Positions 1-64,000 of a DNA stretch of 64,000 nucleotides are shown here, piece by piece; position 1 is the stretch's first letter; each line of letters begins with the position of its first letter. The stretch is taken from assembly GCA_965237955.1 (NCBI GenBank), contig OZ250169.1, positions 5,632,001 through 5,696,000 of the forward strand, written 5' to 3'. The notes beneath the pieces were generated by a model. The model made no database searches, was not told the origin of the DNA, and saw only the letters and a program-made list of their open reading frames with translations. Source of the DNA: Candidatus Marinacidobacterales bacterium. Lineage in GTDB: Bacteria; Acidobacteriota; Vicinamibacteria; Marinacidobacterales; SMYC01. Made by a program: the position numbers and the translations under genes.

Positions 1-99
1 GCGGGTAGCGTGTTTCGTGAATGCTCGGTGTGGTTCGGAATTGCGCTTGTGAAAAAGAAGTTCGGTTCTCCTGTCGTTTCGGGGGATCTGATTTGTGTT

Positions 100-421
100 G
101 GAGGGCATGGCCTATGGACGCTGCCGCGATTGTGGAAAACGCCGGAAACTCCGGGCGAGAGAGGCGTTTAGGGAAAGGTTGTGAGCACGTACAAACGTGG
201 AGCGGCGTTTTCCACAATCGCTTGGAAAACGCTTCGCGTTTCCCACGAGCGCCCACAGGCCCCTCCTGATATATATACAAGAAAGATTAATTCATATGGA
301 ATAAGGAAGGGGGGGCTCGATTAGTGGAGGCTATGGAAAACGCCCTTCCAGGCTTCGAAGAGAACTCAGTCGTGAGCAAGGTCTGAACGACCAGAACCGT
401 GGGGGCGTTTCCCACAGCCTC
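100..421 (-). other. Structured non-coding leader of the ISL3 (two long hairpin domains; candidate ncRNA or protein-binding array)
   Basis: Perfect 19-bp IR at 126-144/203-221; stems at 110-122/248-260, 223-245 and 327-345/403-421; AT-rich linker 267-305. Confidence 0.55.
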
Positions 422-546
422 GTCTCCCGCTGAGGGGCAGTGGCATTTGGTGAGGCCCGTGGGTTGAGAGGGTAAGCCATGTGTAGATGCGCATCGGCGA
501 GAACGCTAGAATCTTTTTTTCCGAAAGAGAAAAGAGCGTTCCCGCG

Positions 547-1767
547 ATGCGCGTTACTACGTTAGTCAACAAGCTCATCGGATTGCAAGGCCTGTGGGTC
601 CGAGGTTTCCACTTCCAGGCGGACAAAGCCAGAGTGGTGGTGGATGTAGTACCACGGAGGAGGAAGCCTCTGTGCGGGATTTGCGGACGAAAGGTCCGCA
701 AGAACAAAGATCGCTACAATCGCTACTGGCGGCACTTGGACCTGTTCGGAGTCCGGACCTATCTTCGCTACTCGATCCGACGAGTGGTATGTCGGCGGTG
801 TGGAGTGGTCAGAGAAAAGGTGCCTTGGGCCGACAAGGGAAGCCGCTTTACCAAAAGCTTCGAACAAGAGGTAGCGTGGCTGGCACAGAGGACGGACGTC
901 AGCGCCGTAGCGAACTATTTCCGAGTGACGTGGCGTTCGGTGCGACGGATCATCCAGCGAGTGGTTGCCGAGCAGCGGGATGAGCGGCGCGAGCTCGATG
1001 GATTGCGGGTGATTGGGATGGACGAGATCAGCTACCGCAAACGCCACAAGTACTTAACAGTGGTAATAGACCATCTCAGCGGCCGGGTCGTCTGGGCGGG
1101 AAAGGAGCGCAAGGCCAAGACGCTGCTGCGGTTTTTCCGCAAGCTCGGACCACAAAGAGCCGCGGAGCTCGAAGCGGTCAGCATGGACATGTGGGAGCCG
1201 TACATAACTGTCGTCGGCAAAAAGGCTCCTCAGGCACGGGTGATCTTTGACCGCTTCCACATCGTCAAGCATCTGAACGAGGCCGTGGATAAGACCCGGC
1301 GCGAGCTGGTGCGCGAGCTCAAAGGGACTGCCCGGCGCAACCTCAAGAACACCAAGTTTCCCCTTCTCAAGGCCAAACACAACCGCAGCGCGAAAGACAA
1401 ACGGGTGCTCCGCGAGCAGGTGCGAGCTAATCGTCGCCTCTACCGCGCCATGCTTCTGCGCGACGACTTCATGGACCTCTACACCTACAAAACCGAGACA
1501 TGGGCCAAGAAGTTTCTCCGAGGATGGCTGCGGCGCGCTATGAGCTCGAGGATAGAGCCCGTCAAACGCGCGGCGAAGATGATCCGCAGCCACTTCGATG
1601 GCGTCATCGCGTGGGTCACGTGGAGACTCAGCAACGGCCGACTCGAAGGAATGAACAACAAAATCCGGCTGCTGAGCCACCGCAGCTTTGGACTCCACTC
1701 TGCCGAAGCTCTCATCAGTCTCGTCTACCTAAACTGTGGCGGTCTCACCCTCGAGAGGATCCACTGA
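547..1767 (+). CDS. ISL3 family transposase
   Basis: CxxC...CxxC zinc finger, IGMDE, SMDMW, IFDRFH and SNGRLEGMNNKI motifs; likely start MRVTT at 547 (ORF opens at 487). Confidence 0.95.
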   Translation: MRVTTLVNKLIGLQGLWVRGFHFQADKARVVVDVVPRRRKPLCGICGRKVRKNKDRYNRYWRHLDLFGVRTYLRYSIRRVVCRRCGVVREKVPWADKGSRFTKSFEQEVAWLAQRTDVSAVANYFRVTWRSVRRIIQRVVAEQRDERRELDGLRVIGMDEISYRKRHKYLTVVIDHLSGRVVWAGKERKAKTLLRFFRKLGPQRAAELEAVSMDMWEPYITVVGKKAPQARVIFDRFHIVKHLNEAVDKTRRELVRELKGTARRNLKNTKFPLLKAKHNRSAKDKRVLREQVRANRRLYRAMLLRDDFMDLYTYKTETWAKKFLRGWLRRAMSSRIEPVKRAAKMIRSHFDGVIAWVTWRLSNGRLEGMNNKIRLLSHRSFGLHSAEALISLVYLNCGGLTLERIH

Positions 1768-1964
1768 AATGGCAGGAGAGGCAGAAGTTCTTCACTTCCG
1801 TTTGGCCGGGTCTTGGTTGGCAATGTGTTGTCTTCCGTTTAAGTCTATTTGTGTCATAGCGTTGGGTGCCGGCGGTTTCAGCGTGTGAACGAGAAGCTGC
1901 GCGTTCGCATTTTCGCCTTGACAGAGTCAAGGTGCGCTATTAATGTCTCACTCGGGGATGGTTG

Positions 1965-2522
1965 AAATCCCTCGCCTTTAGGCGAAGCCTTTAGGAGGCT
2001 TGGGGTACGATCCCCAGGTGAAAGGATATCGTAAATCATCGCACACGACGTACCAGTTAAACTATCACTTCGTATTTATCACGAAGTACCGCAAGCCGGC
2101 CTTGAGAGGGGATGTAGCGGTTCGTCTCCGGGATCTCATCCGGGAGATCTGTGCTCGGAACCAGATAGAAATACTGAAGGGTCATGTGCGGCCTGAGCAG
2201 TTGCATCTGTTACTGAGCGTGCCGCCGAATTTGTCGCCGAGTCGAGTGATGCAGTTGATCAAGGGTAAGACGTCGAATCGTCTGATGCGAGACTTTCGGA
2301 CGATGCGGAAGGAGTTCTGGGGTCGGCACCTATGGGCACGGGGTTACTTCGTGGTGACGACGGGCAACGTGACGGATGAGGTGATAGCGAAGTATATAGA
2401 GTTGCAAGGTGCCGTGCCCCAGGACGACGATTCTTTCAAGGTTAGCGAGTAGTGAAACGAGGCAAGGACAAGCCGACTTTAGTCGGCGACGTGAACCCAT
2501 CGCCTTTAGGCGATGGAGCGCA
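1965..2522 (+). mobile_element. IS200/IS605-family element (tnpA only); ends approximate
   Basis: Subterminal hairpins with TTTA loops at 1972-1985, 2472-2487 and 2497-2516 flanking a Y1 transposase; no terminal IR or target duplication seen. Confidence 0.85.
2018..2452 (+). CDS. tnpA: IS200/IS605 Y1 (HUH) transposase, HUH motif altered
   Basis: YHFVFITKYRK, IKGKTS, HLWARGYFV and KYIELQ motifs; HUH site reads QLH; ORF opens at 2000. Confidence 0.9.
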   Translation: MKGYRKSSHTTYQLNYHFVFITKYRKPALRGDVAVRLRDLIREICARNQIEILKGHVRPEQLHLLLSVPPNLSPSRVMQLIKGKTSNRLMRDFRTMRKEFWGRHLWARGYFVVTTGNVTDEVIAKYIELQGAVPQDDDSFKVSE

Positions 2523-2744
2523 CGCGCTCAGTATTGGTCTACCCAACACAACAGAATATAATAATATGTTCTTCGTTTGTGCTTCCAATAAAGGCATATC
2601 GCCAGGGGTCCGCATAAGGCCTGTTCATTTTTTATGCCGGGCCTACCATCCATCGACCGAACCCGCTAATTTATCCTGCTTTATCTTTAACCTCGTCCTG
2701 AACTCTCCACATACATAATCCCTGGCAGCTTTTGTTGGGACACA

Positions 2745-2779
2745 GGGGGGCGCCTTCGGGCGCCCCCCGCCCTCTTTTT
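2745..2779 (+). repeat. GC-rich hairpin (REP-like or terminator-like)
   Basis: ggggggcgcc-ttcg-ggcgcccccc followed shortly by a T-tract. Confidence 0.4.
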
Positions 2780-2896
2780 GTGAGGCGCGCGTTCGCGCGC
2801 CGGTGCGGCTCTCGGCATACGGCATACGGCTCACTTCGCGAACTTTGCCTTGGTTCGAGCCCTCGTTGTTATCGCTTTCGTGGTAATAATTCCTTC

Positions 2897-3961
2897 ATGA
2901 AATTGTCTATTACTACTTTGCCGGGGGATGGGATTGGGCCGGAAGTTGTTGCGGAGGCGATGAAAGTGCTCGAAGCGGTCGCCTCTCGGTTCGGTCATGA
3001 GCTGGATGCCAATGCTCATCCTTTTGGATCGTCTGGGCTCGATGCAGCGGGGAGCGGTTTTCCCGACGAGACACGCGACGCATGTCTGTCGGCGCCGGCG
3101 ATCGTTCTTGGTGCGGTCGGGGATCCTCGACACGATCACTTGCCGCCGAACGAGCGGCCGGAGCGGGCGCTTCTTCATCTTCGGCGGTTGATCGAGAGCT
3201 TCGCTAATTTGCGGCCGGTGGTTGCGCAATACGTTTCGCCGAGCTCGCCGTTCAAGGCGGAGACGCTGGACGGCGTGGATCTTTTGATCGTTCGTGAGCT
3301 TACCGGCGGGCTCTATTTCGGAGAGCCGCGTGGTTTCGAAGGCGACGGGAAGGATCGACGGGCCTTCAACACGATGACTTACAGCAGCGGTGAGATCGAT
3401 CGTATCGCCCGTGTTGCATTCGACGCGGCGATGAAGCGGCGCCGGCACGTCACGTCGGTCGATAAATCCAACGTGCTGGAAACGTCGAAGCTCTGGCGCG
3501 AGGTCGTCGACGAGGTCGCGAAGGACTATCCCGACGTGACGCTCGAGCACATGTTCGTGGATCGGGCGGCGATGGAGCTCATCGCGCATCCTGCGGGCAT
3601 CGATGTCATGCTCACCGGGAACCTCTTCGGCGACATTTTGAGCGACGAGGCGTCGATGCTGGCGGGCTCAATGGGGTTGCTGCCGTCCGCGAGTCTCGGC
3701 GGAGACGTGGGGCTCTATGAGCCGGTGCACGGCTCGGCGCCCGATATCGCGGGTAAAGGGATCGCGAACCCGATAGGGGCGATCGCCTCGATGGCGATGA
3801 TGCTCCGCTACTCGTTCGACCTCGCGGACGAAGCCAAGTTAGTCGAGCGAGGAATCGAATCGGCTTTCGCCAACGGCTTTCTCACCGCCGACCTGAGCGA
3901 TGACGCGAAATCCACCGAGGAGGTCGGCGATCACATCGCGCGATATGTGACCGACTCCTGA
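2897..3961 (+). CDS. leuB: 3-isopropylmalate dehydrogenase
   Basis: LPGDGIGPEV, VRELTGGLYFG, SVDKSNVL, NLFGDILSDEA and YEPVHGSAPDIAG motifs; ATG at 2897. Confidence 0.95.
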   Translation: MKLSITTLPGDGIGPEVVAEAMKVLEAVASRFGHELDANAHPFGSSGLDAAGSGFPDETRDACLSAPAIVLGAVGDPRHDHLPPNERPERALLHLRRLIESFANLRPVVAQYVSPSSPFKAETLDGVDLLIVRELTGGLYFGEPRGFEGDGKDRRAFNTMTYSSGEIDRIARVAFDAAMKRRRHVTSVDKSNVLETSKLWREVVDEVAKDYPDVTLEHMFVDRAAMELIAHPAGIDVMLTGNLFGDILSDEASMLAGSMGLLPSASLGGDVGLYEPVHGSAPDIAGKGIANPIGAIASMAMMLRYSFDLADEAKLVERGIESAFANGFLTADLSDDAKSTEEVGDHIARYVTDS

Positions 3962-3963
3962 TC

Positions 3964-4039
3964 AACGCAAAGGCGCAAAGACCTAAGGGCGCAAAGTGAA
4001 TCGGTCCTTTGCGTCTTCGCGGCTTGGCGTCTTTGCGTT
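3964..4039. repeat. Intergenic palindromic CGCAAAG-type repeat between convergent genes
   Basis: aacgcaaaggcgcaaag ... ctttgcgtc ... gcgtctttgcgtt; relatives at about 40262-40348 and 54811-54987. Confidence 0.6.
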
Positions 4040-4502
4040 ATTTTTCTCGAGCAGCCTTCACTTTCAGTTTTTCGTCGATGAAATCGGCGTGGGGAACGTG
4101 CAGAAGTTTCGCGATTTTCCGGATCAGGTACTCCTCGCGCTCCTCGAGGCGGTCGTCGCTGAACGCGACCTGCCACAAAAGCCCGACGATGTGCTTTTTC
4201 TGCTCGGCGGTGAAGCCCTTGTCGACGAGGCGGGTGAACTCGTACAAAGAGATGGCTTCGTTCACTTCCTGTTCCGCGAGGGCGATGATTTCGCGGGTCT
4301 CCTCGTCCGAGATGCCGAAACTGTCGCGAAGTGCTTGTTCGATAGCGAGCTTCTCCTCGTCGGCGATCTTGAAGTCGGCCCGCGAAATCTCGATGAGAAG
4401 AGCTGCGGTCGCGAGCTTTTGCGCGTGCTCGAGCGAGACAGGAGTGGTCTCCTCGGTAACGGTGATGCGTGCGTAGAAGAATTCCTGGATTGTTCTAATC
4501 AA
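4038..4502 (-). CDS. TerB family (tellurite-resistance-like) protein
   Basis: AALLIEISRAD...LWQVAFSD...EEYLIRKIAKLL; TTG start overlaps the upstream stop (TTGA). Confidence 0.85.
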   Translation of the reverse strand: MIRTIQEFFYARITVTEETTPVSLEHAQKLATAALLIEISRADFKIADEEKLAIEQALRDSFGISDEETREIIALAEQEVNEAISLYEFTRLVDKGFTAEQKKHIVGLLWQVAFSDDRLEEREEYLIRKIAKLLHVPHADFIDEKLKVKAAREK

Positions 4503-6136
4503 GCTGGAACCTCTGGCGCCGTTACCGTATCTCGAAATCGTCCCTGAACATAGGTAGCAAGCGCTCCGAAACCCCACAGGGCGACGAGCACCGCCGCGAC
4601 GAACGAGACAAACGGGATCGACTTCGCGACATGAATCAGGAACAAGCCGAGAGCGAGGCGGGCGAGGCCGGCGCTCGCGCTCGTCGGGGTTCCCAGGATC
4701 TCCCGTCCAATGTAGGCCGCGACGTACACCTGCGCAACGTAGAGACCGACGCCGAGGACGAAGAGCGTGGTCATCCCGAGCGGGGCGCCTACGATGGTGA
4801 TGGTGACCAGACATCCGGATGCGAGCAGGACGATTGCCGAGACGACCCCGGTGACGAAACTCTTCCCGTAGTCGGGCACGTGCTTCGTCACGATTTCTTC
4901 GGTCGCTTCGGGCGTTATCAGCATCAGGACCGCGCCGAAGATGAAAGCGGCCGTCCAGAAGTAGAAAAACGCCGTGGCCCACGAGACGACGGGCCGCTCG
5001 TCGTCTTCTTCGGTCTGCTCGAAACGGATGGGTGAGGCTAGATCGGCGCCGGGATCGACGTCGGGCTCGTCCCGACCATAGAACGTCGCGTCGCCGCCGA
5101 TCCCTCCATCCGCGCCGATCGTCAGACGCTCGCCCGCCATGAGAGCTGAGCCTTCGACGCGTGCGTGAATCTCGGTCGTCTGGGCGGCGAGGATGATGTC
5201 GCGCGGAACGGGTGCATGGAGAATGACTTCGCGAGCGCCAGCGGTGAAGCTTCCTCCGAGGCTCGCACCGCTCGCGAGGCGAACGATCTCGCCTGCGGCC
5301 GTGATGTTGCGCTCCACCACGCCCTCGATGTGCAGCCGTTGCGAGCCAGTTCGGACATTGCCTCCCACGCGGCCGGTGATGTCGATGGTCTTGGCGAAGC
5401 CGATGACGTCACCCCTAACCTCGCCGACGACTTCCACCGTGCTGGCGAAGACTATGAGGTCTCCGTCGATGATCCCCTCGATGCGGACTTCCTCGGCGGC
5501 AATGATGAGGTCGGTCTCGATCACGTGGCCCGCACGAAGTGTGTACACTTCGACGTCGACCTCGATGACCGCCGCTTCCGTGCGTGCCGGCAAGGCGACG
5601 ACTCCAGTGATCACCGCGAGGGTTAGACACAACGTCGCCGCGGACCTTCGGAATCGACGCCACGCCCAATGCAGGACGTAGCCGGCAAGGACGAGCACCG
5701 CGAGAAGCACCGCGCCTTGGATGAGCTTCAACAACATATCTGACCACCCTCTCCAGAGAAGACTGCGAATCAAAACGGTCGTGGCAACGCTCGTGCTGTC
5801 GAGGCCCACGGTCTCCATCCCGTCGACCACGGGGGAGACGTATCGTGTCCACAACGAAGAAACGCCGAGCGTGCCGAAAACGAGGATTGCCACCAGGACC
5901 CACGAGATGTCGGCGTGGCGCGGGCGAATATGGTCGGGAAGCGCTTCTTCTTCTTGGAGGACGGCGGCGCGGAGAATCTCGGTCTCCGCTTTCAGCGCTT
6001 CGTAGCCAGCGCGGCAGCGCGCGCATTCGATCAAGTGATTTCGAGTGGCGTCTTCGCGATCCCGGGACAGCTCGCCTTCGGCGAGCCGCAGGATCGTGAG
6101 CTCGTCGACATGCTTCACGCCGTCGGATGGACTCAC
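4499..6136 (-). CDS. Zinc-binding anti-sigma factor fused to a bactofilin-like (polymer-forming) repeat region and a multi-TM C-terminus
   Basis: N-terminal HLIECARC (HxxxCxxC); TM segments; repeated (I/V)xGxVxGD/N units; several C-terminal TM helices; coupled to the ECF gene. Confidence 0.8.
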   Translation of the reverse strand: MSPSDGVKHVDELTILRLAEGELSRDREDATRNHLIECARCRAGYEALKAETEILRAAVLQEEEALPDHIRPRHADISWVLVAILVFGTLGVSSLWTRYVSPVVDGMETVGLDSTSVATTVLIRSLLWRGWSDMLLKLIQGAVLLAVLVLAGYVLHWAWRRFRRSAATLCLTLAVITGVVALPARTEAAVIEVDVEVYTLRAGHVIETDLIIAAEEVRIEGIIDGDLIVFASTVEVVGEVRGDVIGFAKTIDITGRVGGNVRTGSQRLHIEGVVERNITAAGEIVRLASGASLGGSFTAGAREVILHAPVPRDIILAAQTTEIHARVEGSALMAGERLTIGADGGIGGDATFYGRDEPDVDPGADLASPIRFEQTEEDDERPVVSWATAFFYFWTAAFIFGAVLMLITPEATEEIVTKHVPDYGKSFVTGVVSAIVLLASGCLVTITIVGAPLGMTTLFVLGVGLYVAQVYVAAYIGREILGTPTSASAGLARLALGLFLIHVAKSIPFVSFVAAVLVALWGFGALATYVQGRFRDTVTAPEVPA

Positions 6137-6687
6137 GAGGTCAACCTCTTTCTGAGAGCGCGCCGGGCCCTCAACAACAACACACCGGTGAAATTGCTCG
6201 AAATGCCGAGCACGTCGCCAATCTCCGCGTAGCTCATGTCAGCGAAGTACCGGAGAATGACCGCGAGGCGCGTCCGGTCGTCGAGCTCGGCGATGGCGCG
6301 GCGAATGTTCCGTTTGCTCTCGTTGATGAGCACGGCTTCTTGTGGTGTCGGTGCGTCCGCTTCGAGCCTCGAAAGCTCCGCTTCGGAGTCGTCGAGCTCG
6401 CGGTGGGGGCTCCTCTTTCTGAGCTCGTCCCAGCAGTGGTTTGCCGCGACCCGGTAGAGCCAGGGTGGAAACGGACGAGACGCGTCGTACTGCGCAAGGC
6501 GCATGCGCGCCTTCAGGAAAACTTCGCCAGTGGCATCTTCGGCGTCCGGTCGCGTCGGTAGTGCCCGGCGACAAAGTCGGAATATTGAAGGTGCCATGGT
6601 TTGATAGATTTCTGCCCAAGCTTCGGAATCCCCGTCGCGGGCCTGCTTCGCCAGGCTCGCCAGGTCTTCGTCGGTTGAGATTCCCAC
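6133..6687 (-). CDS. ECF RNA polymerase sigma factor
   Basis: DAEDATGEVF, FPPWLYRVAANHC (region 2); MSYAEIGDVLG (region 4). Confidence 0.92.
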   Translation of the reverse strand: MGISTDEDLASLAKQARDGDSEAWAEIYQTMAPSIFRLCRRALPTRPDAEDATGEVFLKARMRLAQYDASRPFPPWLYRVAANHCWDELRKRSPHRELDDSEAELSRLEADAPTPQEAVLINESKRNIRRAIAELDDRTRLAVILRYFADMSYAEIGDVLGISSNFTGVLLLRARRALRKRLTS

Positions 6688-6739
6688 TATGTACTACGCT
6701 CCAGGGACCGGATTATTACAGGGAATGTGGGTCGCAGTT

Positions 6740-7003
6740 ACGACTCCAGGAGTGTGGAATCTCCTCGCGGCTTACGAAAGGCGTTTTGCGCTTGTTCGGG
6801 TTGAAGGGGCGTCACGCCTGGAACGTCGTCCACCAAGGCGGCAGCATCGCCCTCGTGGACGTGACCTTTGCCGAAGACGACGGCCCGCTCGTCCTCGTGA
6901 GGGCACGACGCTCGAAGAGCTCTATCAACGCGCCGCTGGCTTGAATCGTGTTTATTGTCCCAGCCCGGATACGTCGAACCACTATCAGATACGACGGCCG
7001 CCG
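6740..7003 (+). pseudogene. Possible transglutaminase-like (papain-fold) gene fragment, frameshifted near 6900
   Basis: LQECGISSRLTKG...GRHAWNVV...ALVDVT resembles the His/Asp half of a Cys-His-Asp triad; continues in another frame (GTTLEELYQRAA); no start or catalytic Cys region. Confidence 0.35.
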
Positions 7004-7489
7004 TTAGGCACTTCGGCGTCGGGGCGTGAGCGCGAGCAACATCCGCCCACCTAGCGTTCGCGCGAAGCCGTAGCATTTGTTCACCGGATGCTTCCGTCCT
7101 AACGACGGGATCAACGGCTTTCGCCGGGGGACGAGATGTTGGAGCTCGCGGCGTAAACGGCGATCGCTCTGATGGACGCGCACGCCCCGCTTGAGGGCGA
7201 CGATGGCTTCCCGCCGCCTTCCCTGGGCGGCGAGCGCCCGAGCGAGGTTCAGGTACAAGACACTACATCGCCGTCCATCCCTCTCGACGGCTTCTTCACA
7301 CAAACCGATGCTTTGTTCGTTTCTCCCGTGGGTAAAGGCCAAGAGCAAGCCGTAGTACGAAATGTGAGATGGATCGCGGCTTCCTTCTTGCACGAGGCGA
7401 CGCATCGATTTGGTCGCCATCGCCAAGCGGTCGGCGCGATAGTCTTGGAGCGCCTGCTCGAAAATCCGTTCCCGATGCTCAGCATCCAT
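7004..7489 (-). CDS. TPR-like helical hypothetical protein
   Basis: YYGLLLA and LYLNLARALAAQGRRREAI TPR-like helices. Confidence 0.7.
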   Translation of the reverse strand: MDAEHRERIFEQALQDYRADRLAMATKSMRRLVQEGSRDPSHISYYGLLLAFTHGRNEQSIGLCEEAVERDGRRCSVLYLNLARALAAQGRRREAIVALKRGVRVHQSDRRLRRELQHLVPRRKPLIPSLGRKHPVNKCYGFARTLGGRMLLALTPRRRSA

Positions 7490-7684
7490 GGCTTTTCTCT
7501 ACGGGGGTTTATTCAATTGTTCGGATAACGTAAGACTAAGACGACTCGGGCTCCAGATCAAGTGCCGGAGGTCCTTGACACGAGTGCGACGAGTGCGGTA
7601 TTCGTATGCTCCCCAAGGTCGTACCATGCCCGTGCGCGGGCCGGCACGTGGTTATTAGTCAATTTCCATCATAGCGAGGACATC

Positions 7685-7891
7685 ATGGACCGTGATTCCT
7701 TCATACGAGCACTTCAGGGTTGCATCGGAAGCGCGACGGGACGCCATTACCCACATATCGAGTGGACGAAAATGAGCGATCGGGGCCTGATCGAGTGTGC
7801 CGAGCTCGTGCGCGATCTCCTCGAAAAGCGCCTGCGGGCACTCGACCAGATGCTGACGGCGCCAGAGCCGCGCGACGGGAAAATCCATTGA
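7685..7891 (+). CDS. Small hypothetical protein
   Basis: RBS gagga before ATG 7685; stop overlaps the start of the PilZ gene. Confidence 0.55.
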   Translation: MDRDSFIRALQGCIGSATGRHYPHIEWTKMSDRGLIECAELVRDLLEKRLRALDQMLTAPEPRDGKIH

Positions 7892-8256
7892 TCAAAAGGC
7901 GTTTTCCGCGCGTCTCGCTCAAAGTTCCTCTGTTCATCACTGTGGGCGCAGGTCGTCTCTACGAGAAGGCCGTCGAGATCGAGTGCTGCGACATCTCGGG
8001 CGGCGGTCTGTCGTTCGAGACGCGCCGGGAAATCCCGCTCGACGCGAGATCCAAGATCGTCATGGGGCGCTTGGGCAATCTTCCTTCCTCGGCGATCATC
8101 GAAGGGCGCGTCGCCTATCGGCGCAAACAGGCGGGGACGGACCGATATACGATCGGGGTCGAGTTTCTAGACTTCGTCAACACGAGCCGGGAGGAGCTGC
8201 TCGAGCGCATCCAGTCGTGGCAGGACGACGACGCGCCCACGCTGAACCGTTCTTAG
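7888..8256 (+). CDS. PilZ domain protein (c-di-GMP receptor)
   Basis: RRFPR (RxxxR) and DISGGG motifs; C-terminal IGVEF. Confidence 0.88.
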   Translation: MIKRRFPRVSLKVPLFITVGAGRLYEKAVEIECCDISGGGLSFETRREIPLDARSKIVMGRLGNLPSSAIIEGRVAYRRKQAGTDRYTIGVEFLDFVNTSREELLERIQSWQDDDAPTLNRS

Positions 8257-8296
8257 GGCCCTTGGCTCGCGTGGGCTGCGATATTATGCATCCACG

Positions 8297-9529
8297 ATGA
8301 AGAAGCTCCTTCTTGCGTTCGTGGCAATCTTGCTTGGGGCGGGTCTCTACTTCGGGGCGCGCTCCGTCGATCGCATGGCCGTCAACTACCTGACCGGACA
8401 GCGCCGTGTTGCGGGAGAAGGATTCTGGGGTGAACAGATTCCCGCCGACGGTCCGGTTCCCGGGTACGCTTTTCTCGGGTTCACCCGTCCTTCAGAGGAT
8501 CCGCCCGGGCTCCGCATCGTGCGTCTTTGGGAGATGGCGCGTGAGCTCGGTCTCACTCGCGGCGATGTCGTCACCGCTGTCAACGGCGAGACCTTCAACT
8601 CGGCGCAAGAGCTCATGGGCCACCTCGTGCAAAACTACACGGCTGGCGAGTCGGTTTCGGTCACGGCGGTGACCCCTGGGGAGAAGCCGCGCACGATGTC
8701 CATGCGGTTGCGCGCGTTCGTGCGCCACCCGGGCGATCTCGAGCTTCCTTACGAAGAGGTGGAGATCCAATCCGACAGCGGCTACCTGCTGCGTGGTTGG
8801 TTCGTTCCGCCTCCAGAGCGCAGCGACGGGCGCGTCGGCATTTTCGTCCACGGTGCGAACTCGTCGAGGTTTCAAGCACTCGAAAACGGTGCCAAGTACT
8901 GGTATCACCGCGGGTATGGTTTGCTGATGATGGATTTGAGTGGGCGGGGCGCGAGCGAAGGTGACTACATCACCTACACGGTCAACGAGCGCCACGACGT
9001 GACCGCGATGTTACGCTGGGGTCGCACCCATCCCGGAATCGATCCCCGGCGTGTGGTCGTGTTCGGGACGTCGAACGGTGCGGCGGCGGCCATCTATGCG
9101 GCCGTGGACGACGATGAGCTGCCCGCGCTTGCACTCGATACTCCGTTTGGAGATCTTTGGGATGCGGCCGGCAGCATGTTGAGCTCGCGGGGCGGCCACG
9201 CGGTGCTGCGGTATCCGCTTTTTCTCGCCGTACGGTGGCGGACCGGTATCGATCTCACCGATGTGCGTCCGGCGGAGGTCATCACCGACGTCAAAGCTCC
9301 GGTGCTGTTCGTCCATGGAGACGCCGATCGCCAAGTGCCACTCACGCATTCCGAGACCATGCATCAAGCTCGCCGCCATGCCGGACTCGCGAGCGAGCTC
9401 TGGGTGCTTCCCGGCGGTGAGCATGGCTTCGACAACTACCCGCCGGAAGGGATTTTTTGGAATCGAATCTTGGACTTTTTCGACCGGGCGCTCGGGGGAC
9501 CTCCTCCCGCGTGGGACCTGTCATCGTAG
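8297..9529 (+). CDS. Exported or membrane-anchored PDZ + alpha/beta hydrolase
   Basis: N-terminal hydrophobic segment; GLTRGDVVTAVNG (PDZ); GTSNG nucleophile, HGDAD and GEHG triad motifs. Confidence 0.85.
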   Translation: MKKLLLAFVAILLGAGLYFGARSVDRMAVNYLTGQRRVAGEGFWGEQIPADGPVPGYAFLGFTRPSEDPPGLRIVRLWEMARELGLTRGDVVTAVNGETFNSAQELMGHLVQNYTAGESVSVTAVTPGEKPRTMSMRLRAFVRHPGDLELPYEEVEIQSDSGYLLRGWFVPPPERSDGRVGIFVHGANSSRFQALENGAKYWYHRGYGLLMMDLSGRGASEGDYITYTVNERHDVTAMLRWGRTHPGIDPRRVVVFGTSNGAAAAIYAAVDDDELPALALDTPFGDLWDAAGSMLSSRGGHAVLRYPLFLAVRWRTGIDLTDVRPAEVITDVKAPVLFVHGDADRQVPLTHSETMHQARRHAGLASELWVLPGGEHGFDNYPPEGIFWNRILDFFDRALGGPPPAWDLSS

Positions 9530-9537
9530 AATCGAGC

Positions 9538-10266
9538 ATGGCCCTCAAAGATCTTCTCACCTCCGAAGGACGCCTCAAGTTCCGCATTCACAGGAGCACG
9601 AAGACGCTCCTCGAGCGCTACGCTCAGCACGAAGCCCGCATGGAAGCCGCAGACAAGCTGCGGGAGATCGGAACACCCGATGCGATCTTCGGCCTCGCGC
9701 GCCGCTTCTCCGCGACCGCGGAAAACCTCGGGACCGATCAAGAAGAAAAAAAGCGCATTCAGACCGTGCTCGTCGCGTTCGGCGACAAAGCCATCGAGCC
9801 GGTGAAGAAGTACATCCTCAACTACGACAAAGTGACCTGGGCCATCGACGCATTGAAGGAGCTTCAAGCCACTGAGGAAATCGAGCTCGTTCCGTTTCTC
9901 TTCGAAGTGCTGGCTGAGGGGGATCCGGTTCGTATCCGTGGCGAGAAGGCCCATCAGATTCTGAAGGCTCTCGAGACCCTCGGCGATCCAGACATCGTCG
10001 AAGGCGTTATCCCGTGCTTGTCGAGCCCCGACGATACCGTGCGCATCGCTGCCGTGGAATGCCTCGAGGTGTATGCGGACGAGAGAGCGCGCGAGCCGCT
10101 CCTCGAGACGCTCGTGAGGCCCGAGGAAGACTCGATGCGGGTGAGGACGAAGATCGGCGAAGCGCTCGAAAAGATGAACTGGGACGTCAAAGGGTACCGC
10201 AAGAAAGTGGAGAGCGCGTTGCCTGAACAGTTTCGCGTGACTTCTAAAGGACGCGTCACCCGATAG
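9538..10266 (+). CDS. HEAT repeat protein
   Basis: Repeated helical units such as DDTVRIAAVECL and VRTKIGEAL. Confidence 0.75.
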   Translation: MALKDLLTSEGRLKFRIHRSTKTLLERYAQHEARMEAADKLREIGTPDAIFGLARRFSATAENLGTDQEEKKRIQTVLVAFGDKAIEPVKKYILNYDKVTWAIDALKELQATEEIELVPFLFEVLAEGDPVRIRGEKAHQILKALETLGDPDIVEGVIPCLSSPDDTVRIAAVECLEVYADERAREPLLETLVRPEEDSMRVRTKIGEALEKMNWDVKGYRKKVESALPEQFRVTSKGRVTR

Positions 10267-10281
10267 CGTGGATATTTCCGC

Positions 10282-11720
10282 GTGAACATTCCCGTCTCGA
10301 CGGTTCTAGTCCTCCTTGTTTATCTCGCCGCGGTAACCGCCTTCGGCTCGTACCTGGGCCGCCGGCGTAAATCCGTCGACGATTATTTTCTCGCCGAGCG
10401 GAGCGTTCCCTGGTGGGCGATTGCTGCCTGCGTCGTCGCCACCGAAACGAGCGTTCTAACGTTCACGAGTGTTCCCGGGTTTTCCTACACCGGGACTGGT
10501 CGTTCCTGCAACTCGCGATCGGCTACGTTTTTGGACGGATGCTCATCGCTTTAGTTTTGATCCCGGCGTATTTCAAGGGTCAGGTTTTCACCTCGTACGA
10601 GCTTCTCAAAAATCGCTTTGGCCAGTCGGTTCGAAGTGTAGCTGCAGCGGTCTTTCTCGTGTACCGCACTCTTGCTGACGGCGTTCGCCTCCATGCCGCC
10701 GCACTCGTTGTGGCGATTGCGATCGGAGTGCCCGAGATCTATTGCATCCTCGTCCTTGCGGCGGTGATGATCGTCTACACGGAAGAGGGTGGGGTCAAGG
10801 CCACGATTTGGACGGACGCGATCCAGATGTTCGTATACGTTGCAGGTGCGTTCGTCGTGCTTGCCGCGATGATACGCGTCATTCCTGACGGCTCTGTCAG
10901 CGCCGCGCTTGCGGCGGCCGCAGACGTGGACAAGCTTCGCGTGATTGTGCCGTCGTTCGATTTGAGCGTGACCTATACCCTGGGTGCGGGCGTCATCGGC
11001 GGGATGTTCCTGACGTTGGCGACGCACGGAACGGATCACTATCTCGTGCAGCGGCTCCTGGTCGCGCGGAGCGCACGGGAAGCGAGCGTCGGGCTTGTGC
11101 TGTCGGGATTCCTGGTGATGGCGCAGTTCGTTTTGTTCTTGTTCATCGGCACATTATTGTGGAGCTACTACGAAGGCAGAGAGTTCGCACGCGGGGACGA
11201 CATCTTGCCGACGTTCATCGCCGCCGAGCTCTCCGGACCGCTACTGGGGTTTATCCTCGCGGCGGTGGTGGCGGCCGCGTTATCGCCGTCTTTGAACAGC
11301 CTCGCGTCGACGACGCTCAAAGACTTCTACATTCCCTTCGTCGAGGCGACATCAGATGGGATTTCGGATCGCCGGCAGATTCAGCTCGGGCGGGTATTCA
11401 CCGTGTTCTGGGGCGGGTTGCAGACGGTGGTGGCGATCTTCGCCCAACGCGCGGACTCGGCGCTCGAGGCGGGGCTCGCGGCGTTGTCGTTCGCCTCGGG
11501 ACCGACAGTCGGTGCGTTCCTTCTCGCGGTGTTGAACCGGCGGGCTTCGTCGTTCGGCGCGCTCATCGGAATGCTGTCAGGGCTCGCAGCACCGTTTGTC
11601 GCGAACCAGATAACACCGGTCGCGTGGACATGGAACGTGTTCATGGGAGCCGTGACCACGTTCGCGGTCGGGAGCCTGCTAAGCCTGCTAAGCCTGTCCA
11701 GCGTTCAAACTTCGAAGTAG
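10282..11720 (+). pseudogene. Sodium:solute symporter, split by a 1-bp frameshift at about 10492-10494
   Basis: N-part DYFLAERSVPWWA...ATETS (ORF 10282) joins DWSFLQLAIGY...GGVKATIWTDAIQ (ORF 10413) if one G is added to the GGG run; may be a sequencing error. Confidence 0.8.
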
Positions 11721-11907
11721 GGAAGGACCTCTTCGCCGAGTAGCCGGATCGCATCGCCTTCGTTGACGCCATGCGGGGTTCCTAGCAGCACGAGTTGGCT
11801 GCTGTTGCGCAGATCGAACCGTCGCCGACACTCATGCCGCAAACGGACCGGCCGCCGATCTCCGCGACGGTGACGCGAAGGTCATAGAGTGAAAAGGTGT
11901 CACTCAT
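11705..11907 (-). pseudogene. Deletion remnant: N-terminus of a TIGR04076-like protein plus a C-terminus like LLM-class oxidoreductases
   Basis: MSDTFSLYDLRVTV...SVCGMSVGD (ATGA overlap with upstream gene), then AIRLLGEEVLPYFEV* ending at 11705. Confidence 0.5.
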
Positions 11908-12683
11908 GGTCGACAAAACGCCATCAGGTGCCATCCGAGAGGACGGACCCAGGAGCGTGGCAGCGTGTTGAACGTGCCGACGAAGAGGTTGTTGAACGCG
12001 AACCCCTTCCATCCTCTGTGTAGTCGAGATTTGACCGGAAAACGCTCAGGCGCGATGCGCACGTCGCTGAACTCCGAAAGAAGAGCGCGGTATTCAGCGA
12101 TGGAGTATTTCTTCAGCACCGGGGCGTCTTCGTGCTCGAGCTCGACGTGCATCAGCCTTGATAGCCCGTTCAACCACGAGATGCGGTTGTAGACCATGAA
12201 GATGGCGACGCCATCGGGTCGCAGCACCCGGCGGCATTCAGAGACCATCTTTTGCGGCTCGGCCGTGTATTGAAGGACTCCGTGGCCGTAGACGACGTCG
12301 AACGCGTCGTCCTCGAACGGCATGTCTTCACCGTTGGCCAGCTCGAGCCGCATGGTGACCTCCGCTTGACGAGCGTTTTTCTCCGCGAGCTCGAGCGCCG
12401 TCTCCGAGAGGTCCACGCCCGTTACCTCCGCGCCGCCTTTGGCAAAGCGAACGAGATCGGTGCCGATGCCGCAGCCGAGTTCGAGCAGCTTCTTGCCGGC
12501 GTAGCCGTCGAAAGCGACGACGTTCGGCAGGTAGCGGAGCTTGTCGAATCGATACTCATCGAGATCGGCAAAGAACTCCGCCGTCCCCGGAGCATGTTCG
12601 GTTATCTTCAGGTCGTGGATGCGCTCGTTCCAATAAGTTTGAACGCGTCCAAGTAGGCTCTGCGCGTCGACAGCGTTCTCCAT
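11904..12683 (-). CDS. Class I SAM-dependent methyltransferase
   Basis: LLELGCGIG, GVDLS, FDVVY and RVLRPDG motifs. Confidence 0.92.
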   Translation of the reverse strand: MENAVDAQSLLGRVQTYWNERIHDLKITEHAPGTAEFFADLDEYRFDKLRYLPNVVAFDGYAGKKLLELGCGIGTDLVRFAKGGAEVTGVDLSETALELAEKNARQAEVTMRLELANGEDMPFEDDAFDVVYGHGVLQYTAEPQKMVSECRRVLRPDGVAIFMVYNRISWLNGLSRLMHVELEHEDAPVLKKYSIAEYRALLSEFSDVRIAPERFPVKSRLHRGWKGFAFNNLFVGTFNTLPRSWVRPLGWHLMAFCRP

Positions 12684-12721
12684 CTCGTATCGTGTCAGTG
12701 TCAGTGACCGGCTATTATAGT

Positions 12722-14440
12722 ATGCCGATGAGAAGAGACATCGCCGCGCTTGCGGACCGCGAGTTCGATCTCGTGGTAATAGGCGCCGGTGTCTATGGCG
12801 CTGCCATCGCATGGGACGCGTCTCTCCGTGGATTATCCGTCGCCCTCATCGACAAGGCGGACTTCGGAAGCGGCACATCATTCAACAACCTGAAGACGAT
12901 CCACGGCGGCATCCGCTACCTCCAGCATGCGGATTTCAAGCGTATGCGGGAGTCGGTGCGAGAGCGGCGCAACTTGATGCGCATCGCGCCGCACCTCGTC
13001 CATCCACTTCCGTTTCTCGTTCCCACGTATCGAGGGAGCATCATGAAGAGCCGTACAGCGATGCGGGTCGCACTCTTCGTCAACGATCTCGTGAGTTGGG
13101 ATAGAAACCGTATCCATGATCGGCAAAAACATCTCCCTGCGGGGAAAACGCTGACCCGCGATGGTTGTCTCGAGCTTGCTCCCGGCATCGAATCCGAGAA
13201 CTTGACCGGCGGCGTCCTCTGGCACGACGCGCAGATGCACAACTCGGACCGCCTGACCCTGTCGTTCGTGCTCTCCGCGGCCGAGGAAGGCGCGGTCGTG
13301 GCGAACTTCGTCGAGGCCACGGATTTACTCCGTGACCGCACCCGTGTCGCCGGAGTAGGAGCGCGCGATGTAGTCGCGGGAACGGAAGGGCTCGAGATAC
13401 GTGGCAAGCTCGTCGTGAACGCCTCGGGTCCTTGGGTCGATAGCCTCACTGGCCTCAACAGTACGAAACGCTTGTTCCATTTTTCGAAAGCGATGAACCT
13501 GGTGACGCGGCCCGTTGTGCGCGACGTGGCGATCGGTGTCGTAAGCCGCCGGCCCCACCGCGATCGGGACGCCGTCATCGACACCGGTGGTCGTTTTCTG
13601 TGCCTCATACCTTGGCGCGACGTGACGCTCGTCGGGACGGCACACGCGCGCTATGCGGGCACCGCAGACGATCTCGAAGCGACCGAGGAAGATATTCGCG
13701 ATCTTCTCGACGACGTCAACGACGCGTATCCGCAGGCACAGCTCAGCCGTGAGGACGTGCGTCTCGTGCATCGCGGTCTGCTGCCGATGGTGTCGGGAGC
13801 TAGAAACGGCTCCGGTGTGACCCTCGTCAAGAGCTACCAGCTCGACGATTCCGTCGAGGGGCTCTTGTCGATCGTCGGCGTCAAGTACACGACGGCGCGC
13901 GATGTCGCGGCGAAAGTCGTCGATCGTGCCCTCGCGCTCATGCGAAAGACGCACGTTGCGTCACGCTCAGGCAACACACCCGTAATAGGCGGTGACATCG
14001 AGAGCTTCGACGATTTCGTCGCGAGCGTCGAGGGTGACGTGCCAGACGACGTGGCGCGACATCTCGCCTATACGTACGGGACGCGCTATCGCGAAATCCT
14101 GGAGGGAGCCCTCAGCCCGAGCGCAGAGGGAGCCGAAGGCGAGTCTCGGAGCGAGAAGCCGTGGGGGTTGGGCCCCGCGGCATTCAAGGATGCCCGGGAG
14201 CGCGTCGTCGAGGGAAGCCCCGTCCTCGCGGCCGAAGTGCGCCACGCGGTGCGCGAGGAGATGGCCACGGACCTCGCATCCGTCGTGCTCCGGCGCACCG
14301 AGCTGGGAACGGCGGGCCATCCGGGCGCGGAATGCCTCGAGGCGTGTGCTGCGATTGTTCAGTCCGAGCTCGGCTGGAGCGACCAGCGCAAGCAGGAGGA
14401 GATCGATTCCGTCGAAGAGTTCTACCGCCGAAGAACCTAA
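12722..14440 (+). CDS. glpD: FAD-dependent glycerol-3-phosphate dehydrogenase/oxidase family protein
   Basis: VIGAGVYG, DFGSGTS, IHGGIRYL, VNASGPW, KYTTAR and LRRTELG motifs; ~27-aa insertion near the C-terminus. Confidence 0.85.
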   Translation: MPMRRDIAALADREFDLVVIGAGVYGAAIAWDASLRGLSVALIDKADFGSGTSFNNLKTIHGGIRYLQHADFKRMRESVRERRNLMRIAPHLVHPLPFLVPTYRGSIMKSRTAMRVALFVNDLVSWDRNRIHDRQKHLPAGKTLTRDGCLELAPGIESENLTGGVLWHDAQMHNSDRLTLSFVLSAAEEGAVVANFVEATDLLRDRTRVAGVGARDVVAGTEGLEIRGKLVVNASGPWVDSLTGLNSTKRLFHFSKAMNLVTRPVVRDVAIGVVSRRPHRDRDAVIDTGGRFLCLIPWRDVTLVGTAHARYAGTADDLEATEEDIRDLLDDVNDAYPQAQLSREDVRLVHRGLLPMVSGARNGSGVTLVKSYQLDDSVEGLLSIVGVKYTTARDVAAKVVDRALALMRKTHVASRSGNTPVIGGDIESFDDFVASVEGDVPDDVARHLAYTYGTRYREILEGALSPSAEGAEGESRSEKPWGLGPAAFKDARERVVEGSPVLAAEVRHAVREEMATDLASVVLRRTELGTAGHPGAECLEACAAIVQSELGWSDQRKQEEIDSVEEFYRRRT

Positions 14441-14471
14441 GCTAGGGGCCTTCGCGAGCCTTTGGCAGGCG

Positions 14472-15974
14472 ATGCGCTCGTCGCGCACCGCCGCGGTCGC
14501 ATTATTGTCGTTCTCGTCCGGTCTTCCCCTTGGTCTCGTCTGGTATGCGATTCCCGACTGGATGCGCGACATGGGTGTCGACATCCGTATCGTGGGTTTG
14601 TTCACGCTCGCGCAGGCTCCGTGGGCTTTCAAAGTCGTGTGGTCGCCGCTGATGGACCGTTATGTGCCACCTTTCTGGGGGCGACGGCGCGGCTGGATGG
14701 CCCTCACGCAGTTCACCCTGGCTGTCCTCGGGCTCATGCTCGCCGGGGTTGGAGATGAACCGGAAGCGATTTGGGTCGTCGGCGCGCTGGCCTTCGCGAT
14801 CGCCCTCGCCTCGGCGTCGTTCGACATTGCATACGACGCCTACGCCGTCGAAGTGCTCCGTAAAGAAGAGCAAGGCCCGGCGGTTGGAGCGAGGGTCGCC
14901 CTCTATCGGGCGGCCATGGTCGTCGCGGGCGGCGCCGCGATCACTCTTGCGGGACGTTGGGGATGGGCCACTGTGAATGCGCTCCTGGCACTCGCATACC
15001 TGCCGATGCTCTTGATTACGTGGAAGTCTCCCGAGCCCCGAGAGAAACAGCCCATCCCGACAACGTTGCGAGAAGCGGTATGGCAGCCGTTCATCGGGTT
15101 TTTGTCACGCCACCGCGCGCTCGAGATTCTGGCGTTCGTGTTTCTCTACAAGTTCGCAGATCAGCTCGCCCAGGCGCTGACACGCCCCTTTCTCATCGAC
15201 ATGGGTTACAACGCCGATCACCGCGGCATAGCGCTCGCCACGGTCGGGATGGTGGCGACCATTGTCGGAGCATTTCTCGGGGGTTGGGTCACGACACTCG
15301 TCGGACTCGGGCACTCCCTCTGGATCTTCGGAATCCTTCAGATCTTCTCAAATGTCGGCTATTTCATTCTGGCGGGCAGCGAAACGAATCTACCTCTCAT
15401 GTATGCTGCGACGAGCTTCGAGCTTCTCACGTCCGGCATGGGGACGGGAGCCTTCATGGTGTTGCTTTTGCGCATGACGCAGAGGCGTTTCTCAGCGACG
15501 CAATATGCACTCTTCTCGAGTCTGTTCGCGCTCCCGAGGCTGCTGGCCGGCCCCATCACCGGTTTCGTTGTCTACGTCATCGGGTGGCGCATGTTCTTTC
15601 TTTCGACGCTGGTGATGGGCATTCCCGGAATGGTTATGCTCTCTCGATTCGTTCCGTTGGGGACACGCGAGCCTCAATTCAAGGTCGAAGAGATCGAGCG
15701 CGGTGAGCCACTCTCGCCGCGAGCGCTCGCAGCTCGTGGCGTTGTCGGCGGGCTTCTCGTCGGTGCGATCGGAACCTTCACGGTGGCGATACTGGCCGCA
15801 CTCGATACGATGCTGGAGGAGCCCGATGTCGGGTTCGATCTCGCGGGAGCGTTCCAGGCGCTCGGCCGCCCCGAGGCGATCACAGATTGGATGCAGCTGG
15901 GTGGAATCGTAGCCTTCACATTGATCGGCGGACTCTTCACCGCAGGCGTTTTTGCGGCCCGTTCCAGGCGCTAA
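14472..15974 (+). CDS. ampG: AmpG-like MFS muropeptide transporter
   Basis: FSSGLPL, WAFKVVWSPLMD, GRRRGW, FLYKFAD and FSATQYALFSS motifs; start uncertain. Confidence 0.85.
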   Translation: MRSSRTAAVALLSFSSGLPLGLVWYAIPDWMRDMGVDIRIVGLFTLAQAPWAFKVVWSPLMDRYVPPFWGRRRGWMALTQFTLAVLGLMLAGVGDEPEAIWVVGALAFAIALASASFDIAYDAYAVEVLRKEEQGPAVGARVALYRAAMVVAGGAAITLAGRWGWATVNALLALAYLPMLLITWKSPEPREKQPIPTTLREAVWQPFIGFLSRHRALEILAFVFLYKFADQLAQALTRPFLIDMGYNADHRGIALATVGMVATIVGAFLGGWVTTLVGLGHSLWIFGILQIFSNVGYFILAGSETNLPLMYAATSFELLTSGMGTGAFMVLLLRMTQRRFSATQYALFSSLFALPRLLAGPITGFVVYVIGWRMFFLSTLVMGIPGMVMLSRFVPLGTREPQFKVEEIERGEPLSPRALAARGVVGGLLVGAIGTFTVAILAALDTMLEEPDVGFDLAGAFQALGRPEAITDWMQLGGIVAFTLIGGLFTAGVFAARSRR

Positions 15975-18112
15975 GACGTCGGTAGAACGATCGTTCTTAC
16001 CGTTCCCACGGCTTCGCGGGTCTCTTGAGCCCAGCTTCCCTGGAAATACTCGACGACGCTCTGCATGAGCTCGTTGGTCACGTCGGTGAGGCGGCGCTCG
16101 AGTGGCCAATCGAGAAATCGTGCCGGTGCCGACAAAGCGTTCGAGACGGCGATCAAATTGTCGAAGATGGAGATGCGCGCCCCGTTGGTGTCCGGCTGCA
16201 CGAGGATGCGGATGACCCCGCCGCCGGCACCTAACAATCGACGACGAGAGTTCTCGATGAGTGTGTACACGAGGCCCCGCAACAAGAATGGCTCTGCGTA
16301 CACGGGATGCACGCCCGACTTGATCTCGACGATGAAACGGATGCCCTCTTCAGTGAGGCCTTGCCCGAGCTCTTGGTCGAGGCGGGCGAGAAGCTCGGCT
16401 ACCGGCACGGGCTCGCGCCCGGGAAGCCCTCCCGCTCGGAGGTCGAGGAGCGTCTGCCGCATGAACTTGATATGCGATACGTGGCTCTCGATGTGTTGGA
16501 TTTCCTGCGCCAGCCAGTGGGGCGCGTCCGGACGCGAGCGCGCGCGGATCAGAGTTTGATCGATGCCGCCGAGCGGCCCGTCGAGACCGTAAGTCGCGCC
16601 TTCGGCGACACGGCCCCTAAAAGCACTCCGAAGACTTTGTTTGAGCGCTTCGGAGGCGTGCGCGTCCGAGATGACTTCGAGCGCCATCGTGAGCTCGAGC
16701 AAGACGCGCTCGAGGTGATCGATCGTTTCTTTGTTGGGCGCGGGCGCTTCCTGAGGCAGGTAGAACGTCATCAGGCCGAGTGCGTGCACCGGGGTTCGCA
16801 TCGGCACGGCGACGACGGCGACACAGTCCATGCCCGCGCGATCCATCGCGTCCTCCAGCGGACCGGCCTCGCCTCTGACTTGAAGCATCGGTCTTGCGCC
16901 ATCGACGATCGCTTGAGCGAGCGGACGCCCGCCTGGGGTCTTGGCGTTTTCGAGCGGATCCACCTGGAGTCCCATGCCCACGACTTGCTCGAAGTTCCCG
17001 TCGGGGCGAATGAGGCTGAGCGAGGCTTGCTTGCACCGGAGCGTTTTGGAGAGGGACTCGACCAGCCCTTCGAGCAGCACGGGCGTCTCGTCCGGCGTAG
17101 CCTCGAAGAGCTTTTTCGCAACGTCGGCCACGACGGTGAACGCTTCCACGCGCTTCGATTCGACCTCGGTTTGCTCCCTGAGCTCGCTGATGTGGTCGGC
17201 CAGGCTCGACGCAGCCTCGGCGTAACTCTCGACCATCGCGTTCGCCGACTTGGTGTCGAGCTCGATGGCCCCGGCGGGCGGCGAATGCACTGGTGGGTTC
17301 GAGCCTCCCAGCAGCGACGGAGCTTCGAGCGTTGACGAGGCCGGAGCCACTGCAGACAGCTTCGGTGCTTTGACCCGAAAGACTCTAGTTGGGGGTGGCT
17401 CCGCGGGCGGCTCGGGGACTTCTCCGGACTTTTTCAGTTCCTCTAGCGTCGTTCCGAAGATCTCCTCCATCGTTTTCGACGCCCACTCTTTGGCGGAGCG
17501 CGCATCTCCAATGTTCTCGCCGATCTTGTAGCGCGTCGCGAGCTCGGTCATGGTGGTCTCGAGTCCGGAGCCGAAGGTCTCGAGCACGCCCTTGCCTTCG
17601 GTTGCGACCGAAGGAAAGCTCGGCGCTCCCCGAGCGTTCAAGCCCCGCTCCATGATTTTCATGTCGGTCGTATCGGGCAGATCACGTTTGTTGTACTGGA
17701 AAACGACCGGGAGCGACGAAGGCTCGATGCCGTGGTCGAGGAGATACTCGGTCATCTCCTTCATGCTCTGGAGATTCTCCTGCCATCGGTCCGTGGCGGA
17801 GTTCGCGACAAAGACGATGCTGTCCGCGTTCTTGAGCAACATCTTGCGGGTCGCGCCGTAGAACTTCTGGCCTGGCACCGCGACGATTTGGAAACGTAGC
17901 TCGTAGCTCCGGAACGCGGGTGTGCTCAGAGGCAGTAGATCGAAGAGGATGGTGCGGTCCTGCGCGGTGTTGACGGAAACGAGCTCTTGCCGCCGGTCGC
18001 CCCGAGCGAGGCGATGCAACATTTGGAGCGTTGTCGTCTTTCCACCCGCGGCGGGCCAGTAGTAAAGAATCTTGGCGCGTAGGAAGCGCTCCTTGTGATT
18101 GATCTCGACCAA
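15971..18112 (-). CDS. MglA-like small GTPase domain fused to GAF-like and degenerate HATPase-like domains
   Basis: KILYYWPAAGGKTT, RTILFDLLP, VPGQ, VFVANS and QYNKRDLP; Pro-rich linker; AVPMRT..ALGLM (GAF-like); LIENS and ISIFDN (kinase-like). Confidence 0.75.
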   Translation of the reverse strand: MVEINHKERFLRAKILYYWPAAGGKTTTLQMLHRLARGDRRQELVSVNTAQDRTILFDLLPLSTPAFRSYELRFQIVAVPGQKFYGATRKMLLKNADSIVFVANSATDRWQENLQSMKEMTEYLLDHGIEPSSLPVVFQYNKRDLPDTTDMKIMERGLNARGAPSFPSVATEGKGVLETFGSGLETTMTELATRYKIGENIGDARSAKEWASKTMEEIFGTTLEELKKSGEVPEPPAEPPPTRVFRVKAPKLSAVAPASSTLEAPSLLGGSNPPVHSPPAGAIELDTKSANAMVESYAEAASSLADHISELREQTEVESKRVEAFTVVADVAKKLFEATPDETPVLLEGLVESLSKTLRCKQASLSLIRPDGNFEQVVGMGLQVDPLENAKTPGGRPLAQAIVDGARPMLQVRGEAGPLEDAMDRAGMDCVAVVAVPMRTPVHALGLMTFYLPQEAPAPNKETIDHLERVLLELTMALEVISDAHASEALKQSLRSAFRGRVAEGATYGLDGPLGGIDQTLIRARSRPDAPHWLAQEIQHIESHVSHIKFMRQTLLDLRAGGLPGREPVPVAELLARLDQELGQGLTEEGIRFIVEIKSGVHPVYAEPFLLRGLVYTLIENSRRRLLGAGGGVIRILVQPDTNGARISIFDNLIAVSNALSAPARFLDWPLERRLTDVTNELMQSVVEYFQGSWAQETREAVGTVRTIVLPTS

Positions 18113-18161
18113 AGTCTAGCCTGGCTCCTCTCGTTCCCGGCTGGTCACGCGTATGGCGGCG

Positions 18162-18722
18162 TCAGCACGTCGTGCGCTCAACCGGCTTGCCGTCGATGCT
18201 GTCGTAGGCGAGCCGCACCCGGCGCCTAGGCCCCGTCTCCGATTCGTAGACATCGCACTCGTTGTAAGGTTTGGAATAGAGGTGAAGGCTCGCCGCGTTG
18301 TCTCCGAACTCTTTCGGGTTCTCGACCGCGTGGATTTCGGCGGGGCCGTCGAGAAAACCTGCAGCGCCGTCCATGGGCGCGTTCACCAACTCGAGCAGAA
18401 TGGGCTCTTCCGAAACCCTACGAAAGTTCGTGAACCGGAGCCGGCCTCGTTCGACGCGAGCCCAGCAAAGCTCACCCTCGTGCCCGTGAATCGGCGCCTT
18501 CTGTCCGCTTCCCCAACTAATCACGAGGAGCTCGAAGTCTTTGTCTTTGTGGACCAAGTGTCGGGTATAGCGGTCCTCGCTATACGACACATATCGCTCG
18601 AGCGCTTTCGGCTCGACCAGCGTTTCTGATAGATAGGTGTGAATGTCTTCTTCGGGGAAATCGCGCTCGGCGAACGACTTGATGTCGTCGACCAGCTCGT
18701 TCATCGCGACATAGCGATTCAT
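18162..18722 (-). CDS. Cysteine dioxygenase family (cupin) protein
   Basis: YTRHLV, ISWGSGQKAPIHGH, IHAVEN and SLHLYS motifs. Confidence 0.88.
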   Translation of the reverse strand: MNRYVAMNELVDDIKSFAERDFPEEDIHTYLSETLVEPKALERYVSYSEDRYTRHLVHKDKDFELLVISWGSGQKAPIHGHEGELCWARVERGRLRFTNFRRVSEEPILLELVNAPMDGAAGFLDGPAEIHAVENPKEFGDNAASLHLYSKPYNECDVYESETGPRRRVRLAYDSIDGKPVERTTC

Positions 18723-18851
18723 CTACACTCCTCGTTGACGCTCCACAGGGGTGTGCCAACTACACTGTATCAAACGGCTTTACGGTCCAAATATCAAGGT
18801 AGTGGTTGTAGATCTTGCCGCTTTTGCGGGCGCGGGATACACTTCTCTTGC

Positions 18852-21050
18852 ATGTCTTTCCGGGCACTTTTAGTGCTGTCCTTCGCCCTTTCGTGTCCGG
18901 TTGCCGCTTTCGAGGGCAGAGTCATCGACCAAAACGGCGATGCCGTCGCTGGAGCGGACGTTGCGCTCGTGGGGTACGCCGGCGCGGCCCGAACCGATCA
19001 AAATGGCGGTTTTGTGTGGGTGCCGGACCCCGCGACACCGTTCGAAGTTCTCGTGGTCTTGCCCAACGGCACCTACATGTCGCCGATTGCGGTGAACGAG
19101 ATTCCCGATGGCGTGCTGACGATTCGAGTCGAGCCTCTGGTGACCGAGTCGGTGATGGTGACGAGTGGCGCAGCCCCGAACATCGATGCTTCCCCCGGGA
19201 GTGCCACGACCTCGGTGCCGCAAGAAGACATCGAAGTGCGACATCCGATCACGCTCACCGACGTGATCTCCAATATCCCGGGCGCTTCGAGTTTGTCCGA
19301 TCTCCACGCGAGTGTCCCATCGTTGCGAGGGCTCGCCCGCGGACGCACGCTGTTGCTGATCGACGGGGCACGCGTCACCACTGAGCGACGAGCAGGACCG
19401 AGCGCGACGTTCCTCGATCCGTTTTTCCTCGAAGGCGTCGAAGTGGCGCGAGGTCCAGGGTCGGTTGGCTACGGCTCGGACGCGTTCGGGGGAGTGATCC
19501 ATGCGCGAACCCGGCGAGTGGAACCGGGCTCGCCCACGAAAGTGCGGCTACGAGGCGCTCTCGGCGCGGGTCTTCCCGAGGCGACCGCGGGCGTCGAGCT
19601 CACCCACGGGCTCGACCAAGGTGGCATCGTGTTCCAGGCCCGCTACCGGAACTTCGAGGAGTACCGGAGCCCCGAGGGCGACATCTTCAACTCGCAAGCT
19701 TCCGATAAAGGCTTTCTCGGTCGCTTCACCCATGCCCTCGGAGACGGTGAGCTCAGCGTGGGTTGGCAGACCGGCCTCGGTCGAGATACCGGGCGGCCGG
19801 ATTCGCACGGGGAAGCGGTCAAGACTTCGTATCCGGAGGAAAACTCCAATCGCCTCACGCTCTCGTACGATTTGGAGCCGCGCGCGGGGTTCACCCGCAT
19901 CGGATTCCAGGGATTCTGGGGTCGGTACCAACTCATCACCGAGCGCGAAGCCGTCTCGATGCGCGAAGCCGTCTCGATGAATGACGCGCCGAAAACGCTG
20001 CGCGTGGCAAATGTGATCGCAGACGACTTCAGCTTCCGTAGCTTCGCGGTGCGGCCGGTCGGTAAGTCCCGGTGGGAGATGGGCGTCGACATCAACGGGC
20101 GTTACGGTCTCGAAGCATTCGACTCGTTTGCCGCTTTCGACCGAGACGGCGACGTTTTGTTCGAGCGCGACGAGCTCGCGATCGAAAACGCTCGGCGCAC
20201 CGACGTCGGGCTCTACACGAGCACGGAGGCTCTTCTCGGGTCTCGATGGTCGCTCGGTGCGGGCGTGCGCGTTGACAATGTCACCACCAACAACGAGGGT
20301 GGTTTTTTCGGGGACCAATCGACCGAGAACACCGCGCTCTCCGGCTACGGCTCGCTGAAGGTGGCGCTTGGCCGAGCTGTCAGTCTCACCGGCCAAGTGG
20401 CGCATGGCTTTCGCGACCCGACGCTCTCCGATCGGTACTTCCGCGGCATCACCGGTCGCGGCATCGTGATCGGCAACCCGAACCTCGAGCCCGAACGAGC
20501 GAACCAGTTCGATGTCGCCCTTCGCGTCGTTTCGGGACGCGCCCGCTGGGCGGTGTACGGCTATTTCTACCGTTTCTCCGATCTCATCGAGCGCTTCGAA
20601 GTTGAGAACGACGTGTTCTTGTTTCGCAACCGGGGCAGAGCCGACATCAAAGGCCTCGAGGCGGAAGTGCGATCGGAGCTCGGTACCAACTTCAACGTCG
20701 AGGTGTCGGCTCAGATCGCGCGCGGCAACACCGGGGTCGAAGATGCGTCTCTCGACGATATCCCCGGCGCGAACGTCAAAGCTCAGCTCCGAAGAGACTT
20801 CGGCGAGCGTGGTTACGCGCAAGTGCGGGTCGCGTACTTCGTCGAGGACGATTTGCCCGGCCCGACCGAGATCGTCACCCCGCAATACGGCACGGTCGAC
20901 TTCTCCGCGGGCTGGCGGCTGTCATCGAAAGTGGAGCTCCGGGGATTGGTGAGAAACATTTTCGATACCGCTTACCCGATCAGTCCGGATGCGAGAGCGG
21001 TGCTAGCGCCAGGCGTCAACGCCGTGGTCACCGTCGTCGCTGAATTTTGA
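18852..21050 (+). CDS. TonB-dependent outer membrane receptor
   Basis: Signal peptide; plug motifs SLRGL and LLIDG, EVARGPGSVGYGSDAFGGVI; GNPNLEPE; terminal Phe. Confidence 0.92.
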   Translation: MSFRALLVLSFALSCPVAAFEGRVIDQNGDAVAGADVALVGYAGAARTDQNGGFVWVPDPATPFEVLVVLPNGTYMSPIAVNEIPDGVLTIRVEPLVTESVMVTSGAAPNIDASPGSATTSVPQEDIEVRHPITLTDVISNIPGASSLSDLHASVPSLRGLARGRTLLLIDGARVTTERRAGPSATFLDPFFLEGVEVARGPGSVGYGSDAFGGVIHARTRRVEPGSPTKVRLRGALGAGLPEATAGVELTHGLDQGGIVFQARYRNFEEYRSPEGDIFNSQASDKGFLGRFTHALGDGELSVGWQTGLGRDTGRPDSHGEAVKTSYPEENSNRLTLSYDLEPRAGFTRIGFQGFWGRYQLITEREAVSMREAVSMNDAPKTLRVANVIADDFSFRSFAVRPVGKSRWEMGVDINGRYGLEAFDSFAAFDRDGDVLFERDELAIENARRTDVGLYTSTEALLGSRWSLGAGVRVDNVTTNNEGGFFGDQSTENTALSGYGSLKVALGRAVSLTGQVAHGFRDPTLSDRYFRGITGRGIVIGNPNLEPERANQFDVALRVVSGRARWAVYGYFYRFSDLIERFEVENDVFLFRNRGRADIKGLEAEVRSELGTNFNVEVSAQIARGNTGVEDASLDDIPGANVKAQLRRDFGERGYAQVRVAYFVEDDLPGPTEIVTPQYGTVDFSAGWRLSSKVELRGLVRNIFDTAYPISPDARAVLAPGVNAVVTVVAEF

Positions 21051-21120
21051 TCCAATGCGCAGCACGTCGTGGTGAACTGTTTCGACGAAGTCCGACAGCG
21101 AGACCAATACCGTAGCCGGG

Positions 21121-21582
21121 CTACGGCGCAGCGCCGATCAGTCGAGCATTGTGAATCGCGGCATAGCTGTACGCTGCCATGAGCGAGATGCGTAGCAGAA
21201 GTGCAGTCTTGGTCTTTCCCGCGCTCTGCAACTTTTCCGTTGCGTAATAGACGGCCATCGGGCCGACGACGTGGGTTGCAATCCGAAGCCCTCGGTGCGA
21301 GGCTGCCGGGTTTCCTTCGGCGAAGCCTTGGGAGAGTCCGTGTTCGGTCGTGATGAGGTCGGCGGCGGAGGCGGCGAACATTCCCACGCCGGACACTCGC
21401 AGCGCGGGCGAGCTGTCGGATTCGCCGAGATAGTCTCGCTCCGGTGTGAGTTGATATCGAGCGAGCTCGCTCTCCGTGGGCTCGATGGTGCGGGTCTGCT
21501 CTTCGTCACCGTCGTCGCCTGGTTCGGCATTGCTTGCGAGCGTCAAAGACAGCGCCAGCGCAGAAAAGGTTTGTACCAGCAT
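21121..21582 (-). CDS. Hypothetical exported or membrane protein
   Basis: Signal peptide; ADLITT...EGNP motif and hydrophobic helices. Confidence 0.65.
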   Translation of the reverse strand: MLVQTFSALALSLTLASNAEPGDDGDEEQTRTIEPTESELARYQLTPERDYLGESDSSPALRVSGVGMFAASAADLITTEHGLSQGFAEGNPAASHRGLRIATHVVGPMAVYYATEKLQSAGKTKTALLLRISLMAAYSYAAIHNARLIGAAP

Positions 21583-21641
21583 GCGACCTCCGGCGTGGGA
21601 CCGAAGTGGAATGGTTTGTTCGGTCGGTTTGCCGGAGGAAC

Positions 21642-21657
21642 TGCAAAGATGATACCG
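21642..21657 (-). promoter_or_regulatory. Putative sigma-54 promoter
   Basis: CGG-TATCATCTTT-GCA (GG-N10-GC) about 60 bp upstream of the ATG at 21582. Confidence 0.35.
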
Positions 21658-21766
21658 GGACGGTGCGTTTGCGCTAAGCGCAGGGATGGCCGCTGTTTAC
21701 ACGGCGCCGGGTGGGCTTTTTGGGCCCGGGCGGCGTAGGGGTCGGCCTACAGTCCGCGGGAAAACA

Positions 21767-22210
21767 CTACGCTTCGATATCGTCGAGGACTTCGTCCGGG
21801 TGGCGGGCAGCATCGACGTCCGGGTACGCCTGCCGCACGGTTCCGTCCGTGCCGATCCAATAGCTGATGCGCTTCGCGTACTGGGCGTTCTCGGCTTCGC
21901 ATGCGCCATAGGCCATCCCGACCGAGCGCGACGTGTCGCAAAGAAGAGGGAAGTTGAAGTCGAATTTCTCCGCGAACGCGCGGTTGTCGTCGACGGTATC
22001 GAAGCTGATCCCGAGGATGTGAACGTTCTTGTCGGCGTATAGCTGAATCTTGTCGCGGAACCCGCAACCTTCGGACGTTCATCCGGGGGTGTCGGCCTTG
22101 GGATAGAACCACAAGACGACGTTTTGTCCCTCGTAGTCGGAAAGTCGAACGGTATTGCCGGAGTGGTCTTGCACCTCGAACGGGGGAGCGGCTTGTCCCA
22201 CTTCAATCAT
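21767..22210 (-). CDS. bcp: Selenocysteine-containing peroxiredoxin (BCP/PrxQ), 147 aa
   Basis: FYPKADTPG-[TGA 22081-22079]-TSEGCGFRD continues in frame (ILGISFD, FPLLCD, KRISYWI) to TAG at 21767; TGA sits at the peroxidatic Cys. Confidence 0.88.
22052..22068 (-). promoter_or_regulatory. Putative bacterial SECIS hairpin
   Basis: GUUGCGG-GUU-CCGCGAC stem-loop beginning 10 nt after the UGA, with G in the apical loop. Confidence 0.65.
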
Positions 22211-22223
22211 TCTCGATTCCTCA

Positions 22224-23030
22224 CTAGTGGTTGGAAGCGATGGTTTCGCTTCGTTTCTGGAAATCGTTCCAAACGATCTGCTGTCGCACATGGATGGAGC
22301 GAAACAACATGCGAGCTTTAATGTAAAAGTCGAAACGCTCCGGCAGCCAAACGTCGTCCGGCATGGGATGACGTTGGAACATGCCCGACATCTTGGACAC
22401 CGAGCCCATCATCCCCCACCAAAACCTGATTTTTTCCCGCAGCTCGAACTCGATGCGTGCGATCTCGAAGCTCTCGGTGTCGATCCAGATGTGTCCCACG
22501 GCTTTGTTGAGGGCGCGGTCGACGGTTCTCTTGACCGGGAGCTTGCCGGGTTTTGGCTCGAACCAAAGGACGTAGCATTCGCGTCCGCCGAGTGGTCGTA
22601 CGTCGACGCGTTCGAGGTCGTATCGTGACAGGAGCTCTTCGTCGAAGGCGACGCGGTCATCCGCGTCGTTGTGCTTCGCTTCGCCCTTGGCGAGCTTCTT
22701 GCGAAACTTCTCCTCGCGCTTGCGTTCTCTTTTTATCTCCTTGTCGGTGAGCTCACGCCCGTCTTTCTCGACGAGTCGCTCGTAGGCGACACCTTCGATG
22801 TGGTCGCTGCGATAAAGGTGCTCTTCGACCTCTTTGACCTCTCCCTGTTTGTCGAGCTTTTCGGTGACGCTCACGAGTTCGTAGTCGTACTTGACCTCGT
22901 TGCCCGCGTCCTCGTGCTGCTTTTGGACTTCGATGGCTTTTTGGACAATGTCCTCGGCGCTCTCGGGCTCAGCCGCTGCCGTTTGGACGGCCACGGCCAG
23001 GACAATCGGGCACACCCCAATAGCACGCAT
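22224..23030 (-). CDS. Exported hypothetical protein (LolA/MucB-like fold suspected)
   Basis: Signal peptide; GRECYVLWFEP and GHIWIDTESFEIAR pattern. Confidence 0.7.
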   Translation of the reverse strand: MRAIGVCPIVLAVAVQTAAAEPESAEDIVQKAIEVQKQHEDAGNEVKYDYELVSVTEKLDKQGEVKEVEEHLYRSDHIEGVAYERLVEKDGRELTDKEIKRERKREEKFRKKLAKGEAKHNDADDRVAFDEELLSRYDLERVDVRPLGGRECYVLWFEPKPGKLPVKRTVDRALNKAVGHIWIDTESFEIARIEFELREKIRFWWGMMGSVSKMSGMFQRHPMPDDVWLPERFDFYIKARMLFRSIHVRQQIVWNDFQKRSETIASNH

Positions 23031-23105
23031 CGATGCCCGAATTATAGCGTGCCGACGCTTGATACTAAGCTCGGCACTCGACCAGAGAGATTCTCGTGCG
23101 GACTT

Positions 23106-24362
23106 CTACGTCATTATTGCCTTGACACCCGCGATCGCTCGGTCGACGTGCTCCATGGTGTTGTACACGTGAGGGCAAAGTCTGAGCCCGCCCGTGCGAG
23201 CGCCGGCGATCCCGTGCTCCTGGTAGAGCTGATTCATGACCCCGCGGGTACGGCCTCGCTCTCCTTCGACTACGGTGATGCAAACACCACCGGAGAGCTC
23301 CGGTGACTGAGGCGTTACCAGCGATAAGCCGGCATTGGCAATCCCGGCTTTCAGAGCGGTCGCGAGCTCCGTCACGCGTGCTTCGGCGCGCGCAGCTCCG
23401 ATCGAGTTGTGGAAGTTGACCGTTGTTCCCACCGCGGCGAGGCACGCGTCATCTCTCTGTCCGAATGATTCGAATTTGCGCGCGCCCTTCGGGTCGGGAT
23501 CGACGTCATCGCCCCAGCCCGGCGCCACGATGTTGGGCCAAATGCGAGGGATGTTGTCGGTCTTGACGTAGAGGAGGCCGGCCTCCTTGGGTCCCATGAA
23601 CCACTTGTGGGCCGACCCGGTGTACGAGTCGCAACCCATTTCGCGGAGATTGACATCGAGAGCACCCCAGCTTTGCGCGCCATCCACGTGGACGTAGATG
23701 CCGCGCGCCTGTGCGGCTTCGACGAGGTCTTTCGCCGGCAACTTGATGCCACTAACGTTCGACACGTGCGTGATCGACAACACTTTGGTCTTGTCGGTGA
23801 ACGCGGACGTAAACGTGTCGAAGAGCTCTTGAGCGCTACCGGGACGCTTGGGCGTGGAGACTCGTTTGATCACCAGGCCGTATCGTGCGGCGCGGACGTC
23901 CCACGCGACGTTGTTGGTCGGATGATTCTGGTCCCACAACAAGACTTCGTCGCCCTCTTCGAGCGATAGGCCGTTGTTGATTATGTTGTTGGCCTCGCTC
24001 GTGTTGCGCACCAGAGCGATCTCGTCGGAGCTGACGCCCATCTGTTTGGCGACTTTGTTGCGGGACGCTTCGCGCAGTTGATTGAACTTCGCGCGATTCT
24101 GGGAGCTGCAATCGCGATCGATGTCGGCGGTGAGCTCACTCACACGGTCGGAGACTGCGCGCGGCGACGGGCACAGGTTCGCGGCGTTCATGGGGACTTT
24201 CTCTTCAGTGAACGAGAATTGCGCTCGGACGAGCTGCCAGTACGCTTCGCCATCGGCGGGCGTCTCGGCAAGACTCTCGGTAGCGTGGGCGGTCTCGAAC
24301 GCGGCCGGCAACAACGCGGCACCAGCAGCGATTTCCTTCAGGAACGAACGACGCGAGTTCAT
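23106..24362 (-). CDS. Tat-exported class V PLP-dependent aminotransferase (isopenicillin N epimerase-like)
   Basis: SRRSFLK twin-arginine signal; RNTSEA, HVDGAQ and SAHKWFMGP (PLP lysine). Confidence 0.9.
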   Translation of the reverse strand: MNSRRSFLKEIAAGAALLPAAFETAHATESLAETPADGEAYWQLVRAQFSFTEEKVPMNAANLCPSPRAVSDRVSELTADIDRDCSSQNRAKFNQLREASRNKVAKQMGVSSDEIALVRNTSEANNIINNGLSLEEGDEVLLWDQNHPTNNVAWDVRAARYGLVIKRVSTPKRPGSAQELFDTFTSAFTDKTKVLSITHVSNVSGIKLPAKDLVEAAQARGIYVHVDGAQSWGALDVNLREMGCDSYTGSAHKWFMGPKEAGLLYVKTDNIPRIWPNIVAPGWGDDVDPDPKGARKFESFGQRDDACLAAVGTTVNFHNSIGAARAEARVTELATALKAGIANAGLSLVTPQSPELSGGVCITVVEGERGRTRGVMNQLYQEHGIAGARTGGLRLCPHVYNTMEHVDRAIAGVKAIMT

Positions 24363-24453
24363 GGGCGCCTCCTTCGTGAATCATACCGTAGTTTCACGTT
24401 CGCGTCTCGCGCGATCGTCGCGCCGCCGCCGCGCGAAAAGCTGTGAGCACAAT

Positions 24454-24631
24454 TGTCAGGTTCTCTCACATTACGTTATCTGCGCGCAATCGACTGGAAA
24501 CAAATGGGTTGCTTGCACGGTTCTGTATGGACTGTCGGAATCTTTGACATACCCGCTACCGTTTGCTCTGCGGTTCCATTGCTCAAGCGCTTGTAACTCA
24601 ACGAGTTGCGTCAGTTGGAAAGGGACTTGCA
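24454..24631 (+). promoter_or_regulatory. Putative sigma-54 promoter with two TGT-N11-ACA enhancer-like boxes
   Basis: tgtcaggttctctcaca 24454-24470; tgtcggaatctttgaca 24533-24549; TGGAAAGGGACTTGCA 24616-24631 (GG-N10-GC). Confidence 0.55.
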
Positions 24632-24695
24632 GTATGACACATTGGTTTTGGGTGCCTTGAGTTGTGCCATTGGAAACAGACTTAAGGAGGAGTAA

Positions 24696-25577
24696 ATGGG
24701 CCGCACGCTAGTCCCCTGTATCAGAACAAACTAGATAAAGCAGAGCTTGCCGAAACACTTCTAAGTGCATGAATCTTATGAATCTTATGGGCTGGCGAAA
24801 AGCCTAACTTTGTATAGTGATCAAAGATCCAGGGGACTAGGCAAAGTAACCATTGCGTTCGGCATCGTTTTTCTAGCCGCGGGGTACGCTTGGGCGACGC
24901 CGCCGATCATGTTCGAGTTCGGCTTGTACGAGCTCGGGAACCATCCGGACGGAAACGAAGCACCGCCGGAGTACGGTAGCCGCCTCGATCACTTGTTCGC
25001 CGACGTGGGTGTTTTCTTGTTCGACTACGAGTGTGATGCGTGCGACATGAGGATGGATTACAGCCCTGGCTCGATCCATATCTTCGGTCACGCGTTCGGC
25101 GGCGAGCCGGAAGACGGAGGCTTCATCGATAACGAGTTCGACGGGCTCTACTTTTGGGACGTCACCTACGAGGTGGCAGCTCCAGTCGAGGACGACGACG
25201 ATGGGCTCCAGGATATCGGACAACCCGGCGAGACCGGCAATCCGGACGGCATCGGAACGCTCGAGTTTCTGTCAGCGACGGGAGGGGATGACCTACCCGA
25301 TATCACTATGTGGGATCTCATGGACAAGAAGGGCGGCCATCCGAATAGCCTCCGCGTCGGTGACGAAGGCGACGACATGGGCCATCGGGATTTTCCCGGC
25401 ATCTCCGGCTGGGGTTGGCTGAAGGTCCGCGAAACCGGAGACGGCGATTTCGTGGACGCTGAAGGCGCGCAAGACTTCTTGTTTATCGCGCGGCGCATCC
25501 CAGTTCCTGCTCCAGGGAGCGCTGTGCTGCTGATCCTCGGTCTCGCGGCACTCGGCTCGAGACGCCGAAAGGACTAG
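24696..25577 (+). pseudogene. PEP-CTERM-type (VPAP variant) surface protein interrupted by a MITE at codon 5
   Basis: RBS aaggagg and ATG 24696; removing the MITE restores signal peptide MGRTLGKVTIAFGIVFLAAGYAWA; C-terminus VPAPGSAVLLILGLAALGSRRRKD. Confidence 0.85.
24712..24836. mobile_element. 125-bp MITE, copy 1
   Basis: Terminal IR tcccctg(t/g)atc; CTAG on both flanks (24708-24711, 24837-24840); near-identical inverted copy at 63175-63299. Confidence 0.92.
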
Positions 25578-26842
25578 GCCGGCGTTCCAACCAAATCGAC
25601 GATCGTCAACGCGAGCACTTTCGTCGCGTTGACGAGATCGTCGACGAGGCAGTACTCGTCCACCTGGTGAGCGAGCTCCAAGATTCCCGGCCCGTAAGCT
25701 ACGCAGTGCTCGACACCAGCAACACGGGCGACGTGCTTGTGGTCGTAGGTGCCCGGGCTCGCGACCCGCTCCGCCTGCTTGCCGAGAACAGCTTCGATTG
25801 CGGCTCCGACCGAGCCGATGACCGGGGAGTCCCGTGGCGTTTGAACGGGATGCACCACCATGAGCTCCTCGAGCTCGAAACGTCCGCCACCTCTAGCGAC
25901 ACGCTCGAGTAGAGCTTTCACTTCCTCCTTCGCTTTCTCGAAACCCTCTTCGTGCAGGAAGCGCCGGTCGAAAATCGCCTCGCATCGATCGGCTACGCAC
26001 GGGCTTTGTGGCATTTGCCCGGCCTGGCCTCCCGTGATCGAGTTGATGTTGAGCGTCGCGTGTCGCGCCCCGGGGGGCACGACCGGGGTAGCCGTGACGC
26101 GCTGAGCCAGCTCGGGGACGAGCTCGTTTTTGATCGCCTCCAGAAACTCACTCATCCGGTCGATGGCGCTCTCGCCGAGAAAGGGCATGCTTCCATGCGC
26201 GATGCGGCCGTGTGCAGTTACTTTGAACCAATAGACCCCGCGATGGCCGACACAAATGCGATCGACGTTCAGAGGCTCGGGGATGATGACGTAGTCGGTC
26301 ACATCGCGAGCGATGCGCCCTTGCTCGCACAGAAACCGAACGCCGGCGAAACCTCCGGTCTCTTCGTCGACGGTGCCGCTGAGCTCGACGCTCCCTGCCA
26401 AAGAAACGCCGGCGCGACGCACCGCTTCCGCGGCGTACACGGCGGCGGCGATGCCCGCTTTCATATCGCATGAGCCGCGACCAAATAACTTTCCGTCTTC
26501 GACGAGCCCGCCGAACGGATCGACGCTCCATCCCGAACCCGTGGGGACGACGTCGATGTGGCCGTTGAGATGCACCAGCGGACGCGCCGACGCGCCTTGT
26601 CGCCGGCCCACGACGTTCACGCGCGGAAAGTCCTTCGAGTGATCCGGGTGATCGGATGCGGTTGGATAGTCGACCTCGAAGTCGAGCTTCGTGAGTCGAT
26701 CGCCGATGAAGTGGGACGCGTCGTGGTAAGCGTCGCCCGGCGGGTTGAGCGTCGGGATCCGGATCAGATCGGCGGCGAAAGCGACGATCTCGTCACGCGC
26801 GCTCTCGACTTCGGCGAGGACTTTGTCGGTGTCCGGGTTCAT
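25574..26842 (-). CDS. M20 family metallopeptidase (ArgE/DapE-like deacylase)
   Basis: HLNGHIDVVP, GRGSCDMKAG, DEETGG, IIPEP and AHQVDEY motifs. Confidence 0.92.
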   Translation of the reverse strand: MNPDTDKVLAEVESARDEIVAFAADLIRIPTLNPPGDAYHDASHFIGDRLTKLDFEVDYPTASDHPDHSKDFPRVNVVGRRQGASARPLVHLNGHIDVVPTGSGWSVDPFGGLVEDGKLFGRGSCDMKAGIAAAVYAAEAVRRAGVSLAGSVELSGTVDEETGGFAGVRFLCEQGRIARDVTDYVIIPEPLNVDRICVGHRGVYWFKVTAHGRIAHGSMPFLGESAIDRMSEFLEAIKNELVPELAQRVTATPVVPPGARHATLNINSITGGQAGQMPQSPCVADRCEAIFDRRFLHEEGFEKAKEEVKALLERVARGGGRFELEELMVVHPVQTPRDSPVIGSVGAAIEAVLGKQAERVASPGTYDHKHVARVAGVEHCVAYGPGILELAHQVDEYCLVDDLVNATKVLALTIVDLVGTPA

Positions 26843-26910
26843 GGGATCGATAGCAAGCATAACGCATTTGCGCGCTTGCTTTTGATGACGTGCGCGATCA
26901 GAATCGACCC

Positions 26911-27921
26911 GTGAACTGGCTAGGACTGGTCATTGCGCTCACCGCTTCTGATGGCTCGGGGTTGACTCTCATCGACGGTGTTCGAGTAGGACACCACACG
27001 CTTTCCGAAAGACCCACGGGCTGTACCGTCGTTCTCACCGAAGCCGGCGCCGTCGCCGGCGTTGACGTCCGTGGCTCCGCGCCAGGAACTCGCGAGATAG
27101 CGCTTCTCGCTCCGGTGAACACAGTCGAGCGAGTGCACGCCATCGTGCTTTCCGGCGGGAGCGCGTTCGGGCTCGATGCGGCGACCGGCGTCGTCCGTTA
27201 TCTCGAAGAGCGGAGCGTCGGGTTCGACGTCGGCATCGCGAAAGTGCCGATCGTACCGGCTGCGATCTTGTTCGACCTCGGTGTCGGCGGTAAGCCGCAG
27301 ATACGTCCCGGAGCGGATTGCGGCTATCGCGCGGCAATCGCGGCGACGTCGGCTGCGATCGCCGAGGGCAACGTCGGAGCGGGGGCGGGAGCAACGGTAG
27401 GCAAGAGCGCGGGTCCGGGCCGCGGGATGAAAGGCGGCATCGGTACGGCTGCCATCGAGCTTCCCGGCGGGTTGGTCGTGGCAGCCCTCATGGCGGTGAA
27501 CGCGGTTGGGGACGTGATCGACCCCGCGACGGGCGAAGTCGTTGCCGGGGTTCGGGGGGAAGATGGAAAGAGCTTGGCCGACGCGCGGCAGCTGCTGCGA
27601 TCGGGTGCCCTCGTCCACGGCAAGGTGGGACGGAACACGACGATCGGGATCGTCGCGACCAACGCACGCCTGACCAAGACCGAAGCCACGAAAGTCGCTC
27701 AAATGGCGCATGATGGCCTGGCGCGAGCGATCGTTCCCGCACATACGCCGTTCGACGGCGATACGATTTTTGCGCTCGCTCTCGGCAACTGGGAGGGCGA
27801 CGTCAGCGTTTCCACGGTAGGCGCCCTCGCCGCCGAAGCTGTGTCCGATGCGATCCTGAGCGCGATCGCGAACGCGGAGAGCATTCCGGGCTTTCCTGCG
27901 GCATCGGACCTCGATCCTTGA
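26911..27921 (+). CDS. P1/S58 family peptidase (DmpA-like)
   Basis: TGCTVV, DVRGSAPGTRE, GGSAFGL, NTTIGIVATN and HTPFDGDTIF motifs. Confidence 0.9.
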   Translation: MNWLGLVIALTASDGSGLTLIDGVRVGHHTLSERPTGCTVVLTEAGAVAGVDVRGSAPGTREIALLAPVNTVERVHAIVLSGGSAFGLDAATGVVRYLEERSVGFDVGIAKVPIVPAAILFDLGVGGKPQIRPGADCGYRAAIAATSAAIAEGNVGAGAGATVGKSAGPGRGMKGGIGTAAIELPGGLVVAALMAVNAVGDVIDPATGEVVAGVRGEDGKSLADARQLLRSGALVHGKVGRNTTIGIVATNARLTKTEATKVAQMAHDGLARAIVPAHTPFDGDTIFALALGNWEGDVSVSTVGALAAEAVSDAILSAIANAESIPGFPAASDLDP

Positions 27922-29315
27922 ACTTCTATCTCGTCGCGATCCTCGGCTACTCTGCCGCGCTCATCGCTCTGGGGCTTTACGTCGGGCGCCGCGTAAAAAC
28001 CACGAGCGCGTTTTTCGTCGCCGGCAGAAGTCTCGGCCCGGTGTTGTTGTTCGCGACGCTCCTCGCCGCGAACATCGGCGCTGGGTCTACGATGGGCGCC
28101 GCCGGCATTGGCTACAGCGGCGGGCTCATTGCGTGGTGGTGGGTGGGCTCGGCCGGCATCGGCACTCTCATTCTCGCGTTTTGGGTCGGACCGCGGGTGT
28201 GGCGGATCGCGAAGGAACACGATCTGCAAACAGTGGGCGATCTGCTCGAGCTCCGCTACGGCAGCGCGGTCCGCGGCATCGTGACCGCACTTCTCTGGGT
28301 CGGCACGCTCTTCATTCTCGCGGGCCAACTCATCGCGGTCGCGTTCGTGCTTCAAGCGGTCGCGGGTATTCCGAAGATCTACGGGTGCTTGATTGGCGGC
28401 GCGGTGATGACGAGCTACTTCGCGGCCGGCGGGCTGTTGTCGTCGGCTTGGGTGAATCTCGTCCAGCTCGCCGTTCTCGTGATGGGCTTCGTCTTGGTGC
28501 TGCCGGTGGCGTTGTCGACCGTAGGCGGCCTCTCGGGGCTCACTGACGCGACCGCGGCTCTAAGTTCCGACTTCATGGACCCGTGGCGCGGTGGCTCGCC
28601 GGCGCTCCGGTATATCGCGCTCCTTGTTCCCGCGTTCATCGTTTCGCCCGGGCTAATTCAAAAAGTGTACGGTGCGCGCGACGCGCGGACGGTGCGCGTC
28701 GCCGTCGCGGCGGTCGGTGTCGCGCTGTTGCTGTTCGCATGGATTCCGCCGCTTCTCGGCGCGATCGCGCGCGTTCACTTTCCGGAGCTCGAGAGCCAAG
28801 GCTTGGCGCTTCCGACGCTGCTCGTGGAAAGAATCCCAGTCCTCGTGGGAGGTTTGGGCTTGGCCGCGATCTTCTCGGCCGAGGTGAGCTCGGCGGACGC
28901 TATTTTATTCATGCTGGCGACGTCGTTGTCGAAGGATCTTTATCAGCGTTTCCTTCGCCCTGGAGCCTCCGATGGTGACGTGCTGCGCGTCGCCCGTCTA
29001 GCGGCACTCGTCGGCGGGGTGCTCGGCGTGCTGATCGCCGTACGGTTCGAGACGATCGTCGGGGCGTTGAGCATCTTCTATTCGCTTTTGAGCGTGAGCC
29101 TGTTCGTGCCCGTGATAGCAGCGCTCCACACGCGGCGCGCTGGAGCCCCGGAAGCGCTCGCCGCGCTCGGCGCCGGCGTTTCGGTGCTTCTCTCGGTCCA
29201 GTTGCTGAGCGGGGGCGAGGGCTACGGGAATTGGAATCCGACGCTCATCGCACTTCTTGTTAGCGGAGTCGCCTTCGTAGCAGTTTTCGTTTTCCGTCGG
29301 AGAGTCGAAAACTAG
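27918..29315 (+). CDS. Sodium:solute symporter family protein
   Basis: FFVAGRSLG, AANIGAGST and AAIFSAEVSSADA motifs; about 13 TM segments. Confidence 0.9.
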   Translation: MNFYLVAILGYSAALIALGLYVGRRVKTTSAFFVAGRSLGPVLLFATLLAANIGAGSTMGAAGIGYSGGLIAWWWVGSAGIGTLILAFWVGPRVWRIAKEHDLQTVGDLLELRYGSAVRGIVTALLWVGTLFILAGQLIAVAFVLQAVAGIPKIYGCLIGGAVMTSYFAAGGLLSSAWVNLVQLAVLVMGFVLVLPVALSTVGGLSGLTDATAALSSDFMDPWRGGSPALRYIALLVPAFIVSPGLIQKVYGARDARTVRVAVAAVGVALLLFAWIPPLLGAIARVHFPELESQGLALPTLLVERIPVLVGGLGLAAIFSAEVSSADAILFMLATSLSKDLYQRFLRPGASDGDVLRVARLAALVGGVLGVLIAVRFETIVGALSIFYSLLSVSLFVPVIAALHTRRAGAPEALAALGAGVSVLLSVQLLSGGEGYGNWNPTLIALLVSGVAFVAVFVFRRRVEN

Positions 29316-30178
29316 TTCAGCACCGGGTCTTTAGCGTCTTCAGTAGGTTCAGCGTCCTCGGTCGTCTCTCTTTCCTCGATCTTCGCCTCTGCTGCCGTCT
29401 TCAATCGGTCTTCGATGGTCTGGCGGAGCTCCTGGTGGCGGTAGAACGCTCTAACCGAAACCGCCGACGCTACGGCGATCAGGGACGCGGACAACAACAA
29501 GGTCCCGCGGTTAAATGTCACCGAGCGGGAACCCACCAGGACAGTGTCGAATAGACCGAGAAACAGCACGATGACGACGAGCGTCCTAAACGTCTCGAGA
29601 ACGAGCGCGTTGGAACCAACGCGCCGGTGTTCGTCCACGGTACGTTTGTTGGATGAATATTCAGAAACGTCGTCTGCGTCGAAAGCAATGACCATCGCGA
29701 GCGGCGAGGCAACGAACCGATCCTCGTACTCGGTCAAGATCGCCACCGCGGCGATACACACCACCACGGCGCCGACCATCATTGGAATCGCAAACCGGGA
29801 AAACGGTTTGGGCTCGGAAGACGCCTCGGTGGCGTCTTTCTCATCACGGTTGCGATCAGGTCGTGACAAACCAAGTGTCATCGAGACGAGCGCGAGAGGA
29901 CCCAACAAGGCGAGGAGCGTTATATGCCCGACGTACTGCGTTTCTGCCGCGCGCAACACCGCGGTAGCGAGTGCTTCGAGCCCTTCGCCCGAGCCGGCCC
30001 GGCGGAAAGCGCTAATCAACTGCAGGCCGCTAGCCATCAACGCAGCCAGCGGTGTGGCTAGAGCGAGAGGCAGCACCACCAACACGATGCCGTAGCGCTC
30101 GACGCCTCTTCTGGATCTCGCAAGCGCGAACGTGAAACCCAGTGTGCCTAGCGCCACCGCAACCGAAAGCAACTGCAT
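29312..30178 (-). CDS. Hypothetical multi-pass membrane protein
   Basis: 288-aa ORF with about 6 hydrophobic segments. Confidence 0.55.
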   Translation of the reverse strand: MQLLSVAVALGTLGFTFALARSRRGVERYGIVLVVLPLALATPLAALMASGLQLISAFRRAGSGEGLEALATAVLRAAETQYVGHITLLALLGPLALVSMTLGLSRPDRNRDEKDATEASSEPKPFSRFAIPMMVGAVVVCIAAVAILTEYEDRFVASPLAMVIAFDADDVSEYSSNKRTVDEHRRVGSNALVLETFRTLVVIVLFLGLFDTVLVGSRSVTFNRGTLLLSASLIAVASAVSVRAFYRHQELRQTIEDRLKTAAEAKIEERETTEDAEPTEDAKDPVLN

Positions 30179-30293
30179 GCAAATCCTCCGCTTAGGCCCT
30201 TAGGGCCAGAGCGTAGAGGAAGCGCGCGGTTTCGGCAACCCACGCCACTACGCCGTGTAGAATGTGTCTTCTTGGAGATGGGCATGTTTCGTT

Positions 30294-30362
30294 TGCTTGT
30301 CGGATGCTGCGAGCTACGTGACCGGCACGGTGTTGTTCGTGGACGGCGGTTGGACGGCGGCG
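30294..30362 (+). pseudogene. C-terminal remnant of an SDR oxidoreductase
   Basis: LSDAASYVTGTVLFVDGGWTA is the typical SDR C-terminal motif; no upstream SDR body. Confidence 0.6.
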
Positions 30363-30403
30363 GACGCTTCACGCCACCTTGACCACTTGGAATCGCCCCG
30401 CGG

Positions 30404-30775
30404 CTACAGCGCCCGGAACCAATCGGCGTCTTTGAACACGGCCTCCCGAACCGTCGTCCACAGCTCTCGCGCGTCTTTGAGGTCCCACGGGATGTCTTGC
30501 TCTTCCTGGTGGGCGAAGACCTCGCCGACGCTGATGAGAATATTCATCACCGTTTGCATCTTGGTGTGATTATCAATGTTCTTGCCGACCTCTCCAGCGA
30601 GATTGGCGCACATCGTGTGTAGGCGCCCGCCGTCACCAGCCTCGTTCTTTGGCTTGGCGAGAAGCGTCTCGATCTCTTCGATTTGCTGCCGATAGGGCTC
30701 GGGATCGTGCTTGTAGGCATCGTCCGAACACGCGATCAGCGTGACGAACAGGGAAGCAACAACGGCGCGATTCAC
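30404..30775 (-). CDS. Hypothetical lipoprotein
   Basis: Lipobox LIAC after a hydrophobic stretch; RBS gaggag. Confidence 0.7.
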   Translation of the reverse strand: MNRAVVASLFVTLIACSDDAYKHDPEPYRQQIEEIETLLAKPKNEAGDGGRLHTMCANLAGEVGKNIDNHTKMQTVMNILISVGEVFAHQEEQDIPWDLKDARELWTTVREAVFKDADWFRAL

Positions 30776-30901
30776 GTCAGCAACTCCTCTCTTTAGTTGT
30801 TGTTCGATATTGGAACTGATCCAATTCTCGCGAACCGCTGGTGTAACCGCAACTGCCTAATGCGGCGCTACTTCAAAATGGAGACTTACGTCCGCGACAT
30901 C

Positions 30902-31327
30902 TCATTCGCTCCATTTATCTCTCCTGGAGTCCGTGACTACGCGTGAGTGGCCGCGAATCCAATCCGCGAGCTCGTTCTCCGACAGGCTCCCGTCGGCCGC
31001 TCCTAGGAAAGTGAGATACTTTGTTTCCTTCGGCGCTTGGATATCGTTTCCGTTTAGTATCAAGAAGACGCGGCAGACAACGTAGGCGGTGCGCTTGTTC
31101 CCGTCGACGAAGGAATGGTTCTTCACGAGACCCATGGCATACGCAGCCGCAAGAGCTGCCAAGTCTGGGGGCTCATCTGAGTAGGCGAGCAGGTTCTTCG
31201 GTCTGGCGAGTGCGGAATCAAGCAGACCTTCGTCGCGAACGCCCTCACTACCGCCATGCTCCGCCAGTTGTCGTAGATGAATGGCCCGGACGGTGTCGTG
31301 TCGAATCCACACGGGCTCGTCGGGCAA
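30902..31327 (-). CDS. doc: Type II toxin, death-on-curing (Doc/Fic) family
   Basis: HGGSEGVRDEGLLDSALARP; HSFVDGNKRTA Doc motif. Confidence 0.92.
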   Translation of the reverse strand: MPDEPVWIRHDTVRAIHLRQLAEHGGSEGVRDEGLLDSALARPKNLLAYSDEPPDLAALAAAYAMGLVKNHSFVDGNKRTAYVVCRVFLILNGNDIQAPKETKYLTFLGAADGSLSENELADWIRGHSRVVTDSRRDKWSE

Positions 31328-31331
31328 AGTC

Positions 31332-31556
31332 TTACTCGGCGAGCTTCTTCAGCACATCGCGGTCTTCACGCATGACGCTTTCGGCGACTTCCATCTGAGC
31401 TGCAAACTCGCGATCGTAGGGCGTCAGCTCGATACCTTTCGGCGTCTCGAGCACATATAGCGTGTCGCCTTTCTCCACGCGAAGACGCTGCACAATTTCT
31501 TTCGGCAGGATCACACCGGTTGAGTTCCCTACGGCAACGACCTTTACAGATGCCAT
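31332..31556 (-). CDS. AbrB/MazE-family antitoxin
   Basis: VGNSTGVILPK...GDTL...GIELTPYD; directly upstream of doc. Confidence 0.9.
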   Translation of the reverse strand: MASVKVVAVGNSTGVILPKEIVQRLRVEKGDTLYVLETPKGIELTPYDREFAAQMEVAESVMREDRDVLKKLAE

Positions 31557-31571
31557 AAACACCTCCACGTC

Positions 31572-31590
31572 ATTATAACAAATGTTCTAA
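31572..31590 (-). promoter_or_regulatory. TA promoter -10 box overlapped by a palindromic operator
   Basis: TATAAT on the minus strand (31577-31572), overlapped by the IR ttataac-aaat-gttctaa. Confidence 0.5.
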
Positions 31591-31673
31591 CGTTAGGCGG
31601 CCGTCTCCCAAAGACCCCAAAGTGCAGACAATCCAACGTGGTGCTCGCCGCTTGGCAGCGCGGCCTCCCGGAT

Positions 31674-34600
31674 TTAGACGTACAGCAGGATTCCTTGGGC
31701 TTTTTCGTTGGTGGCGGCTTCGAGGGCCTCGATGTAATGTGCTACTTGGCGGCGGTAGGGGTCTTGCGACATGTCGATGCGGAGGTCGGTCTTGAAATCT
31801 ATTATCGTCCACGGGGCGTTCGCATCGGTGCGGAATACGAGGTCGGGGATGCCCTCGACGAGACGTCCTTCGCCGTCCCGGTGGACGAGCGGCGTCTCTC
31901 GGTAGCACTCTGGAGCGCCTCTCGCTTGCACCAAAAGCGGGTGCTCGAGCGCCTGGGTGACTGCCGCCACGGCCGCCTCGAGCTCCGCGTCGGTGGCGTC
32001 GAGCATGCGCGCGAGGCTCAGGCTGAGCGGTTCGACGTCGCTCGGCTCGATGGCGAGAGGTGAGCGCGCCAAAAGCTCGTGAACGAGTGAGCCGAACCGT
32101 TTGCCGCCGGGTCTTTGGGGGTCGCGTCCCTCGACCTCGGCTAGCTCGACGGAATCGGCTCCCGAAACGGGGGCTTCCTCCTCCACCAACCTGCTGACCG
32201 AGCTCGCGCGGAAGCTTTCAGTCGAGCCCTGCCGTACAGTAGCTTCCTTCCGCTCGGTCCAGCTGGCGTGCTCGCGCTCGCCCGCGGTCGGACCCTCTTC
32301 CGGCTGGGCCTGAAGAATCCAATAGCGTCGTAGTCCGGGTTTGGTCGCGGTCTCTAGCTCGAACTGATGGGGGTCCCACCACACGACTTCGTGGCGTCCG
32401 ACGGCGGGTTTGTGCAATCCGGGGCGAATGCCTTCACCGGGCATGATGTCGGCGCGTCCCGGCCGTTCGATCACACACTCCTCGCCGGTGAACCGGGGGA
32501 CATTGGCTGCGACCATCGGGAGCCGATAGGAGCGCGGTGATGGATAGAGCGCCGGCAGGAGCGGAGCCACCCAACCGGCGTCCTGCGGACGGTCGGCGAC
32601 GACGGGGACCGCGAGGATGTCCCGCGCGCGCGTCGCAGCGACGTAGAGCAAGCGCAAGCTCTCGGCAGCTTCCCGCTCGCCTTCCGCCTGCTCGTGGTCG
32701 ATGACTTCCCACGGTAGGCCGCCGGCGAATCGAACGGCGAAGATGCCCCTCTCGGGATCGACGTGGCGGGAGGCGCCCATCGAACGCGAGCAGGTGATGT
32801 CGCACAGCACGATGACGGGGAACTCGAGCCCTTTCGCTTTGTGCACCGTCATGAGGCGAACGCCTTCGACCCCATCCTCGATGAGCGGCTGCTCGCTTCC
32901 GGTCGCGCTCTCGGCGAGTGCATCTAAATGATCTACGAACCCGCGGAACGAAAGCCCGCCCGTCTCTTCGAAGTTACGAGCGAGCTGCATCAGCCGGAGG
33001 ACGTTCGCAAGGATTTGATCTCCCGCCTGCCATAGCGCGAAGCCTGCCTGTGCGCGCGTCGCGTCCAGGATTTCCCGAATCGTCAACGCGATCGGTCGAA
33101 AGTTCCTACTTTTATGTAGACGACCGAGTACGTCGATCGCCTCTTGGACGGATGCGTCGTCGCCACGAAGCTCGGCCGTCGTCCGGCGGAACGGATGAAG
33201 CGATCCGTGACGCGTACGAAACTGGAGCAGGCTGTCGTCGGAAAGACTGAACAGCGGGCCTCTCAGAGTCGCGAACACCGACAGCTCGTCGTCGGGGCGC
33301 TCGATCGCGGTGAGCGCCACGCGCATCGCATCGATCTCTTCTCGTTGATGGAACCCGCGCCCACCTATTAGCACGTGCGGAACATCGAAACCTTGAAGCG
33401 CTTCGACGTACGGTTGCGTGATCGATCTCTGCTGGGTGACGAAACGGCGGAACAGAAGACACACGTCGGACGCTCCGATGGGTCGTGGAACGGAGTCTCC
33501 GCGCGACGTGACTTGGTACCCGCTGTCTTCGATGAGCCAGCGAACCCACGATGCCACCGCACTCGGCTCGGACCGCTGCATCGCATACTGCGTCAAGTAG
33601 CCCCAGTCGCCGTACGGACGTGGTATCGGAAGTGCTACGACCGAGGGTTGCCCCTCGATCGCGGGGCGATGCGGCTCGAGCGCGACGTAGTCCGCCTGTT
33701 GGTTGTTCTCGGTCCGCTTCATCGCGGCCGACATCGAGGCGTTCACGATCTCCTGTATCTCGGGTACCGATCGAAAGCTGACGCTCAAGTAGACTGGCTG
33801 TGCGCCCGCGGCTACGAGCTGGCGCTTCACTCGCTGATAGAGCGCGACGTCGGCGCGACGGAATCGATAAATCGACTGTTTCGGATCGGCGACGACGAAG
33901 AGTTTTCCCGGGACGGTCTTTACCCGGAGCCAGTCGTCTTGCTCGGGGTCCGCCGCTGACAGGAGCAGCAGAATTTCGGCTTGGAGCGGATCGGTGTCCT
34001 GGAACTCGTCGACGAAGATGTGAGTGAACCGCTCCTGGAGTTCTTGCCGAAGAGCGTCGTTGTCTCGGAGTAGGTCGCGCGCCTTGACCAGGAGGTCGAG
34101 AAAATCGAGCCGCCCTCGTTTCGATTTCGCGTCCTGGTAGCGGTCGACGACTTCGCGTAGCTCGTTTTGCAGAAGCGCGGCCCGATCCGAGGAAGCGCGT
34201 TTCTTGAAATCAGTGAGCGCGTCTTTGAACGCTTCTCGTTCGGACAAGAGCTCCTCGCGGATGACAGATTCGCCGTAGGCGCCCCGTCCCTTGCGCCTTC
34301 CGAGCTTGAGTGCCGGAAGGCGGTGCTCGAGCGCGTCGTAGTCGCGCCGGCCTCTCACTTGCTCCTGACCCTCGAGATCCTGGACGAAGCTGAGCAAAGT
34401 TTTGAAATCCATGAACAAATAGTCCCGCTCGCTCGAGCGCTTCCGGGCGGTTTCGGCGAGACTGAGAGCGCGCTCGACTAAGTCGTCGATCTCTCCCTCT
34501 CGATCGAATGGACGAACTTGCCAGGGGGTCTTGAAGTCACGGATGTCGATGAGCGTCAGACCAGCACGATAGAGCTCGTCGATGGGGCCTTGCTCTCGCA

Positions 34601-35108
34601 CCGCGCTCTTTCGCAGCAGACGCCGGACGCCGGGCGGCGGGTCGTCGAGTTTCTGCTCGAGCCAGCGATCGAAGACGCGGCGATACATCCGCTCGGTCTC
34701 TCCCTCGGTCGCGACTTCGAACAACGGGTCGACGCTCGCTTGCAGCGGTCGCTCCTTGAGCAAGTCCGCGCAAAAGCCGTGGATCGTACCAATGTGCGCC
34801 TCTTCGAGCTGCGCTAAACCCTTTTCGAGTCGTCGGCGTACGTCATCGTCGTCCGCACCCTGGTGGGCATGACGGGCGCGCTCGAGCTCGCTTCGCAGCC
34901 GAAGCTTCAGCTCGCCCGCGGCTTTCTCGGTGAACGTCACCGCCACGAGGCGTCGCAGCTCAACCCGCCCGGTTCGAATGACCTGGATGATGCGTCCGAC
35001 GAGCGCGGTCGTCTTGCCCGTTCCCGCTGCCGCTTCGACGACGAGCGTCTTGTCGAGATCGTTCTCGATCGCGTCGCGATCGCGTTGGTCGGCGAGGGGA
35101 GACGTCAC
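31674..35108 (-). CDS. addA: AddA-like UvrD helicase with a C-terminal PD-(D/E)XK nuclease
   Basis: AAAGTGKT, VTFTEKAA, VDEFQD, DPKQSIYRFR, MTVHKAKGLEF, LYVAATRA and GIPDLV...IIDFKT motifs; GTGA overlap with addB. Confidence 0.88.
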   Translation of the reverse strand: MTSPLADQRDRDAIENDLDKTLVVEAAAGTGKTTALVGRIIQVIRTGRVELRRLVAVTFTEKAAGELKLRLRSELERARHAHQGADDDDVRRRLEKGLAQLEEAHIGTIHGFCADLLKERPLQASVDPLFEVATEGETERMYRRVFDRWLEQKLDDPPPGVRRLLRKSAVREQGPIDELYRAGLTLIDIRDFKTPWQVRPFDREGEIDDLVERALSLAETARKRSSERDYLFMDFKTLLSFVQDLEGQEQVRGRRDYDALEHRLPALKLGRRKGRGAYGESVIREELLSEREAFKDALTDFKKRASSDRAALLQNELREVVDRYQDAKSKRGRLDFLDLLVKARDLLRDNDALRQELQERFTHIFVDEFQDTDPLQAEILLLLSAADPEQDDWLRVKTVPGKLFVVADPKQSIYRFRRADVALYQRVKRQLVAAGAQPVYLSVSFRSVPEIQEIVNASMSAAMKRTENNQQADYVALEPHRPAIEGQPSVVALPIPRPYGDWGYLTQYAMQRSEPSAVASWVRWLIEDSGYQVTSRGDSVPRPIGASDVCLLFRRFVTQQRSITQPYVEALQGFDVPHVLIGGRGFHQREEIDAMRVALTAIERPDDELSVFATLRGPLFSLSDDSLLQFRTRHGSLHPFRRTTAELRGDDASVQEAIDVLGRLHKSRNFRPIALTIREILDATRAQAGFALWQAGDQILANVLRLMQLARNFEETGGLSFRGFVDHLDALAESATGSEQPLIEDGVEGVRLMTVHKAKGLEFPVIVLCDITCSRSMGASRHVDPERGIFAVRFAGGLPWEVIDHEQAEGEREAAESLRLLYVAATRARDILAVPVVADRPQDAGWVAPLLPALYPSPRSYRLPMVAANVPRFTGEECVIERPGRADIMPGEGIRPGLHKPAVGRHEVVWWDPHQFELETATKPGLRRYWILQAQPEEGPTAGEREHASWTERKEATVRQGSTESFRASSVSRLVEEEAPVSGADSVELAEVEGRDPQRPGGKRFGSLVHELLARSPLAIEPSDVEPLSLSLARMLDATDAELEAAVAAVTQALEHPLLVQARGAPECYRETPLVHRDGEGRLVEGIPDLVFRTDANAPWTIIDFKTDLRIDMSQDPYRRQVAHYIEALEAATNEKAQGILLYV

Positions 35109-38100
35109 GTGAGGTTCCTCAGCCAGTTGAGTGGGGACAGGCGCGGGTCTGCCTGCTTGCGCTTGGAGTCGATCTCCATGCGGGGGCCGCAGACCGAGAT
35201 GTAGTCGCAAAACCGACACCCGAATTTCGGCAGCGGCGAGGCGGGGAAAAAGCCCTCCTCGATGCTCTCGTCGAGTCGTCGCTGGAACTCGGCGATCACC
35301 TCCAGAGCTTCTTCGTCCGTGTACACGGTGCGCTCAGAGTAACTTCCGCGCTCGGTGCAGTAGTAGAGTCGTGAGGACTCCACTTGCTCACCCGTCAACG
35401 CTTCGTAAGCCAATGTGTACAGCACCGGTTGGAGGCTTTGTCCGCCGTTCACAATCGCGCTTTCGGGCATCCACACTTTGCCGCTCTTGTGGTCGGTCAC
35501 GCGCACCTTCCCGTCGGCGCGTTTTTCGACGAGGTCGATGGCACCTCGAAGCCGCAACCCGTTTTCGAGTTTCGCCACTTCCAATGTGCTCGCGGGGTCC
35601 GCGGGTCCTCTCGGTTTCATCCCGAACGTAAATTCACGCCGGATGGGCACGAAACCTCCGGTCGCCTTCGCCTCCCGGCGAAGCCAGCCTCTGAGGTCGA
35701 AACGAATCCGCTCGAGCTCGTCGCGCCAGATGCGCTCGATGGCGGGAGCGAGCTCTTCGTAGAACCGCTCGGTGACCTCATCGAGGGTGAGCTCGAATAC
35801 TTGCATGACCTCTTCGAGGTTTTCGGGACGCACCGGTAAGAGGTCAGCGTCCTCCAATCGCTGCAAGATATGGAATTGGGCGTCGTGCAAGATGTGGCCG
35901 CGCGTCAACGCATCGAGGTGGGTTATGGATTCGATGTCGTCCCGCGGCCTCAGGCGCAACACGGCGTTGAGATAGAACCGGTACGGACACCCTGCGTATT
36001 TCTCGAGTGCGGTGACGGAGTACGCGCGGGCGTCGAGGCGGTGGTGCGCAAGGATCTCCTTGGCGGCGCTCGAAGGTTCGAGGAAGCCGTCCACGGGCGT
36101 GAACGTCCCGGAGCGTCCGCGTTGATACTTCGCCCGGAGCGAGCGTGCGAGAGACGGGTTCACATCTATTAGGTAGCGACCGGTGCCGCGCACGTCGTCC
36201 TCGCTCGTGTCCCTGCGAAGCGCATCGGCGAGAAAGGCGAGGTCGAACTCGGTGGCATCGATCGCTTTTTGCCGATCCAGGGGAGCTGGCCACCCGAGAC
36301 GTGCGCCGCTCGAGCTTGCCGCCTCGCGCTCGAGCGTCTCGAAGTCGGGAAGCTCGCCTTGACTCGCGCGCGCGATCTCGAGGAGATAGAACGACGGGAC
36401 TTTGGATCGGCCTTTGGCCAGATCGACCGACGGGTAGCTGAAGACGATGCGACGGGTCGCGGCGCCGATCGCAAGCCGCAGGGCGAGCCGCTCTTTCTGG
36501 ACGCGGTCTTCTTGTAACGGTAGTGCGGCGTCGAGCTTTTTCCGGTCGTCGTCGAGAAGGAGGGGATCTTCCACGATTTTTTTCGGGAACATGCGCTCGG
36601 CGAGGCCCGGTACCAAGACGACGTCGAAGCTCGCCCCACGAACCGAGTCGATGGGCGCGACCCACACTTTGCCGTATCGATAGTCGGTAGGCCGTTGTGA
36701 GAGGAGCGTCAGCCGCTCGCTCAAGACCTCGCGGACCTCGATCCAATCGACGGGCCCCACCGCGGCCATCGGGCGGAGCTCTTTGAGCATCGATAGCACA
36801 CCGTCCGGATGCGCAAGCGAGCGCATCGCGAGCGTTTCCAGGGCATCGAGCCAGCTGCCCCAAGGAGCGCGCTTCGGAAGCTCGGCGAGAAGCTCGAGGA
36901 CCGGCAGTGCGAAGCGCTTCAAATGCTCGAGGTCGTCGCGTTCTCGTTGAAGCGCGACTGCTTCGGCGCCCTCGGGATCCTCGAGCTCTGCCAGCCGAAT
37001 CTCGAGCTCACGGGCGAGTCCGGCGAGGCGTCGCTCCCACCGCTCGAGACTTCCGATCACGGCCGCGTCGACGAGGAGTTTCTCCCATCGCCACGGTGCA
37101 CGGAGGCTTCCCTCGATGGCGGTCTCGAGCTCCGGCTCGTCGACTTTTTCGGGCTCGGCGAAGAGGTCGAGTTGTACCGGTTCGTAGGCGGAGTCCGAAG
37201 TATTCGGTGCGAGCGCGTGTTGTGGTGGAATCCACAACACGTCTTCGTCCTCGGGCAACTCCTCGGGCGGAATCGGTACCCCGTGGGCGTCGAGTCGAGG
37301 AAGCTGCGAGAGCGAAAGATATTCCGCGAAACGTGTGGCGCTCAGCTCGTCGTCGGCGCAGTCCATCAGAGCGAGGAAGGCGCGTCCGGCGGGATCGGGG
37401 CGCTTGGTCCCTTTCTCGAAATAGGCGGGAATAGACGCTCGCTCGAACGCGTCCTCGAGGTGCGCGGTGTAGCTTTCGGGCGAGCGTAGCAACACCGCGA
37501 TGCGGTCGAAGGGCGTTTTGTCGGCGGCTTCGGCATGGATCGCGCGAGCGATCTCTACGGCTTCTTGAGCTTCACCGGGCGCGGAGAGAATCGTGACGTC
37601 GGTGGGAGCTTCGGTCTTGACAGTCTTGACAGGCTTGACTGGCACTTCGTCACTGAATACGTAATGCTGGAGGTCGAGGATCGCCTGGCTCGCTCGTGGT
37701 TCGATGGATTCCGGCTCACAACCCAAGGCTCGGCCGAGAAACCGAAGCGATTTGTCGTCTCCCGATGGCACCGTGGCCACGATCGCATCCGCTTTCTCCG
37801 CGAGCGCCTCGACGAACCGCGCTTCAGCCGGCGATTCGATGGGGACGTCGAGAAGCAAAATGGACGCGCTCACGTTGTTGTCCGACTCACTCGCGAGCTC
37901 GAACACGAGAGCACGATCGGCGACGCCATGCTCGCGCGCTAGCGCTTGATAGCGCGCGGTGAGATCACCGAGCACAGCGCTATCGGATGAAAGCTCCGAG
38001 AGCGCCTCGGGTGTCACCTGGTGAAGTCGACACTCGTGGATGGTCGAGGTGAGCGCGCGCGTAAGCCCCGGCCCGTCGGCAACGCTCGCGAGGGCGCCCA

Positions 38101-38419
38101 GGTGATTCTCCTTCGAGCTCTGGTGAATGACGCGCGCGGTCACCGCCTCCTGGCCCAAACGGCTGTGGGATGCCATGCCGGCCTTCGCGAGCGCCGGCAT
38201 CGCGAGGCGATAGGCGAGGGCATCCAGAGTCATCCGCTGCACGCCGAAAATCGAGCCCTGCTCATGCACGATTTCGCGAACGAAGTGGTCGGCGGACTCC
38301 TGCTCTTTCGACAAGAGCAGCAGCGAGGCGGGTGACGACAGCTTGCTGAAAGCGCGACCCGCGCCCTCATGCCGGGCTGCCGCCGAGGGTCCGACGAGGA
38401 GCGTTCGACGTGATGCCAT
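35105..38419 (-). CDS. addB: AddB-like inactive helicase / PD-(D/E)XK nuclease with Fe-S staple
   Basis: YSVTALEKYAGCPYRF, RGAIDLVE, VTDHKSG and CRFCDYISVC (four Cys). Confidence 0.85.
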   Translation of the reverse strand: MASRRTLLVGPSAAARHEGAGRAFSKLSSPASLLLLSKEQESADHFVREIVHEQGSIFGVQRMTLDALAYRLAMPALAKAGMASHSRLGQEAVTARVIHQSSKENHLGALASVADGPGLTRALTSTIHECRLHQVTPEALSELSSDSAVLGDLTARYQALAREHGVADRALVFELASESDNNVSASILLLDVPIESPAEARFVEALAEKADAIVATVPSGDDKSLRFLGRALGCEPESIEPRASQAILDLQHYVFSDEVPVKPVKTVKTEAPTDVTILSAPGEAQEAVEIARAIHAEAADKTPFDRIAVLLRSPESYTAHLEDAFERASIPAYFEKGTKRPDPAGRAFLALMDCADDELSATRFAEYLSLSQLPRLDAHGVPIPPEELPEDEDVLWIPPQHALAPNTSDSAYEPVQLDLFAEPEKVDEPELETAIEGSLRAPWRWEKLLVDAAVIGSLERWERRLAGLARELEIRLAELEDPEGAEAVALQRERDDLEHLKRFALPVLELLAELPKRAPWGSWLDALETLAMRSLAHPDGVLSMLKELRPMAAVGPVDWIEVREVLSERLTLLSQRPTDYRYGKVWVAPIDSVRGASFDVVLVPGLAERMFPKKIVEDPLLLDDDRKKLDAALPLQEDRVQKERLALRLAIGAATRRIVFSYPSVDLAKGRSKVPSFYLLEIARASQGELPDFETLEREAASSSGARLGWPAPLDRQKAIDATEFDLAFLADALRRDTSEDDVRGTGRYLIDVNPSLARSLRAKYQRGRSGTFTPVDGFLEPSSAAKEILAHHRLDARAYSVTALEKYAGCPYRFYLNAVLRLRPRDDIESITHLDALTRGHILHDAQFHILQRLEDADLLPVRPENLEEVMQVFELTLDEVTERFYEELAPAIERIWRDELERIRFDLRGWLRREAKATGGFVPIRREFTFGMKPRGPADPASTLEVAKLENGLRLRGAIDLVEKRADGKVRVTDHKSGKVWMPESAIVNGGQSLQPVLYTLAYEALTGEQVESSRLYYCTERGSYSERTVYTDEEALEVIAEFQRRLDESIEEGFFPASPLPKFGCRFCDYISVCGPRMEIDSKRKQADPRLSPLNWLRNLT

Positions 38420-38595
38420 AGGTTCGATGCTCTCGCATGTTAGCTGCGATCGTCGTCGAATCAAACCCGGGCTCCGGTACGGAACGCAGTTGAAGTAGGC
38501 CACCCCGCGGTTGTAGGATGGCGCCCAAGGATTTTGTTGATTGCCCGCCGCTCCCCGGGGCGGGATATCATTTTTTTGTTCCGAGGAGGGATGTC

Positions 38596-40227
38596 ATGAG
38601 GACTTTTCCGGCTTTGAAGCTGGCCGTCACGTTGATGCTCGTCGCGAGCGTCGCCGTGGCCGCCCTTGCTACCCAAGACAAGATTCCCCAGAAGGACGTT
38701 GGCAGGTACGTGCAAAGGGCGGAGAAGGAGTACAAGGAAGGCAAGCTGAAGGAGGCGATCGGCTACTACTTCACGGTTCTGTATGCGTTTCCCGAGATGA
38801 CGGACGTGCGCTTCAAGGTTGCCCGCATTCACAACGAGCTGGGTGAATTGGCGAACGCTGCGACAGCGTACGAAGAGGCGCTACCGGGACTCGAGAAAGA
38901 CGAAGAGATTGCAGAGGCGTACGAAGTCATGACGATCGGCTACGCACGGACCGCCAACTATGCGAAAGCGGTCGAGTACGGCCGGAAGGCGTGGGAGATG
39001 AATCCACAGAGCGCGGACGTGGCCATCGGGCTCGCCATGGGCCTCGCCAAGACGGGGAGCTTGACCGAAGCCGCGGAGATAGCGAAGCAGGCGCTCGTGC
39101 TTGCGCCCGACAGCGCACTCGCGCACAACACCCTGGGTGAAGCTGCCCTCGCGGAAGGAAACGTCGACGAGGCCAAGGCGTCGTTTACAAAGGCACTCGA
39201 GCTCGATGCGAACACCGCCGAAGCCCACGCGGGTCTGGCGGAGATTCATTTTCAGGGCGAGGAGTACGCTGCCGCTGCCGATTCGGCGACGAAAGCACTC
39301 GAGTTGAACGACCAGCTGACGCGCGCCTACGGAATCCGAGGCAAGGCCAACAACGCCCTCGGCAAGAGCAACGAAGCGCAAGCGGATCTGTCGATGGCCA
39401 TCACCGTAAACCCCGACGACCCGGACGCGAATCTCGCGTACGCGCAGGTCCAGCAGTCTCTGGGCAACAACGGACAGGCCGCGACGTACTACTTGAAGAC
39501 CATTTCGTTGAATCCGAGCCTCACCGCCGTGTATGAGCCGCTCGCCGAGCTCCTCGTCGCGCAGCAGCGGTACAACGACCTCATGGATGCGATGCAGCAG
39601 GTCATCGCCACAAAGCCGGACACCGCGGAGGCTCATCTCTACCTGGCAGTGGGTCAGGACGGATCGAAACAAACCGCCGAGGCGCTCGCCGAGTTCAACA
39701 AGGCAATCGAGCTCGACGACAGTCTTGGGGAAGCTCATTACCATCGAGGTAAGATCCTGAGGACGCAAAAGCAGACCGCGGATGCCATTGCTGCCTTACA
39801 GAAAGCGGAATCGTTGGACAGCGAGAACGCCGAGTACCTGACAGAGTTGGGGATTGCGTACTACGAAGGCGGGCAACTCCAACCCGCGATGACAGCGCTC
39901 GAGAAAGCCATCAACAGTCCGGACTACGCCAACGCGTTGGGCTGGGCATACTATGGCGTGACGCTGAAGGATAGTCAGCGTTATGCCGACGCGGCTGGGT
40001 ACTTCACCAAGGCCGTGGAAGTCTTCCCGAACTATGGGCTTGCACATTGGGGCCTCGCCTGGTCCGCCTTCGGTCAGATCAAACCAGGCTGCCCGTGCAC
40101 GCCAGAGGATGACGCGCTGGTGGCGCTCGTCGTGGATCACTCCGCGAAAGCGGTCGAGTTTGGAGCGAACGATCCCGGGCTGACAGAACGCGCCGACGTC
40201 CTCGGGAGGGGCGAGAAAGTCAAGTAG
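38596..40227 (+). CDS. Exported tetratricopeptide repeat protein
   Basis: Signal peptide, then more than 12 TPR units (AHNTLGE, AHAGLAE, AHYHRG). Confidence 0.9.
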   Translation: MRTFPALKLAVTLMLVASVAVAALATQDKIPQKDVGRYVQRAEKEYKEGKLKEAIGYYFTVLYAFPEMTDVRFKVARIHNELGELANAATAYEEALPGLEKDEEIAEAYEVMTIGYARTANYAKAVEYGRKAWEMNPQSADVAIGLAMGLAKTGSLTEAAEIAKQALVLAPDSALAHNTLGEAALAEGNVDEAKASFTKALELDANTAEAHAGLAEIHFQGEEYAAAADSATKALELNDQLTRAYGIRGKANNALGKSNEAQADLSMAITVNPDDPDANLAYAQVQQSLGNNGQAATYYLKTISLNPSLTAVYEPLAELLVAQQRYNDLMDAMQQVIATKPDTAEAHLYLAVGQDGSKQTAEALAEFNKAIELDDSLGEAHYHRGKILRTQKQTADAIAALQKAESLDSENAEYLTELGIAYYEGGQLQPAMTALEKAINSPDYANALGWAYYGVTLKDSQRYADAAGYFTKAVEVFPNYGLAHWGLAWSAFGQIKPGCPCTPEDDALVALVVDHSAKAVEFGANDPGLTERADVLGRGEKVK

Positions 40228-40373
40228 TCGGTGTGCAGCTTTTTTTCTGGAAAAGAAAAGATCACCGCAGAGGCGCAGAGGACGCAAAGGAAACGCAACT
40301 CTACCGGTGATTCTTGGTTGCGGTGTCGCTGCGCTGTGTCTCTGTGGTCAAATCTTTTGCCTCTCCTGCCATT

Positions 40374-41591
40374 TCAGTGGATCCTCTCGAGGGTGAGACC
40401 GCCACAGTTTAGGTAGACGAGACTGATGAGAGCTTCGGCAGAGTGGAGTCCAAAGCTGCGGTGGCTCAGCAGCCTGATTTTGTTGTTCATTCCTTCGAGT
40501 CGGCCGTTGCTGAGTCTCCACGTGACCCACGCGATGACGCCATCGAAGTGGCTGCTCATCTTCGCCGCGCGTTTGACGGGCTCTATCCTCGAGCTCATAG
40601 CGCGCCGCAGCCATCCTCGGAGAAACTTCTTGGCCCATGTCTCGGTTTTGTAGGTGTAGAGGTCCATGAAGTTGTCGCGCAGAAGCATGGCGCGGTAGAG
40701 GCGACGATTAGCTCGCACCTGCTCGCGGAGCACCCGTTTGTCTTTCGCGCTGCGGTTGTGTTTGGCCTTGAGAAGGGGAAACTTGGTGTTCTTGAGGTTG
40801 CGCCGGGCAGTCCCTTTGAGCTCGCGCACCAGCTCGCGCCGGGTCTTATCCACGGCCTCGTTCAGATGCTTGACGATGTGGAAGCGGTCAAAGATCACCC
40901 GTGCCTGAGGAGCCTTTTTGCCGACGACAGTTCTGTACGGCTCCCACATGTCCATGCTGACCGCTTCGAGCTCCGCGGCTCTTTGTGGTCCGAGCTTGCG
41001 GAAAAACCGCAGCAGCGTCTTGGCCTTGCGCTCCTTTCCCGCCCAGACGACCCGGCCGCTGAGATGGTCTATTACCACTGTTAAGTACTTGTGGCGTTTG
41101 CGGTAGCTGATCTCGTCCATCCCAATCACCCGCAATCCATCGAGCTCGCGCCGCTCATCCCGCTGCTCGGCAACCACTCGCTGGATGATCCGTCGCACCG
41201 AACGCCACGTCACTCGGAAATAGTTCGCTACGGCGCTGACGTCCGTCCTCTGTGCCAGCCACGCTACCTCTTGTTCGAAGCTTTTGGTAAAGCGGCTTCC
41301 CTTGTCTGCCCAAGGCACCTTTTCTCTGACCACTCCACACCGCCGACATACCACTCGTCGGATCGAGTAGCGAAGATAGGTCCGGACTCCGAACAGGTCC
41401 AAGTGCCGCCAGTAGCGATTGTAGCGATCTTTGTTCTTGCGGACCTTTCGTCCGCAAATCCCGCACAGAGGCTTCCTCCTCCGTGGTACTACATCCACCA
41501 CCACTCTGGCTTTGTCCGCCTGGAAGTGGAAACCTCGGACCCACAGGCCTTGCAATCCGATGAGCTTGTTGACTAACGTAGTAACGCGCAT
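40374..41591 (-). CDS. ISL3 transposase of the outer copy (ORF intact but cut off from its leader)
   Basis: Near-identical to 547-1767; KMIRSH becomes KMSSH (3-bp loss), plus I>R and D>N changes. Confidence 0.9.
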   Translation of the reverse strand: MRVTTLVNKLIGLQGLWVRGFHFQADKARVVVDVVPRRRKPLCGICGRKVRKNKDRYNRYWRHLDLFGVRTYLRYSIRRVVCRRCGVVREKVPWADKGSRFTKSFEQEVAWLAQRTDVSAVANYFRVTWRSVRRIIQRVVAEQRDERRELDGLRVIGMDEISYRKRHKYLTVVIDHLSGRVVWAGKERKAKTLLRFFRKLGPQRAAELEAVSMDMWEPYRTVVGKKAPQARVIFDRFHIVKHLNEAVDKTRRELVRELKGTARRNLKNTKFPLLKAKHNRSAKDKRVLREQVRANRRLYRAMLLRDNFMDLYTYKTETWAKKFLRGWLRRAMSSRIEPVKRAAKMSSHFDGVIAWVTWRLSNGRLEGMNNKIRLLSHRSFGLHSAEALISLVYLNCGGLTLERIH

Positions 41592-42591
41592 CGCGGGAAC
41601 GCTCTTTTCTCTTTCGGAAAAAAAGATGGTTCTCCTGTCGTTTCGGGGGATCTGATTTGTGTTGGAGGGCATGGCCTATGGACGCTGCCGCGATTGTGGA
41701 AAACGCCGGAAACTCCGGGCGAGAGAGGCGTTTAGGGAAAGGTTGTGAGCACGTACAAACGTGGAGCGGCGTTTTCCACAATCGCTTGGAAAACGCTTCG
41801 CGTTTCCCACGAGCGCCCACAGGCCCCTCCTGATATATATACAAGAAAGATTAATTCATATGGAATAAGGAAGGGGGGGCTCGATTAGTGGAGGCTATGG
41901 AAAACGCCCTTCCAGGCTTCGAAGAGAACTCAGTCGTGAGCAAGGTCTGAACGACCAGAACCGTGGGGGCGTTTCCCGCAGCCTCGTCTCCCGCTGAGGG
42001 GCAGTGGCATTTGGTGAGGCCCGTGGGTTGAGAGGGTAAGCCATGTGTAGATGCGCATCGGCGAGAACGCTAGAATCTTTTTTTCCGAAAGAGAAAAGAG
42101 CGTTCTCGCGATGCGCGTTACTACGTTAGTCAACAAGCTCATCGGATTGCAAGGCCTGTGGGTCCGAGGTTTCCACTTCCAGGCGGACAAAGCCAGAGTG
42201 GTGGTGGATGTAGTACCACGGAGGAGGAAGCCTCTGTGCGGGATTTGCGGACGAAAGGTCCGCAAGAACAAAGATCGCTACAATCGCTACTGGCGGCACT
42301 TGGACCTGTTCGGAGTCCGGACCTATCTTCGCTACTCGATCCGACGAGTGGTATGTCGGCGGTGTGGAGTGGTCAGAGAAAAGGTGCCTTGGGCAGACAA
42401 GGGAAGCCGCTTTACCAAAAGCTTCGAACAAGAGGTAGCGTGGCTGGCACAGAGGACGGACGTCAGCGCCGTAGCGAACTATTTCCGAGTGACGTGGCGT
42501 TCGGTGCGACGGATCATCCAGCGAGTGGTTGCCGAGCAGCGGGATGAGCGGCGGAACGTGTCAACAACTTTGAGACACCCGCGGACTGCAT

Positions 42592-43731
42592 TTAGTGAGC
42601 CTCAATCAATGCAGTAAGACTCGTGGGCCCGGGGCGGTCACCGTCTGCGTGCGGCGAGATCTGGTCGCGTTGGCCTGAATCCGGGGGTACCCCAGGTGTG
42701 GACCACCTTGAGAAAGTGGCTCCGGCGGCCTCCTGGCGCGTCGTTTTCTCCGGCGGCGGGTTGATCCAGGCCTGAGGAGGCAAAACGGGGGGCTGTGGCA
42801 TTCCGCGAACGAAGCGTTCGGGATGAGCCCGATGAGCTTCGAGGAGGATTTGGCGCCGGGCAGTGGTGAGCTGTTCCGCGAGACCATCGTGAACGGCGGC
42901 CGGTGTCATGATGCCGATTCCCGAGTGCCGGCGTTCGTGATTGTAGTAGTCGAGGAAGCCGCCGCAGAACAGCCGGCCGTCTTCGATGGAACCAAAACGG
43001 CTCGGAAACTGAGGGCAATACTTCAGAGTCTTGAACTGGGACTCGGAGTAGGGGTTATCGTTCGAGACGTAAGGTCTGGAGTGGGTCTTGGTAACGCCGA
43101 GGTCAGCCAGGAGCATAGCTACGGACTTGCTTCGCATCGAGCTGCCACGGTCGGCGTGGATGGTGAGCTGGTCTGGTTCGATGTTCTGTTTGCGGCAGCT
43201 CTCGCTGATGAGACGACGAGCGAGCTCAGCGCTTTCTCGTCGAGCCAACATCCACCCGGTCACGTAACGGGAGAAGATGTCCAGAATCACGTAGAGGTAG
43301 TAGTAGGTCCACTTGACGGGGCCACGCAGCTTGGTGATATCCCACGACCAAACCTGGTTCGGCGCTTCGGCCAGCAGCTCCGGCTTTTGATAATTCGGAT
43401 GTCGCAGCTGGTTCCGGCGCTCTCGGACCTCTCCGTTCTCCGCCAGAATCCGATACATCGTGCGGATCGAGCAGTAGTAGATTCCCTCGTCCAGGAGCGT
43501 GGCCCACACCTGAGCGGGCGCCTTGTCGACGAACCGCTCGGAGTGCAAGGCACCGAGAACCAGCTCACGTTCGGTCACATCGAGGGCTCGGTGCGACCGA
43601 GGGCGGCGTTTCGCATTGGACGTTACCGTCTGGCGCCTGCGATACAACGTGGAGCGAGCTATTCCAAGGGCCTCGCAGGCTTCCGCCGTCTGTCCAATTC
43701 GTCCCGCCAGCTCCTCGGCCGCCACCATCAA
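42592..43731 (-). CDS. DDE integrase-type transposase (OrfB)
   Basis: PNQVWSWDIT, LDIFSRY, HADRGS and NDNPYSESQF motifs. Confidence 0.92.
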   Translation of the reverse strand: MMVAAEELAGRIGQTAEACEALGIARSTLYRRRQTVTSNAKRRPRSHRALDVTERELVLGALHSERFVDKAPAQVWATLLDEGIYYCSIRTMYRILAENGEVRERRNQLRHPNYQKPELLAEAPNQVWSWDITKLRGPVKWTYYYLYVILDIFSRYVTGWMLARRESAELARRLISESCRKQNIEPDQLTIHADRGSSMRSKSVAMLLADLGVTKTHSRPYVSNDNPYSESQFKTLKYCPQFPSRFGSIEDGRLFCGGFLDYYNHERRHSGIGIMTPAAVHDGLAEQLTTARRQILLEAHRAHPERFVRGMPQPPVLPPQAWINPPPEKTTRQEAAGATFSRWSTPGVPPDSGQRDQISPHADGDRPGPTSLTALIEAH

Positions 43732-44195
43732 TCGTTCTCGTCGCTGTCTGGTGGATTCAGGGGGATCCCCAGAAGTTCGGAGGTTTTTTTTTGGATCTCT
43801 AGCATCGTCTCCACCCGAGCCAGGCGATGCTTCAATCGCGCGTTCTCGCGCTCGAGCTCCTTGACCCGTGGATCCTCTGCCTTCGCCTTCCGTCCTCGCT
43901 TCCTCGATGTCAACCCCGCCTTGGCAATCTTGTCACGTTGGCGACGCCAACTCGAAAGATGCGACGAGTACAGTCCCTCTCGACGCAGAAGAGCCGCAAC
44001 ATCCCCGTCACCCTTGCAAGCATCGGCCTCGCGCACTATCCGCAGCTTGTACTCTGCGGTAAAGCGTCGACGCTTCGCTTGCTCACTCACTTCGGGATCC
44101 GGGACCCCTGCCGCATCGCGGCCGGCGCGATCTGCAGTCGCCCTACGGGCTCCTTTCGATCCCGCCGGGGTCATTCTCTCAATCAACGTAGTCAT
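43728..44195 (-). CDS. Transposase OrfA (HTH plus coiled coil)
   Basis: RRRFTAEYKLRIV, LLRREGLYSSHLSSWRRQ; 4-bp overlap with orfB. Confidence 0.9.
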   Translation of the reverse strand: MTTLIERMTPAGSKGARRATADRAGRDAAGVPDPEVSEQAKRRRFTAEYKLRIVREADACKGDGDVAALLRREGLYSSHLSSWRRQRDKIAKAGLTSRKRGRKAKAEDPRVKELERENARLKHRLARVETMLEIQKKTSELLGIPLNPPDSDEND

Positions 44196-45525
44196 TCATG
44201 ATCCTCCTCCGCCCTCTACACTAATTTCAAGGGGCGAAGTGTCTCAAGGAGGTTGGCACAGAGGGCGGCGCGAGCTCGATGGATTGCGGGTGATTGGGAT
44301 GGACGAGATCAGCTACCGCAAACGCCACAAGTACTTAACAGTGGTAATAGACCATCTCAGCGGCCGGGTCGTCTGGGCGGGAAAGGAGCGCAAGGCCAAG
44401 ACGCTGCTGCGGTTTTTCCGCAAGCTCGGACCACAAAGAGCCGCGGAGCTCGAAGCGGTCAGCATGGACATGTGGGAGCCGTACATAACTGTCGTCGGCA
44501 AAAAGGCTCCTCAGGCACGGGTGATCTTTGACCGCTTCCACATCGTCAAGCATCTGAACGAGGCCGTGGATAAGACCCGGCGCGAGCTGGTGCGCGAGCT
44601 CAAAGGGACTGCCCGGCGCAACCTCAAGAACACCAAGTTTCCCCTTCTCAAGGCCAAACACAACCGCAGCGCGAAAGACAAACGGGTGCTCCGCGAGCAG
44701 GTGCGAGCTAATCGTCGCCTCTACCGCGCCATGCTTCTGCGCGACGACTTCATGGACCTCTACACCTACAAAACCGAGACATGGGCCAAGAAGTTTCTCC
44801 GAGGATGGCTGCGGCGCGCTATGAGCTCGAGGATAGAGCCCGTCAAACGCGCGGCGAAGATGATCCGCAGCCACTTCGATGGCGTCATCGCGTGGGTCAC
44901 GTGGAGACTCAGCAACGGCCGACTCGAAGGAATGAACAACAAAATCCGGCTGCTGAGCCACCGCAGCTTTGGACTCCACTCTGCCGAAGCTCTCATCAGT
45001 CTCGTCTACCTAAACTGTGGCGGTCTCACCCTCGAGAGGATCCACTGAAATGGCAGGAGAGGCAAAAAGATTCTAGCGTTCTCGCCGATGCGCATCTACA
45101 CATGGCTTACCCTCTCAACCCACGGGCCTCACCAAATGCCACTGCCCCTCAGCGGGAGACAAGGCTGTGGGAAACGCCCCCACGGTTCTGGTCGTTCAGA
45201 CCTTGCTCACGACTGAGTTCTCTTCGAAGCCTGGAAGGGCGTTTTCCATAGCCTCCACTAATCGAGCCCCCCCTTCCTTATTCCATATGAATTAATCTTT
45301 CTTGTATATATATCAGGAGGGGCCTGTGGGCGCTCGTGGGAAACGCGAAGCGTTTTCCAAGCGATTGTGGAAAACGCCGCTCCACGTTTGTACGTGCTCA
45401 CAACCTTTCCCTAAACGCCTCTCTCGCCCGGAGTTTCCGGCGTTTTCCACAATCGCGGCAGCGTCCATAGGCCATGCCCTCCAACACAAATCAGATCCCC
45501 CGAAACGACAGGAGAACCAATCTTT

Positions 45526-46365
45526 TTAAGACCGATTCAAGCCCCAGTCGTAGTCTCGAAACTTCACGCTAACGCTATCGCTGTGAGCGGCAACCAACTC
45601 ACGCACTTCCGCCGTCGCGTACTTCGCGATGAACTCTTGCAGGCTCCTCTCGGAGCCGATGTACTCCGGATCGACGAAGTCGCTTCCGTACCAATCCATG
45701 ATCTTGCTGACCAGTAGCGTGTCGCCGTCGACGGAGACGTAGTCGGGGTTGGTCAGCGCGTTTTTGCTGACGGTGTCGAGTTGTTCGTCGATCTCATCTC
45801 CGGTGAACGCGCGCGTCGGTAGCGGAGGGCACGAGATCGACGCGCAGTTCACTGCGAAGTGGAAGCGCGGGTCTTTGAACAGCGGGCGCAGTACGTTGTG
45901 CTCCATGTTGTCGAGGCTCAACAAAAAGCTGCCAACGGTATGGTCCTTACGCCCGAAGACGTCGGGAACGTCCCGGATGCTCTGGATATCGAAAGCTCCA
46001 TCGGCGCTCACGTGGTCCAAGATCGTGGCAATGGTGTACGCGTTGTAGGCGTTGGCGAACAACGCTTGAATCTCGTTCGATGACAACGCGGACAGATCCG
46101 CGTCGGCGAGCGCGCCGAGGTAGGCGTCGAACTGTTCCTCATCGGCTTTGAGCCCGGCGTAGTCGAACCGACGCCCGCCGTCCTTGGCGTGTCTTTGCAC
46201 GAGCTCATCCCAAGAGGAGTGGTCGAAGCGCGCCGAGCCGTCCTCGATGCCGTGCGCGAGGACCGAGGAGAGGTCTCCGCCAATCGGTGCGGCACGCGGA
46301 GCGCCGCACGCCGCGCTCGTCACCGCGACGAGCCCCGCCAAGAGCCCCGCCAAGAAACGTCCCAT
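45526..46365 (-). CDS. DUF547 domain lipoprotein
   Basis: NAYNAYTI, SLDNMEH, DPRFHFAVNCASISCPPL, SKIMDWY and YDWGLN motifs; lipobox-like SAAC. Confidence 0.88.
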   Translation of the reverse strand: MGRFLAGLLAGLVAVTSAACGAPRAAPIGGDLSSVLAHGIEDGSARFDHSSWDELVQRHAKDGGRRFDYAGLKADEEQFDAYLGALADADLSALSSNEIQALFANAYNAYTIATILDHVSADGAFDIQSIRDVPDVFGRKDHTVGSFLLSLDNMEHNVLRPLFKDPRFHFAVNCASISCPPLPTRAFTGDEIDEQLDTVSKNALTNPDYVSVDGDTLLVSKIMDWYGSDFVDPEYIGSERSLQEFIAKYATAEVRELVAAHSDSVSVKFRDYDWGLNRS

Positions 46366-46516
46366 GCTCTCCAGCATCAGCATACACTGTCATTTTCCGC
46401 GACCCTGTGAATACTTCCACACGTCGAGAAAGGGCACGGGCACGGGTTCGAGCACTCTAGTGTGGCTGTTCGATTTGTGTTACATTACCACTTCGACGGA
46501 AACTTCGGAATTACGC

Positions 46517-48148
46517 ATGTACGAAGCCTTCTTCGGCTTTCGGGAGAAGCCTTTCAACCTCACCCCCGACCCGAAGTTTCTGTACTTGTCGACAAAGCAC
46601 AACGAGGCGTTCGCTCACCTGGAGTTCTGCCTCAAGCAACGCGGCGGGTTCATGGCCGTTACCGGCGAAGTCGGGACCGGCAAGACGACTCTGTGTCGCT
46701 ACTTCCTCGAACGGCTTGACGACGACACCCTAAGCGCGTTCATCCTCTATCCGGCGCTGGGCACGACCGAGCTTCTTCGATCGGTCAACAAAGACCTGGG
46801 TATTCCCGCCGAGGGTGAGTCCAACAAGGAGCTCATCGACTGCCTTCACGAGTTCCTCCTCGAATCGCGACGCGAGGGGAAGAACATCGTGCTCGTCATC
46901 GACGAAGCCCAAAATCTGTCGCGTGACGTCCTCGAGCAGGTGCGACTGATCTCGAACCTGGAGACGGATACGGAGAAACTCATTCAAATCGTCCTCATCG
47001 GACAATCCGAGCTCAACGACATGCTGGCGCAGACGGATCTCCGCCAGCTCGCGCAGCGTGTGACCGCGCGTTACCACTTGACTCCGCTAACGCGTCAGGA
47101 CCTGACGCAATACATCCGGCACCGGCTCGCGGTTGCCGGTGGGATCGGCACAGTGGACTTTACCGCCGGTGCTCTTCGAGCGGTACACCGTTATTCAAAA
47201 GGCATTCCACGACTCATCAATCTCGCGTGCGACCGCGCCCTTCTCGCGGGTTTCGTTCTCGAAAAGAATGAAATCACTGCGAGCATCGTTCGCCGCGCCG
47301 TCAAAGAGCTCGAGGTGATGGACCCGCGTCCGTGGTATCGCCGTTTCGGGTGGGGATTGATGTCTATCGCCGCCTCGCTGGCTCTCGTGCTCGGCGTTTT
47401 GTCGCTCGCGCACGTCGGGGGAGCGAACGGATGGAGTTTCAATCCGGGGACCGTTTGGTCGGCACTGAGCTCGGACCGACCGGCGCCGGTGGCGCCCTCG
47501 GGCATGAACCTCGAGCAACTGACCGAGCACTTCGAGCTGCGTCTGGTCACACTGTCGGAGGAGCTTTCCCGCCGCGCTGCTTCGGCAGTGCTGCTCGAGC
47601 GGTGGGGGATTCGCCTTGGGGGCGGCCTCGCAGCGATTTCCGCTCTCGAGGATATGCCGTCGCTTGCGGATCGCGCCGCGCTTCAGTATTCGGAGCTCGA
47701 GACAAGCTTCGCCCAGCTTCGCGCGTTGAACGTCCCCGCCGTCCTCGAAGTGATTCACCCTTCGCGCGACCGCGTCTTGTACGTGACGTTGACCGGCCTG
47801 GAGGACGACGACGCGGTCGTCTACTTTGCCCCGGGGGACTTCTACGAGCTTCCGATCGACAGCGTGAAGAAATTCTGGACGGGTCGGGCGCGACTGTTCT
47901 GGCGGGACTTCGACGAGCTCGAATCGGCCGACATTCCAAGCCGGTTGGTGTGGGCGCGCGTTCGGTTGAAGAAGATGGGACTGCTCGACGACGACGCGGA
48001 TTTCGAAGCGGTCGAACTGCAAAAGGCACTCCAGGAGCTTCAAAGGCAAGTTTTCCTCGAACCCACCGGAAGTGTCGGGCACGACACGCGCTTGGCACTT
48101 TATAGTCTCGGCGGCGACTACCGGATGCCGTCTCTCATGCACCCATGA
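46517..48148 (+). CDS. exeA: ExeA/GspA family AAA ATPase with TM and C-terminal peptidoglycan-binding-like region
   Basis: MYEAFFGFREKPF, GEVGTGKT, IDEAQ, LIGQSEL and GIPRLIN motifs; C-terminal LEPTGSVG. Confidence 0.88.
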   Translation: MYEAFFGFREKPFNLTPDPKFLYLSTKHNEAFAHLEFCLKQRGGFMAVTGEVGTGKTTLCRYFLERLDDDTLSAFILYPALGTTELLRSVNKDLGIPAEGESNKELIDCLHEFLLESRREGKNIVLVIDEAQNLSRDVLEQVRLISNLETDTEKLIQIVLIGQSELNDMLAQTDLRQLAQRVTARYHLTPLTRQDLTQYIRHRLAVAGGIGTVDFTAGALRAVHRYSKGIPRLINLACDRALLAGFVLEKNEITASIVRRAVKELEVMDPRPWYRRFGWGLMSIAASLALVLGVLSLAHVGGANGWSFNPGTVWSALSSDRPAPVAPSGMNLEQLTEHFELRLVTLSEELSRRAASAVLLERWGIRLGGGLAAISALEDMPSLADRAALQYSELETSFAQLRALNVPAVLEVIHPSRDRVLYVTLTGLEDDDAVVYFAPGDFYELPIDSVKKFWTGRARLFWRDFDELESADIPSRLVWARVRLKKMGLLDDDADFEAVELQKALQELQRQVFLEPTGSVGHDTRLALYSLGGDYRMPSLMHP

Positions 48149-48825
48149 GCCTCATACTCGACGCACTGAAGAAGATCGAACAGGACAAGAGGCGGTCCGG
48201 CGGCTCGCAAATCGAATCGATCACGGTGTCGCGGGGACGCTTCGGCGGCCGTCAGCATGTGTTGTCGATGGCGGCCATCGCCGTCGGCTCGGCATTGTTG
48301 ACCGCCGCGGCGGTCTCGTTTCTCATCAACAATAGGCACGGTGCTGACGCGACCGTCCCCGTCGCGCCACCTGAGGTCGAAGCGCCGCCCGAGCCACGTG
48401 AGCTCGACACACCACCGACCGAACTGGAAACTCCAGTCGTGGTCGTTACCAAAGAAGCCAGCGTCCGGACTCGCGACCCCGAGCCCGATCCCGACCCAGC
48501 TTCCATCGAAGAAGCCGACGACGCGACCCAACCCATCCGACTCGTGGGTCGCGAGCGGGTTCTGTTGGACGGTTTGAGCATCAAGGACCCAGCCGAATCC
48601 TTTGACCATGACGACGCCGAGCCCCAAGACAGCGAGCCACTTCCCGACGATTTTCCCGATCTCGTTCTACAGGGCACGTCGGTGATTGGCAACAACGCGG
48701 TCGCGGTCATCAGCGATCAGCGTGTCTTCGAAGGAGACCGCATCGAAGGCGCCCTCGTCATCCGTATCGGCGAGCGTGAAGTGGAGCTAGAGCTCGACGG
48801 TCGTCGGTTCACACTACGTCTCTGA
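48145..48825 (+). CDS. exeB: ExeB/GspB family protein
   Basis: MSLILDALKK N-terminus, TM, Pro/acidic linker, C-terminal AVISDQRVFEGD; ATGA overlap with exeA. Confidence 0.8.
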   Translation: MSLILDALKKIEQDKRRSGGSQIESITVSRGRFGGRQHVLSMAAIAVGSALLTAAAVSFLINNRHGADATVPVAPPEVEAPPEPRELDTPPTELETPVVVVTKEASVRTRDPEPDPDPASIEEADDATQPIRLVGRERVLLDGLSIKDPAESFDHDDAEPQDSEPLPDDFPDLVLQGTSVIGNNAVAVISDQRVFEGDRIEGALVIRIGEREVELELDGRRFTLRL

Positions 48826-48853
48826 CATCAGCCACCCGCCATCAGCTTCGACC

Positions 48854-49357
48854 TTGCTAGTCTTTGGTCACGTTGCATCCGCTAGCGTTGCTTGCCACGG
48901 CCTCGATCGGAGGGCGGACCTCCGGTGGATCATCTTCTTGACGCTCGTCGCCGACATGATCGACAAGCCTTTCGGGCTCGTCATCTTCAGTGACACCATC
49001 AACAACGGACGAGTGTGGTTTCATTCGCTCGCGGTCAACCTCGCGCTTTCTCTCGTCTTGTTGCTCTGGAGAAAACCGCTCGTCTACGTGCTCGCACTGT
49101 GGTTCCATCAGCTTTGCGATCGCATGTGGATGCGACCCTGGGTCGCGCTGTGGCCGTTGACGGGCGCGTTCTATCGTGACATGGCGTTCGATGAATGGGT
49201 ATACAACGTTTTGAATCCGTACAACGTCATAAGTGATGTCATCGGGCTCGTTGTTCTGATCGTCTTCGCGCGGTACTACCGACTTTTTCAAAAGGACCGT
49301 TTGGTGGCGTGGATCCGTACCGGCAGGCTCGAGCGCCCGTTGCCATCGTCGCAATGA
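48854..49357 (+). CDS. Membrane-bound metal-dependent hydrolase (YdjM-like)
   Basis: FGH, DMIDKP, R..FHSL, HQLCD and LWP motifs. Confidence 0.75.
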   Translation: MLVFGHVASASVACHGLDRRADLRWIIFLTLVADMIDKPFGLVIFSDTINNGRVWFHSLAVNLALSLVLLLWRKPLVYVLALWFHQLCDRMWMRPWVALWPLTGAFYRDMAFDEWVYNVLNPYNVISDVIGLVVLIVFARYYRLFQKDRLVAWIRTGRLERPLPSSQ

Positions 49358-49393
49358 ACGACCTTGCGCGCTAGACTCGACTGATCGCTCGAG

Positions 49394-49799
49394 ATGCTGC
49401 GTCCGTTGACCATCGAATCGACCGGCCAGGGGCTCGTCGACATCACTTCCGATGTCGAAGCTGTCGTTCGCTCGTCCGGGATCGCCGAGGGACTGTGCAC
49501 CGTATTTGTGCAGCACACCTCCGCGAGCCTCGTCATCCAGGAAAACGCGGACCCCTGTGCGCGTCGTGACCTCGAGGCGTGGCTCGGACGGCTCGTTCCC
49601 GAGGGCGATCCCCTCTACACCCACACCGCCGAGGGCCCAGACGATATGCCAGCCCACGTCAAGAGCGCTCTTACCGCCACGAGTCTCGGTGTGCCCGTCG
49701 CTTCGGGACGATCTAGCGCTCGGGACATGGCAAGGTATTTACCTCTGGGAGCACCGACACCGAGGTGGCGCCCGGCGGGTTCTTGTCCACGTCAGTTGA
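49394..49799 (+). pseudogene. yjbQ: YjbQ / UPF0047 protein with a +1 frameshift at about 49712
   Basis: HTSASLVIQENADP and GPDDMPAHVKS in one frame; LALGTWQGIYLWEHR in the next. Confidence 0.82.
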
Positions 49800-49806
49800 C
49801 TTACAC

Positions 49807-49857
49807 TTGATATTCTCCTTTCGCTGAGTCACAATACGATGCGAACATTTGGAGAAA
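49807..49857 (+). promoter_or_regulatory. lexA promoter with a candidate SOS box
   Basis: ttgata-N17-cacaat, then GAAC-N7-GAAA (49843-49857), resembling the GTTC-N7-GTTC direct-repeat LexA box. Confidence 0.5.
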
Positions 49858-49865
49858 TCAGAGGG

Positions 49866-50468
49866 ATGATACTGACGAAGCGACAGAAACAAATTCTGAA
49901 CTTTATCGAAGAATCCATTCGCAAGAACGGCTACGCGCCGAGTCTGGACGAGATCAGCCGACACTTCGAGCTGCACTCGATTTCGACAATCCACAAGCAT
50001 TTGGTCAATCTCGAGGACAAGGGCCTCATTAAGCGGCACTGGAACCGCGCTCGTGCTATCGAGCTCGTTCCCGCACAGGACAAGCCGGAAGCGCGCGACG
50101 TGCCCTTGGCCGGGCTCATCGCCGCCGGCGAGCCGATCGAGGCGGTGCGAGGCAACGAGCTCGTTGCCGTTCCCGAGGACATGATCGGCCGGCGGGAAGT
50201 CTATGTGTTGAAGGTGCGGGGCGAGTCGATGGTGGACGAGCAGGTGCGCGACGGCGACTACGTGATCGTCGAGAACCGAACCGATCCGAAAAACGGCGAA
50301 ATGGTAGTGGCTCTCTTGAACGGTGAGAACGCGACGCTCAAGAAGTTCTACCGCGAGAAGAGCCAGATTCGACTTCAGCCGGCGCACCCGACGATGAAGC
50401 CGATTTTCGTTCAAGACGACGAGATCGCGATCCAGGGAGTCGTCGTCGGAGTCATGCGTAAATACTGA
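49866..50468 (+). CDS. lexA: SOS repressor LexA
   Basis: LTKRQKQIL wHTH; IAAG cleavage site; VRGESM (Ser) and ATLKK (Lys) dyad. Confidence 0.96.
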   Translation: MILTKRQKQILNFIEESIRKNGYAPSLDEISRHFELHSISTIHKHLVNLEDKGLIKRHWNRARAIELVPAQDKPEARDVPLAGLIAAGEPIEAVRGNELVAVPEDMIGRREVYVLKVRGESMVDEQVRDGDYVIVENRTDPKNGEMVVALLNGENATLKKFYREKSQIRLQPAHPTMKPIFVQDDEIAIQGVVVGVMRKY

Positions 50469-50488
50469 GCCACTGAAATGGAGAGAAG

Positions 50489-50833
50489 ATGACTGCCAAG
50501 AAATCCATCAACTTCACCGTCGTTCCACAAGAGCCTGATGAAGGACAAGCGCCGTCCGAAAGTGTGTACGCGAACTTTTGCGCGGTCAACCACACCCCGT
50601 TCGACTTCACATTGACGTTTTGCGAGATGAAGCCGCTCAGCGAGAAAGATGTCGAGGAGGCCCCCGAGGGTGCGACGCGAACGGTCCGGGCCCCCGTCAA
50701 GGTCAAAATAGTCGTGCCTGCGCAGCTCATCCCCGCTTTGGGCGCAGCGTTGCAAGAGAACTGGCGGCTCTACCAAGACGCCTATTCGAACATCGGCTGG
50801 GCCAAAGGGAAGATGGGCGGGAAGGTTCACTAA
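50489..50833 (+). CDS. DUF3467-like protein
   Basis: VYANFCAVNHTPFDFTLTF...KIVVP pattern. Confidence 0.75.
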   Translation: MTAKKSINFTVVPQEPDEGQAPSESVYANFCAVNHTPFDFTLTFCEMKPLSEKDVEEAPEGATRTVRAPVKVKIVVPAQLIPALGAALQENWRLYQDAYSNIGWAKGKMGGKVH

Positions 50834-50843
50834 AGAGGACGCG

Positions 50844-51734
50844 ATGACCGCCTCGCCGAAAACCGTGGTCCACGTCACCATCGAGCGCTTTTTTGAATCG
50901 ATAGGAAGCCGCAAGCTCGACGATTTGATGTCGTTGAACGACCAGCTCGACCAAACGCTCGCGCGGCACGCGACCGGGTGGCAGCGGCCGTCGGCGGATG
51001 AGGCTGTTCTTGCGACGGATCCGCCGTGGGATGAGAACGGGTCGCCCATGGATTGGGCGAGTGCACTGAGCGATTCGGTCCGCGACGAGATCGGTCTCGA
51101 CTGCTCGGTCGGGATCGCGGCCACGCGGTTCGCGGCGCGTATCTGTTCCCGCATCGCCCGGCCGCGCGGTGTTCTGCTGTGGCTTTCGGGCTACGAGGAC
51201 GGTTTGATTGCGAGCTTGCCGCTCGAGGAGCTCGACGAGCTCACACCCAAACAACTCGCGATGCTGCGCGCGCAGGGGGTGCGGACCCTCGGAGAGATGT
51301 CGTCGCTCGCGTCCGTCGAGGCGCGGGCGATCCTGGGCTCGCAGGCGTCCAAGCTGATGAGCCTGTTCCGTGGGCTCGATCGCACTGCCGATCGCGGCGA
51401 GGGGAGCCGCTTGTCGCGAGCTGTCGCTCTCCTGGCGCGGCGTCTTACCCGACGTCTCGCGCGTTGTGATCGTCGAGCCCGTGGCCTCGAGCTTCGCTTG
51501 GTTTTCGACGACGGAGTGGGTCGAGAAAGGTACACGCTTCTTCCGCGTGCGGTGGCGGAGCTCGAGGAACTGGACCGAGCGGCCCAACGACTGCTAGCAA
51601 TGTCCCCCCGACGTGAACGCCCGGTGACTGGCTTGTCTCTCACCGCTACCGGCCTTACGTCCGGAAACGGCCAACTCAACCTGTTCCGCCGAGAGCGCCC
51701 CCGCGAAGTAGAAGTCAAGCTCGGCCGCAGCTGA
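50844..51734 (+). CDS. Degenerate Y-family polymerase (DinB/ImuB-like, probably inactive)
   Basis: HVTIERFF in place of HxDMDAFF; SADEA, CSVGIA, ARPRG; little-finger-like region; C-terminal QLNLF. Confidence 0.78.
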   Translation: MTASPKTVVHVTIERFFESIGSRKLDDLMSLNDQLDQTLARHATGWQRPSADEAVLATDPPWDENGSPMDWASALSDSVRDEIGLDCSVGIAATRFAARICSRIARPRGVLLWLSGYEDGLIASLPLEELDELTPKQLAMLRAQGVRTLGEMSSLASVEARAILGSQASKLMSLFRGLDRTADRGEGSRLSRAVALLARRLTRRLARCDRRARGLELRLVFDDGVGRERYTLLPRAVAELEELDRAAQRLLAMSPRRERPVTGLSLTATGLTSGNGQLNLFRRERPREVEVKLGRS

Positions 51735-51802
51735 GCTGGCTGATGGCAGATCCTCCCGCACGTGTAGTGCCTTCCCTACAGGCGTTTTTTGGCTCTTGAA
51801 GC

Positions 51803-51858
51803 TAAGTCGTTGATAGGGAACTCGTTATCCAGAGGCATCAGCAGGAACGCTGTTTGCA
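51803..51858 (+). promoter_or_regulatory. Putative IHF site plus sigma-54 promoter of the PilZ gene
   Basis: TATCAA-CGAC-TTA on the minus strand at 51815-51803; AGG-AACGCTGTTT-GCA (GG-N10-GC) at 51843-51858. Confidence 0.45.
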
Positions 51859-51920
51859 TTAACTCTCGTTTCAGGGTCGTGTCCGTTCCCCCGCGGGGCG
51901 CGCTCATTCCAGGAGAACGC

Positions 51921-52331
51921 ATGACCGAACGCCGCAGACGACGCCGCATCCCGGTAGAGCACGCCATGGAGGCTCGGCTCGTTGCCGACGGCAGAGAGAC
52001 GCGGGGCCAGGTCATCGACCTCAATAACGCCGGCGCATTCGTGGCCACAGACCTCGTTCTCGACAAGAACACCGCTGTCGAAGTGGAGCTTCAAATCCCG
52101 GGCGAGGACAAATCTTTACCACTGAAAGCGGTCGTGGCACGCCGCACTGAAGAAGTGAAAGGCAAGACCCGTGTCATCCCTGCGGGACTCGGGCTCGTGT
52201 TCATGACCGAGAACGTGATGGAGCGGGCCTTCATGCAGAAGGCAGTTCTCGAGGCCCTGAAGGGAAGTCTGGCGGTGACGCGGATGAATCTCTCGACTCC
52301 TCCGGCAACTGACGAAAACGCTCGCCCGTAA
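51921..52331 (+). CDS. PilZ domain protein
   Basis: ERRRRRR, DLNNAGAF and GLGLVF motifs; RBS aggag. Confidence 0.85.
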   Translation: MTERRRRRRIPVEHAMEARLVADGRETRGQVIDLNNAGAFVATDLVLDKNTAVEVELQIPGEDKSLPLKAVVARRTEEVKGKTRVIPAGLGLVFMTENVMERAFMQKAVLEALKGSLAVTRMNLSTPPATDENARP

Positions 52332-53292
52332 AGATTCGCCACTCTCCTCTGCCGACTGCCACTCCGAAGAGCTCGCGATACGCTTGCGGGAGAAACCCGA
52401 TTCCGAGCGCGGCGTTCGCGACCATGAACGTCAAGTGCGCCGCGAGGCTGTAAGCGAGAAGCTGCGGAGCGGGGACAACGTCGCCGTGGAAGAAGATCCA
52501 TGCGAGCGGCGTGGTTCCGAGACGAGCCACGTTGATGGGAAGCGCACCGACGATAAAGATGATGGGCAGCGTTGCGAGCAGGCGGACGAACGGGATTTCG
52601 AACCCGAAACTGCGGATGGCGTAGCTATGGGCGGCGACCGCGAGCAGCAACAAAGGTGCTTTGAGCGCCAGCACTCCCAAGTAGTGCTCAGGCCGCGCCA
52701 GTCGAAACGTTCGCAACAAGCGCCAGTCCGGAGCTTTCAGAACCTTCCCTAGGAACGCGAAGCCCCCATGGACGTAGCCGAGGAACACGAACCACAGTAA
52801 GACGACGGCGACGGGTGCAAGCAGAAGCGCGGGCGGCAGTTGCTCGGAGACGAGCAGCATCCCGACACTCGCCCACAGAATGAGGTGGGTCTTCTGCAGG
52901 AAATCGAGGAAGAGAATCGTGCTCGCGATCTCGAGCAAGCCCGCTGACAATCCCCGTGCAAGGTAGGCAACCATCGCGCCCTGCGACAGGCGGTGGTTCA
53001 AGATCGAGAGCAAATAGTCGACGGCTCGCACCAGCAGCAGGTTGCGAAAAGAAAGCTTGCCGTGAAACCAGCGCACGACGTACCCGAGCACGACGCTATC
53101 GAGCGCGAAGTACAAGATCGAGAAAGGGAGGAGCGCGAGAAAAAAGCGCGTGTAGTCCGCCTGCGTCAACGCGTCCACAAACGCTTCGAACGGGATCTTG
53201 CGGAAGATCAGAACGAGGATGGTGACGGTCAAGACCGGGGGCACGATGATGCGCCACAACTCGACGGACCGTCGTTTTCGTCCCCGATCCAT
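52231..53292 (-). CDS. Lysylphosphatidylglycerol synthase TM-domain (UPF0104 flippase-like) protein
   Basis: About 8 TM segments; GALPINVARLG motif. Confidence 0.7.
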   Translation of the reverse strand: MDRGRKRRSVELWRIIVPPVLTVTILVLIFRKIPFEAFVDALTQADYTRFFLALLPFSILYFALDSVVLGYVVRWFHGKLSFRNLLLVRAVDYLLSILNHRLSQGAMVAYLARGLSAGLLEIASTILFLDFLQKTHLILWASVGMLLVSEQLPPALLLAPVAVVLLWFVFLGYVHGGFAFLGKVLKAPDWRLLRTFRLARPEHYLGVLALKAPLLLLAVAAHSYAIRSFGFEIPFVRLLATLPIIFIVGALPINVARLGTTPLAWIFFHGDVVPAPQLLAYSLAAHLTFMVANAALGIGFLPQAYRELFGVAVGRGEWRIFTGERFRQLPEESRDSSASPPDFPSGPRELPSA

Positions 53293-53301
53293 GTCTACGC
53301 C

Positions 53302-53949
53302 TTAACCGCCTATTCCTGTAATACGAATTCCGGTGGATTTTACGCCGTAGTGCTTGTTGATTTTCAACAAGATGCCGGTAATCGCCTCGGCCACGCGAGC
53401 CTGCCGCAAAGCGCCCGCGATCACCCCGCGAAGCCCGGTCTCGTCGACGAGTGCACGCGCCGTCTCGCGGGCATCGGCATCGTCGCCGCAGATGAGGACG
53501 TCCTCCGGATCGGACTCCGTTTTTCTGAGGGTGCCGGCGGAGACCGTCTGAAACGCGGCGACCACGCGGATGGCGCTTCCGAGTGCTTCCTGGGCGTCCT
53601 CGGCCGCGGAAGGTTTGCTCGTCGGACCCGGCGGCCATGCAATGGTCGCGACCACGAGAATCTTCCCGTCGAGCTCGCTCGCGAGGCCGGTCAAAATCTC
53701 GATGTGCCCGGTGTCGGGTAACGTCGAAACGACCACTTCGGCGCCGGCGGCAGCTTCGCGGTTACTCGTTCCCTGGATGCGCGTCGTCCCGAGCTTCTCG
53801 TTCAAGGCGTCTGCGATCTTCCGCCCTTTCGATGCGAGCCGCGAGCCGAGAATGACCTCGCGACCCGCGCGCGCCCAACGAAGAGCAAGGCCCTGGCCCT
53901 CTTTTCCTGTCCCACCCAAAATCGCAAGCGTCATCGATGCTCTCTCCAT
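53302..53949 (-). CDS. npdG: NADPH-dependent F420 reductase
   Basis: LAILGGTGKEGQGLALRW, ILGSR, SAAE, AAFQTVSA and DVLICGD motifs; adjacent to cofE. Confidence 0.85.
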   Translation of the reverse strand: MERASMTLAILGGTGKEGQGLALRWARAGREVILGSRLASKGRKIADALNEKLGTTRIQGTSNREAAAGAEVVVSTLPDTGHIEILTGLASELDGKILVVATIAWPPGPTSKPSAAEDAQEALGSAIRVVAAFQTVSAGTLRKTESDPEDVLICGDDADARETARALVDETGLRGVIAGALRQARVAEAITGILLKINKHYGVKSTGIRITGIGG

Positions 53950-54707
53950 CAGCGAAAAAGATCGCGGGCCTCGTCCCGCACGAGCGAAGCGGCGCCGTCA
54001 TCACCGGGTGTATAGCGGTAGCCTCTCACGACGGCAACGGGAATGCGGTCGAGTTTTCCCATGACGAGCTCCGCCGCTCCCGCGAGCTCATCGGCGACGG
54101 CGATCACAGTCGACGCGAGCGAGCGTCCGTCCGCGTCGGATCGACCACGATAGTCGTTCAGTGGATTCAAGCCGGCGATACCGATCGCCACGTTGACCAC
54201 GCCTTCGCGCCATGGGCGGCCGAACGTATCCGAGATGATGACCGCGATGCGCGCGCCGGTTGCGTCTTGGAGCTCGCGCTGCAGCCGTTCCGCCGAGCGG
54301 TCAGGCTCGCGGGGAAGCGAAGTCGCCGCATCGGGGGAGCCGACGTTCGAAGCGTCGACGCCGGAGTTAGCGCACACGAAGCCATGGCGCGTCTCGGTGA
54401 TCAAGACGCCGCGATCCATTCTGACGATTCGTTTCGCTTCTCGAAGCGCGAGCTCGACGAGCCGTGGATCCTTGCCGGATTCCCGGGCGAACGTGCTGGC
54501 GATGGGGGATGGGTCCACGTTGCTCAGCGACTCGATACACCCTTCCGCTTTCGAAACGATTTTCTGGGTAATGACGACGACATCGCTGTCGACGAGCTCC
54601 AGGTTTCCGCGACGACACGCCTCGAGGATGAGCATCGCCAGCTCGTTGCCGGGAGCGATCTCTGGCAGGCCGGCGACTCCGATCACCTCGATGCGTTTAT
54701 TCGCCAC
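53949..54707 (-). CDS. cofE: Coenzyme F420-0:L-glutamate ligase
   Basis: QKIVSKAEG, GFVCANSGVDASN, SDTFGRPWREG and ADELAGAAELVMGK motifs. Confidence 0.93.
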   Translation of the reverse strand: MANKRIEVIGVAGLPEIAPGNELAMLILEACRRGNLELVDSDVVVITQKIVSKAEGCIESLSNVDPSPIASTFARESGKDPRLVELALREAKRIVRMDRGVLITETRHGFVCANSGVDASNVGSPDAATSLPREPDRSAERLQRELQDATGARIAVIISDTFGRPWREGVVNVAIGIAGLNPLNDYRGRSDADGRSLASTVIAVADELAGAAELVMGKLDRIPVAVVRGYRYTPGDDGAASLVRDEARDLFR

Positions 54708-54810
54708 GGGGCGCGATTATAGAACTACTCCGCCGCATTTGGGTGTTCCGCAGGAACTGAAAAATATCCCCACTGAGTCACAGAGCGGCGGATCCGCAAC
54801 CCAAATCTTT

Positions 54811-54987
54811 CAACGCAAAGTCGCCAAGGCGCAAAGACGCAAAGGAAGGCCGAATGCGGGTCTCTGCGCCTCGCGGCGCTTGGTTGGGCTACGCACTGCT
54901 CCCGGCAAGAACGCAGAATGTTGGGAACTCAGCATCAGCGCCGAAGGCGCTCTAGTTCGCGCCCTTGCGACTTTGTGCCTTTGCGTT
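54811..54987. repeat. Intergenic CGCAAAG-type palindromic repeat
   Basis: aacgcaaagtcgccaaggcgcaaagacgcaaagg ... ccttgcgactttgtgcctttgcgtt. Confidence 0.6.
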
Positions 54988-55030
54988 AAGTTTTTCTTCT
55001 CCGGGAACACGCGGGCTACCATTCGGCGCG

Positions 55031-56509
55031 ATGGAACACGGTAGCGGAGACGCTCTTCGTCACTATCACGAGGCGACGAAGCACAGCTACGAGAGCGTCC
55101 GCATGACGCCGCACTTTCTCGATTGGGACAATCAGCCGCTTCCGTTCAAGTTGTACAAAGATGTAGAGCAGGTTGCGCTGCCGGACGTATCTGCGTCCGC
55201 CGATGGGAATACACCTGGTGTTGGGATCGGCGAGCTCGCGCGGGTCTTGTTCTATAGCGCGGGCGTCACGAAAAAGCGCCGTTTCCCGGGCGGTGAAATG
55301 GTGTTCCGCGCCGCCGCGTGTACGGGCGCGCTCTATCACATCGAGATATACGTCATCGCCGGTTCGCTCGACGGGTTGGACGCCGGCGTTTATCACTACG
55401 GTCCAAAAGATTCCGTCTTGTCCCGACTACGGGACGGTGATTGGCGCCGAGCCCTCGTCGCTGCAACCGGCGATGAGCCTGAGCTCAGCGAGGCGCCGGC
55501 GGCGCTGGTTTTGACGAGCACGTTCTGGCGAAATGCGTGGAAGTATCGCGCTCGCGCGTATCGTCATTCGTTTTGGGACAGCGGCACGATGTTCGCCAAT
55601 CTCGAAGCGATCGCGGCCAAGCTCGACCTGCGAGCGCATCTCGTTCTCGGCTTTGCCGACGATGAGGTGAACCGTCTCATCGATGTGGACGGTGACAAGG
55701 AAGCCGCAGTTGAGATCGTCGCGATCGGCGCTCTCGGCAGCCACGCCGAGGATGGCGAGCGCGGGATTCCCGCCGCACCGGGGGTAGCTCGACGGCTCGA
55801 GCTCGACACGGTGCCGTTGTCGCGGATGGAAGTCGACTATCCGCCGATCCGTGAAGCTCACCGGAGCTCTTCGCTCCCCAGTGGCGATGCGGCGAGAACG
55901 TGGCGGGGCGTGCACGTGAGCTCCCGTGCATCCCTGTCTCCGCCCAGCGACGTCGAGGCCGTGATCCGCCGCCGAGGCTCGTCGCGTCGTTTCGAGCGGT
56001 GTTCGATCGAGAAAAACGCCGCCATGCAGGTTATCGGCTCGACGCTTCCCGCGGTCGATTCTGACGTGCCGGCTCTCGGTGACGTGTACGTGATCGTCAA
56101 CGACGTCGACGGGATCTCGTCCGGATCGTATTTCTACCCGCGCGACGGCGCCGAGCGAGGCAGCCTCCAGCTACTCGAGAGCGGGGAATTCCGAGACGCG
56201 GCGCGGCACCTCGATCTCGAGCAGGATCTCGCGGGCGATGCGAGCGTGAACGTCTACGTTCTGACATCGCTCGATGCCGTGGTGATGCGCTATGGCGATC
56301 GCGGCTATCGGGCGGCGCAGCTCGAGGGCGGCGTCCTCGGTGGAAGGATGTACTTGGCGAGCTATGCACAAGGCCTGGGGGCGACAGGGCTTACGTTTTT
56401 CGATGACGCCGTCACCGACTTTTTCTCGCCTCACGCGAGGGGAAAGGCGGTGATGTTTCTGCTCGCGTTCGGGGTGCCGGCGAAGCGAAAGGTGTTGTTT
56501 CAGCGCTGA
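55031..56509 (+). CDS. SagB/ThcOx-type nitroreductase (two FMN-binding domains)
   Basis: YHEATKHS, WDNQP, RAAACTGALY, WKYRARAYR, RRGSSRRF and YGDRGYR motifs. Confidence 0.88.
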   Translation: MEHGSGDALRHYHEATKHSYESVRMTPHFLDWDNQPLPFKLYKDVEQVALPDVSASADGNTPGVGIGELARVLFYSAGVTKKRRFPGGEMVFRAAACTGALYHIEIYVIAGSLDGLDAGVYHYGPKDSVLSRLRDGDWRRALVAATGDEPELSEAPAALVLTSTFWRNAWKYRARAYRHSFWDSGTMFANLEAIAAKLDLRAHLVLGFADDEVNRLIDVDGDKEAAVEIVAIGALGSHAEDGERGIPAAPGVARRLELDTVPLSRMEVDYPPIREAHRSSSLPSGDAARTWRGVHVSSRASLSPPSDVEAVIRRRGSSRRFERCSIEKNAAMQVIGSTLPAVDSDVPALGDVYVIVNDVDGISSGSYFYPRDGAERGSLQLLESGEFRDAARHLDLEQDLAGDASVNVYVLTSLDAVVMRYGDRGYRAAQLEGGVLGGRMYLASYAQGLGATGLTFFDDAVTDFFSPHARGKAVMFLLAFGVPAKRKVLFQR

Positions 56510-56654
56510 GACGTCACGTGGCGGCAAGTGGCCATCCCGGTTGTCGATTTGTGCTTCTTTAGGTAGCATAGAGGTAACTATCAAAATGTAAAGCTTCTGA
56601 TGCGCCGGACCCCCAACGGCCCGCGCGCGTAATTCCTCTGACACGGAGGTAGCT

Positions 56655-57455
56655 GTGTTGAAACATCAGCAGCTCAGCAGTGTTGCGACTGCGTCGGACG
56701 GTTTGAGCCTCGTCGACCTCGCGCGACACGAACGTGAGCGCGAACGGATCTTTCGCTTTTTTCGGCTGAACTTGGAGCCGCGAGAAGTCGAGTACCACTG
56801 GCAACGGCTTCTTTTGCACCATGCGCGGTTTCCCACGCGCCAAGCTCGGAAGGTCGACCTGCGGACCGCCGCGTTCGATTACTTCCTCAACGAGACCGAT
56901 CTCCTGGTGGAGCCTTTGGTCATGGAGCGAGAGCAGCTCCGGCAGACGGAGCTCATGGCCTACTTCGACCACCTCACCGGGCTCCGCAACTACGCGTATT
57001 TCGAGAGCGAGATCAAAACCGAGGTCGCGCGGGCCAAGCGCTACGACACGTCGCTGTGTCTGCTCCTCGTGGACCTGGACGAGTTCAAGCTCGTCAACGA
57101 TACCTTCGGGCACCTTGTCGGAAACGAAGTCCTCCGCGAAGTGGGGCACATTCTCCAAAAGCGTCTCCGTTCCAGTGACCTCGTCGCGCGCTTTGGTGGA
57201 GACGAGTTCGCGGCGCTGTTGCATCGCACCGATCCGACCGACGGGCACCGGATAGCACGAAGTCTTTGCAGGAGCATCGACGAGCAGTTCAAGGAGAGCG
57301 CTCAGATCGAGCTTCCACGTCCGTTGACCGCGAGCTTCGGTCTGAGCGCTCTGCCGCTTCAAGCTGACGACGAGGTGAAGTTGTTCGAGCTGGCCGACAA
57401 AGCGCTCTATCGAGCGAAACGCGCCGGCGGCAACTGCGTCGTGTACGCGTCGTAA
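56655..57455 (+). CDS. Diguanylate cyclase (GGDEF)
   Basis: DHLTGLRN, DLDEFKLVNDTFGHLVG, RSSD I-site and RFGGDEF. Confidence 0.95.
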   Translation: MLKHQQLSSVATASDGLSLVDLARHERERERIFRFFRLNLEPREVEYHWQRLLLHHARFPTRQARKVDLRTAAFDYFLNETDLLVEPLVMEREQLRQTELMAYFDHLTGLRNYAYFESEIKTEVARAKRYDTSLCLLLVDLDEFKLVNDTFGHLVGNEVLREVGHILQKRLRSSDLVARFGGDEFAALLHRTDPTDGHRIARSLCRSIDEQFKESAQIELPRPLTASFGLSALPLQADDEVKLFELADKALYRAKRAGGNCVVYAS

Positions 57456-57478
57456 GCCCTGAGGGCCCAAGCCTGTCG

Positions 57479-59458
57479 CTACTCGAAGGACGCGGCGGTC
57501 CTCGCCGCAGGCGGTGGGTAGTCGGGACGGATAAACCGACTGCGGATATCTCGCGAAAGCCACACTGCGCCCCACCCGATCCATCCGATCAAGATTACCG
57601 TTGCCGCGACACGGCCGGTCCTCGCGGCTTGACGCCAAACGTCGAGCAACATCCCTAGCGCAAACACGATGACCGGAAGGATCACTAGATCGTCCTTCGA
57701 GAACTGGAATATGTGTGTCGATCCCAAACCGGCTCGCAGGAAGTTCAACCCCACGAAGGTTGCGATGGCGGCACCTGCCAGAGGTCCGACGAGCGAGCTG
57801 GTAAGCTTGCCGCGCAGGAAGTAGAGGCCTCCGAGAGCCAGGAAGCCCCAAAATCCATAGAAGAGATTCAGTCGGTGTGCCGTCATCGAGAGCGCGGCAA
57901 GTGGGGTGAACGTGACATCGACCAACTCCGAGACCAACTCCGAGCTCGAACCGGCTGCCTCGGGTCGCGTCAGAATCTCGGGGATGTATTGCCAGTAGAA
58001 ACTGAAGACGGCGGCGAGAGCACCGACGAGCGCCCACGCCGCGATCGCGACGAGGCGTTTGCTCTCGGGACGACGATCCTTTTTAACAAACACGAAGGCG
58101 AGGCAAAACGCGGGAACGAGCATGCCGAGGACGAGCGCGCTTCCGGCATATGACAAGATCGAGACTGCGACGAGCGATGCGAACCCCATCGCGTAGAGCG
58201 GTCGTTCGATACGGTCGAAGAACAACACGAGGTAGAGCACGACCACCGTGTCCCAAAAATGCCCGAACAAAGCTGCGTACGACGCAACGGCCAGGCGGAA
58301 CGCGAGGACCCGTGCCGTTGCATGTAGAAGTACGACGAACACCGCCGCGTTCCCGGTGAGGCCGAGTGTTCGCGCCAACGCGAACAGGACGAGCGCTTCG
58401 ACCGCGAGAAGCGCCGCTGGGACGAGCTTCATCCACTCTTCCACCGGGAGCTCGAGAAGGCTCAGGGGGTAGATCGTCAAGTAGAGGAGAGGTGGATACG
58501 GGAACGCCAACCATTGATTGCCGACGAGCTGGAGGCCGAGAAGATGCGTGTGCTGGTTCTCAATGTAGTTCGCAAAGAAGCCATCGAGCCCTTCGGTCCA
58601 GATGAGAGAAACGAACTTCGAGTGCGTGCGGACGTCGGGATAGTAGAAATCGGGGTGGAACAAGGCGAACAACCGGATCGCGAGACCCAGGTAGACCAGG
58701 TATACCGCCCATCGCGCTTCGGACGTCGCGAACGCCGAGCCTTGGACTCGCTGCCTGAGCAGGAAGAACAAGACCAGGAGGGCGGCGATGACGTGCGTGC
58801 GCATGCCGAGCGTCGCGCTCGCGTGCACGGGCCATAGTTTGTGGAAACCGGTGAGCACGACCAGCGCGAAAGCGGCAAGCGCGCTCGAGACAGATGCCAC
58901 CTTGAAGCCGAGCCCCAGGAGACGGGGGACGATGTAGAACGCCGCCACCCACGAGAGCATCCACAGTAAGGCTGGTGCGTTCGGCACGACCGCGCCGAAT
59001 TGGGGTGACGGGCGAATCTGCATCCAGTCGAGTGCGAGCCCGAGCGGTCTCGGATCGTCCGAGCGAGAGAGGAGACGGAGCTCGAACGGACCGCCGTCGG
59101 TGTTGTCTGTGTGAAGGTCGATGAGTCCGAAGTCTCGTTGCGGCACGGTCGCGGTTTCGAGGAGCTCGTCGCCGAGAAAGAAACGAACATCTGCGGGAGA
59201 GGCAATGTGTCGCTTGTAGCGCAACGTCACATCGTACGGGCCGCTCAAGTGGAACGGGACGATTACCGTAGAGCGATCGCTCGACCAGTGGATGATGGTC
59301 GGCTCATCGACTTCGAAGTCTTCGCGAAAGCCGCGCGTGTAGCGTGTGTCGTTGGGCCCGAAATCGAGGAAGATGTCGGAAGGAAGCTGGAAAGCGAGCA
59401 GAAGGGCGAAAGCGGCGAGCACGAGGAGCAGACCGACGCGAAAGGCGTCCGCGCTCAT
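57479..59458 (-). CDS. Multi-TM membrane protein (GT-C glycosyltransferase-like)
   Basis: N-terminal beta-rich extracytoplasmic domain; PD..TH and FPYPP motifs; more than 12 TM segments. Confidence 0.6.
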   Translation of the reverse strand: MSADAFRVGLLLVLAAFALLLAFQLPSDIFLDFGPNDTRYTRGFREDFEVDEPTIIHWSSDRSTVIVPFHLSGPYDVTLRYKRHIASPADVRFFLGDELLETATVPQRDFGLIDLHTDNTDGGPFELRLLSRSDDPRPLGLALDWMQIRPSPQFGAVVPNAPALLWMLSWVAAFYIVPRLLGLGFKVASVSSALAAFALVVLTGFHKLWPVHASATLGMRTHVIAALLVLFFLLRQRVQGSAFATSEARWAVYLVYLGLAIRLFALFHPDFYYPDVRTHSKFVSLIWTEGLDGFFANYIENQHTHLLGLQLVGNQWLAFPYPPLLYLTIYPLSLLELPVEEWMKLVPAALLAVEALVLFALARTLGLTGNAAVFVVLLHATARVLAFRLAVASYAALFGHFWDTVVVLYLVLFFDRIERPLYAMGFASLVAVSILSYAGSALVLGMLVPAFCLAFVFVKKDRRPESKRLVAIAAWALVGALAAVFSFYWQYIPEILTRPEAAGSSSELVSELVDVTFTPLAALSMTAHRLNLFYGFWGFLALGGLYFLRGKLTSSLVGPLAGAAIATFVGLNFLRAGLGSTHIFQFSKDDLVILPVIVFALGMLLDVWRQAARTGRVAATVILIGWIGWGAVWLSRDIRSRFIRPDYPPPAARTAASFE

Positions 59459-60102
59459 GGGGTTTTCGTGCTGGGGCTTTTTTGGCTGCCGTGGTTGTTT
59501 GTGACCGCGACGACGCGCGCCATGTAGTAGTCACACACGCCACTGCGGAAGAGCTGTTCGTCCTCGAAACGGAAAAACGGCTCCAACAGGGTGCGATAGT
59601 CGTCGGCAGGACGGATGTAGTGGCCGTTCTCGGCCCAGTGGAGGAGGTGTCCGATCAGATTCAGCCGTGACTCGGTGGGGATGTCTTCGATGAAGAGGGC
59701 TGTTCCTCCCGGCCGCAACACACGTTTCATCCCCGAAAGCACGGCGCTGACGTCGTCGTCGTCGAGGTGGTGCAACAGACCGTAGACGAGGGCGTCGTCG
59801 AACGCCCCTTCGGGGAAATCCAGCGCCCGCGCGTCCTGAACCGAGAACTGCCCCTGATAATGCTCCTTGGCGAAGCGAATATACTTCGGGTTGAGATCGA
59901 CCCCGGTGTATGCGTCTTTCGGGAACAGGTCCGAGAACGCGCCAGGCCCGCAGGCGACGTCGAGCACTTTGCGCCCGGGACGCGAGCCCAGGTGGTCGCT
60001 GATGGTCTTCCGGATGACCTTGAAGTTCGCCTCCAGGAGCCCCCGGCAGAAGAGGAAAAAACGCGGGTAGTCGGAGAGTTTCTCGATAAGAGCGTGCAGC
60101 AT
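59455..60102 (-). CDS. Class I SAM-dependent methyltransferase
   Basis: VLDVACGPG, GVDLN, LLHHL and RVLRPGG motifs. Confidence 0.9.
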   Translation of the reverse strand: MLHALIEKLSDYPRFFLFCRGLLEANFKVIRKTISDHLGSRPGRKVLDVACGPGAFSDLFPKDAYTGVDLNPKYIRFAKEHYQGQFSVQDARALDFPEGAFDDALVYGLLHHLDDDDVSAVLSGMKRVLRPGGTALFIEDIPTESRLNLIGHLLHWAENGHYIRPADDYRTLLEPFFRFEDEQLFRSGVCDYYMARVVAVTNNHGSQKSPSTKTP

Positions 60103-60170
60103 GTAACGTCCGCGCAGATATTATCGCAGCGGGATTGAAAAACCGAATCGAGCGAAGGTTAGAATAAGCC

Positions 60171-61244
60171 ATGCGAATCGCCCTCGCATTCGGCCCATTC
60201 GCTTTTGTAGCGCTCGGCCACGCTGCGCTTGCCGCTCAGGATCTCGAGCGGCAAGTCATGCAGGTTTTCGAGCGCGCCGGTCCCGGGGTCGTGAACATCA
60301 CCAGCCGCAGTATCTCGTATGATTTCTTTCTGCGCCCGATACCGCAGGAAGGCTCCGGCTCTGGATTCGTGTACGACGCGGCCGGGCATATCGTCACGAA
60401 TTTTCACGTCATCGAAGGCGCACGAGAGCTTCACGTGACCTTCTACGACGAGACGAGAGTGCCGGCGAGCGTCGTCGGGTTCGATCCGTCCAACGACCTC
60501 GCGGTGATCCAAGTCGATGTCGCGTCGGAAGTTCTGAACGTCATCCCCATACGAGCTTCCGATGAGCTGAGAGTGGGGCGCTTCGTCGTCGCCATCGGCA
60601 ACCCTTTCGGCCTCCAGCAAACGCTCACCACAGGCGTGGTCAGCTCGCTCGGGCGGGTCATTCAAAGTCCCGATGGCCGGTTCATCGGGGAGATCATCCA
60701 AACGGATGCCGCGATCAATCCGGGGAACTCGGGCGGTCCGCTCTTGGACTTGCAGGGCCATGTGGTCGGGCTGAACTCGGCGATCATCAGTCCGAGCCGG
60801 GCTTCGGCGGGGATCGGCTTCGCGATCCCCGCGAGCACGTTGGAGCGCGTCGTGCCCGAGCTCATCGCGCGCGGACGTTACGCCCATCCGTGGCTCGGGG
60901 TCTCGTTGATGGATGTCAGCTCGAATCTCGCGGCGAGGCTGAATCGAAACGGTGTTCGCTCGCCCGGCGGCGGCGGCGTGCTCGTGGCGGAAGTGCTCCG
61001 GCGAGGTCCCGCAGGAGCAGCCGGGATCCGTGGACCGCAAAGGATGGGACGCCTCGGAAATCTCCGCGTTCCACTCGGTGCCGACTACATCCTCGCGATC
61101 GGCGACGAGCCCGTCCGCACGAGACGCGATCTCACCGTGGTGCTCGAGACCCAATACCGTGTCGGCGACACTGTCCAAGTCTCGATCTGGCGCGAGGGCC
61201 GCGTGGTGGAGATTCCTCTCAAACTAGGGGAGCGGCCTCGATAG
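60171..61244 (+). CDS. HtrA/DegP-like serine protease with PDZ domain
   Basis: GSGSGF, TNFHVI, DLAV and TDAAINPGNSGGPL motifs; C-terminal PDZ; signal peptide. Confidence 0.95.
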   Translation: MRIALAFGPFAFVALGHAALAAQDLERQVMQVFERAGPGVVNITSRSISYDFFLRPIPQEGSGSGFVYDAAGHIVTNFHVIEGARELHVTFYDETRVPASVVGFDPSNDLAVIQVDVASEVLNVIPIRASDELRVGRFVVAIGNPFGLQQTLTTGVVSSLGRVIQSPDGRFIGEIIQTDAAINPGNSGGPLLDLQGHVVGLNSAIISPSRASAGIGFAIPASTLERVVPELIARGRYAHPWLGVSLMDVSSNLAARLNRNGVRSPGGGGVLVAEVLRRGPAGAAGIRGPQRMGRLGNLRVPLGADYILAIGDEPVRTRRDLTVVLETQYRVGDTVQVSIWREGRVVEIPLKLGERPR

Positions 61245-61415
61245 CTAAGTTTCTTCCAGTCCCCGTGCGCCTGTCCCTCCCCGACGAGGTTCGCTGAAAA
61301 GGTAAAAAAGGGGACAGGGACTACTTTGCCAGATGGTCACAAAGGCGCAAACAAAAGCACACGACACGACCTCCGTGCGTCCATCGCCTGTTGAGTGAAC
61401 CACGGTGCGCGCGCC

Positions 61416-63058
61416 CCTCTGTGCCAACCTCCTTGAGACACTTTGCCCCTTGAAATTAGTGTAGAGGGCGGAGGAGGATCATGAATGACTACGTTGATTG
61501 AGAGAATGACCCCGGCGGGATCGGAAGGAGCCCGTAGGGCGACTGCAGATCGCGCCGGCCGCGATGCGGCGGGGGCCCCGGATCCCGAAGTGAGTGAGCA
61601 AGCGAAGCGTCGACGCTTTACCGCGGAGTACAAGCTGCGGATGGTGCGCGAGGCGGATGCCTGCAAGGGTGACGGCGATGTTGCAGCTCTTCTGCGTCGA
61701 GAGGAACTGTACTCGTCGCATCTTTCGAGTTGGCGTCGCCAACGTGACAAGATTGCCAAGGCGGGGTTGACGTCGAGAAAGCGAGGCCGGAAGGCGAAGG
61801 CAGAGGATCCACGGGTCAAGGAGCTCGAGCGCGAGAACGCCCGACTCCAACGTCGCCTGGCTCGGGTGGAGACGATGTTGGAGATCCAAAAAAAAGCCTC
61901 CGAACTGCTGGGGATCCCCCTGAATCCACTAGACAGCGACAGGACCGACTGATCGTGGCGGCCGAGGAGCTGGCGGGGCGGATTGGGCAGATGGCGGAAG
62001 CCTGCGAGGCTCTGGGTGTGGCTCGTTCCACGTTGTATCGAAGGCGCCGGCCGGTGACGTCCAAACCGAAGCGTCGTCCTCGGCCGCACCGAGCCCTCGA
62101 CGAGACCGAGCGCGAGGAGGTCCTCGGAACCTTGCACTGTGAGCGGTTCGTCGACAAGGCGCCCGCTGAGGTGTGGGCCACGCTCCTGGACGAGGGAATC
62201 TAATACTGCTCGATCCGCACGATGTATCGGATTCTGGCGGACAACGGAGAGGTCCGAGAGCGCCGGAACCAGCTGCGACATCTGAGTTATCAAAAGCCGG
62301 AGCTGCTGGCCGAAGCGCCGAACCAGGTTTGGTCGTGGGACATCACCAAGCTTCGTGGCCCGGTCAAGTGGACCTACTACTACCTCTATGTCATCCTCGA
62401 CATCTTCTCCCGCTACGTGGTTGGCTGGATGCTGGCTCACCGAGAAAGAGCGGCGCTCGCCCAACGCCTCATCGCCGAGAGCTGTCGCAAGCAGGACATT
62501 GAACCCGACCAGCTCACCCTTCACGCGGACCGTGGCAGCTCGATGAGAAGCAAGCCCGTGGCTCTGCTCCTGGCTGACCTCGGAGTTACCAAGACCCACT
62601 CCAGACCTTACATCTCGAACGACAATCCCTACTCCGAGTCCCAGTTCAAGACGATGAAGTACTGTCCTCAGTTTCCGAGCCGTTTTGGTTCCGCCGAAGA
62701 CGGCCGGCTGTTCTGCTGCGGTTTCTTCGACTACTACAACTACGAGCACCGGCACTCAGGAATCGGCTTCATGACGCCGGCCGACGTTCACTATGGTCGA
62801 GCCGAACAGCTCACCACCGCTCGGCGCCAGATCCTTCTCGAAGCTCATCGGACTCATCCCGAACGCTTCGTTCGCGGAACGTCACAACCTCCCGTTTTGC
62901 CTCCTCAGGCTTGGATCAACCCGCCGCCGGAGAAAACGACGCTCCTGGAGGCCGCACAAGCCAGTCTCGCGGCGGCGTCCATACCTGGGGCACCCCCTTT
63001 TTCTGCTCCACTAAACGAGATCTCGATCGATGCAGATGTGGACCGCACTGGCGTCACG
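61416..63058 (+). mobile_element. IS3-like element, copy B (diverged relative of 42554-44264), right part interrupted by another IS
   Basis: Same left end cctctgtgccaacctccttgagacac; orfA and orfB homologous; right IR not in window. Confidence 0.88.
61485..61952 (+). CDS. Transposase OrfA
   Basis: Near-identical to 43728-44195. Confidence 0.88.
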   Translation: MTTLIERMTPAGSEGARRATADRAGRDAAGAPDPEVSEQAKRRRFTAEYKLRMVREADACKGDGDVAALLRREELYSSHLSSWRRQRDKIAKAGLTSRKRGRKAKAEDPRVKELERENARLQRRLARVETMLEIQKKASELLGIPLNPLDSDRTD

Positions 63059-63061
63059 TGA
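61955..63061 (+). pseudogene. Transposase OrfB with a nonsense codon at 62201-62203
   Basis: TAA where copy A has TAC (EGI-Y-YCS); 3' end cut by the IS6110-like insertion. Confidence 0.85.
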
Positions 63062-63108
63062 ACCGCCCCGGGTTTTCCGGAGACTCCAACTCTTGAGAGG
63101 ATGGAGTC

Positions 63109-64000
<892 letters not shown>

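What the first reader, a model, noticed from the sequence alone, without database searches (positions are those of the whole stretch)
100..421. ISL3 carries a ~480-bp non-coding leader with a strand-specific structured-RNA signature
Seen: two long stem domains lie between the left IR and the transposase ATG. They are a perfect 19-bp IR (126-144/203-221) plus a hairpin (223-245) inside an outer stem (110-122/248-260), and a second 19-bp stem (327-345/403-421) reusing a TRTGGRAAACGCC motif. All five mismatches I found in these stems are A-C on the + strand, i.e. G-U wobbles on the - strand. The leader recurs at 41628-42110 and, inverted, at 45072-45518. Known: ISL3 are DDE elements with no RNA cofactor that I know of, whereas IS110 and IS200/605 families encode structured RNAs in their non-coding ends. 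Inference: a structured RNA (or ssDNA) read opposite to the transposase, possibly an IS-encoded regulatory or targeting RNA, or a captured palindromic passenger. Caveat: the near-identical copies give no covariation evidence, and one variant at 41978 goes the other way.
Basis: partly seen in the sequence, partly recalled or inferred. Interest (0 to 1): 0.8.

Follow-up and report, generated by a model that had tools for sequence, protein, structure and literature searches.

The report
Replication-origin mimic hidden in jumping gene
The hairpins are real, but they are predicted to fold as single-stranded DNA rather than RNA: they rebuild the bacterial chromosome's replication-start signal inside this and several unrelated jumping genes, likely so that the host's initiator protein starts copying the element once one strand is exposed.

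Summary
In detail: the stems and 5 of 5 A-C/G-T mismatches are as stated, in a 1,719-bp ISL3 with 53 near-full copies in the genome. The RNA reading is not supported. The hairpins are an accessory, covarying three-way-junction module, absent from the nearest transposase clade and also found beside IS21, IS481, IS110, IS3 and conjugation genes. Its loops are DNA-type cGNAg triloops (37 of 67 GNA against 3 on the other strand), not RNA tetraloops. Its stems are DnaA boxes followed by a spacer of about 4 nt and DnaA-trios (26 of 44, null 2%), the layout seen at the predicted oriC of Acidobacteriota. Box position 4 is T at oriC (69/83), mostly C in the module's duplex (95/134), and T again, usually opposite G, in the folded strand (58/59). 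Best reading (0.6, inferred): an origin mimic that works only on single-stranded DNA, an A-site/ABC-primosome-like priming signal. No function was tested, and the window's own first copy has a degenerate trio-side box.

The parts
64..1782 (+). ISL3 element, 1,719 bp, ends GGTTCTCCTG / CAGGAGAGGC, 8-bp target duplication AGAAGTTC (56-63, 1783-1790)
   Evidence: 53 near-full copies in G000, AT-rich targets
547..1767 (+). ISL3 transposase, 406 aa (zinc ribbon, HTH, DDE)
   Evidence: Pfam PF14690, PF13542, PF01610
110..260 (-). Module 1: three-way junction predicted to fold on the - strand (P1 110-122/248-260, P2 126-144/203-221, P3 222-247)
   Evidence: model R1 88 bits (the model was trained on this copy); covariation
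131..216 (.). P2 DnaA box pair TGTGGAAAA (131-139) / TTTTCCACA (208-216), the commonest box at Acidobacteriota oriC
231..237 (-). d(GCGAAGC) mini-hairpin capping P3 (GAA triloop, 233-235)
   Evidence: sequence; PMC13037366 passages
263..271 (-). DnaA-trio-like tail of module 1 (two good 3'-G(A/C)N-5' trios and one NAN); the adjacent P1 box (249-257) is degenerate, 4 mismatches
266..306 (.). AT-rich linker (76% AT in a 60% GC genome), placed like an unwinding region beyond the trios
327..421 (-). Module 2: single long stem with box TATGGAAAA (332-340) / TTTCCCACA (408-416), two G-T pairs on the - strand
417..432 (-). 4-nt spacer (417-420) and trio-like tail (421-432; G every third base on -, middle bases C, A, G, A)
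   Evidence: sequence
487..546 (+). Part of the leader that is conserved across the clade: GCGCA box, TAGAAT hexamer and Shine-Dalgarno; likely the transposase promoter
   Evidence: not found by the sigma-70 consensus scan
41628..42110 (+). Second copy of the leader (nested insertion into another copy; later interrupted by another IS)
45064..45518 (-). Third copy of the leader, cut at the self-insertion site

Best explanation
The leader carries two copies of a portable DNA module that is predicted to fold only on one exposed strand and then would present DnaA boxes with a single-stranded DnaA-trio tail, likely letting host DnaA load the helicase and prime a complementary strand. Shown: conserved, covarying three-way junction; one-strand polarity; DNA-type triloops; box + 4-nt spacer + trio layout identical to predicted host oriC; patchy spread over unrelated IS families and conjugation regions. 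Inferred: (1) in duplex DNA the trio-side boxes carry C at position 4 and bind DnaA poorly, so the element is not an ectopic origin; (2) in the folded strand the partner arm supplies T4 in a G-T pair and the trios hang as a 5' tail, a pre-melted origin; in the consensus module a second tandem box is completed across the junction; (3) DnaA oligomerises, loads helicase, primase primes, as at the A site of the ABC primosome; (4) this serves the strand displaced in copy-out transposition, or a conjugatively transferred strand.
For: Covariation: 93.5% of cells paired, 17 of 35 pairs with double-sided change, 0/500 shuffles, slid controls <=56% (20 modules). G-T 113 vs A-C 6 at model pairs (44 modules). 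Triloops 37/67 GNA on the folding strand vs 3 on the other; tetraloops GNRA 1 and UNCG 3 of 34; only GNA loops form the DNA mini-hairpin, and the RNA counterpart tested (a GAAA tetraloop) is far less stable (PMC13037366, passages). TTTTCCACA is 19 of 34 near-consensus boxes downstream of dnaA in 30 Acidobacteriota genomes; 11 of 30 show box + 4-5 nt + trios. Three or more trios in 26/44 modules vs 2.1% null, spacer mode 4, middle base A52 C32 G7 T5; C, but not G or T, can replace the central A (PMC10721633, passages). Position 4: oriC T 69/83; module duplex C 95/134; folded 3' arms T 58/59. Host DnaA keeps N187, I190, I193, R202, E228. A BLAST with one module hit the DNA just downstream of dnaA in Nonomuraea. 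Neighbours IS21, IS3, IS110, IS256 and ISL3 are listed as circle-forming (10.1101/2023.06.07.543989, passages). An IRR-5 bp-IRL junction exists in a related genome (L166).
Against: No binding, priming or transposition data. DnaA binding to a box with a G-T pair is untested. Most ISL3 relatives lack the module (10 of 84 loci hit), so it is dispensable. In ISL3 and IS110 the folding strand is either strand, so it does not map to one fixed circle strand. In the window's module 1 the trio-side box has 4 mismatches and only two good trios. 18 of 44 modules lack three trios; in a tail-free held-out set only 7 of 17 passed (5.4% background). The model and alignment A3 were trained on or fitted to this structure. 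28 of 57 module loci had no transposase, ssb or conjugation gene recognised nearby (many at contig ends). Alphaproteobacterial copies have T in the trio middle; this is offset only weakly by an aromatic residue replacing N187 in 3 of 3 alphaproteobacterial DnaAs from other genera.
Confidence: 0.6

Rival explanations
1. An ssDNA hairpin signal read by another protein (primase, PriA-type restart factor, or an HUH/nuclease that also moves it between elements); the DnaA-like letters are ancestral leftovers from an origin.
For: GNA mini-hairpins occur at primase-dependent phage and plasmid priming sites (PMC13037366); the G-every-third tail could also be read as repeated primase start triplets (recalled, not tested); the fixed G-T pair could be a mark for a non-DnaA reader.
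Against: The box, the 4-nt spacer and the A/C-only trio middle match DnaA chemistry and host oriC in detail; no dedicated nuclease or primase gene recurs beside the modules.
Confidence: 0.16
2. A duplex-DNA site: inverted DnaA boxes that titrate DnaA, regulate transposition or act as a weak ectopic origin or cruciform.
For: P2 holds two perfect boxes in the duplex; the + strand has box-spacer-trio-AT-rich order; 50+ copies could titrate DnaA.
Against: A duplex or cruciform role does not need G-T over A-C bias or GNA loops on one strand only; trio-side boxes carry C at the invariant T4 (consensus TTWTNCACA in PMC5043019, passage).
Confidence: 0.1
3. A structured RNA (antisense regulator or transposase guide) transcribed from the - strand.
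For: Covariation and G-U polarity fit RNA as well; the leader is present in RNA libraries (contig 64-590, depth 18-25 in three runs of one study); six modules lie in IS110 non-coding ends.
Against: DNA-type triloops and no RNA tetraloop enrichment; either orientation within ISL3; shared by unrelated transposases and non-IS regions; no target- or donor-complementary loop seen; no promoter found; no Rfam match.
Confidence: 0.07
4. A neutral or selfish palindromic passenger (REP/MITE-like) with no benefit to the IS.
For: Patchy on the tree, dispensable, swapped between elements; other palindromic inserts fill the same slot.
Against: In G000 it occurs only inside ISL3 copies plus one other site; stems stay conserved while loops drift in orthologous leaders; specific origin-like letters are kept across phyla.
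Confidence: 0.07

Closest known systems
A site of the ABC primosome (ssDNA hairpin with a DnaA box; Masai 1990, 1995, seen only as described in PMC6127211 passages)
   Same: DnaA box in the stem of an ssDNA hairpin; predicted helicase loading and priming on single-stranded DNA
   Different: The A site has a single box; here two or three boxes in a three-way junction, a fixed G-T pair, GNA caps and a DnaA-trio tail; carried inside insertion sequences; activity untested
Basal unwinding system (BUS) of oriC: tandem DnaA boxes, GC-rich spacer, DnaA-trios (PMC8287927, PMC10721633)
   Same: Same order, same 4-nt spacer, same strand for trios, same A/C middle-base rule; same box sequence as host-phylum oriC
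   Different: oriC works as a duplex that DnaA melts; here the duplex form has C at box position 4 and the intact form appears only after intrastrand folding; located in mobile elements
Single-strand initiation signals of plasmids and phages (ssi, Frpo, G4 origin; PMC7690428, PMC13037366 passages)
   Same: Strand-specific DNA hairpins, GNA mini-hairpins, presence in conjugation regions and after ssb
   Different: No -35/-10 duplex as in Frpo; origin-type boxes and trios instead; mostly in IS ends
IS110 bridge/seek RNA and IS200/605 end structures
   Same: Structured non-coding sequence in an IS end
   Different: Not tied to one transposase family or orientation, dispensable, no guide loops seen

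Membership tests
ISL3 family insertion sequence | ISL3 DDE transposase | tested here: met
   PF01610 E 8e-71
ISL3 family insertion sequence | Terminal inverted repeats, about 8-bp duplication, AT-rich targets | tested here: met
A site / ABC primosome | DnaA box within the stem of an ssDNA hairpin | tested here: met
   by sequence and predicted fold only
A site / ABC primosome | DnaA-, helicase- and primase-dependent priming on SSB-coated ssDNA | not testable with these tools
   needs biochemistry
A site / ABC primosome | Sequence homology to the original R6K A site | not tested
   primary paper not held; sequence not available from a tool
oriC basal unwinding system | DnaA box within 16 bp of three or more NAN trios | tested here: inconclusive
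   family: 26/44 with A/C middle; window module 1 has three NAN but a 4-mismatch proximal box, module 2 has middles C, A, G, A
oriC basal unwinding system | Chromosomal origin that DnaA unwinds as a duplex | tested here: not met
   lies in mobile elements; predicted oriC is separate at dnaA-dnaN; duplex boxes carry C4; unwinding itself not assayed
IS-encoded guide RNA (bridge/seek RNA type) | Conserved with its own transposase family in fixed position and orientation | tested here: not met
IS-encoded guide RNA (bridge/seek RNA type) | Discrete transcript bound by the transposase | tested here: inconclusive
   only unstranded contigs available
REP/MITE-type free repeat | Many stand-alone intergenic copies in the genome | tested here: not met
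   61 of 62 strong model hits in G000 lie in ISL3 copies; the other is one site at C1:991038

The most novel reading that the evidence does not exclude
Insertion sequences of many families trade a cassette that is a host-tuned, single-strand-gated copy of oriC: dead in the chromosome because of one T-to-C change per box, switched on by folding, and used to recruit DnaA and the replisome for the replication step of copy-out transposition. Its trio letters co-vary with the host DnaA residue that reads them.
Probability: 0.42. Interest if true: 0.87.

Novelty: new variant of a known kind. Interest (0 to 1): 0.72.

Why it matters
How the displaced strand of a copy-out transposon is primed is poorly understood for most IS families. 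This module gives a concrete cis-element, host protein and mutations to test. It would also be a natural example of DnaA-trios used outside oriC and of a binding site gated by DNA folding. Practically, such modules mimic structured RNAs in covariation screens, and the GNA-triloop test separates them. Five literature searches aimed at such an element and one on ssi signals returned no description in listings and abstracts; subscription journals and ISfinder text were not searchable.

Tried and rejected
Rfam scans: nothing. The genome-contig scan was saturated by 78 near-identical copies from two related genomes and gave no divergent leaders. The viral protein scan found one distant relative without the module. 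RNA contigs cannot show strand, ends or level; their leader coverage is not used as evidence of a transcript. A search for circle junctions in DNA sequencing runs returned no result, so free circles of this element remain unshown. Promoter scan: none. First idea that polarity relative to the transposase is fixed in ISL3 was rejected. The model does not hit oriC regions strongly (best E 0.0013 in 30 loci), so oriC itself is not folded this way. The tree is the quick version; five frameshifted rows have long branches and were ignored. In one search, 6 of 23 rows duplicated training modules and were dropped before the 7/17 count. One dnaA locus from a genome marked unpublished (G024) was left out of all analyses; that genome counts only as a miss in the tally. 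The primary A-site paper and the DnaA-box crystal structure paper were not held. The BUS supplement row for Bradyrhizobium was low-scoring and did not test the T-middle tails; the file was cut when stored.

Full report
Observation. The - strand of 100-425 folds much better than shuffles (z -7.9) and better than the + strand (z -3.6). The host is a 1,719-bp ISL3 (64-1782) with a 406-aa DDE transposase, an 8-bp duplication here and AT-rich targets; 53 near-full copies lie in the 8.1-Mb genome. The copies are about 99.7% identical and give almost no covariation; the contrary variant at 41978 is in 1 of 56 copies. In four more diverged orthologous leaders the stems hold while loop inserts drift; of the 10 stem changes seen, 6 give G-T on the - strand, 2 give G-T on + at terminal pairs, 1 breaks a pair and 1 is a gap.

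It is an accessory, not part of ISL3. Metagenome relatives at 61-69% transposase identity mostly have 183-185-bp leaders that keep only the left end, a GCGCA/TAGACT-type element and the ribosome site. A covariance model built from 20 modules hit none of the 12 such loci searched, and 10 of 84 ISL3-relative loci in all (E<1e-5). On a quick transposase tree those hits fall in at least five separate lineages whose sisters lack it (L058 and L072 are not on the tree). Within ISL3 the folding strand is antisense in the window's clade, L058, L003, L029 and L021, and sense in L005, L022, L110, L072 and L347; the last two lie downstream of the gene.

It is widespread beyond ISL3. A tail-free pattern matched 32 of 400 other genomes of the phylum (reversed control: 2 matches), and the model 57 of 149. 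Of 57 distinct loci examined, 26 had a transposase or an IS end nearby and 3 an ssb or virD4-virB11 pair; the rest had nothing recognised, many being contig ends. Families, with plasmid locus L364 added: IS21 nine times and IS481 four times, always downstream with the antisense strand folding; IS110 six times in mixed arrangement; also IS3-type, IS256, IS6-like and DDE_Tnp_1. Plasmids of Acidisarcina, Granulicella, Bradyrhizobium and Acidiphilium carry it. G000 has one non-ISL3 copy, before a truncated ORF that resembles an IS3-type orfA by eye.

The structure is conserved, and it is DNA-like. On the MAFFT alignment of 20 modules, 93.5% of cells pair, 17 of 35 pairs show double-sided change, no shuffle of 500 reaches this, and slid partners fall to 56% or less; 44 further modules behave alike, though that alignment is model-fitted. 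All three stems carry a G-T pair at the same position (13/19, 13/20, 15/20). With a strand-symmetric definition, 37 of 67 triloops are GNA on the folding strand (35 closed by C-G) against 3 on the other; of 34 tetraloops 1 is GNRA and 3 UNCG. A review passage reports that of all GCNNNGC fragments only GNA forms the stable DNA mini-hairpin, that an RNA counterpart tested (a GAAA tetraloop) is far weaker, and that such loops sit at phage and plasmid priming sites (PMC13037366, passages). The window's P3 is exactly GCGAAGC.

The conserved letters copy oriC. Downstream of dnaA in 30 Acidobacteriota genomes, TTTTCCACA is the commonest box (19 of 34), and 11 of 30 show box, 4-5-nt spacer and CTA-type repeats. 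This is the basal unwinding system: tandem boxes, spacer of about 4 bp, trios 3'-GAT-5' (PMC8287927, passages). The modules have the same order: three or more trios in 26 of 44 (null 2.1%), spacer mode 4, middle base A 52, C 32, G 7, T 5 (the model includes the tail, so this is partly circular; the tail-free held-out count is 7 of 17 against 5.4%). DnaA accepts C but not G or T at that base, read by Asn187 (PMC10721633, passages), and the host DnaA keeps all five trio-contact residues; N187 is present in 26 of 29 Acidobacteriota DnaAs. Independently, BLAST with module L110 hit the DNA just after dnaA in Nonomuraea, and a Bacillus origin region shows the same 9-mer, 8-mer, 4 nt, trios string.

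The switch. Position 4 of the box is invariant T in the E. coli consensus (PMC5043019, passage) and T in 69 of 83 oriC boxes here. In the modules' duplex, boxes facing the trios have C (95 of 134); on the folded strand the pairing arm has T (58 of 59), opposite G in 63 of 88 arms. So the origin motif is damaged in duplex DNA and restored, with trios as a 5' single-stranded tail, only when the strand folds. That scaffold (box plus 5' trio tail) is what assembles DnaA oligomers in vitro. In the consensus module the second box is completed across the junction, P3 supplying TTTTCCA and P1 the final CA. That C4 silences the duplex and that G-T is tolerated are inferences.

Mechanism. The nearest known system is the A site, an ssDNA hairpin with one DnaA box that loads helicase for priming (PMC6127211, passages). 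ISL3, IS3, IS21, IS110 and IS256 are listed as forming circles, presumably by copy-out (10.1101/2023.06.07.543989, passages), in which one IS strand is displaced and needs a complement. For IS21 and IS481 the module lies where displacement of the folding strand would begin; for the window's ISL3 it lies at the far end, and ISL3 polarity is mixed, so either end would have to serve as donor, or the benefit comes during conjugative transfer. A tandem with right and left ends 5 bp apart in a related genome is compatible with a circle-type junction.

Against. Nothing functional was measured; most relatives do without it; the window's module 1 has a degenerate proximal box; some lineages lack trios; alphaproteobacterial copies have T-middle tails, though three alphaproteobacterial DnaAs from other genera have Y, F or W at position 187, which hints at host tuning on a very small sample. 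RNA libraries contain the leader but only as unstranded contigs from one study.

Verdict. A real, conserved, mobile ssDNA module; works like an A-site priming signal built from the oriC unwinding module; membership of the ABC-primosome class is untested. An earlier AI note on another genome reached the DnaA-box hairpin reading; I had recorded that reading before seeing it, and it is not counted as evidence.

Noticed in passing
window 510-518; 41619-41627; 45064-45072: The ISL3 inserts into its own leader at the T-run just after the TAGAAT hexamer: at least three nested cases in G000 (C1:4091023, 5673627, 5677064), which would separate a copy from its left end and modules.
   Followed up: partly
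L166:1002-1029: Right end and left end of two ISL3 copies abut with a 5-bp spacer in a related genome (11 bp in L167); resembles a circle or dimer junction.
   Followed up: partly
L039, L004, L088, L100, L107, L062, L065, L074, L102, L106 (upstream of the transposase): Other palindromic inserts, several with GNA triloops or GGGTGAGG arms, occupy the same slot of ISL3 leaders; cGNAg loops are 13 of 62 short hairpins in leaders vs 25 of 498 in coding regions. Possibly alternative ssDNA signals.
   Followed up: partly
G000:C1:991038-991222 (L360:2039-2223): A closely similar module (same TATATAT-CAG-GAG tail) sits before a truncated ORF resembling an IS3-type orfA, suggesting recent exchange between IS families in this lineage.
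   Followed up: partly
L369:1501-1629, L371:1501-1625, L198:1437-1566: The module without any IS: between virD4 and virB11 in conjugation clusters, and right after an ssb gene on the ssb sense strand.
   Followed up: partly
L341, L354, L378, L388, L391, L364:3925-3994: The module lies in non-coding ends of IS110-family elements, where bridge/seek RNAs are expected; it could be mistaken for, or embedded beside, those RNAs.
   Followed up: no
window 63516-63629: Rfam ALIL pseudoknot (frameshift signal), 100.8 bits.
   Followed up: no
window 40354-45527: Nest of three ISL3 copies plus an IS3-type element (42554-44272, related copy at 61408-63058); an IS200 tnpA follows the first copy at 2000-2452.
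   Followed up: partly
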